Shown in pieces: positions 1 through 64,000 of a stretch of DNA of 64,000 bases. How positions within the stretch are numbered: position 1 is the first letter of the stretch; each line of letters begins with the position of its first letter. Location: the IMG/VR virus record IMGVR_UViG_3300008107_000020; one strand, 5' to 3'. The notes under the pieces are model-generated. The model was given only the letters and a program-made list of their open reading frames with translations, was not told the origin of the DNA and ran no database searches. The DNA is from a virus (lineage: Duplodnaviria; Caudoviricetes). Both the position numbers and the translations under genes were made by a program.

Positions 1-2
1 TT

Positions 3-2684
3 GAATTACTTAGAGATTCATTTGACATTTATGTTGTTGAATGGTCTAACCACACTGGTGGTGTGTTGGTTGTACAAAGAGATAAAATAACTTCAATGGT
101 CGCCCCAGATAAATTTTTTACTCTGGAAGAAAATAAAATTCAACTAATTGATATTATTAATAGGGTATCACCAGATATTGTACACTTAGAAGAAATTCCT
201 GAATATTTCATGGATTTTGAGGTTGCAAAAGAAATTTACAAAAAAGATCGTAACTATGTTATTGTAGAAACTTCTCACGATTCATCATACGATGCCACAC
301 AAAAGAAATTTTTCCCAGATAAATTTATGTTTGTATCTGATTGGCAAATTAAATTATTTGAATCAATCGATATCCCAAAAGTTTTGGTTGAATACCCTAT
401 TGAATATAAACAAAGGCCAAATAGAGAAGATGCATTAAAAGACCTTGGTTTAGATCCTAGTAAAAAACACGTATTACACGTTGGTTTATTTACACCAAGA
501 AAAAATCAAAAAGAATTTTTTGATTACGCAAGATCTTTACCTGAATATGTTTTCCATTCTGTTGGTAATCAAGCTGGCAACTTTGCTCATTACTGGGAAC
601 CTTTGATGAAAGATAAACCAGAAAATGTTGTTTGGCATGGTGAAAGAAAAGATGTTGACAGGTTTTATCAGGCGATGGATTTATTCCTATTCACATCTAG
701 AGGTACAGATAATGATAAGGAAACAATGCCTTTGGTTATCCGTGAAGCGATTTCCTGGAATTTACCAATTTTAATTTACAACCTTGGCGTTTATCTTAAT
801 TATTTCGATAAGTTTGATAATATCAAGTACTTAGATTTTTCTGATTTTAACAAAAATTGTTCTTTAATCAAAGAAGTTTTAGAAAATGGTATTGAATTTC
901 AACCAAAAGTTAAAGAAATTAACAAAGAAAAAGAAGCTATCATTATTTCAACATATCCAACAACAAAAAGTGTTTTTGATACAACAGTTGAATGTATTTT
1001 AGCGGCTAAAAGAACGGGTAGAAAAGTTATTTTAACATCACATTTACCAGTTTCACCAGATTTACAAAATTTGGTAGATTATTATATCTACGATAAAAAC
1101 AATATTTTAACAAAACATACATTCTACTCCCAAAGTAGATATAGTGAAGCTGATTTCTTTGCTTTTGTTAACTTAAGAGGTGAAGGTAACGATGTTTATC
1201 ACGGCCCAACTTGCTACACAAATTATTATAATGGCGCTGCGTTGGCAAACGAATTGGGTATGGAAAAAGTTTATTTCCTTAACTACGATTATGTTCTAAA
1301 AAATGATGCGTATCTAGATAACATTTCAAATATATTAGATACAAAATCCGCTTATTTTGGTGATATGCCAAACAATCCAGAAGGTCATTCAGTTACCACA
1401 TTTTTTATGGGTATTAGACCGTCTTTTTATTTAAATTCCGTAGAGCCAATATCTTGCGCACAAGATTATGAAAATTTAAGAACAAAATGGGGTTCATTTA
1501 GTAATGGGTACGAAAATATGATGTTTTTTGCCTTCAAAGATAAAATGAACCAAATCGAATTGGTTGGTGAAGAACAGTTTAAAAATGAAGTGGCGACTAA
1601 TTTCCACCATAGAGATTATTCTAGGGTTGAATATTTCACAGTTTTGCCAACAACAGTACCTAACTCGTTTGCTGTTTATTTCCAGGTATCAAATTCAATT
1701 GACAGTAGAATTGTTAATATTAAAATTAATAAGAATGGGTCTTTACTTAAAGAGGAACAAATTACTGTAACAGGTAGAGGTGCTTGGTATAACATGGTTG
1801 GTTATAATTTAGATGAAAACGCTGAATATACCGTTGATTATCAGTCCTTTGATAAGGATACCCAACAATTTATTGAAAGTAAGTTTTTAAGAATTAACAA
1901 TGATTATATCACAAATGTCTTACCGAATAACGGAATGTTTGAATATAAAGGTGATATTAACGGCATCAATTTATTGAGTGATAATGATAGTTCAAAACCT
2001 AAAATTAGAATTGTACATTTAGTTACTGAACCATCAACCAACCCTAAAGAGTTACGTTCAGCTTTTTCTTTAAAAGATTTTGCTAGTAACTTCGACAATG
2101 TTGAATACTATGAAAAAATCAACGAGATCTACAAAGAGTTACCACCAGTTGATACGTGTAATAGACCACATGATGTTGCACCTGAACCAGGGTACTTCAA
2201 ACTATCCCCAGGGCATTACGGCTGTTTCTTGGCACATAAAAACGGTATAACTTTACCAGATAACAACAAATATGATTTCATCTTAGTGTTTGAGGGTGAT
2301 GTCATAATTGATGCACCTTACCAGGAATTGTATGATAATTTAATTAGATGGTCACAACTGGCTAAAGAAGAAAATGTTGATATGGTCGGTTTTGGTAACT
2401 ACTGCGCTGAGAGATATAGTGGTGAGCGTGAGGATTTAATGCTTAATTTAAGTATTTTTGCACCAGCGCAATCTTACTTGATTAATAGAGAAAAATTACC
2501 TACTTTTGTAGAAAGATTTGAAACGTGTAAATGGGATGCGTTTGACTTGTGGATGACCAAAGTTGCCAAACTACACGGTGCAATGGCAAACAAGATTTAT
2601 ACTAAACATTTACCAGGATATTCTATTGTAGATAGAAAAGATAAAAATAAAGACAACGACTACGCAGCAATTTTCACTAATTAA
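3..2684 (+). CDS. Multidomain glycosyltransferase (N-terminal GT-B/GT4-like, C-terminal GT25-like); 5'-truncated by the window edge
   Basis: Frame is open from position 3 (ELLRDSFDIYVVEWSNHTGG...). GT4-type motifs VLHVGLFTPRKNQ, WHGERKDVDRFYQAMDLFLFTS and ETMPLVIREA. C-terminal GHYGCFLAH...ILVFEGDV resembles GT25. Confidence 0.85.
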   Translation, partial: ELLRDSFDIYVVEWSNHTGGVLVVQRDKITSMVAPDKFFTLEENKIQLIDIINRVSPDIVHLEEIPEYFMDFEVAKEIYKKDRNYVIVETSHDSSYDATQKKFFPDKFMFVSDWQIKLFESIDIPKVLVEYPIEYKQRPNREDALKDLGLDPSKKHVLHVGLFTPRKNQKEFFDYARSLPEYVFHSVGNQAGNFAHYWEPLMKDKPENVVWHGERKDVDRFYQAMDLFLFTSRGTDNDKETMPLVIREAISWNLPILIYNLGVYLNYFDKFDNIKYLDFSDFNKNCSLIKEVLENGIEFQPKVKEINKEKEAIIISTYPTTKSVFDTTVECILAAKRTGRKVILTSHLPVSPDLQNLVDYYIYDKNNILTKHTFYSQSRYSEADFFAFVNLRGEGNDVYHGPTCYTNYYNGAALANELGMEKVYFLNYDYVLKNDAYLDNISNILDTKSAYFGDMPNNPEGHSVTTFFMGIRPSFYLNSVEPISCAQDYENLRTKWGSFSNGYENMMFFAFKDKMNQIELVGEEQFKNEVATNFHHRDYSRVEYFTVLPTTVPNSFAVYFQVSNSIDSRIVNIKINKNGSLLKEEQITVTGRGAWYNMVGYNLDENAEYTVDYQSFDKDTQQFIESKFLRINNDYITNVLPNNGMFEYKGDINGINLLSDNDSSKPKIRIVHLVTEPSTNPKELRSAFSLKDFASNFDNVEYYEKINEIYKELPPVDTCNRPHDVAPEPGYFKLSPGHYGCFLAHKNGITLPDNNKYDFILVFEGDVIIDAPYQELYDNLIRWSQLAKEENVDMVGFGNYCAERYSGEREDLMLNLSIFAPAQSYLINREKLPTFVERFETCKWDAFDLWMTKVAKLHGAMANKIYTKHLPGYSIVDRKDKNKDNDYAAIFTN

Positions 2685-3277
2685 TGTATTTACACGGGCA
2701 TAAATTAAACACTAAACACCCAGATTTTAGTCTTGGGTGGTGTGAATCGGTATTTAAAGAAATTTGGTTAGATCACGAATACTCAAGATATGGTGTTGAA
2801 GTTGAAAAAGGGGATATTGTTGTTGACTGTGGTGCTAATGTTGGTTTTTTTACTAACTACGCACTAAATTATCGTAAAGCAAAACATGTTTACTCATTTG
2901 AGTGTGATGAAACTTATGTGGAATGTTTAAGACAAAATACAAATGAAAATGTTACCATAACACAAGCATTTGTTTCGGATAGAGATGAAATTGGTCACTA
3001 TAACATAGAGAGAATGTTACATGATTTTGGTTTAACCCACATCGATTTTATTAAAGTTGACATTGAGTGGTGGGAATACCCATTATTAATTAACATGTCA
3101 AATGATACGATGAAAAGAGCGAACAAATGGGTAGTAGAACTACATAGTATATATGATAATTATGATAAAATATTAGATATAATTGAAAAATTTACATTAA
3201 ATGGGTTTGATGTAAATTATGAACAAGTACACAAAGAAACAAACCTAGCATTATTATACGCAAAAAAGAGAATATGA
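2684..3277 (+). CDS. FkbM-family SAM-dependent methyltransferase
   Basis: VVDCGANVGFF SAM-binding motif and IDFIKVDIEWWEY, typical of FkbM. Confidence 0.85.
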   Translation: MYLHGHKLNTKHPDFSLGWCESVFKEIWLDHEYSRYGVEVEKGDIVVDCGANVGFFTNYALNYRKAKHVYSFECDETYVECLRQNTNENVTITQAFVSDRDEIGHYNIERMLHDFGLTHIDFIKVDIEWWEYPLLINMSNDTMKRANKWVVELHSIYDNYDKILDIIEKFTLNGFDVNYEQVHKETNLALLYAKKRI

Positions 3278-4224
3278 AAATTTGTCAAGTACATCCTGGA
3301 TGTGGAATACCAGTGCCACCACCTAATTGGGGTGCTGTAGAAAAAATAGTATGGGAATTTACCCAGAATTTAAGATTATTAGGGCATGAGGTTGACATCA
3401 AATATGCAAATGAAATTCAACCAGGTGAATATGATGTTGTTCACGTGCACATGGCCAATTTATGCCATTTTTTACACGATAGAGGTATACCATACATTTA
3501 TCAATTACATGATCACCACGCTTATTACTATGGTAAGGGGTCTTATGTGTTCAACCAAAATAATAGGGCTATTCTCGAGTCACAGGTTTCATTAATGCCA
3601 GGTAGATTTTTAGTACCTTACTTTGAAACAGAAAAAGCTATTTATTTTTCACATGGTGTGAATACCGATTTTTATCACCCTTCAGACATCAGACCTAAAG
3701 AGCATAAACTATTATGTTTAGCTAATAACGGATTAGCTGGTATGGATGGGTACGATAGAAAAGGTTTTGGCTTTGCAATTCAAGCCGCAATGGCAAGAAA
3801 TCTACCGATCACAATTGCTGGTCCAAGAAATAACCAAAATTTCTTTAATGAGAATCCGTGGGTTAATGGGTACGCAAAATTATCAATTGAGTGGGAACCT
3901 AATCAAGATGAATTAGTTAATCTATACCATAGACATACAATTTTTATGCACCCTTCTGAATTAGAAGCTGGCCACCCTAATTTAACTATATTAGAGGCCG
4001 CTGCATGTGGCTTACCAATTAACGGTGCCATTGAGATGGAAACTGATTTTAACGGTATGTGGAGAGCACCTAGAAAGGTTACAGATATTGTACGTGGGTT
4101 AGATGATATTATAGCTAATTACGATTCATACCGTGAAAGAGCTATTCAACACGCTGAGTCTTTATCATGGTACAATAGATCAAAAGAATTATTAGAAGTT
4201 TATAAACAATACGCACAACAATGA
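3274..4224 (+). CDS. GT4-family glycosyltransferase
   Basis: PPPNWGAVEKIVW N-terminus, HGVNTDFY, and PSELEAGHPNLTILEAAACGLP (EX7E-like). Confidence 0.85.
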   Translation: MKICQVHPGCGIPVPPPNWGAVEKIVWEFTQNLRLLGHEVDIKYANEIQPGEYDVVHVHMANLCHFLHDRGIPYIYQLHDHHAYYYGKGSYVFNQNNRAILESQVSLMPGRFLVPYFETEKAIYFSHGVNTDFYHPSDIRPKEHKLLCLANNGLAGMDGYDRKGFGFAIQAAMARNLPITIAGPRNNQNFFNENPWVNGYAKLSIEWEPNQDELVNLYHRHTIFMHPSELEAGHPNLTILEAAACGLPINGAIEMETDFNGMWRAPRKVTDIVRGLDDIIANYDSYRERAIQHAESLSWYNRSKELLEVYKQYAQQ

Positions 4225-5846
4225 GGATATTAGGGCTTTCAGCTGGATCACATTCTTGTGGTATAAGCTTAATAGAGAACGGTAAGATAATCTTTTCTTT
4301 AGAAGAAGAAAGGCATACAAGAATAAAAGTTTACAAAGATTTTTATGGCGGTTATTTTAGATACCCACAGTTATCAATGTATGAAGCGGTTAAAAGATTT
4401 AACCTAGATCCAAACTCAGTTGATTATATAACGAGTTATTACCCCAAACATGAGGTTAAAGTATTTTGGGAAAGCTTAGGGTTAGGTCTATTCCCTGAAC
4501 AGAAATTCATATTCATTGATCATCATGATTCACATGCTGGGACCGCTTATTATATGAGCGGTTTTGATGATGACACACTTGTTGTTACCATGGATGCCAG
4601 CGGTGGACAGTATAGTGCAAAATATTTCGTAGGTTCTAATGGTGATTTAGATTATATCGATGGTTTGGATTTAACAAGAAAATCTTTTGGTCATTATTAT
4701 GCCATGTTAACAGAATTTTTAGGTTTTAGAAGACTTAAAGATGAAGGTAAAGTTGTTGGTATGGCCGCACACGGTAGACATGATAGCCTATCATACCAAG
4801 CCTTTAATGAGTGTATTAAAATTGAGGGTATACACACCGATAAAGACCAATCAGACGTACTATTAGGTCAAATTTATGTTGATTTTTATACCAGATATTA
4901 TAAATCATTAGGTTCTAAAGTGTTTTTTGGGACAAAAGCTGACTTAGCATATACAGGGCAATTTGTTTTTGAGGAAAAAATATTACAAGTTTTTAATAAC
5001 TTACATAACATGTACCCAAACATTAAAAAAGTTGCTGTAGCTGGTGGAGTTTTTGCTAATGTAAAATTAAATAAACGCATCAATGAATTATATTGGGTTA
5101 ATGAAATGTTTGTCGCACCCCCAATGGGTGATGAAGGTTGTCCGCTTGGTTGTGCTTTATTGGTACATAAAATGTTTACACCAGGGTTCAAACCATTTAG
5201 ATTAGAAAACATGTTTATGGGTACGGAGTATACTGATACTGAAGTTGGTGAACATTTTTGGGACCAAAATAAATTTTCAAGGGAGATATTCACCCCAGAA
5301 TTGGCAGCAAAATACTTGGCTGAAGGTAAAATTATCGGTATGTTCAACGGAAGGTATGAGCACGGCCCAAGGGCTTTAGGTAATCGTAGTATTATTGGTG
5401 AGGTAACTAACCCAGATACATATGATAAAATTAATAACAAACTACAAAGAAATGATTTCATGCCATTTGCGCCAGCTGTAATGGAAGAACATGCTGATAC
5501 AATTTTTAATGTCACAAAATCAAGATATACAGCTGAGTTTATGACGATGTTATATGATACAAGACCTGAGTGGGCCAATAGAATACCAACAGTTGTTCAT
5601 CCTAAGGATAAAACGGCTAGGATACAAATAGTAACTAAAACAAGCAATCCAACATTCTATAAAGTTTTGGATGAATATAATAAAATAACTGGCGTACCTG
5701 TTCTTTTAAATACATCATTTAATGTACACGAAGAACCAATCGTATGTCACCCAAACGAAGCGTTTAATCATTTACAGAATGACGTTGTTGACTTATTAAT
5801 AATAAATAATTTTATCTACAAAAAATATGAAGGACATCTTAATTAA
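4221..5846 (+). CDS. Carbamoyltransferase (NodU/CmcH/TobZ family)
   Basis: EEERHTRIK, HHDSHA, AGGVFANVKLN, GPRALGNRSI, FMPFAP and VLLNTSFNVHEEPIV motifs. Confidence 0.93.
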   Translation: MRILGLSAGSHSCGISLIENGKIIFSLEEERHTRIKVYKDFYGGYFRYPQLSMYEAVKRFNLDPNSVDYITSYYPKHEVKVFWESLGLGLFPEQKFIFIDHHDSHAGTAYYMSGFDDDTLVVTMDASGGQYSAKYFVGSNGDLDYIDGLDLTRKSFGHYYAMLTEFLGFRRLKDEGKVVGMAAHGRHDSLSYQAFNECIKIEGIHTDKDQSDVLLGQIYVDFYTRYYKSLGSKVFFGTKADLAYTGQFVFEEKILQVFNNLHNMYPNIKKVAVAGGVFANVKLNKRINELYWVNEMFVAPPMGDEGCPLGCALLVHKMFTPGFKPFRLENMFMGTEYTDTEVGEHFWDQNKFSREIFTPELAAKYLAEGKIIGMFNGRYEHGPRALGNRSIIGEVTNPDTYDKINNKLQRNDFMPFAPAVMEEHADTIFNVTKSRYTAEFMTMLYDTRPEWANRIPTVVHPKDKTARIQIVTKTSNPTFYKVLDEYNKITGVPVLLNTSFNVHEEPIVCHPNEAFNHLQNDVVDLLIINNFIYKKYEGHLN

Positions 5847-7098
5847 CGAATACAATAATACTGAAATCTTAGCAAAAGATTACAAACAACCAGCAAACTC
5901 ATTTATAGTACATTTTGTAAATGGTGCTTTATGTGAAATTAAAGGACCGATATCAAAAAAATACAAGGTTGTTTTTTCTGATAATAAAACTGGGCACGTT
6001 CATCACGTATCTGAGATTACAAATAACATGTGGACTAAAAGTGCCATTGAATATTTTATCGAATGGAATATTAAAGTATATGAGTTAGAAACGGAAGAGT
6101 TAGTTTTTGAACACACATACGATTGTAAAGATAAAAGGGTTTACATCCATTTAGATAGCTCTGCTGTTGGTGATACAATGGCTTGGTTTCCGTATGCGGA
6201 TGAGTTCAGAAAAAAACACGGGTGTAAAGTTTTGTGCTCAACATTCCATAATGAATGGTTTGAGGGTATGTATCCAGAAATTGAATTTGTTAAACCTGGT
6301 ACACCTGTTATTGATTTATACGCAATGTATAAGATTGGTTGGTTTTACGATAATAAAGAAGTTGTTAAAACCAAAATCCCGATTGATTTTAAACAGCACC
6401 CTTTACAAGAAACTAGTTCATGTATTCTAGGGTTGGATTATGAAGAGGTTAAACCAAAGGTTTTTGTACCAGAAGAGCCTAGTAGAATTGAAGGTAAATA
6501 TGTTATTATTGCACCTCACGCATCTGCACACGCTAAATATTGGAATCATCCAGGCGGATGGCAAGGTGTTATTGATCACTTAAATGCTAGTGGTTATAAG
6601 GTTGTTATGATTACATCAGAAAAACTGGGTGATGCTTGGCATGATTCAAAACTTGGTGGTACATTAAGAAATGTTATTGATAAAACTGGTGGTCATATTG
6701 ATCTGGTTGACAGAATGATTGACATTAAACACGCATCGGCTTTTATTGGTTTAGGTAGTGGTTTAAGTTGGTTATCTTGGGCTATCGGAACACCTACAGT
6801 TCTTATCTCTGGATTTAGTTACCCTTTATCTGAGTTTGCTGACTGTGAAAGGATTTTTAACCCAAATGTTTGTAACGGATGTTTTAATAGACATTGGTTA
6901 AACCCAGGGGATTGGGAATGGTGCCCAGATCACAAAGATACACCAAGACACTTTGAATGTTCTAAAACTATTGAAACTCAAACTGTTATAGACGCTGTTA
7001 ATAGACTTTTAACCAAAAAAGAAGAGCCAGTTCAAGAGGTCATTGAAGAAAATTTAGAAAAAAAAGATAAAAAAAGTTTTTTTGGTAAGTTTTTTTAG
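5827..7098 (+). CDS. Autotransporter strand-loop-strand O-heptosyltransferase-like protein (TibC/AAH family)
   Basis: N-terminal beta domain followed by RVYIHLDSSAVGDTMAWFPYADEFRKKH, IGLGSGLSWLSWAIGTPTVLISGFS, and Cys-rich CNGCFN...WCP...FECSK. Confidence 0.8.
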   Translation: MKDILINEYNNTEILAKDYKQPANSFIVHFVNGALCEIKGPISKKYKVVFSDNKTGHVHHVSEITNNMWTKSAIEYFIEWNIKVYELETEELVFEHTYDCKDKRVYIHLDSSAVGDTMAWFPYADEFRKKHGCKVLCSTFHNEWFEGMYPEIEFVKPGTPVIDLYAMYKIGWFYDNKEVVKTKIPIDFKQHPLQETSSCILGLDYEEVKPKVFVPEEPSRIEGKYVIIAPHASAHAKYWNHPGGWQGVIDHLNASGYKVVMITSEKLGDAWHDSKLGGTLRNVIDKTGGHIDLVDRMIDIKHASAFIGLGSGLSWLSWAIGTPTVLISGFSYPLSEFADCERIFNPNVCNGCFNRHWLNPGDWEWCPDHKDTPRHFECSKTIETQTVIDAVNRLLTKKEEPVQEVIEENLEKKDKKSFFGKFF

Positions 7099-7099
7099 G

Positions 7100-7132
7100 T
7101 ATATTTGTTGCTATAACATATAATAGCAACAA
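7100..7132 (+). promoter_or_regulatory. Bacteroidota -7 box TATATTTG overlapped by a 10-bp hairpin ending 2 nt before the ATG at 7135
   Basis: TTGTTGCTAT (7105-7114) is perfectly complementary to ATAGCAACAA (7123-7132). Confidence 0.55.
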
Positions 7133-7134
7133 CT

Positions 7135-7710
7135 ATGTTTTATAAATATGACGAAAAACAACTCAAATTTGTTAAGAACAAATTGGGTATAAGGATAGCA
7201 TTAGGAACCACCATTTTATTGATGGTTGGTTCCTTTTTTATTGGTAGGTATACCAGCGGTACACTCACTAAATATGAAAAAGAGTATATTCATATTAATT
7301 GGGAAAAAGAACGTAACGCTATTAATAAAGAAAAACTAGCTAAAGAACTAAAAGAATCTGGTATTAAATTCCCACACATTATAATGGCCCAGGCTATTAT
7401 TGAATCTGGTAATTTTAAGAGCGAACTTTATAAATCAAATAATAATCTATTTGGTATGACAATACCTGGTTCAAGAAATACCACCAATATTGCTGTTGAT
7501 GGTAAATATGCTAAATATAACACATGGCAAAGGTGTGTGCTTGATATGGCTTATCTGCAACAATATAATTTAAAGGGTATTAGATTAGGTAATGATGAGG
7601 ATTACTTTATATATTTGAAAAATAGTAATTACGCTGAAGCTCCGAATTATATAGCCGCTTTAAAAAACGTAATAGATAAAGAAAATTTAAAATCTTATTT
7701 TAATGAGTAA
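7135..7710 (+). CDS. Membrane-anchored glucosaminidase/FlgJ-type (GH73-like) peptidoglycan hydrolase
   Basis: N-terminal hydrophobic helix, then AQAIIESG...NNLFGM and YAEAPNY. Confidence 0.75.
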   Translation: MFYKYDEKQLKFVKNKLGIRIALGTTILLMVGSFFIGRYTSGTLTKYEKEYIHINWEKERNAINKEKLAKELKESGIKFPHIIMAQAIIESGNFKSELYKSNNNLFGMTIPGSRNTTNIAVDGKYAKYNTWQRCVLDMAYLQQYNLKGIRLGNDEDYFIYLKNSNYAEAPNYIAALKNVIDKENLKSYFNE

Positions 7711-8536
7711 AGAAAAATTAAAAGATATTCTTTCAACACCAACTTATTGTGGGCAAGAACAATATCTTATAGCAAAAATAACCAAATATCTTAGTGAAAG
7801 TAATCTGGATTATGTTATTGATGAACACGGTAATATCTTCGTAACAAAGGGTATTGCCGAACATTATCCATGTGTTGTTGCACACACTGATTCTGTGCAT
7901 AGAATTGTTGATATGGATATCTTACATCACCCAGATGAAGAAGACATTATATATGCGGTTGAAAAAGGCACAAATAAGCCCACTGGCTGCGGTGGGGATA
8001 ATAAAGCGGGTGTTTATGTATGTTTGGAGTTACTTGAGCGTGTAGAGGTCTTAAAAGCGGCTTTTTTCGTATCTGAGGAATATGGTTGTTTCGGGTCAAC
8101 ACTAGCAGATGAAGTTTTTTTTCAGGATGTTGGTTATGCTTTACAATTTGATGCACCTGAAAACGATTGGGTTACACACTATTGTAATGGTGTTAAGTTA
8201 TTTGACGAAAATGGTGATTTTTATAAAACAATAAAGCCAATATTGGAAGATTACATGGGTGATTATTCTTTAGGTAGACACCCATATACTGATGTTAGTA
8301 TTCTTGGTGCGTTTTATGATTTTTCATGCATCAACTATTCAGTAGGTTATTATAACATGCATTCAAAGATGGAGTATGTTAGTATTAGTTTTGCACAACA
8401 AGCCAGAAATATCGCTTTAGAGATCATTACATCCCTGGGTAATATAAAGTACACATTTGTTGATGAAAACGTCAGAATTGATAAGGAAAAGGCTAAAGAA
8501 AGGGCTTTAAAATCACTTAACGGTTTAAGGAAATAA
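7703..8536 (+). CDS. M28/M20-clan zinc peptidase-like protein
   Basis: VVAHTDSVH, GGDNKAGV, SEEYGCFGS and YYNMHS metal-binding motifs. Confidence 0.8.
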   Translation: MSKEKLKDILSTPTYCGQEQYLIAKITKYLSESNLDYVIDEHGNIFVTKGIAEHYPCVVAHTDSVHRIVDMDILHHPDEEDIIYAVEKGTNKPTGCGGDNKAGVYVCLELLERVEVLKAAFFVSEEYGCFGSTLADEVFFQDVGYALQFDAPENDWVTHYCNGVKLFDENGDFYKTIKPILEDYMGDYSLGRHPYTDVSILGAFYDFSCINYSVGYYNMHSKMEYVSISFAQQARNIALEIITSLGNIKYTFVDENVRIDKEKAKERALKSLNGLRK

Positions 8537-8538
8537 AA

Positions 8539-8559
8539 AAAGGGGCGCTAGGCCCCTTT
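8539..8559. terminator. Bidirectional intrinsic terminator between convergent genes
   Basis: AAAGGGGC-GCTAG-GCCCCTTT, flanked by A and T runs. Confidence 0.8.
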
Positions 8560-8568
8560 CTTATTTTA

Positions 8569-11500
8569 TTATTTCTTTAAATCTTGGATCTCTTTATCAA
8601 GATCTTTTATCGCCTCGATAAGTAAACCAACCAAGTTTGAGTAAGCTACCGCTAAGTGTCCATCGGATTCCCTTGTCGAGATAACTTCTGGGACAACTTT
8701 TTGAACTTCCTGTGCAATAACACCCATTTTCAAAGATTTATCTTCAATATCATTTCTTGTATAGTTAACACCTCTCATATTTCTTACTTTATTTAAGGCA
8801 TCACTAATTGTAACAACATTGTCCTTAACTCTTTGATCTGAGTATGCAATAACATCAGCAGATGCGTAGATAGTACCAGTAACATCTAATGTATATGCTG
8901 GAGTAGCGTTGTTAATACCTAATCTTGTATTAGCTATATCCGCTTTCAAGAAGCTAACGCTTTGTACTTGTGTTGTACTCACAGTTCTAACTAAGTAGTC
9001 AGGTTGGTTTGTGAATGAACCACCGCTGATACCTGATGTACCGCTAATTGATTGTCCACTTGTTCCAGCAACACCTGATGTACCGTTTGAACCATTAATA
9101 CCTGAAGTACCACCAGCTCCATTTGCACCTGAGTTACCAGCAGCTCCAGCGGTACCATTTGTACCATTTGCACCAGATGTACCATTTGTACCAGATGTAC
9201 CTGAAGAAGCTGACAATCTACCAGTACCAGCCGTACCGCCAGCACCTGAAGTACCAGATGTACCTGAAGTACCAGAAGATCCGTTAGCACCCGAAGTACC
9301 GTTAGCACCAACACCTGATGTACCAGCACCTGATGTACCTGAAGTACCAGCTGTTGCTGAAGTACCAGAAGAACCAGCTGTACGAGAAAGACCCGATACA
9401 CCACCAGTACCAGTTGTACCACCTGTTGCAGAAGAACCTGATAAACCACTAATACCTGAGTTACCGTTGTTACCAGACGTACCGTTTGTACCAGTTGATC
9501 CTGAAGAACCAGAAGTACGAGATAAACCACTAGCCCCAGCGTTACCATTATTACCAACAGTACCGTTTGTACCAGTTGATCCTGAACTACCTGATGTACC
9601 ACTTGCCTGTGTTACGCCAAAACCTGCGCTTAATGCATTAGCACCCACAGTACCATTTGTACCGCTTGATCCTGAAGAACCAGAAGAGCCAGAGTTTGCA
9701 GAAGCACCAATGTTACCAGCATTACCTGAAGTACCATTTGTACCAGTTGATCCAGATGAGCCACTTAATGCTGACGCACCTATGTTACCCGCAGCACCGT
9801 TTGTACCATTAGACCCTGAAGAACCAGATGAACCAGAGGCTCCTGAGTTAGCAACTAAACCTATTGTACCGCTTGTACCTGAAGAACCACTTGATCCTGA
9901 AGCACCTGATATTCTATCATTACCACTTGTACCCTGAGTACCAGTTGATCCAGAAGATCCAGATGAACCAGAGTTTGCCGATAATCCGTTAGCACCAGCA
10001 TTACCTGAGGTACCGTTTGTACCTGTAGATCCAGACGAACCACTCAATGCTGATGCACCAATGTTACCCGCAGCACCATTTGTACCATTTGTTCCCGAAG
10101 AACCAGATGTACCTGAAAGTGTACTTGTACCAGAAGGAACAACCAAACCATTTGTACCAGCCGTACCTGTAGATCCAGATGAACCACTATTACCTGAGTT
10201 ACCGTTAGCGCCATTGTTACCGTTAGTACCGTTTGTACCATTTGAACCCGATAAACCACTATTACCTGAGTTACCGTTAGCGCCATTGTTACCGTTAGTA
10301 CCAGTAGAACCATTTGTACCACTTAAGCCAGAGTTACCGCTGTTACCATTCACACCGATAGTACCATTTGTTCCTGAAGAACCACTTGATCCAGAAGAAC
10401 CAGATAATCTTGATAAACCTGAAACACCATCTGTACCTGAAGTACCAGTTGATCCAGCTGAACCTGAAGAACCTGAGCTTCTGCTTAAACCCGATTGACC
10501 ATCTGTACCTGAGGTACCTGATGTTCCAGCTGTTGCAGAAGAACCAGCTAATCTACTTAAACCTGATGTACCAACCGTACCGTTTGTTCCTGAAGAACCA
10601 CTTGATCCAGACGAACCTGAAGCACCTGAGTTAGCCATTAAACCGACTGTACCGTTTGTACCGTTTGAACCACTTGAACCAGATGCACCACTTACAGCGT
10701 TGTTACCATTGTTACCTGAGGTACCGTTTGTACCTGTAGATCCAGACGAACCACTCAATGCTGATGCACCATTACCACCGTTTATACCGTTTGTACCAGT
10801 TGACCCTGAAGAACCGCTAGAGCCAGAGTTAGCACTCAATCCGTTGTTACCCGCAGCACCATTTGTACCAAACGTACCTGATGATCCTGAAGAACCTGAA
10901 AGTGTACTTGTGCCAGAAGGAACGGCTAAACCATTTGTACCAGCCGTACCTGTAGATCCAGATGAACCAGAAGATGCTGAAGAACCACTTAATTGTGATA
11001 AACCTGAGTTACCAGTTGTACCTGAAGTACCAGTTGAACCACTGGTACCTGAAGAACCAGAGTTTCTTGATAACCCTGACGCACCATCAGTACCCGCAGT
11101 ACCAGTTGTACCAGAAGAACCTGAAGTTGCAGAAGAACCAGCTAATCTACTTAAACCTGATGTACCATTTGTACCATTTGTTCCTGAAGAACCAGATGAC
11201 CCTGAGGAACCAGAAGCACCTGAGTTAGCCATTAAACCAACAGTACCGTTTGTACCATTAGATCCTGAAGAGCCTGAAGCGCCACTTACCGCATTGTTAC
11301 CATTATTACCGTTAGTACCGTTTGTACCTGTAGATCCAGACGAACCTGAGTTTGCAGAGGCACCACTATTACCAGCAGCTCCAGCAGTACCATTTGTACC
11401 AGTTGTTCCTGAAGAACCTGAAGAACCCGACAATTGTGATAAACCACTATTACCAGCAACACCCGCAGTACCAGTTGTACCAGAAGTTCCTGAAGAACCA

Positions 11501-12864
11501 CTTATCGCAGAAAAAGTACTTTGACCTGAAGTTGCGTTAAGACCGTTTGTACCAGACGTACCTGATGAACCAGCTGTTGCTGAAGAACCAGACAACCTAC
11601 TTAAACCAGAAACACCATCTGTACCTGAAGTACCTGTTGAACCAGCTGATCCAGAAGAACCTGATGTATCACTTGCAGCGGATATACCATCTGTACCTGA
11701 AGTACCTGATGTACCAGCTGTTGCTGAAGAACCAGACAATCTTGATAAACCTGATGTACCAACTGTACCATTTGTTCCTGAAGAACCAGATGAAGCAGAT
11801 GAGCCACTTAATGCGCTTAAACCGTTATTACCAGCATTACCTGAAGTACCATTTGTACCAGTTGATCCAGATGAACCACTTAATGCTGACGCACCTATGT
11901 TACCTGCCACACCATTTGTACCATTTGAACCTGAGGTTGCAGATGAACCACTTAATTGTGATAAACCTGAAGCGCCAGCTGTACCTGAAGTACCAGTTGT
12001 ACCTGATGTCGCTGATGAACCGCTATTTAAGCTTAATCCTGAAGCACCCGCAGTACCATTTGTTCCTGAAGAACCTGAAGTTGCTGAAGAACCAGAACTA
12101 CCACTTAAACCACTATTACCTGAATTACCCGCAGTACCATTTGTACCTGTTGATCCTGAAGAACCTGAGGTCCCTGAAGATCTACTCAATGCCGATGCAC
12201 CGTCTGTACCAGCGGTACCAGTTGTTCCAGAAGTACCTGAAGTACCAGCAGAGCCAGATAATCTTGACAATCCTGATGTACCAACTGTACCGTTTGTTCC
12301 TGAAGAACCTGAAGAAGCGCTTGATCCGCTTAATTGAGACAATCCTGAATTACCAGCTGTTCCGTTTGATCCGCTCGTACCTGAAGTTGCGGATGAACCA
12401 GATGAACCTGCGCTACCACTTAATTGTGATAAACCGTTTGTACCCGCAGTACCTGTTGATCCAGAAGATGCTGAAGAACCAGCTGTTGCACTCAATCCTG
12501 AGTTACCAGCCGCACCTGAAGTACCGTTTGAACCTGTACTACCTGAGCTACCAGATGTACCAGAAGATCTACTCAAACCAGATTGGCCATTAGTACCTGA
12601 AGTACCAGTTGAACCAGCTGAACCTGAGCTACCACTTAATTGTGATAGACCATTTGTACCTGCTGTACCTGAAGTAGCTGAAGTACCAGCTGATCCTGAA
12701 GAACCGCTATTTGCACTAGCACCATTTGTACCGTTTGTACCAGTTGATCCACTTGATCCAGATGTTCCACTTGATTTACTTAATGATGATTGACCATCTG
12801 TTCCATTTGTTCCAGAAGAACCACTTGTTCCTGAAGAACCTGAAGATCTACTTAAACCTGATTG
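8569..12864 (-). CDS. C-terminal part of the giant Gly-X-Ser repeat tail-fibre-like protein, ending in a Peptidase_S74 intramolecular chaperone
   Basis: Repeat continues from Q-S-G-L-S-R at 12864. C-terminus SDQRVKDNV...GVNY...GVIAQEVQKVVPEV...LIEAIKDL. There is no credible own start: the track start at 12963 is an out-of-frame read of the upstream repeat. Confidence 0.85.
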   Translation of the reverse strand, partial: QSGLSRSSGSSGTSGSSGTNGTDGQSSLSKSSGTSGSSGSTGTNGTNGASANSGSSGSAGTSATSGTAGTNGLSQLSGSSGSAGSTGTSGTNGQSGLSRSSGTSGSSGSTGSNGTSGAAGNSGLSATAGSSASSGSTGTAGTNGLSQLSGSAGSSGSSATSGTSGSNGTAGNSGLSQLSGSSASSGSSGTNGTVGTSGLSRLSGSAGTSGTSGTTGTAGTDGASALSRSSGTSGSSGSTGTNGTAGNSGNSGLSGSSGSSATSGSSGTNGTAGASGLSLNSGSSATSGTTGTSGTAGASGLSQLSGSSATSGSNGTNGVAGNIGASALSGSSGSTGTNGTSGNAGNNGLSALSGSSASSGSSGTNGTVGTSGLSRLSGSSATAGTSGTSGTDGISAASDTSGSSGSAGSTGTSGTDGVSGLSRLSGSSATAGSSGTSGTNGLNATSGQSTFSAISGSSGTSGTTGTAGVAGNSGLSQLSGSSGSSGTTGTNGTAGAAGNSGASANSGSSGSTGTNGTNGNNGNNAVSGASGSSGSNGTNGTVGLMANSGASGSSGSSGSSGTNGTNGTSGLSRLAGSSATSGSSGTTGTAGTDGASGLSRNSGSSGTSGSTGTSGTTGNSGLSQLSGSSASSGSSGSTGTAGTNGLAVPSGTSTLSGSSGSSGTFGTNGAAGNNGLSANSGSSGSSGSTGTNGINGGNGASALSGSSGSTGTNGTSGNNGNNAVSGASGSSGSNGTNGTVGLMANSGASGSSGSSGSSGTNGTVGTSGLSRLAGSSATAGTSGTSGTDGQSGLSRSSGSSGSAGSTGTSGTDGVSGLSRLSGSSGSSGSSGTNGTIGVNGNSGNSGLSGTNGSTGTNGNNGANGNSGNSGLSGSNGTNGTNGNNGANGNSGNSGSSGSTGTAGTNGLVVPSGTSTLSGTSGSSGTNGTNGAAGNIGASALSGSSGSTGTNGTSGNAGANGLSANSGSSGSSGSTGTQGTSGNDRISGASGSSGSSGTSGTIGLVANSGASGSSGSSGSNGTNGAAGNIGASALSGSSGSTGTNGTSGNAGNIGASANSGSSGSSGSSGTNGTVGANALSAGFGVTQASGTSGSSGSTGTNGTVGNNGNAGASGLSRTSGSSGSTGTNGTSGNNGNSGISGLSGSSATGGTTGTGGVSGLSRTAGSSGTSATAGTSGTSGAGTSGVGANGTSGANGSSGTSGTSGTSGAGGTAGTGRLSASSGTSGTNGTSGANGTNGTAGAAGNSGANGAGGTSGINGSNGTSGVAGTSGQSISGTSGISGGSFTNQPDYLVRTVSTTQVQSVSFLKADIANTRLGINNATPAYTLDVTGTIYASADVIAYSDQRVKDNVVTISDALNKVRNMRGVNYTRNDIEDKSLKMGVIAQEVQKVVPEVISTRESDGHLAVAYSNLVGLLIEAIKDLDKEIQDLKK

Positions 12865-15800
12865 AAGTACCAGCTGTTCCGCTTGTTGCAGAAGAAGCCG
12901 AAGTTCCAGAGGATGCTGAAGCACCTGATACACCCGCAGTACCGTCAGTACCTTTAGAACCACTAGAACCAGAAGTTCCTGAAGTTCCTGAAGTTACACT
13001 TAAACCACTATTTGCAGCTAAACCTGAAGTACCAACCGTACCTGAAGTTGCTGAAGACCCTGAAGTTCCAGCTGAGCCACTATTATTACTTGAACCAATT
13101 GTACCAGCAGTACCAGTTGAACCTGAAGAACCTGAAGTTCCAGAACTTCTACTTAATGCTGAAGCACCATCTGTACCATTTGTTCCTGAAGACCCAGACG
13201 TTCCTGAAGATCCTGAAGATCTACTTAAACCTGAAGTACCATTTGTACCACTTGAACCAGAAGAAGCAGAAGATCCACTTAATTGTGACAACCCTGAAGC
13301 ACCTGCTGTACCGCTTGAACCAGAAGTACCTGAAGTTGCTGAAGAACCACTAGAACCAGACAATCTTGATAAACCTGATGTACCAACTGTTCCTGAGGTG
13401 GCTGAAGAACCAGCAGACCCTGAAGAACCACTGTTTGCTGATTGACCACTCGTACCGTTTGTACCAGTTGATCCTGAAGAACCAGAAGTTGCTGAAGAAC
13501 CCGAGTTGGCACTCAATCCTGAAGTAGCCGCTGAACCTGAACTACCTGAAGTTCCTGAAGTCGCAGATGTACCCGCAGAACCACTTGAACCTGATAATTG
13601 AGATAAACCATTTGTACCAGCTGTACCTGTAGTACCAGAAGATGCACTTGTACCTGATGAACCCGCATTTGCAGATGCACCATTTGTACCATTTGTACCT
13701 GTAGACCCACTAGAACCTGAAGTTCCAGCTGAGCCACTATTATTTGAAGAACCTGAGGTTCCAGCTGTACCTGAAGTTGCTGAAGAACCACTAGAACCTG
13801 ATGAACCCGCATTTGCAGAAGCACCATTTGTACCATTTGTTCCAGTTGTACCACTTGTTGCCGAAGAACCTGAGGTTGAACTTAAACCACTATTACCAGC
13901 ATTACCTGAAGTACCATTTGTACCCGTAGACCCAGACGAACCTGAAGTTCCTGAAGAACCTGAGCTTCTACTTAAACCTGATTGACCATCTGTACCTGAA
14001 GTACCAGTTGAACCAGCTGATCCCGATGTACCTGAAGTATCACTTGTAGCAGACACACCATCCGTACCTGAAGTACCAGACGTTCCAGCTGTTGCTGAAG
14101 AACCAGACAGTCTTGATAAACCGTTTGTACCAGCGGTACCAGTTGTTCCAGAAGAACCACTTGATGCGCTTGATCCACTTAATTGTGATAAACCAGAAAG
14201 ACCCGCAGTACCATTTGTACCAGTAGATCCTGAAGATGCTGAAGTACCGCTTGAACCACTATTTGCCGATTGACCACTTGTACCAGCGCTACCTGAAGAT
14301 GCTGATGATCCTGAAGAACCAGATGTTCCAGAAGTTGCACTTGATCCAGCACTACCTGAAGATCCGCTTAATTGAGACAATCCTGAGGTTCCAACCGTTC
14401 CAGAAGTTGCTGAAGAACCTGATGTAGCGGAGCTACCACTATTCGCACTCGCACCATTAGTACCATTTGTACCCGTAGAACCTGAAGAACCTGATGTTCC
14501 ACTTGATCTACTTAATGATGATTGACCATCTGTTCCAGAAGTTCCTGTAGAACCTGAAGAACCACTTGTTCCAGAAGTATCACTTGTAGCAGACACACCA
14601 TCTGTACCTGAAGTACCTGATGTACCAGCTGTTGCTGAAGAACCACTTAATCTACCCAATCCTGAAGTACCAGCGGTACCACTTGTAGCAGATGAACCAG
14701 AAGTTGCTGAAGAACCACTATTTGCACTCGCACCCGAAGTTCCATTAGAACCAGTTGAACCTGATGTTCCAGAAGTTGCTGAAGAACCAGCAGAACCACT
14801 TAAACCTGAGGATCCAGCTGTTCCTGAAGTTGCACTAGACCCTGAAGAACCTGAACTACCAGATGAACTACTTAAAGCTGAAGAACCAACTGTACCAGTA
14901 GTACCTGATGTACCACTTGATGCGGATGTTCCTGAAGAACCACTATTTGCAGCTAAACCTGAAGTACCATTTGTACCAGTTGATCCGCTTGATCCTGAAG
15001 AACCTGATGTTCCCGAAGATTTACTTAATGCAGAAGCACCGTCTGTACCAGCTGAACCACTTGATCCTGAAGAACCAGAAGTTCCTGAAGTTGCTGATGT
15101 TCCCGCTGAACCTGAGCTACCGCTTAACTGAGATAATCCAGATGTACCGACCGTACCTGAGGTCGCTGAAGAACCACTTGTAGCTGAACTACCTGAGTTA
15201 GCTGAAGCACCATTTGTACCGTTTGAACCAGTCGATCCAGATGAACCTGATGTTCCAGAACTTCTGCTTAAACCAGACTGGCCATCCGTACCTGAAGTAC
15301 CAGTTGAACCACTTGATCCAGATGTACCTGAAGTATCACTTAAAGCAGATTGACCATCCGTACCTGAAGTACCTGATGTACCAGCCGTTGCTGAAGAACC
15401 TGATAATCTACTTAAACCTGAGGTTCCAACCGTACCTGAAGTAGCTGAAGAACCTGAAGTAGCTGAGCTACCACTATTCGCTGATTGGCCACTTGTACCA
15501 GCAGAACCAGAAGACCCACTTGTACCAGATGTTGCTGAAGAGCCAGCTGAACCCGCACTACCACTTAATTGTGATAAACCACTTGTACCAGCTGTACCTG
15601 AAGTTGCTGAACTACCAGAAGTAGCTGAAGAACCTGAGTTTGCTGATGCACCGTTTGTACCGTTTGTACCAGTTGAACCTGAAGAACCTGAAGTTCCAGA
15701 ACTTCTACTTAATGCTGAAGCACCATCTGTACCAGAAGAACCTGAACTACCAGAAGAACCTGAAGTTCCACTTGTAGCCGAAGTACCCGCACTACCTGAA

Positions 15801-18800
15801 GATCCAGATAATTGAGATAAACCGTTTGTACCAGCGGTTCCTGAAGTAGCGGAGCTACCTGATGTTGCTGAAGAACCACTATTTGCGCTTAAACCAGATG
15901 TACCGTTTGTTCCTGTACTACCTGAAGATGCTGATGTACCAGCCGATCCTGAAGACGCTGATAAACCAGATGACCCTGAAGTTCCTGAGGTTGCAGAAGA
16001 ACCTGCACTACCAGCTGAACCGCTTAACGCTGAACTACCTGATGTTCCAGAAGTTGCTGAAGAACCCGAACTACCAGCAGAACCCGAAAGTTGACTTAAA
16101 CCTGATGTACCAGCTGTTCCTGATGTAGCTGAAGTCCCAGCAGAACCTGAGCTACCACTATTTGCACTTGCACCATTTGTACCGTTTGTACCTGTAGACC
16201 CACTAGAACCTGATGTACCCGAAGATCTACTCAAAGCAGACGCACCGTCCGTACCATTTGTTCCAGAAGAACCTGATGTACCCGATGAACCTGAAGATCT
16301 ACTTAAACCCGATGTACCGTTTGTTCCTGAAGAACCGCTTGATGCACTCGATCCGCTTAATTGTGATAAACCTGAGTTACCAGCGGTACCTGAAGTACCA
16401 GTTGTACCTGAGCTAGCTGAAGAACCAGCAGACCCTGAAGAACCGCTTAATTGTGACAAACCTGATGTACCTGCGGTACCGCTTGTTGCGGAACTACCAG
16501 AAGTTGCTGAAGAACCTGAATTTGCGGATGCACCATTTGTACCGTTTGTACCTGTAGACCCACTAGAACCTGATGTACCCGAAGATCTACTCAATGCCGA
16601 TGCCCCATCAGTACCTGCTGATCCTGAACTACCTGAACTACCTGAAGTTCCAGAAGTTGCTGAAGTTCCAGCCGATCCTGAAGAACCTGATAATTGAGAT
16701 AAACCATTTGTACCAGCTGTACCTGAAGTTGCAGAAGAACCACTTGATCCTGAAGATCCAGAGTTTGCAGAAGCACCAACAGTACCGCTTGTACCACTTG
16801 ATCCTGAAGAACCTGAAGTTCCAGCAGAACCACTATTATTTGAAGAACCTGAAGTTCCAGTTGTACCAGTTGTACCTGAAGAAGCGCTTGTACCAGATGA
16901 ACCAGAGTTAGCTGAAGCACCATTTGTACCGCTTGTACCAGTTGTACCGCTTGTTGCAGAAGAACCTGAAGTTGCGCTTAAACCACTATTACCTGCATTA
17001 CCTGAAGTACCGTTTGTACCAGTTGATCCGCTTGATCCTGAAGAACCAGAAGTTCCTGAAGATTTACTTAATGCAGAAGCACCGTCTGTACCAGCTGAAC
17101 CTGAAGATCCACTTGATCCAGATGTACCTGAAGTAGCTGAAGTTCCAGCAGAACCCGATGAACCACTCAATTGAGACAAACCAGAAGTACCAGCTGTGCC
17201 TGAGGTTGCGGATGAACCAGAAGTTGCTGAAGACCCTGAATTTGCGGATGCACCATTTGTACCAGCTGATCCTGAAGATCCACTTGAACCTGATGTACCA
17301 CTTGATTTACTTAATGCCGATTGACCATCTGTACCTGATGTACCAGTTGAACCGCTTGAACCAGACGTTCCTGAAGTATCTGATGTAGCTGATTGTCCAT
17401 CCGTACCTGAAGTACCAGACGTTCCAGCTGTTGCTGAAGAACCAGACAATCTTGATAAACCTGATGTACCAACTGTTCCTGAAGTTGCAGATGAACCTGA
17501 AGTTGCTGAAGAACCACTATTTGCTGATTGACCACTTGTACCAGCAGAACCTGAAGATCCTGAAGATCCTGATGTACCACTAGTTGCTGAAGAACCAGCG
17601 GATCCAGCACTACCGCTTAATTGTGATAAACCACTTGTACCAGCTGTACCTGAAGTAGCGGAAGAACCTGATGTTGCTGAACTACCAGAGTTTGCAGAAG
17701 CACCATTTGTACCCGCAGTTCCAGTTGATCCTGATGAACCAGAGGTACCACTTGATTTACTTAAAGCGGATGCTCCATCAGTACCAGCCGATCCTGAAGA
17801 CCCGCTTGATCCAGAAGTTCCTGAAGTTGCTGATGTACCAGCGGATCCACTTGACCCACTCAATTGTGACAACCCTGATGTACCAGCGGTTCCTGAGGTA
17901 GCTGAACTACCTGAAGTTGCGGATGAACCACTATTTGCGGCTAAACCTGAAGTACCATTAGAACCTGTAGAACCAGAAGATGCTGATGTACCAGAAGATG
18001 CTGATAATGCACTTAAACCTGAAGAACCTGCGGTTCCTGACGTTGCTGAAGAACCTGAACTACCAGCAGAACTGCTTAACGCTGAACTACCAGAGGTACC
18101 TGTTGTACCACTTGTTGCGGAACTACCGCTTGTCGCAGAAGAACCGCTATTTGCAGCTAAACCTGAAGTACCATTTGTACCAGTAGAACCTGAAGATCCA
18201 CTTGAACCAGATGTACCTGAAGATTTACTTAATGCTGACGCACCATCAGTACCCGCACTACCTGAAGAACCAGAAGAACCTGATGTTCCTGAAGTCGCAG
18301 ATGTACCCGCTGAACCAGAAGAACCACTTAATTGAGACAATCCTGATGTACCAACTGTACCTGAAGTTGCGGATGAACCAGAAGAAGCTGAAGTTCCTGA
18401 AGAAGCTGAAGCCCCACTAGAACCAGCTGAACCAGTTGACCCACTTGTTCCTGAGGTTGCGGATGAACCCGCAGAACCTGAAGAACCACTATTAGCTGAA
18501 GAACCAACTGTACCAGTAGTACCTGATGTACCACTTGATGCGCTTGTTCCTGATGAACCTGAATTTGAACTTAATCCTGAAGTACCATTTGTACCTGAAG
18601 TTGCTGAAGATCCGCTTGACGCTGATGTCCCTGAAGACGCTGATGCTCCCGAAGAACCGTTAGAACCTGTAGAACCAGAGGTACCACTTGTTGCTGAACT
18701 ACCAGAAGACGCTGATAAACCAGATGAACCTGCGGTTCCTGAAGTTGCTGAAGATCCTGATGAAGCTGAACTACCAGAATTAGCTGATAAACCTGAGGTA

Positions 18801-21800
18801 CCATTTGTACCTGAAGTTGCTGAAGAACCAGCTGTACCACTTGTTGCTGAAGACGCTGAAGCTCCTGATGAACCACTTGTTCCTGTAGAACCAGCTGTAC
18901 CGCTTGTTGCTGAACTACCAGAAGATGCTGACAACCCACTTGAACCAGCTGAGCCAGAAGTTGCGGATGATCCTGATGTAGCAGAGCTACCACTATTTGC
19001 ACTCAACCCTGATGTACCATTTGTTCCACTTGTAGCTGAACTACCAGAAGAAGCGGATGTACCTGAAGAAGCTGAAGCACCTGAAGCACCAGCTGTACCG
19101 CTTGAACCAGAGGTACCTGAAGTTGCAGAAGAACCACTTGAAGCACTTAAACCTGAAGAACCAGCTGTACCTGAAGTAGCGGAGCTACCTGAAGTCGCTG
19201 AGGATCCGCTTAATGCGCTTAAACCACTTGTACCATTTGTTCCTGAAGTTGCGGATGAACCAGAAGATGCTGATGTACCTGAAGAAGCTGAAGCTCCTGA
19301 TGACCCTACTGAACCTGAAGAACCTGATGTTCCTGACGTAGCAGAACTACCAGAACTTGCACTCAATCCTGAAGAACCTGCGGTTCCTGAAGTTGCTGAG
19401 GATCCTGATGTGGCAGAGCTACCACTATTTGAAGATAGACCTGACGTACCAGCTGTTCCTGAAGTAGCGGAGCTACCTGAAGAACCTGATGAACCAGAAC
19501 TATTACTATTTCCACTCGAACCTGCGGTTCCTGAAGAAGCTGAACTTCCTGAAGAACCCGATGTACCACTAGTTGCAGATGACCCACTTGTAGCGGATGA
19601 TCCAGAATTAGCAGCTAAACCTGAAGTACCATTTGTACCTGAAGTTGCTGAAGATCCGCTTGACGCTGATGTCCCTGAAGATGCGCTTAAACCTGAAGAA
19701 CCAGCTGATCCAGCTGAACCTGATGTTCCTGACGTAGCAGAACTACCAGAAGATGCGCTTAAACCTGAACTACCTGATGTACCGCTTGTAGCAGAGCTAC
19801 CTGAGGTTGCAGAAGAACCTGAATTAGAACTCAACCCTGATGTACCATTTGTTCCTGAAGTTGCGGATGAACCAGAAGATGCTGATGTACCTGAAGAAGC
19901 TGAAGCTCCTGATGAACCAGCGGAACCACTTGTTCCCGAAGTACCAGAAGATGCTGAACTACCAGAAGATGCACTTAAACCTGAAGAACCAGCTGTACCT
20001 GAAGTTGCAGAAGAACCAGAGGAAGCTGATGACCCACTATTTGAGGCTAAACCTGAAGTACCATTTGTTCCACTTGTAGCTGAACTACCAGAAGAAGCTG
20101 ATGTACCAGAAGAAGCTGAAGCCCCTGAAGAACCTGATGTACCAGATGATCCTGAAGTAGCGGAAGTTCCTGAAGAACCCGCTGAACCAGAGCTACCACT
20201 ATTTGCGGCTAAACCAGAAGTACCATTTGTACCTGAAGTTGCGGAAGAACCAGAAGAAGCTGAAGTTCCTGAAGAAGCTGATGCTCCCGAAGAACCGTTA
20301 GAACCTGTAGAACCAGATGTTCCACTTGTTGCTGAAGATCCAGAAGAAGAACTTAAACCTGAAGAACCAACTGTTCCTGAGGTTGCGGATGAACCTGATG
20401 TTCCTGAAGAACCAGAGTTACTAGATAAACCGCCAGTACCATTTGTACCCGTAGAACCGCTTGAACCAGATGTTGCTGAAATAGCAGAAATACCATCAGC
20501 ACCATCAACACCGCTTGAACCAGATGTACCTGAAGAACCCGAAGAACCTGATGTTTTACTTGAACCAGCTAAACCGCTTGTACCTGTCGTACCTGAAGTC
20601 GCAGATGTACCTGAAGTTGCAGAAGAACCACTATTTGAAGATAATCCTGAAGTACCGTTTGTTCCTGAAGTTGCTGAAGATCCGCTTGATGCAGATGTTC
20701 CTGATGTTGAAGAAACACCGCTTGATCCAGCTGTACCAGAAGTTGCTGAAGAACCTGAGGTTGCTGAACTACCAGAAGATGCAGATAAACCCGAAGATCC
20801 TGATGTACCACTTGTAGCAGAACTACCTGAGGTTGCAGAAGAACCACTATTTGAAGATAAACCCGAAGTACCGTTTGTTCCTGAAGTTGCAGAAGAACCA
20901 GATGATGCAGACGTACCTGAAGTTGCTGAAGCACCTGAAGAACCAGCGCTACCTGTTGATCCTGATGTTCCTGATGTAGCACTTGATCCAGCTGAACCAG
21001 AAGACGCACTTAAACCAGAAGTACCAACTGTACCAGAAGTTGCTGAAGAACCTGAAGAAGCTGAAGCGCCAGAATTACCACCAGTTCCTGAAGTTCCTGA
21101 AGAACCACTTGAACCAGATGAGAATGATAATCTACTTTGACCAGCAACACCAGTTGTACCATTTGTACCAGAAGAACCAGAAGAACCTGAAGTTTCACTT
21201 AAACCACTGTTTGAACTAGCACCATTTGTACCGCTAGAACCTGAGGTTGCAGAAGAACCTGAGGTTGCGCTTGAACCACTATTTGCGGCTAAACCAGAAG
21301 TACCGATTGTACCTGAAGTTGCAGACGAACCTGAAGATGCTGCTGAACCTGATGACCCACTTTCACCACTTGAACCATTAGAACCTGATGTTCCTGAAGA
21401 ACCAGCTGTTCCTGAAGAGGCTGAGTCGCCAGAACTTCCTGATGTTCCAGTAGAGCCTGAAGCACCACTTGAACCAGATGTTCCAGTAGAACCGTTATCA
21501 CCAGAAGAACCGTTTGTTCCTGAAGAACCAGAAGCGCCTGATTCACCATTTAAACCATTTATACCTGAAGAACCTGAAGATCCAGTTGACCCTGAAGACC
21601 CACTTTCACCACTTTCACCTGAAGTACCAAAACTACCACCATCACCAGATGTACCATCGCTACCTGTAGAACCAGATTCACCCGATTGACCAGATGTCCC
21701 AAATGAGCCATCATTACCCGAAGATCCATCGCTACCTGTAGAACCAGATTCACCACTTATTCCTGAAGTTCCTGAAGAACCGTTATCACCGCTTGTACCA

Positions 21801-24800
21801 TCCGATCCTGTACTACCACTTTCACCGCTTATTCCTGATGTACCGTTAGAACCTTCGTTTCCTGATGTACCATCTGATCCAGTTGAACCTGATTCACCAC
21901 TTATTCCTGAAGTTCCTGAAGAACCGTTATCACCGCTTGTACCATTTGAACCAGTTGACCCAGAGTCGCCACTTACACCCGATGTACCATTAGAACCATC
22001 ATTACCTGATGTACCATCTGAACCAGTTGAACCGCTTTCACCTGATAAACCACTTGTACCGTTAGATCCGTTATTACCTGATGTGCCATCACTACCCGTG
22101 CTACCACTTTCACCTGATACACCAGAAGTTCCACTTGAACCATTATCACCAGAAGAACCATCTGAACCAGTTGATCCCGATTCTCCACTTATACCAGAGG
22201 TTCCGTTGGAGCCATCATCACCTGAAGAACCGTTAGTTCCTGAAGAACCTGAAGCTCCGCTTTCACCATTTAAACCATTTATACCTGAAGAACCTGAAGA
22301 TCCAGTTGATCCCGAAGACCCACTTTCGCCAGATTGGCCAGATGTTCCAAATGAACCATCATTACCTGAAGAACCATCTGATCCAGAGGATCCAGACTCA
22401 CCTGATATACCAGATGTTCCAAATGAACCATCATTACCTGAAGATCCATCGCTACCTGTGGAACCAGATTCACCCGATTGACCAGATGTACCGTAAGACC
22501 CATCAGCCCCACTTGATCCATCTGACCCAGTTGATCCAGACTCACCACTTATTCCCGAAGTCCCTGAAGATCCGTCATTACCTGATGTGCCATCACTACC
22601 AGTTGAACCTGATTCTCCACTTATTCCTGAAGTTCCATTTGAACCATTATCACCGCTACTACCATCACTACCAGTTGATCCAGACTCACCACTTATTCCT
22701 GAAGTCCCATTAGATCCGTCATTACCTGAAGATCCGTCTGAACCAGTTGAACCACTTTCACCTGATTGACCTGAAGTTCCGTTGGAACCATCGTTACCTG
22801 AAGACCCATCTGAACCAGTAGACCCAGATTCACCACTTATACCAGAGGTTCCAAAACTACCGTTAGCTCCTGAAGAACCGTCTGAACCAGTTGAACCTGA
22901 TTCACCACTTATACCAGAGGTTCCGTTAGAACCGTTATCACCAGAAGAACCGTTAGTTCCTGAAGAACCTGAAGCTCCGCTTTCACCATTTAAACCATTT
23001 ATACCTGAAGAACCTGAAGATCCAGTTGATCCTGAGGATCCCGATTCACCACTTTCACCTGAAGTACCAAAACTACCGTCAGCTCCTGAAGAACCATCAC
23101 TACCCGTGCTACCACTTTCACCTGATTGACCAGATGTTCCTGAAGAACCGTCATTACCTGAAGATCCGTCTGAACCTGTGCTACCACTTTCACCGCTTAT
23201 CCCTGATGTTCCAAATGAACCATCCGCTCCTGAAGAACCATCTGACCCAGTTGATCCAGACTCACCACTTATTCCTGAAGTACCATTAGATCCGTCATTA
23301 CCAGATGTACCATCTGATCCAGTAGACCCAGATTCACCTGATTGGCCAGAGGTTCCAAATGAACCGTCAGCCCCACTTGATCCATCGGATCCTGAAGACC
23401 CAGATTCACCTGATTGGCCAGAGGTTCCAAATGAACCGTCAGCCCCACTTGATCCATCGGATCCTGTAGAACCAGATTCACCTGATTGGCCAGAAGTACC
23501 AAAAGATCCATCATTACCTGAAGAACCTGAAGATCCAGTTGATCCCGATTCTCCACTTATTCCTGAAGTTCCATTAGATCCGTCATTACCTGAAGATCCG
23601 TCTGAACCTGTGCTACCACTTTCACCACTTATTCCTGAAGTCCCATTTGAGCCATTATCGCCTGATGTACCATCTGAACCAGTTGATCCTGACTCGCCAG
23701 ATTGGCCAGAAGTACCAAAAGATCCATCATTACCTGAAGACCCATCTGATCCAGTAGACCCAGATTCACCCGATTGACCAGAGGTTCCAAATGAACCATC
23801 ATTACCTGAAGACCCATCTGAACCTGTGCTACCGCTTTCACCCGATTGACCAGAAGTACCATTTGATCCGTCATTACCTGAAGAACCATTGGATCCGTTT
23901 GATCCCGATTCACCACTTATTCCTGAAGTTCCATCAACACCATCAACACCATCAACACCATTTGTACCAGAAGTACCACTTTCACCTGATGTACCAGATT
24001 CACCCGATGAACCACTTTCACCAGATTGGCCAGATGTACCGTTAGAACCATCCGCTCCTGAAGAACCATCTGAACCAGTAGACCCAGATTCACCACTTAT
24101 ACCAGAGGTTCCTGAAGAACCGTCATTACCACTACTACCATCACTACCAGTTGAACCAGATTCCCCTGAAGTCCCGTTAACGCCTGTTGTACCAGAATCA
24201 CCGTCCGAACCGTTAGTTCCTGAAGAACCTGAAGCTCCGCTTTCACCATTTAAACCATTTATACCTGAAGAACCTGAAGACCCAGTTGATCCTGAAGACC
24301 CACTTTCGCCAGATTCACCTGAAGTTCCATTTGAACCATTATCACCACTACTACCATCACTACCTGTACTACCACTTTCTCCACTTACCCCTGAAGTTCC
24401 TGAAGAACCATCATTACCTGATGATCCATCTGATCCTGTACTACCGCTTTCACCACTTATACCTGAAGTTCCGTTGGAACCATCGTTACCGCTTTCACCT
24501 GATGTACCATTACTGCCTGATTCACCAGAAATACCTGAAGTACCAAAACTACCATCATTACCACTTGACCCATCTGATCCTGTTGATCCCGATTCACCAC
24601 TTATACCAGAGGTTCCGTTAGAACCACTTTCTCCACTTATTCCTGAAGTTCCTGAAGAACCATCATTACCACTAGATCCGTCAGACCCTGTTGAACCTGA
24701 TTCACCAGAAATACCTGAAGTACCAAAACTACCGTCAGCTCCTGAAGAACCATCTGATCCTGTTGACCCAGATTCACCAGAAATACCAGAAGTTCCATTG

Positions 24801-25560
24801 GAACCATCGGCACCACTTTCACCTGAAGTACCAGTTGACCCTGATTCACCTGAAACACCTGAAGTACCATTAGAACCATCGTTACCGCTTATCCCACTTG
24901 TGCCATCAACACCATCAACACCATCAATACCATTTGTACCAGAAGTACCAGATTGACCACTCGTACCATCATTTCCTGTGCTACCAGATTCACCTGATAT
25001 ACCTGATGTTCCATTTGAACCATCCGCTCCTGAAGAACCATCTGAACCAGTACTACCAGATTCACCACTTACTCCTGAAGTCCCTGAAGATCCGTCATTA
25101 CCTGATGTGCCATCACTACCAGTTGAACCTGATTCACCACTTATACCAGAGGTTCCGTTGGAACCATCTGCTCCTGAAGAACCGTCAGAGCCAGTTGAAC
25201 CACTTTCTCCACTTATTCCTGAAGTTCCTGAAGAACCATCATTACCACTTTCACCTGATGTGCCATTACTACCACTTTCTCCACTTAAACCTGAGGTTCC
25301 GTTACTACCATCATTACCCGATGTACCATCTGATCCTGTTGACCCAGATTCGCCAGACATCCCCGAAGTTCCGTTGGAGCCATCGGCACCGCTTTCACCT
25401 GAAGTACCAGTGCTACCTGATTCACCACTTATCCCTGAAGTTCCTGAAGAACCATCATTACCACTACTACCATCACTACCATTACTACCTGATTCTCCAG
25501 AAACACCAGATGTACCATCAGAACCACTCAAACCCGAATAACCTGAAGTACCAGCTGTAC
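9050..25560 (-). repeat. About 16.5 kb coding tripeptide repeat in three compositional zones
   Basis: About 25560-21430: acidic unbroken Gly-X-Y, about 24-aa unit GTSGISGESGSTGSDGSSGNDGS(F/N/S). About 21430-12870: (G/A)-X-S with GLSQLS, GLSRLS and ALSKSS inserts. 12860-9050: Asn-richer GTNG/GNNG. Synonymous codons vary between units. Confidence 0.95.
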
Positions 25561-25897
25561 CAGAAGTACCTGTTAATAAAGGTGAATATGAATATTCACC
25601 AGTAGCTGCATTAAACGACACAAAATAGTTCGGTGAACTATTTTCGGTCATTCCTGTAACAAATAACTCATTTAAAATATAAACACCCTTAAGATCTTGG
25701 GTGTTTTCCCACTGTCCAGTGGTATCGTTCCAAACTAAAATGTCCCCTTCATTGGGGCCACTAATTACAACGTCAGATAGATCATCTATTCCAAGATTTT
25801 CTATAACGTCTTTTATATTTTGGAAGTTAGCATCTAATTCCGCATAGGATAGTGCCCTTCCTAGATCGTCTCTAAGATAAATTGTTACTGTTGCCAT
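12848..25897 (-). CDS. N-terminal part (4349 aa) of the giant Gly-X-Ser repeat fibre protein
   Basis: Phage fibre-like N-terminus (YLRDDLGRALSYAELDANF), then more than 4200 aa of tripeptide repeat. It ends abruptly in SIRFK* at a frameshift. Confidence 0.85.
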   Translation of the reverse strand: MATVTIYLRDDLGRALSYAELDANFQNIKDVIENLGIDDLSDVVISGPNEGDILVWNDTTGQWENTQDLKGVYILNELFVTGMTENSSPNYFVSFNAATGEYSYSPLLTGTSGTAGTSGYSGLSGSDGTSGVSGESGSNGSDGSSGNDGSSGTSGISGESGSTGTSGESGADGSNGTSGMSGESGSTGSDGTSGNDGSNGTSGLSGESGSNGTSGESGNDGSSGTSGISGESGSTGSDGSSGADGSNGTSGISGESGSTGSDGTSGNDGSSGTSGVSGESGSTGSDGSSGADGSNGTSGISGESGSTGNDGTSGQSGTSGTNGIDGVDGVDGTSGISGNDGSNGTSGVSGESGSTGTSGESGADGSNGTSGISGESGSTGSDGSSGADGSFGTSGISGESGSTGSDGSSGNDGSSGTSGISGESGSNGTSGISGESGSTGSDGSSGNDGSFGTSGISGESGSNGTSGESGNDGSNGTSGISGESGSTGSDGSSGNDGSSGTSGVSGESGSTGSDGSSGDNGSNGTSGESGESGSSGSTGSSGSSGINGLNGESGASGSSGTNGSDGDSGTTGVNGTSGESGSTGSDGSSGNDGSSGTSGISGESGSTGSDGSSGADGSNGTSGQSGESGSSGESGTSGESGTSGTNGVDGVDGVDGTSGISGESGSNGSNGSSGNDGSNGTSGQSGESGSTGSDGSSGNDGSFGTSGQSGESGSTGSDGSSGNDGSFGTSGQSGESGSTGSDGTSGDNGSNGTSGISGESGSTGSDGSSGNDGSNGTSGISGESGSTGSSGSSGNDGSFGTSGQSGESGSTGSDGSSGADGSFGTSGQSGESGSSGSDGSSGADGSFGTSGQSGESGSTGSDGTSGNDGSNGTSGISGESGSTGSDGSSGADGSFGTSGISGESGSTGSDGSSGNDGSSGTSGQSGESGSTGSDGSSGADGSFGTSGESGESGSSGSTGSSGSSGINGLNGESGASGSSGTNGSSGDNGSNGTSGISGESGSTGSDGSSGANGSFGTSGISGESGSTGSDGSSGNDGSNGTSGQSGESGSTGSDGSSGNDGSNGTSGISGESGSTGSDGSSGDNGSNGTSGISGESGSTGSDGTSGNDGSSGTSGISGESGSTGSDGSSGADGSYGTSGQSGESGSTGSDGSSGNDGSFGTSGISGESGSSGSDGSSGNDGSFGTSGQSGESGSSGSTGSSGSSGINGLNGESGASGSSGTNGSSGDDGSNGTSGISGESGSTGSDGSSGDNGSSGTSGVSGESGSTGSDGTSGNNGSNGTSGLSGESGSTGSDGTSGNDGSNGTSGVSGDSGSTGSNGTSGDNGSSGTSGISGESGSTGSDGTSGNEGSNGTSGISGESGSTGSDGTSGDNGSSGTSGISGESGSTGSDGSSGNDGSFGTSGQSGESGSTGSDGTSGDGGSFGTSGESGESGSSGSTGSSGSSGINGLNGESGASGSSGTNGSSGDNGSTGTSGSSGASGSTGTSGSSGDSASSGTAGSSGTSGSNGSSGESGSSGSAASSGSSATSGTIGTSGLAANSGSSATSGSSATSGSSGTNGASSNSGLSETSGSSGSSGTNGTTGVAGQSRLSFSSGSSGSSGTSGTGGNSGASASSGSSATSGTVGTSGLSASSGSAGSSATSGTSGSTGSAGSSGASATSGTSASSGSSATSGTNGTSGLSSNSGSSATSGSSATSGTSGSSGLSASSGSSATSGSSATSGTAGSSGVSSTSGTSASSGSSATSGTNGTSGLSSNSGSSATSGTSATSGTTGTSGLAGSSKTSGSSGSSGTSGSSGVDGADGISAISATSGSSGSTGTNGTGGLSSNSGSSGTSGSSATSGTVGSSGLSSSSGSSATSGTSGSTGSNGSSGASASSGTSASSGSSATSGTNGTSGLAANSGSSGSAGSSGTSATSGSSGTSGSSGASASSGTSASSGSSATSGTNGTSGLASNSGSSASSGSSATSGTAGSSGLSASSGSSASSGTSGTSGSAGSSGASASSGTSASSGSSATSGTNGTSGLSSNSGSSATSGSSATSGTSGSSGLSASSGSSATSGTSGSAGSAGSSGLSASSGTSASSGSSATSGTNGTSGLAANSGSSATSGSSATSGTSGSSGSSASSGTAGSSGNSNSSGSSGSSGSSATSGTAGTSGLSSNSGSSATSGSSATSGTAGSSGLSASSGSSATSGTSGSSGSVGSSGASASSGTSASSGSSATSGTNGTSGLSALSGSSATSGSSATSGTAGSSGLSASSGSSATSGTSGSSGTAGASGASASSGTSASSGSSATSGTNGTSGLSANSGSSATSGSSATSGSAGSSGLSASSGSSATSGTAGSTGTSGSSGASASSATSGTAGSSATSGTNGTSGLSANSGSSASSGSSATSGTAGSSGLSASSGSSATSGTSGSTGSNGSSGASASSGTSASSGSSATSGTNGTSGLSSNSGSSGTSASSGTSGTTGTVGSSANSGSSGSAGSSATSGTSGSTGSAGSSGASASSGTSASSGSSATSGTVGTSGLSQLSGSSGSAGTSATSGTSGSSGSSGSAGTDGASALSKSSGTSGSSGSSGSTGTNGTSGLAANSGSSATSGSSATSGTTGTSGSSALSSSAGSSGSSATSGTAGSSGLSALSASSGTSASSGSTGSNGTSGLAANSGSSATSGSSATSGTAGTSGLSQLSGSSGSAGTSATSGTSGSSGSSGSAGTDGASALSKSSGTSGSSGSTGTAGTNGASANSGSSATSGSSATSGTAGTSGLSQLSGSAGSAGSSATSGTSGSSGSSGSAGTSGQSANSGSSATSGSSATSGTVGTSGLSRLSGSSATAGTSGTSGTDGQSATSDTSGTSGSSGSTGTSGTDGQSALSKSSGTSGSSGSSGSAGTNGASANSGSSATSGSSATSGTAGTSGLSQLSGSSGSAGTSATSGTSGSSGSSGSAGTDGASALSKSSGTSGSSGSSGSTGTNGTSGNAGNSGLSATSGSSATSGTTGTSGTNGASANSGSSGTSASSGTTGTTGTSGSSNNSGSAGTSGSSGSSGTSGTVGASANSGSSGSSGSSATSGTAGTNGLSQLSGSSGSAGTSATSGTSGSSGSSGSAGTDGASALSRSSGTSGSSGSTGTNGTNGASANSGSSATSGSSATSGTAGTSGLSQLSGSSGSAGSSASSGTTGTSGTAGNSGLSQLSGSSASSGSSGTNGTSGLSRSSGSSGTSGSSGTNGTDGASALSRSSGTSGSSGSTGTNGTNGASANSGSSGSAGTSATSGTAGTSGLSQLSGSAGSSGSSATSGTSGSSALSGSAGSAGSSATSGTSGSSGLSASSGSAGTSASSGSTGTNGTSGLSANSGSSATSGSSATSGTAGTNGLSQLSGSSGSAGTSATSGTSGSSGSSGSSGTDGASALSRSSGTSGSSGSTGTNGTNGASANSGSSATSGSSATSGTAGTSGLSQLSGSAGSAGSSATSGTSGSSGSAGTSGQSANSGSSATSGSSATSGTVGTSGLSRLSGSSATAGTSGTSGTDGQSALSDTSGTSGSSGSTGTSGTDGQSGLSRSSGTSGSSGSTGSNGTNGASANSGSSATSGSSATSGTVGTSGLSQLSGSSGSAGTSATSGTSGSSGSSGSAGTDGASALSKSSGTSGSSGSSGSTGTNGTSGLAANSGSSGTSASSGTSGTTGTVGSSALSSSSGSSGSSGSSATSGTAGSSGLSGSAGSSATSGTSGSTGSNGTSGASANSGSSATSGSSATSGTAGTSGLGRLSGSSATAGTSGTSGTDGVSATSDTSGTSGSSGSTGTSGTDGQSSLSRSSGTSGSSGSTGTNGTNGASANSGSSATSGSSATSGTVGTSGLSQLSGSSGSAGSSATSGTSGSSGSSASSGSAGTSGQSANSGSSGTSASSGSTGTNGTAGLSGLSQLSGSSASSGSSGTTGTAGTNGLSRLSGSSATAGTSGTSGTDGVSATSDTSGTSGSAGSTGTSGTDGQSGLSRSSGSSGTSGSSGSTGTNGTSGNAGNSGLSSTSGSSATSGTTGTNGTNGASANAGSSGSSGSSATSGTAGTSGSSNNSGSAGTSGSSGSTGTNGTNGASANAGSSGTSASSGTTGTAGTNGLSQLSGSSGSAGTSATSGTSGSSGSAATSGLSANSGSSATSGSSGSTGTNGTSGQSANSGSSGSAGSSATSGTVGTSGLSRLSGSSGSSATSGTSGSSGTAGASGLSQLSGSSASSGSSGTNGTSGLSRSSGSSGTSGSSGTNGTDGASALSRSSGTSGSSGSTGTAGTIGSSNNSGSAGTSGSSATSGTVGTSGLAANSGLSVTSGTSGTSGSSGSKGTDGTAGVSGASASSGTSASSATSGTAGTSIRFK

Positions 25898-25964
25898 TTA
25901 TATATGTTAGTTTAAACTACTAACATATAAATAGTATCAAATACTAATAAGGCAACAGTAACAA
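25882..25964 (-). promoter_or_regulatory. Multi-stem RNA structure occluding the fibre start codon, overlapping a TATTTATA motif
   Basis: 14-bp perfect stem 25882-25895/25951-25964, 10-bp stem 25901-25910/25920-25929, 6-bp stem 25932-25937/25941-25946. TATTTATA on the minus strand at 25933-25926. Confidence 0.7.
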
Positions 25965-25984
25965 CGTTTTTTTTTACTATTTTT

Positions 25985-28450
25985 TTATTCTGTGATGTTA
26001 ACGTTTATTTTTTCACTCTTAATATTATAAGTTAAACTTATTTTACCAGATTTAGGCATTTGTTTACGTAACATTTCGTCTGAAATCGGGTCCTCTACAT
26101 ATTTCTGTATGGTTCTTTGGATTTCCCTAGCCCCGTATAGTTTATTAAAACCTTTTTCCAAAATAAATTCTTTAGATTTTTTATCAATTTTAAATGTAAA
26201 CCCAACATTTTTTAAGTGATTTTCAAAATCCTTTAATTGTAAATCAATAATTTTAACAACATCATCTTGTGTTAGATAATTAAAATAAACAATTTCATCC
26301 AAACGATTAATAAATTCTGGTTTAAAAGTTTTCTTAAGGTTTTTTTCAATAATACTTTTTGAGTTTACAATCGCATCCGCTTCAGAATCATTAAAACCGA
26401 TTTTAGTACCAAAATCTTGAACCTCTTTCAAACCGATATTTGATGTCATGATGATAATGGTATTTTTGAAATTAATTTTTCTACCGTTAGCATCGGTTAA
26501 ATAACCCTCATCAAGTAATTGAAGCATAACATTGAAAATATCTGGGTGAGCCTTTTCAATCTCATCAAATAAAACCAAAGAATATGGTTTATTTTTAACT
26601 TTCTCCGTTAATTGACCACCTTCGTTATACCCAACATAACCTGGGGGTGCCCCAATTAACTTACTAATATTAAATTTTTCGGAGTATTCGGACATATCGA
26701 CACGGATAATAGCATCTTGAGAACCAAAAACTTTTTCAGCTAAACATTTTGCTAATTCTGTTTTACCAACACCAGTTGGTCCAATAAATAAGAATGAACC
26801 GATTGGTTTAGATTGTTTTCTAATACCAGTTCTATTTCTTTTGATTGATGAAACAACTTTATCGATTGCATCTGATTGACCAATAACACAATTAGCCAAT
26901 TCACCATCCATTGATAATAATCTTGTTACCTCATTCTCAGAGACTTTACTAACAGGTATACCCGTCATCATTGATACTACTTCGGAGATCATATCATCCG
27001 TCACAATATTTCTTTTATCATTAATCGATAACTTCCACATTGAATTTTCTTTATCTAACTCGGTAAGAATTTTTTTCTCTTGATCACGAAGCTGCGCTGC
27101 CTGCTCAAAATTTTGGGTTTTAACAACTTGTTGTTTTTGATCCTTAATCTCTTTTAACTTAAGTTCAAGATCCTTTATTTTTTGTGGTGCCTTAACCGCC
27201 ACCTGAGTTCTTGAACCAGCCTCATCCATGATATCGATAGCCTTATCAGGGAATTCCCTGTTTGTGATATAACGATCAGCCAATGCGATAATTTCATCAA
27301 TAGCCTCTTCAGTGTATGTTACTTTATGGAAATCTTCGTATTTCTCTTTAATATTCATAAGGATTTCTTTAGTCTCACTTAAGATTGGTGGGTTAACCAT
27401 AACTTTTTGGAATCTTCTATCTAAAGCACCATCCTTTTCAATATGCTCACGATATTCATCAAGAGTTGTTGCACCAATACATTGGAGTTCTCCACGGGCT
27501 AATGCGGGTTTAAATACGTTTGCAGCGTCTAACGAACCCGATGAATTACCAGCACCAACAATTGTATGTAATTCATCAATGAAAAGAATCACATTTGGGT
27601 TATCTTTAGCCTCATCAACAATAGCTTTAATTCTCTCCTCAAACTGACCACGATATTTTGTACCAGCAACCAACGATGTCATATCTAATGTTACAACACG
27701 TTTGTTCATTAGAGGCCTTGGGCAATCACCGTTCGCAATTTTAATTGCTAAACTTTCAGCGATAGCTGTCTTACCAACACCTGGATCACCAATAAGAATC
27801 GGGTTATTTTTCTTTCTTCTTGTTAAAATTTGACAAACCCTCTCAACCTCAGATGCACGACCTATTACAGGATCTAATTTACCTTCTTGTGCTAAAACAG
27901 TTAAATCACGACCAAAATTATCTAATGTCGGTGTTTTTGATTTAATATTTTTATTTGCCTCGTTTAATGGTTTCCTATCTCTAGGTAACTCATCATCATT
28001 AGAGAATACGCTGGCTTGTGGTGTTGATAATTGTTTAATTTTCTTAGCGATAAAAGTTTTTGTTAAACCATATTCCTTAAAAAGTTTAACAATCGCATTA
28101 TCTTTTTCCATTGAGATTAGAAAGAAAAGCTCAACAGTGATGTAGTCGGTTGGCTTTTTCCTTACGATACACTCTTTAATTATTTCTTGAAGATCTGACT
28201 CAAAAGGTAAGATACCATCTTGTTTACCATTAGATGAATCGGAAAGCCTCTTATTAATGTCATTTAAGTCATTAACCATCACATCAAAATCCAATACTTT
28301 GTTTTTGACAACCTCATAAATCATATTCTCAGTAGTAAGGATACCGAATATAACATGTTGTAACCTAAGCATCGAGTCATCATACTTAATTGCCACGGAT
28401 TGCCCCCTAGTAAAGGCGCTTCTTAACTCATTTGTCATTCTTTCTTTCAT
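25985..28450 (-). CDS. clpC: ClpC-type AAA+ chaperone / Clp protease ATPase subunit
   Basis: Two AAA modules ([14 protein letters not shown]; [17 protein letters not shown]), a UVR-like coiled coil ([14 protein letters not shown]) and an IGF loop (TKIGFND). Confidence 0.9.
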
Positions 28451-28470
28451 GTGCGAATATATATTTTATG

Positions 28471-28518
28471 CAAAGATAGTAATAATCTTGACATAACCAA
28501 ACTTTTTTCCTACTTTTG
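28471..28518. promoter_or_regulatory. Divergent Bacteroidota-type sigma70 promoters
   Basis: Plus strand: CTTG(28487-90)-N20-TACTTTTG(28511-18). Minus strand: TTTG-N19-TATCTTTG(28478-71) upstream of clpC. Confidence 0.7.
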
Positions 28519-28533
28519 TTAAAAATAAATATT

Positions 28534-28785
28534 ATGGGGAAAACAACAATCTATTTTAAGGACGGTAATTTTATCGAATACTCCGATCAGGATGTAAACA
28601 ATGTTGTATCTATGATAAGTGGTAACCATTTAATTGTAACAACAAAGTCAACAGAAGAAACTGATAATGGGCCAGTTATCATTAATAATACAATTGTATA
28701 TGAGTTGGATAAGATAAAAAACTTTGTAAAAATAACACCAACAATAAAATTTAACATCGAAGAAGATCATGTCAGTAACAAGTAA
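28534..28785 (+). CDS. Hypothetical protein
   Basis: ORF track; the ATG at 28534 after an A-rich leader is preferred over the TTG at 28516. Confidence 0.7.
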   Translation: MGKTTIYFKDGNFIEYSDQDVNNVVSMISGNHLIVTTKSTEETDNGPVIINNTIVYELDKIKNFVKITPTIKFNIEEDHVSNK

Positions 28786-29011
28786 ACAGTATTTGGGTGA
28801 AAACGTAGTAGTTTCGTATGAAAGCTCAAATATCAAAGAAGGTAAGTACAATACAAACACTAAAAAACTACAAGTAACATTTAATAATGGTGCAATTTAT
28901 GAGTATGATGATGTGCCCCATGAAACATTTGCCGCAATGAATTTAGCTGAAAGTCAGGGTAAATATTTTAACGCTAATATAGCAAAAGCATACACCTATA
29001 GAAAAATTTAA
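28769..29011 (+). CDS. KTSC-domain protein
   Basis: SSNI...YN...LQVTFNNGAIYEYDDVP...AESQGKYFNANI. Confidence 0.9.
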   Translation: MSVTSKQYLGENVVVSYESSNIKEGKYNTNTKKLQVTFNNGAIYEYDDVPHETFAAMNLAESQGKYFNANIAKAYTYRKI

Positions 29012-29014
29012 CCT

Positions 29015-29479
29015 ATGTACGTTGATATAAGATATGAGTCAAGAGCCAACATAACCTTTCATAACATGGCTAAGGTTTCCATACGTGGTAACCAAAATTA
29101 CCTTGTTAAATGGTATTATAATGATGAGTTTTTTGGTGAAATGTTTTTAAACGGTGGAACCTGGGGAGCCTATCCGATGAATGAAATAGGGCATTGGAAA
29201 ATTGAATTTTGGCAAGAGGGTAGATTAGTCTACACTTACACCAACATGCTAGAAAAAAACAATATCTTAATATTGTTTGAAAATGACGGTAACGATTTTG
29301 GCGAATTTGCTAAAAAAGTTAAAGAATATTCAGATGACCTATCCGATAGATACGGTTGTAATACGTTTGTTTTTTTTAAAAATTCAGAATTATGTGATTT
29401 TAGTGAGCATAAAGGTATTCCATTAAGATTAAACGATGATATTAACAGTTTTAAAATTATTTATAACAAAAAATTATGA
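29015..29479 (+). CDS. Hypothetical protein resembling the N-terminal beta domain of the heptosyltransferase at 5827
   Basis: By-eye similarity: ITFHNMAKVSIRG..YLVKW...W......WKIEFW..RLVY vs VHFVNGALCEIKG..YKVVF...W......WNIKVY..ELVF. Confidence 0.55.
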   Translation: MYVDIRYESRANITFHNMAKVSIRGNQNYLVKWYYNDEFFGEMFLNGGTWGAYPMNEIGHWKIEFWQEGRLVYTYTNMLEKNNILILFENDGNDFGEFAKKVKEYSDDLSDRYGCNTFVFFKNSELCDFSEHKGIPLRLNDDINSFKIIYNKKL

Positions 29480-30144
29480 CGGATAATTTAATTAAAATAT
29501 ACGAAAAAGCCATCCCAAAAGAAGTTTGTGAGTTTATAATAAATGAGTTTGAAACTTCTAAAAATCAAATGGAAGGTATTAGTGGGGCTGGTGTAAATAA
29601 GTTGGTAAAATCCTCAACAGATTTGATGATCCATTTAAATTTAGACAACCCAAATTGGTTATACATTTATGATTACTTGAGAGAAAATTTATTAGGTAAT
29701 TTGGTTGATTACATTGAATGTAACAGTTTCATGACAATGACAGGTGGTTTTGCCACTAAAGCTTCTGCCGTTAGGACGGCCCAATCTTGTTACATGGCTG
29801 GTAGTAACGGCCAACCCCACATGCAAATGCAGAGGTACATTGACGACCAAGGTTATTACGCTTGGCACCACGAAAATGAGGGTGGAACAACATCAAAAAG
29901 GGAGTTGTTTTTTATCTACTATTTAAATGATGTTGATAGTGGTGGTGAGACCGAATTCAAGTTCAACCCACTTAAAGTCAACCCAGAAGTTGGTAAATTA
30001 GTTATAGCACCAGCTTTATGGACACATAAACATCGTGGTAACCCACCGCAAAATGGTCAGTATAAATATATCATCACTGGTTGGATTGAAAAAAAGGATG
30101 AACACTATATTTCTGAAGAATTTGAGGAAGATTACCTAATTTAA
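29476..30144 (+). CDS. 2OG-Fe(II) oxygenase (prolyl-4-hydroxylase-like)
   Basis: MQRY...WHHEN, FIYYLNDVDSGGETEF, WTHKHRG. Confidence 0.85.
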   Translation: MTDNLIKIYEKAIPKEVCEFIINEFETSKNQMEGISGAGVNKLVKSSTDLMIHLNLDNPNWLYIYDYLRENLLGNLVDYIECNSFMTMTGGFATKASAVRTAQSCYMAGSNGQPHMQMQRYIDDQGYYAWHHENEGGTTSKRELFFIYYLNDVDSGGETEFKFNPLKVNPEVGKLVIAPALWTHKHRGNPPQNGQYKYIITGWIEKKDEHYISEEFEEDYLI

Positions 30145-30169
30145 CCGAAAATACAGATATTTATCTGAT

Positions 30170-30913
30170 ATGGACAATATTTTAAAAAGTTTTACTGTTC
30201 GACCTAGCTTATATTCAGATATTTGGGAAAACCCGTCATCTGATAATTTTAAGGAAATAAAACTTAAAAAAGAGATTAGAGAACGTTTAATTGCGATAGC
30301 AAAAGATTTTATTGAAAGTTTTGGTATTGATAGTTTTGCTATTGAAGATATTTTGTTTGTTGGTAGTTTAGCTAATTACAATTGGTCAGAGTATTCTGAT
30401 ATTGATTTACACATTGTTGTAGATAAAAAAGCTGTTAACGATGATAATATTTTAGTTGATGAATTTTTTACGGCTAAAAAAGAGTTATATAACCTAAAAC
30501 ATGATATAAAAATCAAGGGGTTTGATGTTGAGTTATATGTCCAGGATGTTGAAGAGGTTTTGGATGCAGCCGATGGTATATATAGCATACTTTATAGTAA
30601 ATGGAGAAAAGAACCCAGTAAACAAAAACCAGAGATAAATAAAAAAGATATTGTTAAAAAGGTAAAAGAATTTGATAAAAAATTAAACGACATCGCCAAT
30701 GAAAAAGATGCGGATGCTAAGATTTTAAAATTAAAAAAATTAAAAGAAAAGATTAGAGCATATAGAAAAAGCGGTTTAAACTCAACGGGTGAGTTCAGTA
30801 CTGAGAATTTGGTTTTTAAATATTTAAGAAGATCTGGGTATATGGATAAATTAGCTGATATGGGTATTGATGTCAAAGATGAATTTTTATCCCTAGAAAA
30901 TCTGGAATATTGA
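30170..30913 (+). CDS. Pol-beta-superfamily nucleotidyltransferase
   Basis: GSLANYNWSEYSDIDLHIVVD and a third Asp in FDVELYVQD. Confidence 0.8.
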   Translation: MDNILKSFTVRPSLYSDIWENPSSDNFKEIKLKKEIRERLIAIAKDFIESFGIDSFAIEDILFVGSLANYNWSEYSDIDLHIVVDKKAVNDDNILVDEFFTAKKELYNLKHDIKIKGFDVELYVQDVEEVLDAADGIYSILYSKWRKEPSKQKPEINKKDIVKKVKEFDKKLNDIANEKDADAKILKLKKLKEKIRAYRKSGLNSTGEFSTENLVFKYLRRSGYMDKLADMGIDVKDEFLSLENLEY

Positions 30914-30971
30914 TATTTTCCTCTTTTTGCTTATATTTATAAGAAGAATAATTATTTTAAATAACTAAGAT

Positions 30972-31343
30972 ATGAAACCAATAGGTTCTGAAAAAATAGA
31001 AAACGTAGACGATAAATTAGCTAGGATCTTAGAGATTGCTGGTATTAAAAAAGAATTGGTTACTGAAAGTGCGCCAGTTCTTGGTCATTTGTCTAATGTA
31101 TTACACGAAGCCGTAGCGGCTAACGGTACCGAATATGGTATTGTACAAGAAGAAAAACACGTTTACATTAAAACTAAAAATGAAAACGGTGAATATGATT
31201 ATTTAACAGGTGTTCAAAACATTCATGAGCATTCTTACAAATCATACGCTGATGCTTTAAAACACTTAAATATGATGTTTAGAGAAATTAACGAATCTGT
31301 TGATTTTAAAGAAAACATCGATGTTTTAAAAAAAAAAGTATAA
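30972..31343 (+). CDS. Hypothetical protein (zero-frame product upstream of a candidate -1 frameshift)
   Basis: ORF ends GTT TTA AAA AAA AAA GTA TAA. Confidence 0.75.
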   Translation: MKPIGSEKIENVDDKLARILEIAGIKKELVTESAPVLGHLSNVLHEAVAANGTEYGIVQEEKHVYIKTKNENGEYDYLTGVQNIHEHSYKSYADALKHLNMMFREINESVDFKENIDVLKKKV

Positions 31344-31918
31344 CTGAGCGTTATATCCTAAAACTTAAGAATACTGGTACCGCACCAGCAACCGATACAA
31401 CGGTTGATTCGGGCATTGATACCACAGCTGCACCATCGGAAGAACCTGCGGATTTAGCCACAGATTTCTCAACTGAAACACCAGCTGATACAGCTGTCGA
31501 TACAACTACAGACCCAGCATTAGATCCAGCCGCTGCAACCGCAGAAGAACCAGCTCAAGAAACTGGGGCTGAAAACACTGATGAACCAATTTTAAAAACG
31601 GTTCAAAAACTCACTGGTAAATTAACCCAAAAAATGAGAGATGGTTCTCAGGAATTAGAATCAAAAGATTATAAATACGTTGTTAATTCAATCTTATCTG
31701 CAATCGATATGACAAAGATAACAGAAGAAGATATGAATGATATGTTAAATAAACTTCAAAATAAAGATTCTGAAGATACAACAGAAGCCGAACCAACAGC
31801 TGAACCAGGTGCTGAAGAAATGGCACCAGAACAACCAGTTCAAGAACAACCAAAAGATTATTTAAGAAGAATACATAAATCAGTTGTGGACGAATTTCTA
31901 AATGAAATAAATAAATAA
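31310..31918 (+). CDS. -1 frame extension (acidic Pro/Thr/Ala linker plus helical domain) of the 30972 ORF
   Basis: The -1 frame is open from 31310 to 31918 with no ATG until 31634. It reads KKSITERYILKLKNTGTAPATDT...EPILKTVQKLTGKLTQKMRDG. Confidence 0.7.
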   Translation, partial: RKHRCFKKKSITERYILKLKNTGTAPATDTTVDSGIDTTAAPSEEPADLATDFSTETPADTAVDTTTDPALDPAAATAEEPAQETGAENTDEPILKTVQKLTGKLTQKMRDGSQELESKDYKYVVNSILSAIDMTKITEEDMNDMLNKLQNKDSEDTTEAEPTAEPGAEEMAPEQPVQEQPKDYLRRIHKSVVDEFLNEINK

Positions 31919-31920
31919 TA

Positions 31921-31948
31921 AAATCCCCGAAAGGGGATTTGTTTTTTT
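31921..31948 (+). terminator. Intrinsic terminator
   Basis: AAATCCCC-GAAA-GGGGATTT followed by a T-rich tail. Confidence 0.8.
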
Positions 31949-31984
31949 AAAACGTTTTTACTATTATTGTACAAATAAGTTAAT

Positions 31985-32554
31985 ATGATAATAGGTGTTT
32001 TAGGAAAAAAACGTTCAGGTAAAGATACAACAGGTGATTACCTAGTCGCAAGTAAAAATTTTGTAAAATATAGTTTTGCTAACCCGATCAAACGTGGGGC
32101 TATGGAATTGTTTGGTTTTACGGAAGATCAGGTTTTTGGTGATGCTAAAGATGAGATTGACCCAACCTGGGGGATAACCCCAAGATTAGTGCTACAGATA
32201 ATGGGTACTGAGGTTTTTCAATACGACATGCCAAAATATATACCAGAATTACAAGTATTTGGTAGAAGTTTCTGGGTTAAGCGTTTTGAACAATGGTATA
32301 ACCAAAATAAAGATCTAGATGTTGTTATTTGCGATGTTAGATTTCAACACGAAGTTGATGCAATATTAAAGATGGGTGGTACGATATTGTCAGTGCAAAG
32401 ACCAAACCTAAGTACTGGTGATGAGCATGCATCTGAAAAAGAAATGGACTCTATTGTTGGTATTACAACCGAAATAATAAATGATCGTACTTTACATGAT
32501 TTGTACGATAAGATAGATAATTTGGTAAATGATTTACGAAAACCCCTTAGCTGA
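31985..32554 (+). CDS. Deoxynucleoside monophosphate kinase (T4 gp1-like)
   Basis: IIGVLGKKRSGKDT P-loop, PRLVLQIMGTE, VVICDVRFQHE. Confidence 0.88.
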   Translation: MIIGVLGKKRSGKDTTGDYLVASKNFVKYSFANPIKRGAMELFGFTEDQVFGDAKDEIDPTWGITPRLVLQIMGTEVFQYDMPKYIPELQVFGRSFWVKRFEQWYNQNKDLDVVICDVRFQHEVDAILKMGGTILSVQRPNLSTGDEHASEKEMDSIVGITTEIINDRTLHDLYDKIDNLVNDLRKPLS

Positions 32555-32909
32555 AATATTATCAGTACATAAATTTAAAGTTGATACAGCTACAGCTGAA
32601 ATGTTATGCTACACCTTTAACAGGGAAATAAAGTGTGATAGAAAGATTAACATCGAGTTGTTTAGAAGATTTGCCAAATACAATCCTTTATACATTTTTA
32701 GTTGGGGTGGTATCATAAATTATGGGGTAAAAGATCAACCCGTACAATTAAATGGTGTTGAAATCGTTATCCAACCTGGAAAAGAGGAAGAGTTTATGGA
32801 TGAAAATTCTAATTTTATATTCTATGGTGGGGCAAATTCAGGTCTTCAGTGGTTAGATCAAGAAGATGGTTATGAGGGTGTTTACGGAACTTGTAGAATT
32901 AACTTTTAG
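32529..32909 (+). CDS. Hypothetical protein
   Basis: ORF track; overlaps the preceding gene end. Confidence 0.65.
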   Translation: MIYENPLAEILSVHKFKVDTATAEMLCYTFNREIKCDRKINIELFRRFAKYNPLYIFSWGGIINYGVKDQPVQLNGVEIVIQPGKEEEFMDENSNFIFYGGANSGLQWLDQEDGYEGVYGTCRINF

Positions 32910-33177
32910 TTATTTTTAACCTAAGATTACCAGTACCCTTTATAACTCTATGCCAGTCATGTCTTGCTATTTTTAGTGAGACATTTTCTTTTAATGGAAT
33001 GGGTAATTGATTATCATATTGAAATTTCCAGTCAGTTGTGTTTAACACCTCAATAACACGATCTTCATTATCTCTATGCCACATAAGTTCAATGGGATCA
33101 ATCTTTTCGTCAAATTCTCTTATGACATAATTGTCACCAACCTCAATGTCTTTGTATGGTTTACCAGTATCCACCAA
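32899..33177 (-). CDS. Small cupin-like hypothetical protein
   Basis: ELMWHRDNEDR...WHRVIKG pattern. Confidence 0.65.
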   Translation of the reverse strand: MVDTGKPYKDIEVGDNYVIREFDEKIDPIELMWHRDNEDRVIEVLNTTDWKFQYDNQLPIPLKENVSLKIARHDWHRVIKGTGNLRLKITKS

Positions 33178-34123
33178 ATTTAGATTTTAAACCGAGTAAA
33201 CTAGCATATCTAGGTAATCTACATGACCAGTAGGATGCTTTAGTCCTATCTTTTTTATTCGCACAATCATGTCTAGAAGCAAACGCTTTACGTGCCGCTG
33301 GGTTATTTAATTTAACAGATAAACCAGTTGTATCACCAAAAGAAACTTTCTTAATACCACCACCTGGTTTTCTAACATAAACATAAAACTTTTTAGAACC
33401 ACCTCTTTTAGGTTTACCAAGCTCAACTTCCTTACCCTGATACTTTGCTTCAGCTATAAGTTCGTCTTCTGGCATATCTTCAGTAAATGGTAAATCCAAT
33501 GGAACCATCTGACCCTCAAATAAATCAAATCTACCTAAATCTGTGTTTTCAAATAACTTTGTGTCTAAAGCGGATAACCTAATTACCTTCTTTTCCCAAA
33601 GCTCCCTAGCTTCTTTAATTAGGAAAGCGTGTTTTTCACTACCAGGTCTATATTCATTTTCTAATAAAGGTATGCTATTACTCAAATGGTATTTTACGTC
33701 TTCAGAAACCAGATCTTTTAATATCCAAGAGTCAAAATTTTCCATTAATTTTTTTTCAATGGATAACTCAAAACACTCCTCACAAATAACCTCTGATTCA
33801 GAAATTAACGGTTCAAACTCTTTGTTTTCATACATATCATTAATAACTTCAAAAACAAAAGAAAGATCCTTATACTCTGGGTTAACAACAACATGATAAC
33901 AATCATCAGATTTTTCCATCATGGGTTTACCAAAATTATCTTTATTTTTTGAGATGTAAAACGCTGGGTTTTCAGCTTCCTCATGAATTGAGAACAATTC
34001 CGAAATCACATCAAGACTCAAACCCTCATCTTTGGGGGATGATAAAGTGTTATTTTTTGAACCTCTTTCATTCAAAATTTTAGCCATTTGGCTTTCGGTC
34101 ATTTTGTATATTTTTTTACCCAT
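33161..34123 (-). CDS. Hypothetical phage protein with acidic N-terminus and basic Cys/Trp C-terminal domain
   Basis: ORF track; preceded by a TATTTATA motif. Confidence 0.75.
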   Translation of the reverse strand: MGKKIYKMTESQMAKILNERGSKNNTLSSPKDEGLSLDVISELFSIHEEAENPAFYISKNKDNFGKPMMEKSDDCYHVVVNPEYKDLSFVFEVINDMYENKEFEPLISESEVICEECFELSIEKKLMENFDSWILKDLVSEDVKYHLSNSIPLLENEYRPGSEKHAFLIKEARELWEKKVIRLSALDTKLFENTDLGRFDLFEGQMVPLDLPFTEDMPEDELIAEAKYQGKEVELGKPKRGGSKKFYVYVRKPGGGIKKVSFGDTTGLSVKLNNPAARKAFASRHDCANKKDRTKASYWSCRLPRYASLLGLKSKFGGYW

Positions 34124-34153
34124 TACTAATGATATTATAATATAAATATCTCT

Positions 34154-34708
34154 TTAAATGAATAAATTCTTAAAATCATATACATTATTTGGTATTGGGC
34201 TTAAACGATCAAAACCGTAAAAAGCACTCATATTTGATTGTTCTCTTATTGTTTGATTATTAACTAACATCTTAGAGTGAAAACTATCAATTAATCTTGG
34301 TGTTGCGTAACCACACACAATAAACTCAGTATCACTAACTTTGCAAACAAAAATAGCTTTTTTATACATTGGTCTGTAAAAAATCGGAAACTCATTGTAA
34401 TTAAACATAATAACATCAACCCACTTTTCAAATGAGTTTCTTAATTGCTGTAAGGGTTCAACATTAACATTGTTGTAATCCATAATCGGATGTTTTATAC
34501 GTTTTGAAATCGCTGTTATTGCGCATGTTAACGTGAACATATCTTTGTATTTCTCATTATTTTTATTTAGTTTTGTTGTGTTGTGTTTGTGTTTAACAAC
34601 AGCCCTAATGTATGAAACGCAATTATGGATGTCCCTTTCATCCAACTTAATTCTACTGAATTTTTTTATGTGCGTATCGAACGCACCTTTAAATGTTATA
34701 ATGCTCAT
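34154..34708 (-). CDS. Hypothetical protein
   Basis: ORF track; MSIITF start at 34708 preferred. Confidence 0.65.
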   Translation of the reverse strand: MSIITFKGAFDTHIKKFSRIKLDERDIHNCVSYIRAVVKHKHNTTKLNKNNEKYKDMFTLTCAITAISKRIKHPIMDYNNVNVEPLQQLRNSFEKWVDVIMFNYNEFPIFYRPMYKKAIFVCKVSDTEFIVCGYATPRLIDSFHSKMLVNNQTIREQSNMSAFYGFDRLSPIPNNVYDFKNLFI

Positions 34709-34728
34709 GACACAAAAGTAAAAAAAAA

Positions 34729-34760
34729 TTTGTTTATAACCAAATAAATTCCTAATTTTG
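34729..34760 (+). promoter_or_regulatory. Bacteroidota-type promoter for the helicase
   Basis: TTTG-N20-TAATTTTG. Confidence 0.65.
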
Positions 34761-34765
34761 TAAAC

Positions 34766-36163
34766 ATGAAAGGATATACTAAAGAACAACTTGAGTTTAT
34801 TGAGTTTAGCGGACCAGAATCCGTAATATTGTCAGCAACAGCTGGTAGTGGTAAAACCCATTCCACGGTGGGTAGGTTAAATCACCTATTGGATAACGGG
34901 GTTGACCCAAACAGAATAATCTTTTTCTCATTTACTAATGATGCTGTAAATGAATTAAGACACCGTATTAACAGTGATGTTAAGATTACAACCATACATA
35001 GTTTTACCAGTGGTACGTTGGCAAAACTAGGTAAGTTTAAACCCATTGTCACATTTTACGATTTTATAAATTGGTACCGTGATAAAAAGAAGCCGTCTTT
35101 TAAAGACCCAAGAAAAATAAGAGAGGAATATTACGCTACTATTGAAAGGTTTTATGAAGAGGGTGCCAGTATATCATCATCTTTTTCGGCATATAAACTA
35201 CAATTTTACGATGGTGTTAAATCACCAAAACCAAATTTTTATGACCACTACATTGCCTTTTTAAAGGAGACTAATAGCCGTGATTTCTCTGACATGTTAA
35301 TTGACACAGAAAAATTAACAAGAGACCCTAAACATAAAGAATTTTTTGACGGTATGTATGATTATATCTTTATTGATGAGTATCAAGATACATCGACACT
35401 CCAAATGAAAATCTTATCCGCAATTAACGCAAAACAATATTACCTTATTGGTGACAAGAACCAATCAATCTATGGTTTTTCTGGAGCTAATTGCGAAAAA
35501 ATTGAATCGTTGTTAAAACAAAAGAAAACTGTTGTTGAGTTAACCTTAACAAAAAACTTTAGGTCTCATAAAAAAATTGTTGAGAACGCAAACAAATTTA
35601 GCTCGTTAATGGCTATACCTGAATCGGAACATGAGGGTTTTGTTGATGAAAAATTCATAACAAAAAAGAGATTATTTGAGATGATGTTAGACGGTAAACC
35701 CTTAACCGTTCTTGTTAGAACAAACAATATTATCAAAGAGATTGAAAAGCAAGCTCTTAAGAAAAAAGTCCCAATGCGTTATTTTAACTACATAACAAAA
35801 ACGGATCTTGATAACATTAAAAAATCAAACATAACAGATAGCCTTAAAAAGAAATTAAATGATGTATTACCCTACTTCTTAAATAACCAAGACTTCATAG
35901 ATTTTATTGAATCTAATATCGACTCCGATGTATTTGTAACATCAATACATAAAAGTAAAGGTAGGGAATTCCCAAGATGTGTTGTTATTAATTCAGCCGA
36001 TCCAGATATGTTAATAAAACATGGTAGTTTAACACATAGTTTGGCAGAATATTCATTTATAACAGACGATGGTGATATTGATGAAGAAGGTAGAAACATA
36101 CATTATGTTGCGGTTACCAGACCAAAAGAAGAATTATACTTCATGATTTACGATGATTTGTAA
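34766..36163 (+). CDS. Superfamily I UvrD/Rep-like helicase (compact)
   Basis: ATAGSGKT, FIDEYQD, IGDKNQSIYGF, NFRS, SIHKSKGREF, YVAVTRPK. Confidence 0.9.
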   Translation: MKGYTKEQLEFIEFSGPESVILSATAGSGKTHSTVGRLNHLLDNGVDPNRIIFFSFTNDAVNELRHRINSDVKITTIHSFTSGTLAKLGKFKPIVTFYDFINWYRDKKKPSFKDPRKIREEYYATIERFYEEGASISSSFSAYKLQFYDGVKSPKPNFYDHYIAFLKETNSRDFSDMLIDTEKLTRDPKHKEFFDGMYDYIFIDEYQDTSTLQMKILSAINAKQYYLIGDKNQSIYGFSGANCEKIESLLKQKKTVVELTLTKNFRSHKKIVENANKFSSLMAIPESEHEGFVDEKFITKKRLFEMMLDGKPLTVLVRTNNIIKEIEKQALKKKVPMRYFNYITKTDLDNIKKSNITDSLKKKLNDVLPYFLNNQDFIDFIESNIDSDVFVTSIHKSKGREFPRCVVINSADPDMLIKHGSLTHSLAEYSFITDDGDIDEEGRNIHYVAVTRPKEELYFMIYDDL

Positions 36164-36169
36164 AATATA

Positions 36170-36197
36170 AAAAGCCACCGTAATAGGTGGCTTTTTT
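36170..36197. terminator. Intrinsic terminator
   Basis: AAAAGCCACC-GTAATA-GGTGGCTTTTTT. Confidence 0.85.
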
Positions 36198-36307
36198 ATA
36201 GAGGTTGTTTAAATTTTTGACTTTACGTTACCATAAGTATTGGTTCAAGGGTAATCATAATTAACTCATAATTAACCCTTTACCTGAATTTGATTTTTTT
36301 TCTAAAG

Positions 36308-36469
36308 TTATCTTCTACCCTGTCCTCTATATGGTTTCTTGTAGTTTTTACTCTGTTTACCCTTACTTGTTTTATTCTTAGAATGGATACCCTTTCTATT
36401 CTTTTTGATTTTACGTCTAAACTCCTTAATACCTGATGAGGAAGTTTTCTTTTTACCTGGTGCTGCCAT
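36308..36469 (-). CDS. 53-aa highly basic protein (absent from the ORF track)
   Basis: MAAPGKKKTSSSGIKEFRRKIKKNRKGIHSKNKTSKGKQSKNYKKPYRGQGRR*, with an A-rich leader. Confidence 0.7.
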   Translation of the reverse strand: MAAPGKKKTSSSGIKEFRRKIKKNRKGIHSKNKTSKGKQSKNYKKPYRGQGRR

Positions 36470-36567
36470 AGTTAGTTTGTTTTAGTAGTTGTTTAGTTTT
36501 TTCAATAAATATATTGATAAAAATGAAAATTATCCTATAATCTTAAATATTTATTAAAAACAAACAT

Positions 36568-36726
36568 ATGATTATTTTTTACAATAGATTCGACAAAACA
36601 AAAGAGCCAATCGGCAGAACTAACAAACACGCTTCAAGGTTAGAGGCCGCAAAATTTTTTGCTGAAATTAAAAAAATGAGTCTTAAGGATTTTTTGAAAG
36701 TATTTACTGTTAGTATAATAAAATAA
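36568..36726 (+). CDS. 52-aa hypothetical protein (absent from the ORF track)
   Basis: MIIFYNRFDKTKEPIGRTNKHASRLEAAKFFAEIKKMSLKDFLKVFTVSIIK*, downstream of TATTTATT. Confidence 0.6.
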   Translation: MIIFYNRFDKTKEPIGRTNKHASRLEAAKFFAEIKKMSLKDFLKVFTVSIIK

Positions 36727-36744
36727 AAAATCAAAAAAAGAATT

Positions 36745-37581
36745 ATGTTATTAAAAGTAGGTTCAAAAGGAGATGATGTAAAAAAACTCCAAGCGAAACT
36801 GGGTACGACAGCTGATGGCGCTTTCGGTCCAGGTACAGAAAAATTAGTTAAAGAATGGCAAGCTGCCAATGGTTTAACAGCTGATGGTATTGTTGGTGAT
36901 GCGACTTGGGCAAAAATGGGTTTAAATGAGGGCGCTGCCCCAGCTAAACCAGCTGCCGCTCCAGTAGCTATCCCACCATCTAGCTTCAAATTAGAAGCAT
37001 TAAAAGGTCATATCCCTGATGCGGTTATTGCTCAGATCCCTGACACAGCAGCTAAATTCAACATTACAAACGTATTAAGATTAGCACATTTCTTGGCACA
37101 GTGTGGTCATGAATCTGGTGGTTTTAAAGCTGTTAGCGAAAACTTAAATTACAGCGCTGATGGTCTTAAAAAAATATTCCCTAAATATTTTCCTGGTAAT
37201 TTAAATGAGTCTTATTCTCGTCAGCCAGAAAAAATTGCTAACCGTGTATATTCATCTCGTATGGGTAATGGTGATGAAGCTTCTGGTGAAGGTTTTAAAT
37301 TCAGAGGCCGTGGATACATTCAATTAACTGGTAAATCAAACTACACAGCGTTTGACAAAATGGTTGAGGAGAATATAATTGAAACGCCAGATCTTGTTGC
37401 AACAAAATATCCTTTAATGTCAGCGGCATTTTTCTTTGATTCAAATAAACTTTGGTCTATATGTGACAAGGGTGCTGATGATGCAACGGTAACAGCTGTT
37501 ACAAAAAGAGTTAATGGTGGTACAATCGGTTTAGCTGATAGAATCAAACATTTTAAAGAATATTACAATTTACTAAAATAA
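36745..37581 (+). CDS. Endolysin: PG-binding domain plus GH19 (chitinase-class) muramidase
   Basis: LLKVGSKGDDVKKLQ...DGIVGDATW, then AHFLAQCGHESG, FRGRGYIQLTG and TKRVNGG. Confidence 0.9.
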   Translation: MLLKVGSKGDDVKKLQAKLGTTADGAFGPGTEKLVKEWQAANGLTADGIVGDATWAKMGLNEGAAPAKPAAAPVAIPPSSFKLEALKGHIPDAVIAQIPDTAAKFNITNVLRLAHFLAQCGHESGGFKAVSENLNYSADGLKKIFPKYFPGNLNESYSRQPEKIANRVYSSRMGNGDEASGEGFKFRGRGYIQLTGKSNYTAFDKMVEENIIETPDLVATKYPLMSAAFFFDSNKLWSICDKGADDATVTAVTKRVNGGTIGLADRIKHFKEYYNLLK

Positions 37582-37604
37582 ATAAAAAACTAATAAAAAA
37601 AATT

Positions 37605-37844
37605 ATGGACGAAATTATGGGAATGGTAAAACTATTTGCTGGTACTTACGAAGTTAACGGCTTTATGTTTTGCGATGGTAGAAAATTACCAATTAATGGT
37701 AACGAGGCGCTTTTTAGTATAATCGGTACTATATACGGTGGTGATGGTATCACAACATTTGAGATACCAGATTTAAAAGATAAAGCACCTGAGGGTATGC
37801 ATTATATGATTTGCGTGCAAGGTATTTATCCACCAAGATATTAA
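37605..37844 (+). CDS. Phage tail-collar domain protein
   Basis: GMVKLFAG...FMFCDGR.L.I...ALFSIIGTIYGGDG...F.IPDL. Confidence 0.85.
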   Translation: MDEIMGMVKLFAGTYEVNGFMFCDGRKLPINGNEALFSIIGTIYGGDGITTFEIPDLKDKAPEGMHYMICVQGIYPPRY

Positions 37845-37881
37845 TATAATAAAATAAACATAAAACTAAAAAACAATTAAA

Positions 37882-38136
37882 ATGGCATTTGTAAAAAATT
37901 TAAATGGAAAGGCTGTAGAATGTGAGTACGAAGATGGTGCTTTATTGGTACCCGCATCTGGTTATGTAGCTGCTATTGTACAATCCAACGAAATTCATTT
38001 CTTTGGTGCTGCTGATGATGAAGGTGTTATCGCCATCGGTTCAACAGCTAATGGAAGTTCAGTTGAAACATTAACTGAAGCTAAAGCGGCTATTGCTACT
38101 TTAGGTACTTTATTCTTAGATGGTGTTGCTGTCTAA
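37882..38136 (+). CDS. Hypothetical protein
   Basis: ORF track; A-rich leader. Confidence 0.7.
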   Translation: MAFVKNLNGKAVECEYEDGALLVPASGYVAAIVQSNEIHFFGAADDEGVIAIGSTANGSSVETLTEAKAAIATLGTLFLDGVAV

Positions 38137-38155
38137 TTAAAATTAAACAAAAAAT

Positions 38156-38184
38156 AAAGGCTTGGTTTTTACCAGGCCTTTTTT
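38156..38184 (+). terminator. Intrinsic terminator
   Basis: AAAGGCTTGGT-TTTT-ACCAGGCCTTTTTT. Confidence 0.8.
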
Positions 38185-38195
38185 ATTATTGTACT

Positions 38196-38396
38196 ATGAG
38201 TTTTAACAAAAGATATGTTGACAGTCGTAAAATTTTAATATATAAAGATAGGTTAGAAGACCTCTTTACTAATAAAATTGACGCATTTATATTTAATGAT
38301 AATTTCTCAAAAGAGATATTTGATTTATATGAGGAAAAAAAATTTGATTTAATTAGGGATCGAATACTTGAATATGAGACTAAATCGCTGATCTAA
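38196..38396 (+). CDS. Hypothetical protein
   Basis: ORF track. Confidence 0.6.
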   Translation: MSFNKRYVDSRKILIYKDRLEDLFTNKIDAFIFNDNFSKEIFDLYEEKKFDLIRDRILEYETKSLI

Positions 38397-39086
38397 CGGC
38401 TTTACATTTTTATTTAATTCTGAACTAATTGTCGATAAATAACCCTCATAAACAAAACCAATAGACGTTGTTTTTTTAATCGCCTTTGTTATCGATAGAT
38501 TGTAATTACCGACAGTGTTTCTTACCCATATTAAATCATTAGTCGATACAACAGCTGGTTGTAATAATAAATTATGCTCAACGGTGTAATCAGTCACTTT
38601 ATATTTAAACGTATGTCTATAAGAAACTCTTTTACTACCAAACCAGAGTTTTGATATTTCTGATCTGTCATACACATATGCAAGTGAAACACTGCCACCT
38701 AATTTATTAGTCTTAAAAGATTTTTTAAGACCCATACCACCAGAAACACTTAAATCTAAATTTTTAACTAAAGAATGCTCAACAGTTGAAAATAGTATCA
38801 CACTGTAATTGTTTTTAACTTCTTTCCAGGAAAATATATTTAACCTAGCATCCTCAGACTGTTTAATAAATTCGTTATTCTTTTGCCCATAAAATAAAAA
38901 ATAATATGGGTTTAAACTAACCCCAATGTCCTTTTTTTTATTATTAAGTTCATAACTCATTTTAGACGTTATCTGAACATTTTTATTGTTTCCAGTAAGT
39001 AACACCCCACCTAGGTCGAAACTCTTTATTTGGGCCTCTAAATGACCAAAAAAACATACTAATAATACTGTTATAAAATACTTCAT
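38349..39086 (-). CDS. Secreted probable outer-membrane beta-barrel (DUF481-like)
   Basis: Signal peptide MKYFITVLLVCFFGHLEAQ, alternating amphipathic strands, aromatic residues near the C-terminus. Confidence 0.6.
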   Translation of the reverse strand: MKYFITVLLVCFFGHLEAQIKSFDLGGVLLTGNNKNVQITSKMSYELNNKKKDIGVSLNPYYFLFYGQKNNEFIKQSEDARLNIFSWKEVKNNYSVILFSTVEHSLVKNLDLSVSGGMGLKKSFKTNKLGGSVSLAYVYDRSEISKLWFGSKRVSYRHTFKYKVTDYTVEHNLLLQPAVVSTNDLIWVRNTVGNYNLSITKAIKKTTSIGFVYEGYLSTISSELNKNVKPLDQRFSLIFKYSIPN

Positions 39087-39087
39087 A

Positions 39088-39546
39088 TTATAGTTTACTA
39101 ACTGCATCAATTATACCTTTTTTCATAGCAATACCTATTGATGATTTGCTAAATGGCACTTTACCTTCTTTTAGTTCAATAAAAGCGTAGCTAGCTGTTG
39201 TAGCTGACTCGCCAATACCATCAACAACCGTTTCACCAAAATGAAGTTTCAATAATATTTGAGTTGTTTCTGTAGCGGCACCAACACCAGCGATTCTGAA
39301 AGTTGTTGACGGTGTACCAACTCTAGTAATCTCAACCATAACTGGTATAGCGTTTTGTTCACATAATGAATACTTTTCGGATAACACCTCTTCGGTTATT
39401 TGTTTAACCCCGAATAAGATATTCCTATCTTTAAACTCTTTTATTTTCATTGTGCTGTAAACTGAATCTACCTTAACACAAGTTTGAGAAAAAGCTGATA
39501 CTGGTACTATTAGTACAAATATGAGCGCTAAAATAAACTGTTTCAT
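39088..39546 (-). CDS. Secreted protein, apparent short paralogue of the CsgG-like protein at 43328
   Basis: Signal peptide; GIGESATT...FSKSSIGIAMKK matches GLGEAKTV...FNQSTIGTSTKK. Confidence 0.6.
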   Translation of the reverse strand: MKQFILALIFVLIVPVSAFSQTCVKVDSVYSTMKIKEFKDRNILFGVKQITEEVLSEKYSLCEQNAIPVMVEITRVGTPSTTFRIAGVGAATETTQILLKLHFGETVVDGIGESATTASYAFIELKEGKVPFSKSSIGIAMKKGIIDAVSKL

Positions 39547-39550
39547 AATT

Positions 39551-41836
39551 TTATTGTTTATAACCTGTTTTTATTATATAAAAATTTGAAGTCCCGTTAT
39601 GGGTTAAATTATCAACCATAAGTGACTGAGCCCCAGTATAGGTTGTTTTTAAATTATTATTAGATCCGTTAATCACTGACCACTGTGCTGATGTAAATAA
39701 CCTATAATTAGGGGTTAAATTTAACCAGCTTGGTAATATATTATTATTTCTTTGAAACACCAGAACAACATCTGTTATTGTTAACATATCGTTTCCATTT
39801 ACATCCATTCTGTAATAATCTCTCGCATTAAAAGATTGGGTTAATAACTTTTGGTTAAAAAACTGAGCATCAGTAATACTGGGTAGTAAAACGGTGATAC
39901 TCTCACCAGCAATCAACCTAAAATCATTTAAATTAACGCTTTCATTTGTTGTTATTGTGTATTTTCCATTAGCATCTGTTGTATACGTCCCATATAATGT
40001 GTAGTTTGTTTGAGTTTTAATCTTATAGTATAGTTTTACAGATATACCAGATACCCCAATATTTTCAGTGTTATACACATATCCCGAATAAGCAAATGGG
40101 TTTACGATTATAATACCATTGTTTGAGTATGTATAACCACAAGTCCCACTTTGTAACTGGGCCCTGAATAAAGTTGCGTCAGTCTGATTACTGTATGTAT
40201 AGGTTGCCGCAGTATTTGCAATATCCGTCCATGTAACTCCGTTATTAACCGATCTTTGCCATTTTACTATTGTACCAGTATAGCCACTTAAAGTTAGTGT
40301 ACCAGAATTAGTTGTGCTGGTATGTACGGCTGATGATACGGAACCGCCTGTTGGTGGGGTACCTGTTATAACACTGATGGTTTTACTAGTTGAATAAACC
40401 GCACTACCACAATTAGGTGTCTGAACCTCTACTCTGTAGTAATATGTTCCAGCGGATGATATTGTTTCCGTTAAAGCTGTAGTTGTATTGGTTATGTTAG
40501 TCCAATTAATATTATCCGTAGATTTTTGCCATTTATTAATGTTACCCTGTTGACCAGATAGCGTTAACTCAACAACACCACCAGCGCATATGGTATTGTT
40601 TGCAGCGAATACGGTACCAGAATTAGTTGGTTTTACCGATAAAAACACACTAGAAGAGGATAGCGATGAACAAGTAACTGGGCTACTTGAATTAACGATT
40701 GCCCTGTAATAAGTTGTCTTTGTTATATTTGATATTGTTATACTGGTTGATGTGCTGGATATAGTTGTACCAGCGGTAAAGAAGTTATCAAAGGATGATT
40801 CCCACCTAACAACACTACCAGTCATACCACTCAAAGTTAACACCGTACTATTTGAACCAGAACAAACGTTTATATCTCCGCCACTAATAGTACCAGTGGA
40901 ACCGTTGCCCACATTTATTTGTCTTGTGAATATTGTTACACTTGATGTTAGATCACCAGGCATATCACCATATTCACAAATATAACCAGGTAAATTTGTA
41001 TTTGGTAAGTCATTCCATGAACCACTATTTGCTGAATAAAATTGTGCGTAATGTTCCCCACCAGCGTTGTTTGGTTCCCCACCAGCCCATTTTGCGTATT
41101 GACCTGTAACCGCTGTACTACCGTTAGAAAATTGCGTTCCCTTCTCGGGGCCAGTAACCCAGTGCCATTTTTGTTCCACTGCTGCTTGTGATGCAAAAGC
41201 TGTTGTACCTTTTGCCGCATTTACCTGACCAACCTCATCTGAACCGCCAAACCAACCATCTGAAGACATTAATTTCCAGATAAAATTATTCTCAGCTTCA
41301 GATAGCATTGTGGCTAGATAACCAACCCTACCAAAATAAGAGCGATTTTCAGCTGAACTTTTAGCACTTGTCCAAGATCCAGATGACGCTACATATTCAT
41401 AAAAATGTTCTGTTAACGGGTTGTAAAAAACCGTACCAGCGACAAATGTTATTCTTCTTAGGTTTGCGTAACAAGTTGTTGTTGTTGATTTAAACGTCAC
41501 AGTTCTTAAAAGAGTTTGCCAGTTAGCGGCTGTTGTCGTACCGTTAAAACTTAATATACCTGTCGTTGAGTTCCAACTTGCTGTTACACCAGTCGGTAAA
41601 GTACCTGTGTAAGTTAATACATCCCCAGATGTATATGTTTGCGATATTTGTACCCTGAAACCAGTTATGTTCCCATTAGCGGTTATTGTTAAATTAGCGT
41701 CAACCACAGTGGCTGTGTTATATGAAACGGATAGGCTCGAAGCGGTACCGCCAACAGTTATGCTAGTTGCTTGAGCGTTAACAATGCTCGTACAACAAAT
41801 AAACATAACCAAGAATAAAAAAAACCTTTTCATCAT
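39551..41836 (-). CDS. Secreted protein with C-type lectin domain, Ig-like repeats and a C-terminal dockerin-like module
   Basis: Signal peptide; GYLATMLSEAENNFI...GEPNN...WNDL...YICEYG; DVNGNDMLTITD. Confidence 0.75.
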   Translation of the reverse strand: MMKRFFLFLVMFICCTSIVNAQATSITVGGTASSLSVSYNTATVVDANLTITANGNITGFRVQISQTYTSGDVLTYTGTLPTGVTASWNSTTGILSFNGTTTAANWQTLLRTVTFKSTTTTCYANLRRITFVAGTVFYNPLTEHFYEYVASSGSWTSAKSSAENRSYFGRVGYLATMLSEAENNFIWKLMSSDGWFGGSDEVGQVNAAKGTTAFASQAAVEQKWHWVTGPEKGTQFSNGSTAVTGQYAKWAGGEPNNAGGEHYAQFYSANSGSWNDLPNTNLPGYICEYGDMPGDLTSSVTIFTRQINVGNGSTGTISGGDINVCSGSNSTVLTLSGMTGSVVRWESSFDNFFTAGTTISSTSTSITISNITKTTYYRAIVNSSSPVTCSSLSSSSVFLSVKPTNSGTVFAANNTICAGGVVELTLSGQQGNINKWQKSTDNINWTNITNTTTALTETISSAGTYYYRVEVQTPNCGSAVYSTSKTISVITGTPPTGGSVSSAVHTSTTNSGTLTLSGYTGTIVKWQRSVNNGVTWTDIANTAATYTYSNQTDATLFRAQLQSGTCGYTYSNNGIIIVNPFAYSGYVYNTENIGVSGISVKLYYKIKTQTNYTLYGTYTTDANGKYTITTNESVNLNDFRLIAGESITVLLPSITDAQFFNQKLLTQSFNARDYYRMDVNGNDMLTITDVVLVFQRNNNILPSWLNLTPNYRLFTSAQWSVINGSNNNLKTTYTGAQSLMVDNLTHNGTSNFYIIKTGYKQ

Positions 41837-43320
41837 AACGCTAATCTTGTACCCATCATTACTGTATAATTTAATACGTTATCCCCGAGAGAATAAGCAC
41901 CACCAAAATTAAAATTTAATTTAAATGTTTTTGTCACACCTAAGTTCATACCAACAATCGGTAAAACAACAAATGGTGATTTTAAAACAGCATCATCGTA
42001 ATATCTAACAAATGGTGCGTAAACAAATAGAGCCATTGTTTTAATATCAAGGCGCTTTCCTACTTTAAAATCCCTATTACCACCAACAATTGCAGCCGAA
42101 CCATAATAAGGTTCTTTATAAATTTGGCCACCCGAAGCTGTAACCATGTAAACAGCTTTAAACTTTTTAATACTCCTCATCTGGCCAAAAGCGATGGTGT
42201 TATACATAGACCCACTACCAGCAAAACCAATTGTAATTGTATTAGAAAGTAATGTAATGGCTTTACGATTTATCCAGGCGTAATAACCAGTGATGTTACC
42301 GCCTTGTATTGAAGATGTATAATCGAGCATAATACCGTGTGATCTTAGACCATCATATCTTACAGATGAATAACCAGCATTGACCCTTGAACCTTTACTA
42401 ACCTCACCCTCATTAAATTGAAAACCTACTAAGTCACTACTCATAAGTATTGATGGTCTACCACCGTTTTTACTTGTGGCTGACCCCTTACCGTTACCGC
42501 TACTACTACCACTTTTTACAGCGTTTGTTGTACCACCTACAGCATCTGATTTTTTTTCTTCGGTGGTTTGTGTTTGATTGCCTGTTGAACCATTACCACC
42601 AGATCCACCAGACCCTGTAGAGCTTGTGGTGGTACCACCTGAACCACCAGTAGAACCACCACCAGTGTTGGTGTTACCCGTTCCACCTGTTTCACCAGAC
42701 CCTGTAGTGTTTCCACCACTTGTGCTTGTACCTGTGGTAGTTTCAGAACTACCACCACCATTATTATTTCCAGTAGTAGTACCAGATGAACTAGATCCAC
42801 TTGAATTATTTCCATTAGATTGTGTTTGTCCTTGTGACCCCCCACCAGATTGGTTTCCCCCACTAGAAGAGTTTTTATTATCCTTATTATCTTTACCACC
42901 ATCACCGTTTCCACCAACACTAGTAACCGATCCAGCTGCTGCCATTATGTTACCCGTACCACTAGATGCCATATCACTAATAGCCGATAAAGCACCAAAT
43001 ATACTAACCACATTTAAAGCTGTGCTCTGGGTTTGCGATACAGTAACAGCGGTACCTATACTCCCGCATGGTGAAGCGTTTTGGAATTGATTGAAAACAC
43101 CAGCCGCCCAGTTGTCAAAGACACCGTTATTAAAATCATTAGCTGTAAAGGTACCCACTTGACCGTAGTACGTTACAGCTATTTGATTTTGCCCGTAAGG
43201 AATTGATATATTATATACCTTGCCATTGCAAGGGTCGGTGTAAGAATAATTAAATGATTGAGCACTCGCTATGTTGCATAGCAAAGACACAAAAATAACT
43301 ATAATCAATTTTATTCTCAC
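41833..43320 (-). CDS. Secreted protein with Gly/Ser/Thr linker and probable C-terminal beta-barrel
   Basis: Signal peptide, low-complexity central region, amphipathic strands ending in MGTRLAL. Confidence 0.65.
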   Translation of the reverse strand: MRIKLIIVIFVSLLCNIASAQSFNYSYTDPCNGKVYNISIPYGQNQIAVTYYGQVGTFTANDFNNGVFDNWAAGVFNQFQNASPCGSIGTAVTVSQTQSTALNVVSIFGALSAISDMASSGTGNIMAAAGSVTSVGGNGDGGKDNKDNKNSSSGGNQSGGGSQGQTQSNGNNSSGSSSSGTTTGNNNGGGSSETTTGTSTSGGNTTGSGETGGTGNTNTGGGSTGGSGGTTTSSTGSGGSGGNGSTGNQTQTTEEKKSDAVGGTTNAVKSGSSSGNGKGSATSKNGGRPSILMSSDLVGFQFNEGEVSKGSRVNAGYSSVRYDGLRSHGIMLDYTSSIQGGNITGYYAWINRKAITLLSNTITIGFAGSGSMYNTIAFGQMRSIKKFKAVYMVTASGGQIYKEPYYGSAAIVGGNRDFKVGKRLDIKTMALFVYAPFVRYYDDAVLKSPFVVLPIVGMNLGVTKTFKLNFNFGGAYSLGDNVLNYTVMMGTRLAL

Positions 43321-43327
43321 GCACGTT

Positions 43328-44047
43328 TTAGTTCTTGAATAAACCTTTTTTAATTAATTTTACAACAACTCTAGAAGATGCAGTTTCTAAAGCCTTTTTA
43401 GTTGATGTTCCTATTGTTGATTGATTAAATTTGATTTCATCCACATCATCTAGAATTGTTGACATTTTAACTGTTTTAGCTTCACCCAAACCAGAACCAA
43501 CTATAACTTCACCAGTTTCGGCATCAACAAATTTAACTTGCATACCCAATCTGGTTGTTTGTGTTGCGGTAGCCTTACCATTAACTTTAACAACCTCATC
43601 TTCAGACACACTAAAGTCGTAAACTTCAATGTAAACAAAATACTTCGCTAATTTAACTTTACCCCTACCATCAACTTTGTTTTCAGTAAACCCCTTATCA
43701 GATGCTTTAAATTGGTTAACCATTCTTTCTTTAATTTCTAATTTATCTTCAGTAAAGACAAATCTGTTAGTCATTTCCAGAAATTCGATTACAATATTGG
43801 TTACACCTAAACCAACTCTTTTATCTTTTAATTCAGGGTACATCTCATAAAGTTCTTCCGTGAACCCTATTTTTAATAACTGGATGGGGTATTTGATCGT
43901 GTCAGTATAATTTGAGACAACATCAATAGATTGAGTTTGCTCAAAACTAGCCTTATATTCTTCGGTTTTAACACTACCAATAGTCTGTGCTTGGGTTTTA
44001 CAAGCACAGAATATTATTGGCAATATAATGAATAATAATTTTTTCAT
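43328..44047 (-). CDS. CsgG/HfaB-family lipoprotein
   Basis: MKKLLFIILPIIFCAC lipoprotein-type signal; TNRFVFTE, YFVYIEVYDFS, RLGMQVKFVDAETGEVI. Confidence 0.72.
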   Translation of the reverse strand: MKKLLFIILPIIFCACKTQAQTIGSVKTEEYKASFEQTQSIDVVSNYTDTIKYPIQLLKIGFTEELYEMYPELKDKRVGLGVTNIVIEFLEMTNRFVFTEDKLEIKERMVNQFKASDKGFTENKVDGRGKVKLAKYFVYIEVYDFSVSEDEVVKVNGKATATQTTRLGMQVKFVDAETGEVIVGSGLGEAKTVKMSTILDDVDEIKFNQSTIGTSTKKALETASSRVVVKLIKKGLFKN

Positions 44048-44048
44048 A

Positions 44049-44405
44049 TTAAACTTCTGTTGTGTTTGATAAAGAAACACCATCTTCCTCGTCAACTTTT
44101 TGGATCAACATTTTGTCTCTATCTTCTGAGTTGAACCAGTAGTCAACAACCTTATTTAAGTTACCAACGAAAGCACCTAATAAGATTAATAACATTTCTT
44201 TCCAATCTTCACCAATTGATACACCGAAGAAAACAGCTGAATTAATACCAGCTACGATGAAAAAGAATAAGAATAATACAATTCCAGTTATTCTCCATCT
44301 ATTAGCTTGCATTTGTTGTAACATGTAATAGAATCTGTTTTTATCCTCAACTTGTACAGGCGCAGGTGCGCTAGTAAAACTTTTTAATGTTTCTTTAATT
44401 TTCAT
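44049..44405 (-). CDS. Small two-TM membrane protein
   Basis: Two hydrophobic helices followed by KVVDYWFNS. Confidence 0.65.
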   Translation of the reverse strand: MKIKETLKSFTSAPAPVQVEDKNRFYYMLQQMQANRWRITGIVLFLFFFIVAGINSAVFFGVSIGEDWKEMLLILLGAFVGNLNKVVDYWFNSEDRDKMLIQKVDEEDGVSLSNTTEV

Positions 44406-44446
44406 ATTAGTTTTCTTTTCTTTTTTTATTTTTATCTCTTTTTTCA

Positions 44447-44779
44447 TTACCAAGGACTATCTTCAGTTTCTGATTTTTTAGCTGGTTTTTCTTCTTTAAC
44501 GGGTGCGGCTTTTTCAACAACAGTTGTTTTTTCCTTAATAATAGTATTGGTACCGCCACCAGCATTATTTTTAGAAGAGTTATCAACACTTATATTGATT
44601 GCGGGTTGTGCAGCTGGAGCCGCTTGTTCCGTTTTTGTTTCTTCCTCACCACCACCAAATAATGTGGTTGTGAAATAGGTCCCACCAGCCATTATAGCTG
44701 TTGTGATAACCCCGATGATCGTTTTCTTTAAACCTGACCATGTTCCGTCTGATTCAGGTACATTTGTTTCCTCTGACAT
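44447..44779 (-). CDS. Single-TM membrane protein
   Basis: TIIGVITTAIMAGGTYF helix and low-complexity tail. Confidence 0.65.
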   Translation of the reverse strand: MSEETNVPESDGTWSGLKKTIIGVITTAIMAGGTYFTTTLFGGGEEETKTEQAAPAAQPAINISVDNSSKNNAGGGTNTIIKEKTTVVEKAAPVKEEKPAKKSETEDSPW

Positions 44780-44790
44780 TGTTTTAAATT

Positions 44791-46689
44791 TTAGTTTAGT
44801 TTTATTGTTTTATTTGTTTTAATATCATTTTGTGTTCTTAAAATACCGTAGTATGTACCAGGTATAACATTAGTTAAATCAACTGGATAAAGATATTTAC
44901 CTTTATACATTTTACCACTAAAAACTGTGTGTACTAATTTGCCGCTCGCATCGTAAAACCCAACGTTTATTTCACCATCTTCTGGTACACTAAAACTAAC
45001 AAGAGCTAAACCTTCTGTTGGATTAGGTGACACAATTATTTCACAATCTTTTGTTGTTACAGCACCGCCATTAATTCTGAATATTTTAACAACACCATTT
45101 GTTGGTGTAATTCTCAAATCAGTTGCGTTTGCATCACCAGCATATTTTCTTATAACATATAAAGGGCTATTATTCCAAGTACTTTGTGGTGATAAGGCTG
45201 TAAATTGTAACGTTAAAACAATATCCCCATCATTAGCCAAATATTCGTTTCTACTCATATCAGCGCCAGCCCACTCAACGATACCATTATTTGGATTTAA
45301 AAATGACATCCAATTCATAAATTTTTCCTCTGTTTTAATACCTTTAAACTCTAATAAAGAGTTATCATAGGCTAAAGCTAATTGAATTGAACCAACTTGG
45401 TCGCCTTGTGTTAAAACTTTCATTGGTACGTTTAATAAACTACCTTCAGTAATTTCGATTTTAGGTAAATTAATTTCGATTGTAGCGGTTGGAAAATCGT
45501 ACTCAACAGTTTCATCGATAATGTATTGAGGTGTCTTACTAGGGTTTAAGATCTCAATAGGAATTGTACGAGCCATATGGAAACCAGTACCGTTTGCATC
45601 ACCGCCACCTAATACATAGAATGTTACTGAGTCTGGCTGACCAGCGATAATATCAAATGTTAAATTAGTTACACCAGCAATAGTTGATGTGTAGTTAGTT
45701 GAAGACCCGTTAATGGTATTATATTGTGAAACTGTAAAGAATCTAACATCCTGAACAGAGTTTGGCCACACTGAGAATCTACCCGCTAAACGACCATAGA
45801 TAGCCGATACGTCAGCGATTGTAATACCGTAAGAACCGTTCACGTCAGAAGCGTAGAAATCAAATCCAGCTGGGGTTTCTTCACCTATAACAAATTTATT
45901 AACCTTTTGTGCATCGGCAACAGATACTGTGTTACCCACAGCCATTGTATCACCTTTAACGTATAAGTGAGCATCCCAATAAGTTGTATCTAAGATTTCA
46001 TCGAAGGCAAAATAACCAGTAATGTCAGTTGTATCAAGTTTAACCTGAGTCCAGGCACCCGTTGATGTTTTAGGTCTTTTTTCTAAAGCAATTGTGATAT
46101 TTTTAGAGCCAGAACCAGTTACGTTTGTAAATCTACCATGGTATTTTAATCTATTCATTTTGAACTCACCACCATAACTGTGTAAAGATAAGGTTGTATC
46201 AATACCAGCTATTGTTGACGCATATGAGGGAAACGTTAAAGTACCAGTCACCTTTAAACTATCAATACTAGTTAAAGCTTGGAAAGCGGTTGCAGCTTGG
46301 TGAAAGAATTTGATCTGAAATGCCGCACCGTTAGCGTATGTAAAAGAGTTGTTCGTACCTGTATAAGCTAACGTAACGGTGATGTTACCATTTACCGAAT
46401 CCGCAACATATTGCATATACTGATCAGAAGTACTGTACAATAAAGATACGATTGGTTTTGCACCACCAAAAGCCACTTTGTCGTAGAACACACGGAACTG
46501 TAAACCAGCGATTTTAGTCGTTGTTGTGTTGTCATAGTAAAGGTTAGCTAAAGTGAAACCTTGTGACTGCGGACCAACATTGTAAGAAGAGTCAACGATA
46601 ACCCAATTACCACTCGATGGTGCAGTTGTTTGTGCATAGCCCGTAATGGCTAATAACGCCAGCACTAGCGTTAAAAATAAATTTTTCAT
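44791..46689 (-). CDS. T9SS type-A cargo protein with cohesin-like and dockerin-like modules
   Basis: Signal peptide; cohesin-like IAGLQFRVFYD and VGSIQLALAYDNSLLEF; DVNGSYGITIAD; C-terminal SPNPT...FYDASGKLV...PGTYYGILRT sorting domain. Confidence 0.8.
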   Translation of the reverse strand: MKNLFLTLVLALLAITGYAQTTAPSSGNWVIVDSSYNVGPQSQGFTLANLYYDNTTTTKIAGLQFRVFYDKVAFGGAKPIVSLLYSTSDQYMQYVADSVNGNITVTLAYTGTNNSFTYANGAAFQIKFFHQAATAFQALTSIDSLKVTGTLTFPSYASTIAGIDTTLSLHSYGGEFKMNRLKYHGRFTNVTGSGSKNITIALEKRPKTSTGAWTQVKLDTTDITGYFAFDEILDTTYWDAHLYVKGDTMAVGNTVSVADAQKVNKFVIGEETPAGFDFYASDVNGSYGITIADVSAIYGRLAGRFSVWPNSVQDVRFFTVSQYNTINGSSTNYTSTIAGVTNLTFDIIAGQPDSVTFYVLGGGDANGTGFHMARTIPIEILNPSKTPQYIIDETVEYDFPTATIEINLPKIEITEGSLLNVPMKVLTQGDQVGSIQLALAYDNSLLEFKGIKTEEKFMNWMSFLNPNNGIVEWAGADMSRNEYLANDGDIVLTLQFTALSPQSTWNNSPLYVIRKYAGDANATDLRITPTNGVVKIFRINGGAVTTKDCEIIVSPNPTEGLALVSFSVPEDGEINVGFYDASGKLVHTVFSGKMYKGKYLYPVDLTNVIPGTYYGILRTQNDIKTNKTIKLN

Positions 46690-46815
46690 GTTGTTTTGTT
46701 TTGATATTAATAAATAGATAAAAATCATAAAAAAACCATTTACTTTAAAAAAAAAAGTATTAAAACGGCCCTAACTTTTACCCGAAACCCTAATATTTAT
46801 TGTTTAAAAAAGATT

Positions 46816-47058
46816 ATGAATAAAATTACTTTTGAATACTTGAAAGATTTAAAAAATCAGTTAACAACATTAGCTGATGAACAACAAGATAAGCTGGAAG
46901 AAATTGATAACGAAAATTTTAAAGATGATGTTTCTGAAAACATTTTTGGTAGAATAGATGATGTTTTATATGAGATAGAGACTATAATGACTGATGTTGA
47001 AGAGGGTTATTATAGTAACGAAAAAAATGATCAAGATGATGATTTTGATGATTATTAA
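46816..47058 (+). CDS. Acidic hypothetical protein
   Basis: ORF track; preceded by TATTTATT. Confidence 0.65.
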   Translation: MNKITFEYLKDLKNQLTTLADEQQDKLEEIDNENFKDDVSENIFGRIDDVLYEIETIMTDVEEGYYSNEKNDQDDDFDDY

Positions 47059-47076
47059 AAATAATTTTTAAAAAAA

Positions 47077-47121
47077 CTTGTTTTTTCCAAAAAACTTTAC
47101 TAATATTGTAGCATATTTATA
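47077..47121 (+). promoter_or_regulatory. Promoter P1 (host-type) with adjacent TATTTATA motif
   Basis: CTTG-N20-TAATATTG, with the same AAAAAACTTGTTTTTT context as P2 at 48431. Confidence 0.6.
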
Positions 47122-47127
47122 AAAGAT

Positions 47128-47472
47128 ATGAAAAACTACTAGATTAACAAATTAATCATCGTAACCAGAAAGGACTTAGCACCAGGTTACCAAATTGCTC
47201 AAGCGAGTCACGCTTTAGCGCAATTCATGCTTGACTATCCTGATCAAGCTAATCAATGGAACAATAACTATCTTATCTGTTTGTCCGTTGAAAACGAAAA
47301 TCAATTAAAAACTTTACTGGAAAAGATGTGTATGCATGACATACCCATATCTTATTTTCTCGAACCAGATCTTGGTAACGAGATGACAGCTATTGCTTTT
47401 CAAGGAAGTGAAAAGGCGAGTAAATTAACTTCGTCTATACCATTGGCATTAAAATCTTATAATAAACAATAA
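47128..47472 (+). CDS. PTH2-family peptidyl-tRNA hydrolase-like protein with in-frame TAG at codon 5
   Basis: ATG AAA AAC TAC TAG ATT AAC AAA TTA ATC ATC GTA ACC AGA AAG GAC TTA... The conserved KLIIVTRKDL...AQASHA motif lies between the TAG and the track start at 47227. Confidence 0.8.
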
Positions 47473-47482
47473 ATCAACGATT

Positions 47483-47740
47483 ATGAAGTAGATTACAAAA
47501 AAACCAGAAGAGATCGTGTTTCACTTTAATAAGAAACATCTCGAAACCCCAACAATCCCCATGTGGGTTGTGAAGTGTCGTGGCGACACCTATTATGTTA
47601 ACCATATTGATGTATCCCCTGGTGTGGGGTTCTCAACAAAGGAAACTCCTGATAACCCTCATACTAAAGGGAGTATAAAATTCAAGGCCAACTTGATGAT
47701 TGAGGAACAAAATAACATAATTAACGCTAAAATTTATTAA
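47483..47740 (+). CDS. Hypothetical protein with in-frame TAG at codon 3
   Basis: ATG AAG TAG ATT ACA AAA AAA CCA GAA GAG ATC GTG TTT CAC..., in frame with the track ORF at 47516. The ATG has an A-rich leader 10 nt after the previous stop. Confidence 0.7.
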
Positions 47741-47742
47741 AA

Positions 47743-48036
47743 ATGAAAAACACAAAACACAACCCAACAATGATGATTAAATCAGCTTTCTCAAATAAAC
47801 TTCACAAAATACTAGGTGAATGCATCGAACACAAACGCTATTCAAGAGAATGGTATGATTGTAAAAGAGTAAAAACCAAATTGACTGATGAGGATAAAAT
47901 TAAACTTTTTGATGAGATCAAAACCATCTATGAAGAAACTTCTCAAGAACTGAGAAATTATTTTCAGGATAGAAATCTTAAGAAAAGAGTTGAAAAAGAA
48001 CGAGTTAAGAGAGGTTATACAGTCCAGTTGAGTTAA
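47743..48036 (+). CDS. Hypothetical basic protein
   Basis: ORF track. Confidence 0.65.
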   Translation: MKNTKHNPTMMIKSAFSNKLHKILGECIEHKRYSREWYDCKRVKTKLTDEDKIKLFDEIKTIYEETSQELRNYFQDRNLKKRVEKERVKRGYTVQLS

Positions 48037-48048
48037 AGACTCAATGGA

Positions 48049-48189
48049 TGTTGTGTGACGAAATTGGTATACGTGCTGGTCAGTACCCAAAAGAGTGTAG
48101 AATGGGGGAAACTGGCGGACATACTACAGACACGAGTAGTAGGAGATTAGGTCTTTAAATCCATGTGGGTTCGAATCCCACCACAACAG
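48049..48189 (+). ncRNA. tRNA-Leu-like RNA with a 65-nt insert in place of the anticodon loop
   Basis: Acceptor TGTTGTG/CACAACA, Leu-type D arm ACG-AAATTGGTATA-CGT, stem CTGGT/ATTAG, T arm GTGGG-TTCGAAT-CCCAC. Confidence 0.65.
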
Positions 48190-48250
48190 CGCACCAACAT
48201 AAGGTTGGAACCTCAAGGCTACGTAGAGGATAATGGTTAACGTAGCAAAT

Positions 48251-48321
48251 GGTTGGATGACCGAGAGAATAGGTAAAAATCCGCAAGATTTTTTACGGTG
48301 GTTTGAATCCATCTCCAACCT
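48251..48321 (+). tRNA. tRNA-Cys(GCA), degenerate
   Basis: Full cloverleaf with U73, but C33, a TTTG T-loop and no GG in the D-loop. Confidence 0.6.
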
Positions 48322-48328
48322 CTAAAAT

Positions 48329-48403
48329 GGCTCTATGGTGTAGCGGCAACATAGGAGACTCTAAATCTCACAGTCACGGGTTCGAACCCCGTTAGGGCCA
48401 CCA
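48329..48403 (+). tRNA. Amber suppressor tRNA (anticodon CUA) with encoded CCA
   Basis: GGCTCTA/TAGGGCC acceptor, GTGT/ACAT D stem, loop CT-CTA-AA, ACGGG-TTCGAAC-CCCGT, A-CCA. Confidence 0.88.
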
Positions 48404-48436
48404 AAAAATAAAAAAAATAAAATTTTTTTGAAAAAA

Positions 48437-48468
48437 CTTGTTTTTTTCAGAAACTTTGCTTAATTTTG
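48437..48468 (+). promoter_or_regulatory. Promoter P2 of the main tRNA array
   Basis: CTTG-N20-TAATTTTG. Confidence 0.7.
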
Positions 48469-48493
48469 TACTAATTATAACAATAACATAAAA

Positions 48494-48592
48494 ATGAAAA
48501 ATATGAACCTTCATATCGCAGTGATTAAACCGATGGCAGTGTGCCAGTGGTATCCTCGTGCCGTATCAGGTTCAGACCAAGTATTTTCATGA
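48494..48592 (+). CDS. 32-aa attenuator leader peptide
   Basis: MKNMNLHIAVIKPMAVCQWYPRAVSGSDQVFS*; A-rich initiation region; contains both terminator-competing segments. Confidence 0.75.
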   Translation: MKNMNLHIAVIKPMAVCQWYPRAVSGSDQVFS

Positions 48593-48626
48593 TGTTATAG
48601 AAATAAAACTAAAACTAAGAAAACAC

Positions 48627-48661
48627 AAAGCCCTGAACCTACAAGTTCAGGGTTTTTTTTT
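48627..48661 (+). terminator. Attenuator terminator immediately upstream of the tRNA array
   Basis: AAAGCCCTGAAC-CTACAA-GTTCAGGG-T9. Confidence 0.88.
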
Positions 48662-48694
48662 GTAGTTCTTTGACGTATTGGTAATTTTAAAAAT

Positions 48695-48769
48695 AGTGTA
48701 GTTGGCCAATTGGTAGGCCGCCTCATTTGGGATGAGGACATAGTGCAGGTTCGAGTCCTGTCTACGCTA
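48695..48769 (+). tRNA. tRNA-Pro(TGG)
   Basis: Cloverleaf; CCTCA-TTTGGGA-TGAGG. Confidence 0.85.
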
Positions 48770-48776
48770 CTTAATT

Positions 48777-48852
48777 CAGGATATGGGGGAGTCAGGTCGT
48801 CCCTACCTGCCTTGGACGCAGGGGATCGCTGGTTCGAATCCAGCTATCCTGA
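48777..48852 (+). tRNA. tRNA-Pro(TGG), second divergent copy
   Basis: Cloverleaf; CCTGC-CTTGGAC-GCAGG. Confidence 0.85.
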
Positions 48853-48858
48853 CACAAT

Positions 48859-48932
48859 GTCTTCGTAGCTCAGTTGGTTAGAGCACCTCACTTTTAATGA
48901 GGGAGTCACAGGTTCGAGTCCTGTCGGGGACA
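48859..48932 (+). tRNA. tRNA-Lys(TTT)
   Basis: Cloverleaf; CCTCA-CTTTTAA-TGAGG. Confidence 0.92.
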
Positions 48933-48937
48933 CAAAC

Positions 48938-49007
48938 GTATAAGTTGATCGTGGTGGTCGGTTGGTCTGCAAAACCAACGGTGTTGGTTCGATTCCAACC
49001 TTATACT
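48938..49007 (+). tRNA. tRNA-Cys(GCA)
   Basis: Cloverleaf; TTGGT-CTGCAAA-ACCAA; U73. Confidence 0.82.
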
Positions 49008-49016
49008 CAAATATAC

Positions 49017-49087
49017 ACGGATATGGTGAAATGGTATCATAATGGTCTCCAAAACCACAGTTCAGGGTTCGAATCCTTGTATCCGTG
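49017..49087 (+). tRNA. tRNA-Trp(CCA)
   Basis: Cloverleaf; loop CTCCAAA; G73. Confidence 0.88.
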
Positions 49088-49093
49088 CTAAAT

Positions 49094-49173
49094 GCCCTTG
49101 TAGGCGAATGGTATAGCCGCTGGTCTTAGAAACCAGAGCGAAAGCATTGCAGGTTCGAGTCCTGCCAGGGGTA
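49094..49173 (+). tRNA. tRNA-Leu(TAG)
   Basis: Cloverleaf with long variable arm; CTGGT-CTTAGAA-ACCAG. Confidence 0.9.
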
Positions 49174-49178
49174 CACAT

Positions 49179-49251
49179 GCACCTTTAGCTCAGTTGGTAG
49201 AGCGCTGCCCTTACATGGCAGATGTCATAGGTTCGAGTCCTATAGGGTGTA
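49179..49251 (+). tRNA. tRNA-Val(TAC)
   Basis: Cloverleaf; CTGCC-CTTACAT-GGCAG. Confidence 0.92.
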
Positions 49252-49255
49252 CAAA

Positions 49256-49387
49256 GGTTGATTGGGGAATGATCACATCAATAGTTCGAGAGTGAATACT
49301 GACTGGTGTGATCGGAGTTTGCAGGTATTCACCTAAGTAATGCCGATCGTAAAAGAGGATGTCCACTGAACCATCTTCCTCTTTCCT
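49256..49387 (+). ncRNA. Unidentified pseudoknotted structured RNA in the tRNA array
   Basis: Stems 49271-80/49304-13, 49292-99/49325-32 (crossing), 49260-65/49343-48 and 49352-59/49377-84. Confidence 0.6.
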
Positions 49388-49392
49388 AACTT

Positions 49393-49474
49393 GCCAGTAT
49401 CGCATAGCGGCAATTGCAGCGGATTGTAAACCCGCTCTCATTCGAGTTCGGTGGTTCGAGTCCACCTGCTGGCA
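49393..49474 (+). tRNA. tRNA-Tyr(GTA)
   Basis: Cloverleaf with long variable arm; loop TTGTAAA. Confidence 0.88.
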
Positions 49475-49486
49475 CTATTTATTAAT

Positions 49487-49948
49487 ATGAGGAAACTAAT
49501 ATTAATGATCGTAATGGTTTTATCCACAACGATTTGTAAATCACAAATTGTGATAGATAAAGCTGGGGATGGTTGGGATCTAAGAGCTGATAGCGCTTTG
49601 GTGATTATTAAGCAAACAGATACCACCGCATATAAACTCGTATTACGAGTTTGTAATAAAATAACTTTTTGGTCTGGGAACTACTCAACAAACGAGGGTT
49701 CTAAAGATACAAAAGGAAGTATAATAATATCATCGACAGATGCTAGGGCTAAATCCTTAAACAATCTAGCGGCTGTTATTGTGCACGAATCTTTACACCT
49801 TTATCTTAGATATAGGGGTGTTCAAGAATCACCAAGAGAAGAAATACTCTGTTACTCATATGAGTATGACTTCTTAAGGAAAATACCAAATGTTGAACAA
49901 TATCTGTTAGACCATTGTCTAAGACAGATAAACCTTCGACAAAATTAA
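49487..49948 (+). CDS. Secreted HExxH (zincin-like) protein inserted in the tRNA array
   Basis: Signal peptide MRKLILMIVMVLSTTICKSQ; VIVHESLHLY and a downstream EE. The track start at 49451 overlaps tRNA-Tyr. Confidence 0.7.
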   Translation: MRKLILMIVMVLSTTICKSQIVIDKAGDGWDLRADSALVIIKQTDTTAYKLVLRVCNKITFWSGNYSTNEGSKDTKGSIIISSTDARAKSLNNLAAVIVHESLHLYLRYRGVQESPREEILCYSYEYDFLRKIPNVEQYLLDHCLRQINLRQN

Positions 49949-49949
49949 T

Positions 49950-50022
49950 GGGGTTATAGCTCAATTGGCTGAGCGCTTCCCTTGCAAGGAAGAGGATGTG
50001 GGTTCGAGTCCCATTAGCTCCA
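49950..50022 (+). tRNA. tRNA-Ala(TGC)
   Basis: Cloverleaf; G3:U70; loop CTTGCAA. Confidence 0.92.
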
Positions 50023-50028
50023 CTATAT

Positions 50029-50102
50029 TGTCCTTTGGTGTAATGGCAGCACATCTGGTTTTGAGCCAGAGAATTCAGGTTCGAGTCCTGAAGGGACAAC
50101 CA
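50029..50102 (+). tRNA. tRNA-Gln(TTG)
   Basis: Cloverleaf; U1:A72; loop TTTTGAG; encoded CCA. Confidence 0.88.
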
Positions 50103-50105
50103 AAT

Positions 50106-50180
50106 GGCGAGATAGCTCAGAGGAAGAGCATTCGGCTCATATCCGAAAGGTCGGGATTTCGAAATTCCCTCTCGCTACCA
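50106..50180 (+). tRNA. tRNA with CAT anticodon (elongator Met or Ile2)
   Basis: Cloverleaf; TTCGG-CTCATAT-CCGAA; lacks initiator GGG/CCC; encoded CCA. Confidence 0.85.
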
Positions 50181-50185
50181 TACAT

Positions 50186-50259
50186 GGTGTCTGTAGCTCA
50201 ATCGGGAGAGCACTTGATTGTGATTCAAGAGGTAGTGGGATCGAAACCCACCAGTCACC
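50186..50259 (+). tRNA. tRNA-His(GTG)
   Basis: Cloverleaf with G-1 and C73; loop TTGTGAT. Confidence 0.85.
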
Positions 50260-50262
50260 CAA

Positions 50263-50377
50263 AATAGGTTACCCCGTTTGTTCCGTCAGGGGTTATAAAA
50301 TAGATATCAGTTAACGGAACCCATGATGGAGACCCTGCCAAGAAAGTGGGTGAAAGATATTGTAACAATGACCTATT
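50263..50377 (+). ncRNA. Second candidate pseudoknotted RNA in the tRNA array
   Basis: Closing stem 50263-69/50371-77; 50271-75/50289-93 crossed by 50280-86/50314-20. Confidence 0.45.
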
Positions 50378-50381
50378 ATTT

Positions 50382-50455
50382 GCCTTCATAGCTCAATGGA
50401 TTAGAGCGTTTCGCTACGAACGAAAAGGTTGGGAGTTCGAGTCTCTCTGAAGGTA
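50382..50455 (+). tRNA. tRNA-Arg(ACG)
   Basis: Cloverleaf; TTTCG-CTACGAA-CGAAA. Confidence 0.92.
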
Positions 50456-50515
50456 CAATAAACCTGTTTTTGTAACGATAAACCAAACAAGTTTATTGAG
50501 CAAAATCTAATTTAT

Positions 50516-50589
50516 CGTCCTGTAGCTCAGTTGGTTAGAGCGTCTGCCTGATACGCAGAAGGCCGCTGGTTCGAGTCCAGCTAGGACGA
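50516..50589 (+). tRNA. tRNA-Ile(GAT)
   Basis: Cloverleaf; TCTGC-CTGATAC-GCAGA. Confidence 0.9.
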
Positions 50590-50655
50590 CTCAATATTTT
50601 AATTACCAGTACTGTCTTTTTTTCGTTTATAAAAGTATTTATAATAAAAGCTTTT

Positions 50656-51546
50656 ATGAAAAAAATTACCTTAAACGAAGAACTTACCAGAATGCAAGAA
50701 ATGATGGGTGTTAAGCATACTAGCCCAAGTGGTAAGGTTACAAATATGTCACCAGAAGATGATGACTATGAAATTAATTATGGTAAAGATGCCATAAAAG
50801 AACTTTCTCCTTCAGACATAGTTGGTTCAATGAGAGAAGAAGAGACTGATGAAAATACGGAAGTCCTTAATAAATTCAAAGACCAATACGGAGACAAAAA
50901 AGGTGAAAAAATTTATTACGCAACTGCTAATAGTCAGGATAGAGATCCAGAAACTTTTGAAAAGAATGAAGAGTCTGCAATTGGTGGATGGGATCTTGCT
51001 ATGGAAGAAGACGCTAGAGTTGATTCTGATAATAGGGTTGATTATCTTGCAAATGCGTTAGAACATATTTGGAATATGGGTAGTGGTAAAAATGATATTG
51101 ATTTCAAATCAGTCGCCCAATCACTTTGTGATGATATGTTCGGAGAACCAGAAGAAAATACAGATGAAATTCCAGGTTTTGAGGGTACCAAAGACGCTTT
51201 AGATGATTTAAGTATCAGAGAAGAAGAAAAATCTTTCATGGAAACAAGAGGTGGTGCAGAAGGTCCAGTTTATGAAAATGAAGAAATGGGTGAGGGTAAA
51301 AAATTTAAACAAGAAACGTATTTTGAAACACAAGCTGGTGCTTTAGAATCGGCTAAAGAATACGCAGCTCAAAAAGGCTATGTTGCTAACTTTGAAAGTA
51401 TAACACCACAACATGTTGCTTATGGTCAAACCGTTAGTTACAGCGTTGAATTAATGAAGGATGGTATGCCAGTTAAAAAAATGTTACAGATATCTTTATA
51501 TAGAATGGAATCTGGTAGGTATGAGCTAACGAATTATATTAACTAA
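50656..51546 (+). CDS. Acidic hypothetical protein with the shared LNEE-x-MMG N-terminal tag
   Basis: MKKITLNEELTRMQEMMGV. Confidence 0.75.
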   Translation: MKKITLNEELTRMQEMMGVKHTSPSGKVTNMSPEDDDYEINYGKDAIKELSPSDIVGSMREEETDENTEVLNKFKDQYGDKKGEKIYYATANSQDRDPETFEKNEESAIGGWDLAMEEDARVDSDNRVDYLANALEHIWNMGSGKNDIDFKSVAQSLCDDMFGEPEENTDEIPGFEGTKDALDDLSIREEEKSFMETRGGAEGPVYENEEMGEGKKFKQETYFETQAGALESAKEYAAQKGYVANFESITPQHVAYGQTVSYSVELMKDGMPVKKMLQISLYRMESGRYELTNYIN

Positions 51547-51547
51547 A

Positions 51548-51814
51548 ATGAAAGAGTTTATCCGTTTATACATAATACCCTTTTTGGTTTTGATGATATT
51601 CCAATGCGGCTTTGTATACGGTATTTTAGCCCTTACTATCGGTAAAGTAAATCCGTTAGATTGGCACCCAGTAATTTACACCTTATTTTTTGAGTTTGTT
51701 TTACTAATAAGTTATACAAGTTATAGGGCTTTAAGCGATGACGATAAATTTTTTGATATAGAAAGTACTTATTTTAATTATAAACACGAAGAAGAAAATA
51801 AAAACAACAATTAA
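51548..51814 (+). CDS. Two-TM membrane protein
   Basis: Two hydrophobic helices. Confidence 0.65.
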   Translation: MKEFIRLYIIPFLVLMIFQCGFVYGILALTIGKVNPLDWHPVIYTLFFEFVLLISYTSYRALSDDDKFFDIESTYFNYKHEEENKNNN

Positions 51815-51825
51815 ATAAAACAACA

Positions 51826-53049
51826 ATGGCAGGCACATCAAAAAGATATTACGTTGTAAATGACAATTATAATCAGGATCTAAACCAATATTACGAAAAC
51901 GGGTACCCGAGCTATATAATATATAAACAAAGGGGTAATAACGGTGATACCGCTATGATCTTATTTAGTGAAAAGAATTTACCAATAGCAGACATATTCC
52001 CAGACCCCCCAGGGTTTGCTTACCCAGTTGGTTATGTTGGAGATACCATTCACCCATCTGTTGATGGGTCTAACAAATATGTCGTTACAATGACATCAAC
52101 AACAGATGTTGACAGACATCCTAAATTTTATGTTGCTGATACCCAAAACGATTTAAGGGATATGTTAATAAGATTATTCCCAACTGTTTCTTTAACTGGA
52201 AGTACGTACAATTCTTATTTAAATTTATTAAACGAGTTACATGGACCAGGTAATGGTTATTTGACATACCATAATTTATTACATCCAGGTTTTCCATTCC
52301 CTTCTGGTTATGGGGATGGTACGTATTTAAATCCATCATTAGTTATAGACCCATACTTTATAGATTGTTGGGATAGATCGTCAAATGCTTTTTACGATAT
52401 ATCATACCACAACGACTCCACTCTTTTTATATGTCCAGCTGGCGTACCTAATGTTAACTTTAACACAACAGGCGCTTTTACAGGCCTTAACACAAAACCA
52501 TTGATTGGTATTAATTATTTTAATACTGTCGCACCTATAACATCAACAAGTAGCACAATGGGTATAGAATTTTGGATTAAAAACGCTGACAACACAGCTG
52601 GTGTTTCAATTCCAGCATTTATAAGAGGTTGGTCTAGTGGTCAAATCGCTTGCGGTGTTACTATAAACAATGGTACTGTTTATGCATACTCAAACGGTAG
52701 TCAAGTTCAAGTTTCAATTAGTAATATTCTTAATGCTGGTGTGTGGAATCATATTTTTGTTTCTTATGAACAAGTTGGCGCTGGTATTGGGATAAGATGT
52801 TGGGTTAACGGTGCTGAATTCACGTTAAATGGTATACCTATTGTTGGTAACGCTATTGTTGGTACACATCAAGAAACAGCAACAATTGGTTGTTACACGG
52901 CAAATGGTACAACCATAGACAGTTCAATGCCAACATTTGGTTCAACACATGAAATAGCTATGATTAGATTTTATGGTGATGACACATTATCATTAAATAA
53001 TGAAATACAATATTTATATAAAGCAACTTACGAAAGATTTTTCCTATAA
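51826..53049 (+). CDS. Probable virion protein with C-terminal LamG/ConA-like domain
   Basis: MGIEFWIK...GVWNHIFVSY...RCWVNG...IAMIRFY. Confidence 0.65.
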   Translation: MAGTSKRYYVVNDNYNQDLNQYYENGYPSYIIYKQRGNNGDTAMILFSEKNLPIADIFPDPPGFAYPVGYVGDTIHPSVDGSNKYVVTMTSTTDVDRHPKFYVADTQNDLRDMLIRLFPTVSLTGSTYNSYLNLLNELHGPGNGYLTYHNLLHPGFPFPSGYGDGTYLNPSLVIDPYFIDCWDRSSNAFYDISYHNDSTLFICPAGVPNVNFNTTGAFTGLNTKPLIGINYFNTVAPITSTSSTMGIEFWIKNADNTAGVSIPAFIRGWSSGQIACGVTINNGTVYAYSNGSQVQVSISNILNAGVWNHIFVSYEQVGAGIGIRCWVNGAEFTLNGIPIVGNAIVGTHQETATIGCYTANGTTIDSSMPTFGSTHEIAMIRFYGDDTLSLNNEIQYLYKATYERFFL

Positions 53050-53052
53050 CAC

Positions 53053-53586
53053 ATGCAAAACATTAACGAACAAATATCACGTATAAAATCCATGATGGGT
53101 TTAAATGAAGATGGGTCAACACCACAATCACAAAACCCTACTGGTAAAACTAAACGTAAATGGGATAGCGGTGTTGCTAGAAGCGGACCAGCTAACCCTA
53201 TCGGTGTTGCACCGTCTAGTGTAAGAACAACACATGGTAGAGCTAATCCTATTGAATTAGCCGAAGATGACTCAACAAAACTTGAATCATTCGCTGAGAC
53301 AAGATTGGGTGGTGCTGAAACAATTGCTAGTAACGCCAAAGAAAAAGGTGGTGCTGCGTTATTAACCTATCACCATTTCGAAGTGAAATTAGAATATTAC
53401 GAAAAAGCTTCCAAAGGTGAGTTGGATATAGAAGACGCTAAAAAAGAATACAAAGATTTGTTAGAAAAACTATACACATCCACAAAAAGTGATATGGGTA
53501 TTGAACAAATAGATTTTCAAGAGCTACTCGGGAAAATGGAAGTCCTGGGGGAGTTGATAATTAAAGAAAATGAAAAAGGAGCTTAA
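53053..53586 (+). CDS. Hypothetical protein with the shared N-terminal tag
   Basis: MQNINEQISRIKSMMGLNE. Confidence 0.72.
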   Translation: MQNINEQISRIKSMMGLNEDGSTPQSQNPTGKTKRKWDSGVARSGPANPIGVAPSSVRTTHGRANPIELAEDDSTKLESFAETRLGGAETIASNAKEKGGAALLTYHHFEVKLEYYEKASKGELDIEDAKKEYKDLLEKLYTSTKSDMGIEQIDFQELLGKMEVLGELIIKENEKGA

Positions 53587-53600
53587 AAGCTCCTTTTTTT
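53573..53600. terminator. Bidirectional terminator
   Basis: AAAAAGGAGCT-TAAA-AGCTCCTTTTT between convergent genes. Confidence 0.85.
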
Positions 53601-54873
53601 ATGAGAATGAAAGTGTTATTGGAACACCACTAACAAATGGTGAAGCTGCTGTTACTGTTTGTGTAGCAGGACCCGTTTGCATTACGAAGAATCCAGACGC
53701 ACCATCAACAAAGAACGTACCTGGTATTACACTCGTATATGTTGCGATATTGACACCCTGTGTCATAGTTATTGTACCGCCATTAGTTTGTAATGCGGTA
53801 AATTGAGTTGTATAATCAGTACCAGCGCTATCACTTAAGTTGAAATAAATTTCGTTGACACCATTTGTTTTATTTGGGTTATATGTTTCAACTTTAGGTG
53901 AACCGTTTATTAGGAATATAGCATTACCATCTGCTGTTGGAGCAAGTGCATTTATATTACCTTCGTCACTATAGAATAACCATCCAGCCCCGCCACCAGA
54001 TCCGCTAGTTCCTGAAGTACCAGATGTACCGCTAGTTCCACCAATTGTCATACTTATTCCACTCGCATTTGCACCAGCCCCCCATGTATAATTGTATGTA
54101 CCTTCTGTTAGATTTAAAGCTGATATTGTTGTATTGTTAAATGTCATACTACCTGAAATAGACTGACCAGATGTATACCCTGTTGGGACAACCACTAAAT
54201 ACGGTGGTGCACCATCAAAAATAACACCGATAGGACCACCTGTACCTGAAGAAGCGGATGCACCACCCGAACCAAAGTTAGCTGGCGTATTAATTGTTGA
54301 CCCGCTATACTGATCAAAATAAGTGGTACCACCAATTATGAAAGTAGCCGAACCAGCACCAAGACCACCCTGACCAGGACCTTGAGATTGACCCACATAT
54401 ATTAAGCCATCAATATTAAGGGAACCACTACCGTTAACAACAACATTATTACCTGATTGCATTATTGTTATTGTATATCCTGTAGGTGATCCACCACCGC
54501 CAGTATAATCATTTACAATGGCAAAAGAAGAAGATGCTAAAGCATTTCTAGCGGCTGTAACATTTGAGTAATTACCAGCTGAACCAGGTAATTTATTAAT
54601 CAAATCAATTAAAGCTTGGTCAGTTAACCCATCCGATTTCCAAAACGTTGGTGTGTTGGATTGTGCGATACCAGTACCGCCACCAGTTGTTCTACCAACT
54701 AAATTAGCACTTGTTGTGTCACTAACAATAACATAACCATCACTGTTATCAACCCCACCAACCCAACTACCTTCCGTATAGTCTGGATTATTATCTGTCG
54801 CAATTGCGATATCATTAACCTGAGTTGTTCCCGATATGGTACCACCCGTATTATAAGCTACATCTTTTATCAT
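53599..54873 (-). CDS. Gly/Thr-rich probable virion structural protein
   Basis: Beta-rich modules with a short GTSGTSGTSG linker; N-terminus (DVAYNTGG) similar to the 54953 ORF (VVAYNSGT). Confidence 0.65.
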   Translation of the reverse strand: MIKDVAYNTGGTISGTTQVNDIAIATDNNPDYTEGSWVGGVDNSDGYVIVSDTTSANLVGRTTGGGTGIAQSNTPTFWKSDGLTDQALIDLINKLPGSAGNYSNVTAARNALASSSFAIVNDYTGGGGSPTGYTITIMQSGNNVVVNGSGSLNIDGLIYVGQSQGPGQGGLGAGSATFIIGGTTYFDQYSGSTINTPANFGSGGASASSGTGGPIGVIFDGAPPYLVVVPTGYTSGQSISGSMTFNNTTISALNLTEGTYNYTWGAGANASGISMTIGGTSGTSGTSGTSGSGGGAGWLFYSDEGNINALAPTADGNAIFLINGSPKVETYNPNKTNGVNEIYFNLSDSAGTDYTTQFTALQTNGGTITMTQGVNIATYTSVIPGTFFVDGASGFFVMQTGPATQTVTAASPFVSGVPITLSFS

Positions 54874-54952
54874 CTTAATTATATTTCTTTTTTAATTCTA
54901 CTATAAATATCTTATTATTGTTTAATGTTAATTAAACTCTTTGTTTTTATCG

Positions 54953-56002
54953 TTAAAGACCGTATCTTGATTTTGTTTCGTTATATTCCGCTAATATTTC
55001 AGCACCCGTTATATTTGATTTCCATATTTTAAATATACCCATATTGGCGTTCATTTGATAAGAATTACCACCAATAGCACCCATCCACCAGTTACTGTTG
55101 TTCATACCGATATTACTAACTGGCGAACCACCACTGGCAGTGGCGATTTCAGTACCATTTTTATAAAATTTTATAGATGGTGTTGTTTTATTAAAAACAA
55201 ACGTTAACATTTGCCATGTGTTTACAGAAACTGTATTACTAGCTGTCGATGTTGTGTTACCAACAGAACCGTTACCAGCCTCAAAATTCATCGTATAGTT
55301 TGTTGTTGTCCAGTTATTCCAGGACATTTTAAATCCATTTGTGGCTGTATTGGCACCGCAATTGGACATTAAGTTATTAATACTAGCCTCAGTTCTTGGA
55401 TAAACCCAAGCATTTACGGTTATGTTATTACCAAAATCATATTGCCCAAAGGTTATGGTATCACTCACACCATCAAAATTAAAAACCCCACCAGCTGTCG
55501 CACCGTCATAAGCAACACCACTTAAGGTTCCTTGTGTACCAGTTATATCACCAATTAAACCTATGTTCTTTAAAGTTGTTCCAGAACCTGTATATGATAA
55601 AACATTACCTGGATCATAATAAAATTGAGCAGAGGGTACGCTACTTGGTTGATTAATTAAATAATATTTATTACTATCGTTAACCCACGTTACAGCAGCT
55701 GCAACTGTATCTAATAAAGTCATACCACGTCTGTCGTTTAACCTATTTACTATCGCCAAAAAATCAGCGTCAGATGTCGCAACCCAAAATAAAGGTTTTG
55801 CATTACCCTGTGTACTAAAACCAAGATCATACGAATTAGAGATCATTACATAGTCGTTGCTGTAGGAAGGCGAATTATACCAAGTTAAACCACCAGTGTT
55901 CACCCTATAGTTATTAGCGACCGTACCAACTTCATTGTTACCGTATTTAGTACCATAGGCTGTTACAGTGCCACTATTATATGCTACAACTTTATTACTC
56001 AA
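54953..56002 (-). CDS. LamG/ConA-like domain virion protein
   Basis: FYYDPGN..SY.GSG, FNFDGVSD, ITVNAWVYP, WQMLTFVF, IKFYKNG. Confidence 0.75.
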   Translation of the reverse strand: MSNKVVAYNSGTVTAYGTKYGNNEVGTVANNYRVNTGGLTWYNSPSYSNDYVMISNSYDLGFSTQGNAKPLFWVATSDADFLAIVNRLNDRRGMTLLDTVAAAVTWVNDSNKYYLINQPSSVPSAQFYYDPGNVLSYTGSGTTLKNIGLIGDITGTQGTLSGVAYDGATAGGVFNFDGVSDTITFGQYDFGNNITVNAWVYPRTEASINNLMSNCGANTATNGFKMSWNNWTTTNYTMNFEAGNGSVGNTTSTASNTVSVNTWQMLTFVFNKTTPSIKFYKNGTEIATASGGSPVSNIGMNNSNWWMGAIGGNSYQMNANMGIFKIWKSNITGAEILAEYNETKSRYGL

Positions 56003-56003
56003 T

Positions 56004-56921
56004 TTAGTTTATTGTTTGAGTTTTAAATAATTCTTCGTTATACCTACTGATTTTTTCAGTCATATTAATAAGCTCCTCAAAAGTATCTGATAACTGATAA
56101 ATTGTCATAGCGTGATTATCCAATTGATTCGCCAGGTCATCTAACTCACTAACATTATCTGGATATTCACCGACTTCATACATCTCAACGATGTTATAAA
56201 ACTTGTTATATTTATTTTCAAGATATTTTTGACTCTCATCCATTTTTTTTTGGGCGGCTTTCATCTTTTCCAAGTTTTCAAAAATGCTAACAAGTGATGA
56301 ATTAACCACAGCTGATCCAAATTTTTCGATCAATGCTACGCCCATCTGGATATCTTTTTTTGCCTCAGCAACGAATTCATCAATTTTTGATGGGTCGTAT
56401 GAAATACCCTCTTCGTTTAATGAAACTATTTCATTTATTTGAAAAATTTTACCACCAGGTTTGTTGATCATCTCAACTTCACGAGCATTTGTAACGGGTT
56501 CCTCAGAATCTTTGTAAACAAAGGTATCATATTTGTAAGGATCGTATGTTATTGATTTTGAACTACTTGGTGATGGAATGTCTGTTGATTGATATGGTTT
56601 AAAATCAATTAAATCACCAATAACGAATGCGTGCACATTCTTTGACATCTCAGCTCTAACTTTTTCTTTACCGCCTTGGCGTACTCTAAATTCAACATTT
56701 TTAAGTTTTACATAATCAGCATGTGCTATTACTAAACTTTTATATTGAATTGAGAATGTTTTTTTATGGAGATTATAGTATACCATAACCCTTTTACCTA
56801 TATGAGAATCCTCAGCAGGCGCTTCATCATCTGTACCAGCAAACATATCCAATTGGTCTTCATTCAAGCCCATCATTGAACGTATCTTAGCTATTTCTTC
56901 TGTTAATATTTCTTTTTTCAT
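56004..56921 (-). CDS. Hypothetical protein with the shared N-terminal tag
   Basis: MKKEILTEEIAKIRSMMGLNE; central RVMVYYNLHK...KNVHAFVIG domain. Confidence 0.75.
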   Translation of the reverse strand: MKKEILTEEIAKIRSMMGLNEDQLDMFAGTDDEAPAEDSHIGKRVMVYYNLHKKTFSIQYKSLVIAHADYVKLKNVEFRVRQGGKEKVRAEMSKNVHAFVIGDLIDFKPYQSTDIPSPSSSKSITYDPYKYDTFVYKDSEEPVTNAREVEMINKPGGKIFQINEIVSLNEEGISYDPSKIDEFVAEAKKDIQMGVALIEKFGSAVVNSSLVSIFENLEKMKAAQKKMDESQKYLENKYNKFYNIVEMYEVGEYPDNVSELDDLANQLDNHAMTIYQLSDTFEELINMTEKISRYNEELFKTQTIN

Positions 56922-57713
56922 TTACGAGAACATTTTTGACACATTTTCATACCATTCTGGAAAATATCTTCTTAGATATAATCTCATAGCTTTCATAACT
57001 AAACTATCCCTATCAGTTTTATATTCTTCCCAATCGCTCCAATAATCATCCACAGCTTCCCCAGCAGCACTTTTTAAATCATCAAACATCCCAAAACTAA
57101 ACTCTGTTGGTTGGTTGAGGCTATCATGGATCGTTTTATTCATGTATCCTTGATCAGAACCACCCCAATCCTCATCGATTGCACCAGACTCGACATCATC
57201 GTAATTTTTTGAAGCGTATTTGTTAGCTTCTTCCTCATCATGAGCATCGATCATAGCTTGATCCTCTTGTGATATTAAATCATCAAAAGAAACCATTTTT
57301 TCTTCTGGGTCAATAGCTTCATAAACATCTGGGCCTTCGTAACTTTCAAGCGCTTTTTCGATTAACTCTGGGTATTTTTTTGAAAATCTTTCACACTCCT
57401 CATCAGATAAGTCCATATCCTCACCTTTCCAAAATAAATTACTCGCAACCCAACTACCATCCATTCTACCATCAAGACCCATATCAGCGATATCAACTTC
57501 TTTACCATCTAATTCATATCTTTCATTTGAATCGTCATTAGATCTGATAGAATCAGCGTACTCTTTATCCATTTTACTCGTATTGTCAATATACCCAGCT
57601 GTTCCTTTAGAATTGGTAACACCACCCATTTGAGCGGTATTGAATATATTTTCATTAAGACCCATTATTTTACGCATCTTTTTAATTTCTTCATTTAAAA
57701 TAGGTTTTTTCAT
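56922..57713 (-). CDS. Acidic hypothetical protein with the shared N-terminal tag
   Basis: MKKPILNEEIKKMRKIMGLNE. Confidence 0.75.
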   Translation of the reverse strand: MKKPILNEEIKKMRKIMGLNENIFNTAQMGGVTNSKGTAGYIDNTSKMDKEYADSIRSNDDSNERYELDGKEVDIADMGLDGRMDGSWVASNLFWKGEDMDLSDEECERFSKKYPELIEKALESYEGPDVYEAIDPEEKMVSFDDLISQEDQAMIDAHDEEEANKYASKNYDDVESGAIDEDWGGSDQGYMNKTIHDSLNQPTEFSFGMFDDLKSAAGEAVDDYWSDWEEYKTDRDSLVMKAMRLYLRRYFPEWYENVSKMFS

Positions 57714-57776
57714 AATAATCTCGTATTTTTATATAAATACCATGAACTTTACATAAATTCCCCATATTTATTCCAG

Positions 57777-57853
57777 ATGCATCGAAAAAAACAAAATAAA
57801 AATAATATAATCATGCGAATGAAAACCTCTTCCTTTTGAAGAGGTTTTTTTTT
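57777..57853 (+). promoter_or_regulatory. Candidate attenuator: 20-codon leader ORF running into a terminator upstream of the AsnRS-like gene
   Basis: MHRKKQNKNNIIMRMKTSSF* (57777-57839); 11-bp stem 57822-32/57838-48 with a T9 tail. Confidence 0.5.
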
Positions 57854-57875
57854 GCCCTAAAAAAACAAAAAAGAA

Positions 57876-58694
57876 ATGAAAAACACAGAAACTTACCACG
57901 AGCTGGTACAAAAAATGAGAAGCTTCTTCATCCAAAGAGGATTTAAAGAAGTACCAACACAATCAAGATTATCAATCCTTGCCGCATGCGAAAACCCACA
58001 CTCAGTTAAAACGTTTGAGTACAGCGGAGAAATCTGGCCACTACCACAAACTGGACAAATGTGGCTTGAGCATGAACTATTAATGAACCCTGAATGGGAA
58101 GGTGTATTCTGCATCTCAACATCTTACAGAGAAGAAAAGAACCCAATCCCTGGTAGACACGAATTAATCTTCCCGATGTTCGAGTTTGAATCAAAAGGTA
58201 CAATGGAAGACCTAATCAAATTGGAAGGTGACCTATTGGCTCATCTTGGATTCGGTGATTCAATGCATGAAGTACAATATGAAGACATATGTGAAGAATA
58301 CGGTGGAGTTCCAATTCTGGAAGATGAACACGAATCAAGAATGTGGAAAGAGAAAGGAAACATCGTTTCACTTCAACACTTCCCAATCAGAACAAACCCG
58401 TTCTGGAATATGAAACATGATCAGAATGGTATCTTTAATAAAGTGGATGTAATTATGTATGGACAAGAAACAATCGGCTCCGCAGAGAGAAGCTGTGACG
58501 TGGAAAAGATGAAAGAGATGTTCTACGCCATCGAAGATGGCGGTTACGCTAGGAAACTGTTCGAATTATTCGGCAAAGACCGTGTGGAAGCTGAACTTGA
58601 AGAGTTTTTAAAATTTAATTTCTTCCCAAGATTCGGTGGGGGGATCGGAATGACTAGATTAGCAAGGGCTTATGAATTAATGAAGGGGGGGTAA
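57876..58694 (+). CDS. Class IIb aminoacyl-tRNA synthetase catalytic-domain protein (AsnRS-like, no anticodon OB fold; possibly an asparagine synthetase-type paralogue)
   Basis: Motif 2 YREE...RHELIFPMFEFE; ETIGSAER; motif 3 FGGGIGMTRL; only 272 aa. Confidence 0.8.
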   Translation: MKNTETYHELVQKMRSFFIQRGFKEVPTQSRLSILAACENPHSVKTFEYSGEIWPLPQTGQMWLEHELLMNPEWEGVFCISTSYREEKNPIPGRHELIFPMFEFESKGTMEDLIKLEGDLLAHLGFGDSMHEVQYEDICEEYGGVPILEDEHESRMWKEKGNIVSLQHFPIRTNPFWNMKHDQNGIFNKVDVIMYGQETIGSAERSCDVEKMKEMFYAIEDGGYARKLFELFGKDRVEAELEEFLKFNFFPRFGGGIGMTRLARAYELMKGG

Positions 58695-58707
58695 TCACCC
58701 CCTTTTT
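58683..58707 (+). terminator. Intrinsic terminator
   Basis: AAGGGGG-GGTAATCA-CCCCCTTTTT. Confidence 0.75.
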
Positions 58708-58802
58708 ATTCTAATAAATCTCATATAAAAATATGATATTGCTCACTGGACGGGGTTTTTTTCACATTTTAAACATATTTACTTTTAAATAATAAAATTT
58801 TT

Positions 58803-59441
58803 ATGTACATTAACACACCTTACAAAATTGTCTACGATACCCAAAAGTATCCGTTTAAAGAAGTTGTCAAAGAAATCTTAGAGGTTGATAACTTGGAGAA
58901 AATCCATCAGCTTGAAAATTACGACTTATTATCAAGAGACAAAGACCAATCAACTGGATGGCATAAAGCCTATTATAATAAGTTCGAAGAAAAGTTTTAC
59001 CCTTTATATGTTGAGTTCGTAAAACACCTTGCTGAGAAATTTGGTTACGATTCAATTATTTACCAAAAAATTCCAACATTCCGTGCACACCTGGTAAATA
59101 ATCTTGGTGTTGGTGAATGGCATAAGGACAAAACCTATAATCACGGTGTTGATGAAGTTAACTTTTGGATGCCTTTTACGGATACTTATGACACAAACAC
59201 CATTTGGTGTGAGAGTATTGAGGATCTTGGTGATTACAGATCATATGATGTTAAGTACGGTGAGATATTAGTTTTTAGCGGTGCCAACTTAATGCACGGT
59301 AATAAAATTAACACAACCGAAGATACACGTGTATCTGTTGATTTTCGTTTGGTTGACCCAGAAAAATTCGTTACTAACGATAAACAATCAATAAATGGTA
59401 TAACCAGTTTTGTTGTTGGTGGGTACTTTGAAAAGATTTAA
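58803..59441 (+). CDS. StrG-like / 2OG-Fe(II) dioxygenase-fold protein
   Basis: IYQKIPTFR, WHKD..YNH, NFWMPFT, LMHGN..N.T..TRVSVDFR. Confidence 0.7.
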   Translation: MYINTPYKIVYDTQKYPFKEVVKEILEVDNLEKIHQLENYDLLSRDKDQSTGWHKAYYNKFEEKFYPLYVEFVKHLAEKFGYDSIIYQKIPTFRAHLVNNLGVGEWHKDKTYNHGVDEVNFWMPFTDTYDTNTIWCESIEDLGDYRSYDVKYGEILVFSGANLMHGNKINTTEDTRVSVDFRLVDPEKFVTNDKQSINGITSFVVGGYFEKI

Positions 59442-59459
59442 TTCGTAATTAAGATAAAC

Positions 59460-59486
59460 AAAAAAGGGGCCTAAGCCCCTTTTTTT
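59460..59486. terminator. Bidirectional terminator
   Basis: AAAAAAGGGGC-CTAA-GCCCCTTTTTTT. Confidence 0.85.
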
Positions 59487-60327
59487 ATTTGATTCCCATC
59501 CTTTCTTTTAAAGCTGGGAGAAATTTATGTATCTCAAAATTATCAACATCATTGTACTGAGACTTAAATGATTTTTCATTAGTGAATTCTCTGCCCCATG
59601 ATTTGTAGGTATTAATTTTAACTTCGGTGTAATCCAAATCCCTGAACACATAATGATTAATAACCATATTATCTAAAACCTGAAGATCGGTATGGTAAGC
59701 CTTTTCATTAATATTACTCGGGTTGTTGTTCGAATCAACATATAGATAATTTGGTTTTAATCTACAAAAATGAACTGATGTTAATATATCAAAAGCATCT
59801 TTTCTCACAAGACACTTCACGTGTCTTTGATCATCCCATTTAGCGCCAGTATCTTTTATTTTTGATTTTGTTAACTTTTCAGTTATTAACTCACCATCAT
59901 TTAGTCTGTAACCAGAGTTACCCATCATTCTCCAATTAACACCTATTTGACCAACATTTGAAGGGAAGGTATTAATAACATTTTTTATGTTACCGTTATT
60001 AACTGGGTATAAAAACTCATCAACGTTTAAAAAAATAAACCAGTCGGTCACAGATTCTCGTATAAGTTTATTAAAAAGTGGTATTGATGTGTTTACCAAA
60101 AGAACTTCATTATCAAATGAGTTTTTACCGTTATTGGTTTCAACGGATAGGTTAGTTAAATGTACAATACCTCTGTCAATATATGGTTGTAAAACCTCAA
60201 GGTAATTATCTTCACTTAAATGATTAATTAAATAAAAATTATCAAAACCAATCATAAGGTGAAACTCAATCCATTCTTTTAAAAACTTCGCCTCATCCCT
60301 AAATTGAGATACTATGGATACTTTCAT
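59485..60327 (-). CDS. GT92/GT2-like (GT-A) glycosyltransferase
   Basis: FRDEAKFLKEWIEFHLMIGFDNFYL...S.DN, WFIFLNVDEFLYP, INHY. Confidence 0.8.
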   Translation of the reverse strand: MKVSIVSQFRDEAKFLKEWIEFHLMIGFDNFYLINHLSEDNYLEVLQPYIDRGIVHLTNLSVETNNGKNSFDNEVLLVNTSIPLFNKLIRESVTDWFIFLNVDEFLYPVNNGNIKNVINTFPSNVGQIGVNWRMMGNSGYRLNDGELITEKLTKSKIKDTGAKWDDQRHVKCLVRKDAFDILTSVHFCRLKPNYLYVDSNNNPSNINEKAYHTDLQVLDNMVINHYVFRDLDYTEVKINTYKSWGREFTNEKSFKSQYNDVDNFEIHKFLPALKERMGIK

Positions 60328-60366
60328 TTAATAAGATTAGGAACTATTTTATTAAAATAAATGTTT

Positions 60367-61221
60367 TTAGAGTTTACACTCAACGCTTGTTTTAATTATT
60401 TCGTATGTACTTTCGTTTAATGGTACTTCCACTGGGGAGTCTTTTTTGAGAATGCCGAGTATCTCATCATAAGATTTGCAGATATCTTGTTCAAGTTCTT
60501 CAACAGATGGTTTATCTTTGAAACCACCGCTTGGGTAACCGCCACCCATTTTAACTAAGTTTCCGTTAACGTCAAATAAAATTCTATCACCAAGGGATAC
60601 CAAACGGCCTTCCTTAAAATAACCAGCCATTAATTTACCTCTGTCAGATACAATACCGATCGTTTCGTTTGAATCAGCCTCTTCTAAACTAGCCCAGTTT
60701 TTTTTTACCTCATCTGGTGTAACTGGACCGATGTTGTTTTTTTCTCTGTAAGCTTGAGCTTTAACACCCTTTAAAATATTTTCAAGAATTTTGGCAACAT
60801 CTTCGTAATCAAGATCTTTGTATTTCTCATCGATCAAATCATTTATCTCCATGTATAAATTACCGCTTCTGTTAGAAAGGTCTTCACCTAGTGGGCTTGG
60901 GTTGTAACCCATCTCACCGTTGGTGCTTTCGTTTTCAATCTTTTGTGCACCATATCTGATCCCTTTTAAAAAATCCTCAACACTATCAAACTTACCAGTC
61001 AATGTACTTTCTTCATACACGCTTATGCCACCATCAATGTTACCATATACTCTATGGCCAATCTCAAGAACATAAGGCGCAATCTTATGTAAATCACCAA
61101 CAACGCTTTCTAACTCGTGCATAATTGTTGTATCATAGTAAACACCACTGATGTTTCTACCTTCATTAAGTCCCATCATCTTGCGGATCTTAGCGATTTC
61201 GTTTAACATATTCTTTTCCAT
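60367..61221 (-). CDS. Hypothetical protein with the shared N-terminal tag
   Basis: MEKNMLNEIAKIRKMMGLNE. Confidence 0.75.
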   Translation of the reverse strand: MEKNMLNEIAKIRKMMGLNEGRNISGVYYDTTIMHELESVVGDLHKIAPYVLEIGHRVYGNIDGGISVYEESTLTGKFDSVEDFLKGIRYGAQKIENESTNGEMGYNPSPLGEDLSNRSGNLYMEINDLIDEKYKDLDYEDVAKILENILKGVKAQAYREKNNIGPVTPDEVKKNWASLEEADSNETIGIVSDRGKLMAGYFKEGRLVSLGDRILFDVNGNLVKMGGGYPSGGFKDKPSVEELEQDICKSYDEILGILKKDSPVEVPLNESTYEIIKTSVECKL

Positions 61222-61292
61222 AATAAGAGGTTATTAATGATAAATACTTGAAACTTTTTTAAAATTACATATATTTATTGAAGACCTTGTGA

Positions 61293-61354
61293 TTGGGTTC
61301 CATGCGTACTGGATGCGTTTGAGTTGGAATTGATGCCAACGATATGGACACCAA
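61293..61354 (+). promoter_or_regulatory. Candidate three-way-junction 5'-UTR RNA
   Basis: Outer stem TTGG..TCCAT/ATGGA..CCAA enclosing hairpins GCGTA/TGCGT and GTTGG/CCAAC. Confidence 0.4.
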
Positions 61355-61376
61355 ATACAAAAAAAATATAAGGAAA

Positions 61377-62219
61377 ATGTTATACACGTACATTAATACT
61401 GTACCTGCGCCCAGTGCGTTCATCACAGTAAACAAACAAAGACTCCGTCAAAACGGAAAGTTGGTCTACATGAAAGACCAAACAGAGTTCGAGATCGAAC
61501 TTTACAATCCCACAAAAGAAAAAATAATGGCAATGATTGAAATGAATGGCACACCCATTTCAGATTCAGGTATCATTCTAAAACCAGGTCAAAGGGTATT
61601 CCTCGAAAGGTTCCTGGATGACGAGAAGAAGTTTCTTTACGAAACTTATGTGGTAAACAATAATAAGGAAACCAAAGAAGCGATCCAGAACAACGGAAAG
61701 GTTACGGTAAGATTCCACAAAGAATCAAAACCAAGGCCGAGAAGTTTAGCATACGGATCCGTCTTTAATGGTTCATCGGGTTTTGGTTGGAGTGAGATTA
61801 TTTACACAGACTACAAATACAACAACCCAATAACATATAACACAACTGACTTTAAAGGTATCAACAACACCTTCTTCACAAACAGTTTTGCTAATACAGA
61901 AATTAGCAACAGCATGAGAAAGACGGAAACTGGTTCAGTTGAACAAGGAAGCCAAAGCAACCAGGAGTTAAAATCAACCAACGGAAACTTTGAATGGTTT
62001 TACACATGGACGGATGAATGGCAAATAATGCCACACAGCCAACAACCAGTTCAAGCGAAGGATTTGATTGACAGGTGTGTTAAATGTAAGACCAAATTAA
62101 AATCAAGCCATAAATTCTGTCCAGAATGCGGTGAAAAGAATTTGAGTAAACAAGATCCAGATGAATTCTTACAGTCACTGACAAAGGAACAATTAATTGA
62201 ATTGTTAAAAGCAAAATAA
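61377..62219 (+). CDS. Hypothetical protein with C-terminal zinc ribbon
   Basis: CVKC...FCPECG; ATG 61377 preferred over 61344, which lies inside the RNA structure. Confidence 0.75.
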   Translation: MLYTYINTVPAPSAFITVNKQRLRQNGKLVYMKDQTEFEIELYNPTKEKIMAMIEMNGTPISDSGIILKPGQRVFLERFLDDEKKFLYETYVVNNNKETKEAIQNNGKVTVRFHKESKPRPRSLAYGSVFNGSSGFGWSEIIYTDYKYNNPITYNTTDFKGINNTFFTNSFANTEISNSMRKTETGSVEQGSQSNQELKSTNGNFEWFYTWTDEWQIMPHSQQPVQAKDLIDRCVKCKTKLKSSHKFCPECGEKNLSKQDPDEFLQSLTKEQLIELLKAK

Positions 62220-62240
62220 AATAATCTTCACAAGGTCACT

Positions 62241-62266
62241 AAATCCCGCCAAAAGCGGGATTTTTT
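62241..62266 (+). terminator. Intrinsic terminator
   Basis: AAATCCCGC-CAAAA-GCGGGATTTTTT. Confidence 0.85.
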
Positions 62267-62306
62267 ATTAGTTTTGGCGATATATATAAGAAAAAGCCCC
62301 TAAAAT

Positions 62307-62492
62307 ATGACAAATGAAGAGATTACAGAGGAAATTTACCACGAAGCCTTCACTGAAGGATTCATTGATGAATTGAGACAAAAAATTGATGAATTTAAGT
62401 TTTCAAAGGATCATCATAAACTTCCGCACCATGAAATGGTGTATAAAGCCTATTTTTTAGTGAAATCTGGTGAAATAAATGGGAAATCTTAA
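62307..62492 (+). CDS. Small hypothetical protein
   Basis: ORF track. Confidence 0.6.
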   Translation: MTNEEITEEIYHEAFTEGFIDELRQKIDEFKFSKDHHKLPHHEMVYKAYFLVKSGEINGKS

Positions 62493-62506
62493 GTATTTAT
62501 AAGAAC

Positions 62507-62887
62507 ATGAACGTTTTTGACCAATTAGGAGCCAGACATCCAGATGTTAGATATGAACTTTACCCAACAATTAAGGGTAATGAGAAGCGTGTATATCTCA
62601 CAGGATTCATGGTACCTTATACAATGAGGGGGAAGGGTCTTGGAACGGAATTTATGGAAGATCTTATTAAGGTTGCCGATGAAAATGGGTTTAAGATAAC
62701 TCTAACACCATCAAGCAGCTACGGTGGGAATGTAACAAGGTTAAAACAGTTCTATAAAGGGTTCGGATTTGTTGAAAACAAAGGGCAAAACAGAGACTTC
62801 TCACACAGAGAAGATATGTACAGAAATCCACAGGGGTTAAACGAAAATTTGAAAAGATTAAAAGAAATAATAGATTCAAATTTTTAA
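62507..62887 (+). CDS. GNAT-fold acetyltransferase-like protein
   Basis: FMVPYTMRGKGLGT acetyl-CoA motif A; LKQFYKGFGF. Confidence 0.75.
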   Translation: MNVFDQLGARHPDVRYELYPTIKGNEKRVYLTGFMVPYTMRGKGLGTEFMEDLIKVADENGFKITLTPSSSYGGNVTRLKQFYKGFGFVENKGQNRDFSHREDMYRNPQGLNENLKRLKEIIDSNF

Positions 62888-62911
62888 AGAAAAAATTATA
62901 TTTATATTAGT

Positions 62912-63364
62912 ATGGGAATCGAATTAAAAAAGAAAAAACAGCTCATAGAGAGATTAAACAGAAGATTGCTTTCTGAATCTGAAATGGCTTGCCCAAGGGC
63001 GACTCAGGATCTTGAGTTGAATACCAGAAATAGAAATAAATCAATAGAGGCAGAATATATCCAATACGGCCCATTGAATTTAAATGACGAGGAGTATTGG
63101 GAAAGATATGCCAAAAAATGGAAGACTGAACCAGAGGTTGCAAAGAAATCCAATTGCGGTAATTGCGTTGCTTTCGATATCTCCCCAAGAATGGACGAGT
63201 GTATGCCAGGTGAAGTTTCCGATGAAGAAGGTAGATTGGGTTATTGCTGGATGCACCATTTTAAATGTCACTCAGCTCGCACCTGTTACACCTGGGCGGC
63301 TGGTGGTCCGATAACCGATGATAAGGTATCATATGATTGGCAACAAAAAAACCAAAACGATTAA
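62912..63364 (+). CDS. Cys-rich hypothetical phage protein
   Basis: CPRAT..., CGNC, YCWMHHFKCHSARTC. Confidence 0.75.
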   Translation: MGIELKKKKQLIERLNRRLLSESEMACPRATQDLELNTRNRNKSIEAEYIQYGPLNLNDEEYWERYAKKWKTEPEVAKKSNCGNCVAFDISPRMDECMPGEVSDEEGRLGYCWMHHFKCHSARTCYTWAAGGPITDDKVSYDWQQKNQND

Positions 63365-63365
63365 G

Positions 63366-64000
63366 ATGGAACAAAAAGATTTAAATAGACTTGTGGAAGT
63401 AATGGGCTTGATCAATGATGATCTTGTTGTTGAGTCTTTTGACGTTATTAACGAGGAGAAAAAGAAAGCGGACCGTTGTCTTAGAATAGCGAGAAGAAAA
63501 TACGACAAACCATCAGCATACAGATCTGGTGCCATTGTTCAGTGCAGAAGAGGAAAGATCTGGAAGGATCTTAAGGAAGAAGATATTAATGACGCACCAG
63601 AAGATGTAAAGGAACTCATATACAAAGCGCATGACGCAATCACAAGAAGAAAGGGTAAGGACTACGCTCCAGACGTTCACGAATTGCAAGCATGGGTGGA
63701 TGAGTATTTGGATGGACAACAAAATGAAGCCCATTCGGACGCAAAATTTCAATTTTCAAAGGATTTAGCTGATGACCCAGAATACGCTGAATTTAAAAAG
63801 AATTCAATGTATAAGGATGAAATTGGTCAAGAAAGAACTTACGGGACACCAAATGCGGTAGGTAGGGATAGCTTTATACAGAAAAAGAAGTGGGGTAGAG
63901 TTGGCGTTGATGACTACGATCCAGATTTTGACGATGATATTGATGAAGCAAAGAAGACCGATTTCTCAAAGGAAAAGAAAAGCGGACTTCACGGATGGTT
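63366..64000 (+). CDS. Hypothetical modular protein, 3'-truncated (absent from the ORF track)
   Basis: Open from ATG 63366 to the window end: MEQKDLNRLVEVMGLIND...ADRCLRIARRKYDKPSAYRSGAIVQCRRG...GLHGW. Confidence 0.75.
   Translation, partial: MEQKDLNRLVEVMGLINDDLVVESFDVINEEKKKADRCLRIARRKYDKPSAYRSGAIVQCRRGKIWKDLKEEDINDAPEDVKELIYKAHDAITRRKGKDYAPDVHELQAWVDEYLDGQQNEAHSDAKFQFSKDLADDPEYAEFKKNSMYKDEIGQERTYGTPNAVGRDSFIQKKKWGRVGVDDYDPDFDDDIDEAKKTDFSKEKKSGLHGW

Follow-up and report, generated by a model that had tools for sequence, protein, structure and literature searches.

A probable leader-peptide transcription attenuator whose codons list the specificities of a phage tRNA array

The window analyzed here is a stretch of 64,000 nucleotides from a tailed-phage genome (Duplodnaviria; Caudoviricetes; IMG/VR record IMGVR_UViG_3300008107_000020). 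Its array of 14 tRNA genes is probably governed by a ribosome-mediated (leader-peptide) transcription attenuator, in which a short open reading frame (ORF) upstream of the array names the amino acids that the array serves. All the evidence is computational, and translation of the leader, stalling of the ribosome, and read-through into the tRNA genes are inferred. The role of phage tRNA genes is an open question; the candidates are codon-usage matching, making up for host shut-off, and evasion of tRNA-targeting defence. If the leader tests the codons decoded by the array, the phage gauges how fast decoding proceeds and provides tRNAs as they are needed, which would represent closed-loop viral control of the translation machinery.

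The locus lies on the plus strand and begins with a putative promoter (48437..48473), consisting of a TTG at 48438-40 (-33 region) and TAATTTTG at 48461-68 (-7 box), the latter within a conserved block at 48454-48473. This block occurs once in the window and is conserved in 12 of 12 distinct relatives, with a variable 5'UTR behind it. It agrees with the Bacteroidota promoter consensus, TTTG / TAnnTTTG, its one variable base falling on an 'n' position. The promoter is inferred from conservation and consensus only; no transcription start site has been mapped, and a sigma-70 promoter scan gave only background-level signal. The leader ORF (48494..48592) starts with an ATG at 48494, ~20 nt 3' of the predicted start site and separated from it by an A-rich 5'UTR, spans 32 codons, and ends with a TGA at 48590-92. 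It is the sole ATG ORF on the plus strand that lies entirely between the promoter and the intrinsic terminator (48627..48661). Past the terminator are a conserved 20-nt motif (48666..48685), to which no function is assigned, and the predicted controlled unit (48695..50590), which comprises 14 tRNA genes for 13 amino acids: Pro, Pro, Lys, Cys, Trp, Leu(UAG), Val, Tyr, Ala, Gln, Met(CAT), His, Arg(ACG), and Ile(GAU). All 14 were identified by ARAGORN on the plus strand and confirmed by Rfam RF00005 (14/14). The T tract ends only 33 nt before the first tRNA; thus, tRNA expression must pass the terminator. The array is also found in relatives. The GenBank phage collection yielded no close relative and only tRNA-sized matches. 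A PHROGs search with eight neighbouring proteins returned no match.

Sequence analysis identifies three alternative pairings in the leader transcript, formed by four segments. S1 (48504..48510) is the 5' half of the 1:2 helix and part of a long hairpin spanning the whole ORF; in the minimum-energy fold, 48504-10 pairs with 48568-74. S2 (48568..48575) can partner either S1 or S3, with which it would build the antiterminator, and is an 8-nt perfect complement of 48633-40. S3 (48631-40), S4 (48645-52), and nine T residues (T9, 48653-61) make up the terminator, for which a terminator scan reported a 12-pair stem (48627-48656), a 6-nt loop, and a T tail. An earlier note on this DNA had placed the ORF, S1-S4, and T9 at exactly these coordinates, and had proposed that a translated leader within a 1:2/2:3/3:4 switch lists the tRNAs under its control; computation supports this proposal, in which translation and read-through are inferred. 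The 1:2, 2:3, and 3:4 pairings are all present and kept in every version of the locus. S1 is invariant in all relatives, the 2:3 helix keeps seven of its eight pairs in 12/12 versions, and the terminator is paired in 100% of cells over 12 versions, with only G-U-compatible changes; hairpin and terminator together are paired in 95–97% of cells across all versions. One helix pair has changed on both sides, in two lineages. Covariation of the hairpin, terminator, and antiterminator was not significant and did not exceed shuffle controls, because the sequences are too similar.

These elements suggest the following mechanism. Transcription would begin at the conserved promoter near 48474, and the first 190 nt of RNA would fold into the long hairpin holding the whole 32-codon ORF (including S1:S2), followed by the strong terminator (S3:S4 plus T9). 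With no ribosome loaded, or with a ribosome running smoothly to the stop codon, S2 would be sequestered by S1 or hidden under the ribosome, so that the terminator forms and the tRNA genes remain untranscribed. A ribosome stalled with any of codons 2-22 in its A site would instead occupy the 5' arm and free S2, which could pair with S3 before S4 is made and let RNA polymerase continue into the tRNA array. Since the terminator is in every case the more stable fold once the RNA is full-length, antitermination can only be kinetic; this helix competition and the direction of regulation are inferred. Folding with a 28-nt ribosome footprint predicts 2:3 as the minimum-energy state for A-site codons 2-15 and 19-22, and predicts that S2 is masked from codon 23 on, with no 2:3 pairing. 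The modelled sensing window, codons 2-22, is a calculation and not a measurement; it coincides with the end of the codon inventory described below.

Codons 1-24 of the leader specify 14 amino-acid types, namely all 13 array specificities plus Asn, and the inventory is already complete at codon 22. This match, which the earlier note had reported, is confirmed and is unique in the window: of 45,465 stop-free 24-codon stretches in six frames, only three contain 13/13 with no more than one extra type, all three overlapping the leader ORF, and the best stretch elsewhere reaches 12/13. The chance of such an inventory is 3e-7 when the null is the phage proteome composition, 2e-5 for random codons of the leader's base composition, and 1.8e-4 under the hypergeometric null of the earlier note. 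The cut at codon 24 is a post hoc choice that costs ~10-fold in these estimates. The first eight residues form a module conserved over a wider leader family; in a conservative test restricted to codons 9-24, all 16 residues are in-set and represent 11 types (chance 2e-6 to 4e-5). Codon choice also follows the array, with CTT/CTA for Leu (anticodon UAG), CGT for Arg (ACG), and ATY for Ile (GAU), all three at odds with phage codon usage. In the long ORFs of the window, CTN makes up just 30% of Leu codons and CGN 19% of Arg codons, so CTT and CGT fit the array anticodons against the preference of the phage, as had been pointed out before. The joint chance of the Leu and Arg codon-family match is ~0.06 and falls to ~0.03 when the two ATY Ile codons are included.

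Two features of the inventory count against an attenuator. Seven of the 13 amino acids have a single leader codon, fewer than in classical attenuators, and Asn codons 3 and 5 fall inside the predicted sensing window, although the array has no tRNA-Asn. In addition, Leu6, His7, and Ile8 belong to the conserved N-terminal module, which persists even before arrays with no detected tRNA-His, so the match may in part be inherited and not tuned. The single codons, the sensing of Asn, and the family-wide module would all suit a leader that does attenuate, but responds to general translation capacity or the timing of infection (ribosome availability, overall elongation rate) instead of single tRNAs, its match to the array being only partly functional. 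We regard this explanation as unlikely, for reasons that come from comparison with other loci.

The first of these reasons is that leader and array can change together. In two diverged homologues, L082 and L095, the array has tRNA-Ser(GCU) but no tRNA-Ala, and in both leaders all three Ala codons (positions 9, 15, and 23) are replaced and position 11 is AGT (Ser). The L082 leader, whose lone Arg has shifted from codon 22 to codon 9 (CGA), again lists 13/13 specificities with Asn as the sole extra. A sensor of overall translation would not be expected to swap Ala for Ser in step with its array, nor to have Leu, Arg, and Gly codon families that track the anticodons. For instance, leaders beginning with MKNLHI also precede other arrays, which carry Leu(UAA), Gly(UCC), Ala, and Glu; these leaders write Leu as TTA/TTG and Gly as GGG/GGA and have a core rich in L, G, A, and E. 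However, L061 has an Ala-less, Ser-containing array but an unchanged leader that keeps the three Ala codons; this leader no longer matches its array, which is counted against an attenuator and favours a more general readout. The prediction that leader codons co-vary with array content in relatives is thus mostly met, with L082 and L095 following it and L061 as the exception. Among the other versions, one carries R22H together with P21R, so Arg is kept in the leader, and two contain Thr without a matching tRNA-Thr. Four relatives without tRNAs have neither the promoter nor the leader and retain the terminator, which serves there as the terminator of the upstream gene. Two arrays found through a homologue of the 147-aa ORF embedded in the window's array (see below) have no leader or terminator immediately before their tRNAs; hence, not every array uses the leader design.

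The second reason is that the design recurs, with no similarity at the sequence level, in two other phages: phi17:2 (NC_021798), a cultured Cellulophaga phage, and LR745206.1, a 635-kb uncultured one. Each has three leaders, every one of which matches its own tRNA block. In phi17:2, three promoter/mini-ORF/terminator cassettes stand before three tRNA blocks, and the longest in-set run of each leader measures 11, 16, and 10 residues, respectively, when scored on its own block, versus 1–5 on the other blocks; Arg is written CGT where Arg(ACG) follows and AGA where Arg(UCU) follows. Such strongly block-specific leaders, among them a Gln-rich one before three tRNA-Gln genes, are hard to explain if only general capacity is read. 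When seven leaders were compared with seven tRNA sets, the true pairing was the best of 5040 permutations. Like the window, these cassettes consist of a promoter, a mini-ORF (beginning with MK or MT), an in-set run of residues, and a terminator 10–35 nt before the first tRNA. Where examined (phi17:2 leader A and LR745206.1 leader b), the tail of the ORF copies the 3' arm of the terminator, as it does in the window, and for phi17:2 leader A the fold model draws the same boundary. Unlike the window, where 13 amino acids are packed into 22 codons and the whole array is governed by one leader, the leaders of phi17:2 and LR745206.1 cover 1–9 amino acids each, with the tRNA set split over cassettes, and the sequences cannot be aligned with the window leader. 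The presence of the design in the cultured pair Cellulophaga baltica/phi17:2 makes it directly testable at the bench.

Conservation within the leader itself is less decisive. Frame, length, and stop codon are kept in 10 distinct nucleotide versions, two of them ~20–25% diverged; the stop has changed from TGA to TAA in three versions, and indels are found just outside the ORF, with none inside it. The coding signature among close relatives is weak, with 18 substitution events distributed 8:5:5 over codon positions 3:1:2 and no clear third-position excess, and conservation of the hairpin accounts equally well for 15 of the 18. Here, a different explanation must be weighed, namely that the region is non-coding and acts as a structured leader or as a small RNA (promoter, 100-nt hairpin, A-rich spacer, terminator), its open frame being accidental, and that the terminator is leaky or ignored by the polymerase that makes the tRNAs. 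The full region folds strongly (z = -5.2 against shuffles), the spacer 3' of the stop codon is conserved as well as the ORF, and in other bacteria terminated attenuator RNAs can act in trans (PMC6614838). The locus has the promoter and terminator expected of a trans-acting small RNA, but its frame is conserved and mirrors the array. A non-coding RNA leaves unexplained the 13/13 inventory, the joint Ala/Ser change of leader and array, the survival of frame and length through ~25% divergence, and the match of six non-homologous leaders, from two other phages, to their respective blocks. We consider it quite improbable, and retain the translated attenuator as the preferred interpretation.

The 20-nt motif at 48666-48685 invites a further alternative. 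It is unique in the window and has 28 exact matches in IMG/VR, most of them 4–11 nt 5' of a tRNA in arrays that are otherwise different. It could act as an internal promoter, allowing transcription to bypass the switch. Taken further, the mini-ORF would be a separate gene for a small protein, with a promoter and terminator of its own, and the array would be driven separately, e.g., from this motif, whose perfect conservation before the tRNAs of many otherwise unrelated arrays, and whose position here between terminator and first tRNA, suit such a role. Yet the motif occurs once per locus and not at other genes, and in three relatives (L082, L088, and L091) a tRNA sits between the terminator and the motif. 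Moreover, the phi17:2 and LR745206.1 leaders lack the motif, with ~10–20 nt from terminator to tRNA, and the peptides are non-homologous between phages while each mirrors its own array; no Pfam family was found for the leader peptide of the window. A free-standing small-protein gene is therefore the least credible of the explanations considered, and we think it very improbable. Transcript data do not bear on attenuation or its rivals: two metatranscriptome contigs bridge the leader, terminator, and array and extend ~270 nt 5' of the promoter, but as they run upstream of the promoter, derive from one study, and may be DNA, they are uninformative on start, end, levels, and regulation. Two further contigs cover tRNA parts only.

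Leader-peptide attenuation is textbook knowledge for amino-acid genes, and the leader of ilvGMEDA, ilvL, has 32 codons and senses several amino acids. The window resembles enterobacterial attenuators (ilvL, ilvBN, thrL, trpL, hisL, pheL, leuL) in having a short ORF right after the promoter, regulatory codons 5' of segment 2, 1:2, 2:3, and 3:4 helices (in the window, mutually exclusive only by prediction), an intrinsic terminator before the regulated genes, and a terminator more stable than the antiterminator, which implies kinetic control. Unlike those leaders, which contain runs of one to three kinds of amino acid and precede biosynthetic enzymes, it lists 13 amino acids, most of them once, occurs in a phage whose host is of Bacteroidota type, and would regulate tRNAs, so that its product would act directly on the sensed step. 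It shares no sequence similarity with them: the only Rfam leader match is Thr_leader, at 22.5 bits versus a cutoff of 55, and the other non-tRNA Rfam hit (ohsC) is likewise far under threshold. A leader-peptide attenuator of a translation-apparatus gene is known in E. coli, where pheM attenuates pheST (phenylalanyl-tRNA synthetase) and slow cognate decoding leads to more decoding machinery; pheM, however, senses one amino acid, controls a protein product, and belongs to a cellular genome. T-boxes, like the window, attenuate transcription in response to tRNA status, but contact the uncharged tRNA themselves, by means of a specifier codon and the T-box bulge, with no translation involved; the T-box model (Rfam RF00230) had no match in 47000-51500 at E up to 1. 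We found no description in the literature of leader-peptide control of tRNA genes. The attenuator proposed here would thus extend the classical scheme in its regulated genes (tRNAs), its hosts (phages of Bacteroidota-type bacteria), and its number of inputs (13). Anabaena PCC 7120 has been reported to possess an accessory tRNA array, the trn operon (26 tRNA genes), which is off by default and comes on when translation is stressed; this operon lies on a megaplasmid and is repressed by the ribbon-helix-helix protein TrcR (PMC10272220); the window differs in relying on a leader peptide and terminator, and in being a phage array.

Because the sensed codons belong to families read by the array's own tRNAs, the proposed switch would work as an OR gate over 13 decoding steps and as negative feedback on tRNA supply: tRNAs would be made whenever their codons decode slowly, whether because the host pool is poor, the host is shut off, or a defence targets tRNAs. 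A bolder possibility, which we hold to be doubtful, is that this roughly 300-kb phage uses its 13 inputs to sense the loss of any host decoding capacity, including tRNA cleavage or depletion by immune systems, and answers with replacement tRNAs, the cassettes (leader, terminator, 20-nt motif, tRNAs) being modules that are exchanged and re-tuned codon by codon. Anticodon-nuclease defence as the trigger is speculation, with no evidence here; plain negative feedback on tRNA supply is simpler and explains the design equally well. As a practical rule, the leader predicts the tRNA content of its block, and vice versa.

Three minor features complete the locus. An ORF of 147 aa with an HExxH motif (49505-49948, plus strand) lies inside the array, between tRNA-Tyr and tRNA-Ala. 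The CAT tRNA is without the three G-C anticodon-stem pairs expected of an initiator, and whether it is elongator Met or Ile2 could not be settled. A further tRNA gene, tRNA(CUA) (48329..48403, plus strand; 58.9 bits), lies 5' of the promoter, outside the attenuated unit; the leader contains no TAG codon, and this tRNA is present in some relatives and absent from others.

The leader ORF (48494-48592, 32 codons) and the segments S1 (48504-10), S2 (48568-75), S3 (48631-40) and S4 (48645-52, then nine T), all on the plus strand, lie where the earlier note had put them, in base-for-base agreement with the window sequence. A terminator scan placed a stem of 12 pairs, followed by a T tail, at 48627-48656 (plus strand), and both ARAGORN and Rfam recognise 14 tRNA genes of 13 specificities at 48695-50590 (plus strand). 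The putative promoter block (48454-48473), present as a single copy in the window and kept in relatives, matches the Bacteroidota promoter consensus (TTTG, then TAnnTTTG). Rfam holds no family for the leader/terminator element. The window encodes glycosyltransferases, a ClpB-like ATPase and a UvrD helicase, and one protein has a weak, sub-cutoff Pfam match to a type-IX-secretion sorting domain; this gene content, together with related contigs of 51-73 kb rated 17-25% complete, points to a ~300-kb freshwater phage of a Bacteroidota-type host. A public gene call, P0003 (124 aa), runs through the leader TGA stop and the terminator into the first tRNA genes and is probably an artefact of gene calling with TGA as a sense codon.

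A recount confirmed the inventory reported earlier: codons 1-24 specify 13/13 amino acids of the array plus Asn. The six frames of the window contain 45,465 stop-free stretches of 24 codons; this inventory is equalled only by stretches that overlap the leader ORF, and the best stretch elsewhere reaches 12/13. The analytic chance of such a match is 3e-7 for the phage amino-acid composition and 2e-5 for random codons of the leader's base composition, compared with 1.8e-4 by the earlier hypergeometric estimate. Because the cut at codon 24 is a post hoc choice, and residues 1-8 were later recognised as a module that the wider leader family shares, codons 9-24 were also tested alone; all 16 residues fall in the set and cover 11 types (chance 2e-6 to 4e-5). 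Codon usage bears out the claim that leader Leu and Arg fit the array anticodons against phage preference. Leu is CTT (CTA in most relatives), Arg is CGT and Ile is ATC or ATT, the families of UAG, ACG and GAU, whereas in phage genes TTA makes up 59% of Leu codons and AGA/AGG 82% of Arg codons. The CAT tRNA may be Ile2, in which case Met becomes a second extra type, since the leader has no ATA codon. Asn codons would be sensed without benefit, and single codons per amino acid may be weak signals.

Close relatives leave room for a structured RNA instead of a translated leader. Searches with the 296-aa flanking protein and with a DNA pattern retrieved 18 leader-carrying loci from IMG/VR and JGI/ENA metagenomes, representing eight nucleotide versions of the ORF; the promoter-to-tRNA region is 89-95% identical in relatives, the flanking protein only 46-83%. 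The entire ORF folds as a single long imperfect hairpin (with the terminator, z = -5.2). The 18 substitution events among close versions split 8:5:5 over codon positions 3, 1 and 2, and 15 of them also fit the hairpin (loop positions, G-U changes, one compensated pair), so that from these sequences by themselves 'coding' and 'structured RNA' cannot be separated. Two features do point to a peptide: in the type represented by L008, R22H is accompanied by P21R, keeping a single Arg codon, and indels lie directly before and after the ORF, with none inside it. On close-relative evidence only, the attenuator reading would be tentative and rather doubtful. Four loci that lost the tRNAs (L007, L011, L021 and L022) also lost the promoter and leader, and kept the terminator, which ends the upstream gene.

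The correspondence between leader and array recurs in other phages. In the cultured Cellulophaga phage phi17:2 (NC_021798.1), each of three tRNA blocks follows a mini-ORF and a terminator, with a promoter-like repeat ahead of the mini-ORF (common to leaders A and B); the three leader/terminator cassettes lie at 2889-2957, 3849-3932 and 5408-5506. In leader A, 11 consecutive residues are drawn only from Q, R, L, H, E and P, ahead of Pro, Glu, Gln, His, Leu(UAG), Leu(UAA) and Arg(ACG). In leader B, for which a GTG start was assumed, 16 residues in a row are T, K, G, I, V, D, A or R, ahead of Ala, Lys, Ile, Gly, Met, Asp, Thr, Val, Arg(UCU) and Met. In leader C, 10 residues in a row are Y, N, S, W or F, ahead of Tyr, Ser, Asn, Trp and Phe. 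Set against the wrong blocks, the runs shrink to 1-5 residues. Leader A writes Arg as CGT and leader B as AGA, in each case fitting the anticodon of the block that follows, and the Leu codons TTA and CTA of leader A fit the two Leu tRNAs in its block. Three leaders, each before its own array, occur in the uncultured phage LR745206.1 (635 kb): a 38-codon leader whose residues 1-25 are M, T, N, L, V, I, R and one Cys (array Asn/Arg/Leu/Val/Ile/Thr/Met), a P/Q/D-rich leader before Pro and four Asp tRNAs, and a Gln-rich leader before three tRNA-Gln genes. When seven leaders were scored against seven tRNA sets, the true pairing ranked top of all 5040 permutations and 7/7 leaders covered 100% of their own set; the leaders were hand-picked as the ORF ending just before each terminator.

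Two of the three phi17:2 cassettes overlap annotated hypothetical proteins partly at most, or not at all, and ARAGORN finds an unannotated tRNA-Lys(UUU) at 4149-4221 of that genome. The tails of non-homologous leaders (window codons 25-28; LR745206.1, 19460-19576; phi17:2, 5408-5506) have a common G-S-D motif (SGSD, EGSD, GSDG), encoded by GGTTCNGA-like sequence similar to a tRNA T-arm, which may be chance or a common constraint on the antiterminator segment.

Homologous leaders before different arrays were retrieved with the 20-nt motif TTCTTTGACRTATTGGTAAT (48666-48685; single copy in the window, exact in 28 IMG/VR stretches), and one more, L095, by an exhaustive protein search with the leader. 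The expectation that leader and array co-vary was met in L082, L084 and L095, whose arrays lack tRNA-Ala and contain tRNA-Ser(GCU). Their leaders keep 32 codons and the stop position, have Ala replaced at 3/3 positions (9, 15 and 23) and carry at position 11 AGT, a Ser codon read by GCU. In L082, the sole Arg has shifted from codon 22 to codon 9, as CGA, still in the ACG-anticodon family, and the leader through codon 25 again holds 13/13 amino acids of the array that follows it, Asn being the sole addition. Six random substitutions among 24 codons would strike all three Ala positions with a chance of ~0.01; as several changes are common to L082 and L095, these may represent one evolutionary event. 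The expectation failed in L061, where an Ala-less, Ser-containing array follows an unchanged leader; this is genuine non-tracking, in what we read as a recent recombinant. A further branch (L073, L074, L075 and L087) begins MKNLHI and precedes arrays of Leu(UAA), Met, Gly(UCC), Ala and Glu, with Ile(UAU) and Asp added in L074. Its leaders have a core rich in L/G/A/E, with Gly as GGG/GGA and Leu as TTA/TTG; the codon family used for the homologous Leu thus changes along with the anticodon. The N-terminal His, Ile, Lys and Asn are kept even before arrays in which no such tRNA was detected.

How the leader might act was modeled by folding the RNA with 28 nt kept unpaired around each A-site codon. 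Without a ribosome, the 1:2 hairpin and the terminator form. With the A site at codons 2-15 or 19-22, RNA up to S3 is predicted to form an 8-pair 2:3 helix; at codons 16-18, 1:2 is predicted to close around the footprint, a fold that is questionable on steric grounds. S2 is covered from codon 23 onward, and with a ribosome at the stop codon 1:2 forms again. The inventory is complete by codon 22 and, past the N-terminal Asn codons, no residue falls outside the set until codon 25; the boundaries of inventory and sensing therefore agree. In phi17:2, modeled sensing is possible in leader A to codon 14, the end of its in-set run, and has a less clean boundary in leaders B and C. As the terminator always wins on energy in the complete modeled RNA, antitermination must be kinetic, like that of the trp leader. 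Slow decoding would cause read-through and yield more tRNA, a negative feedback on tRNA supply in the classical direction of control; translation, stalling and regulated read-through are all inferred. The present evidence speaks neither for nor against tRNA-cleaving defence as the natural trigger.

A full-text literature search returned no account of tRNA genes under leader-peptide attenuation. Among published mechanisms, the closest are the multivalent attenuators of the ilv type and that of pheST, and the proposed switch would be a new variant of this known type of regulator. In logic, the closest published system is the trn operon of Anabaena, which translational stress turns on and which a repressor protein, TrcR, controls in place of a leader peptide (PMC10272220).

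In the window, the 20-nt motif sits between the terminator and the first tRNA gene; most of its copies lie 4-11 nt ahead of a tRNA in otherwise different arrays. Its 16-nt core occurs in 55 loci compared, once per locus in all but two, and the motif adjoins several rearrangement breakpoints, at which the first tRNA-Pro was lost (L008), the array was lost (L022) or tRNA-Pro was transposed (L082). It may act as an internal promoter, in which case the switch would govern only part of array transcription; alternatively, it may signal RNA processing or mark the boundary of a cassette.

Directly upstream of the leader promoter sits a tRNA(CUA) of the amber suppressor type (48329-48403; ARAGORN and Rfam, 58.9 bits), beside a doubtful tRNA-Cys call (48251-48322); long window ORFs stay open under the standard code. 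The tRNA(CUA) is also found in L056, L058/L060, L065 and L095, and is absent from L001-L005 and L008, where a protein gene ends at that place instead. The array also contains a 147-aa ORF (49505-49948), placed between the tRNA-Tyr and tRNA-Ala genes, that has an HExxH motif and matches no Pfam or PHROG family; it has homologues in 41 IMG/VR loci, mostly without tRNAs nearby, and is missing from the arrays of L061, L069, L082 and L095. The ~140-nt spacer from tRNA-Val to tRNA-Tyr (49253-49392) is constant in length in every related array. In X17, a metatranscriptome contig, 136 nt are missing and 49256 is joined to 49393; the contig could stem from another phage whose array lacks the insert, or the skipped segment could be an element that was excised.
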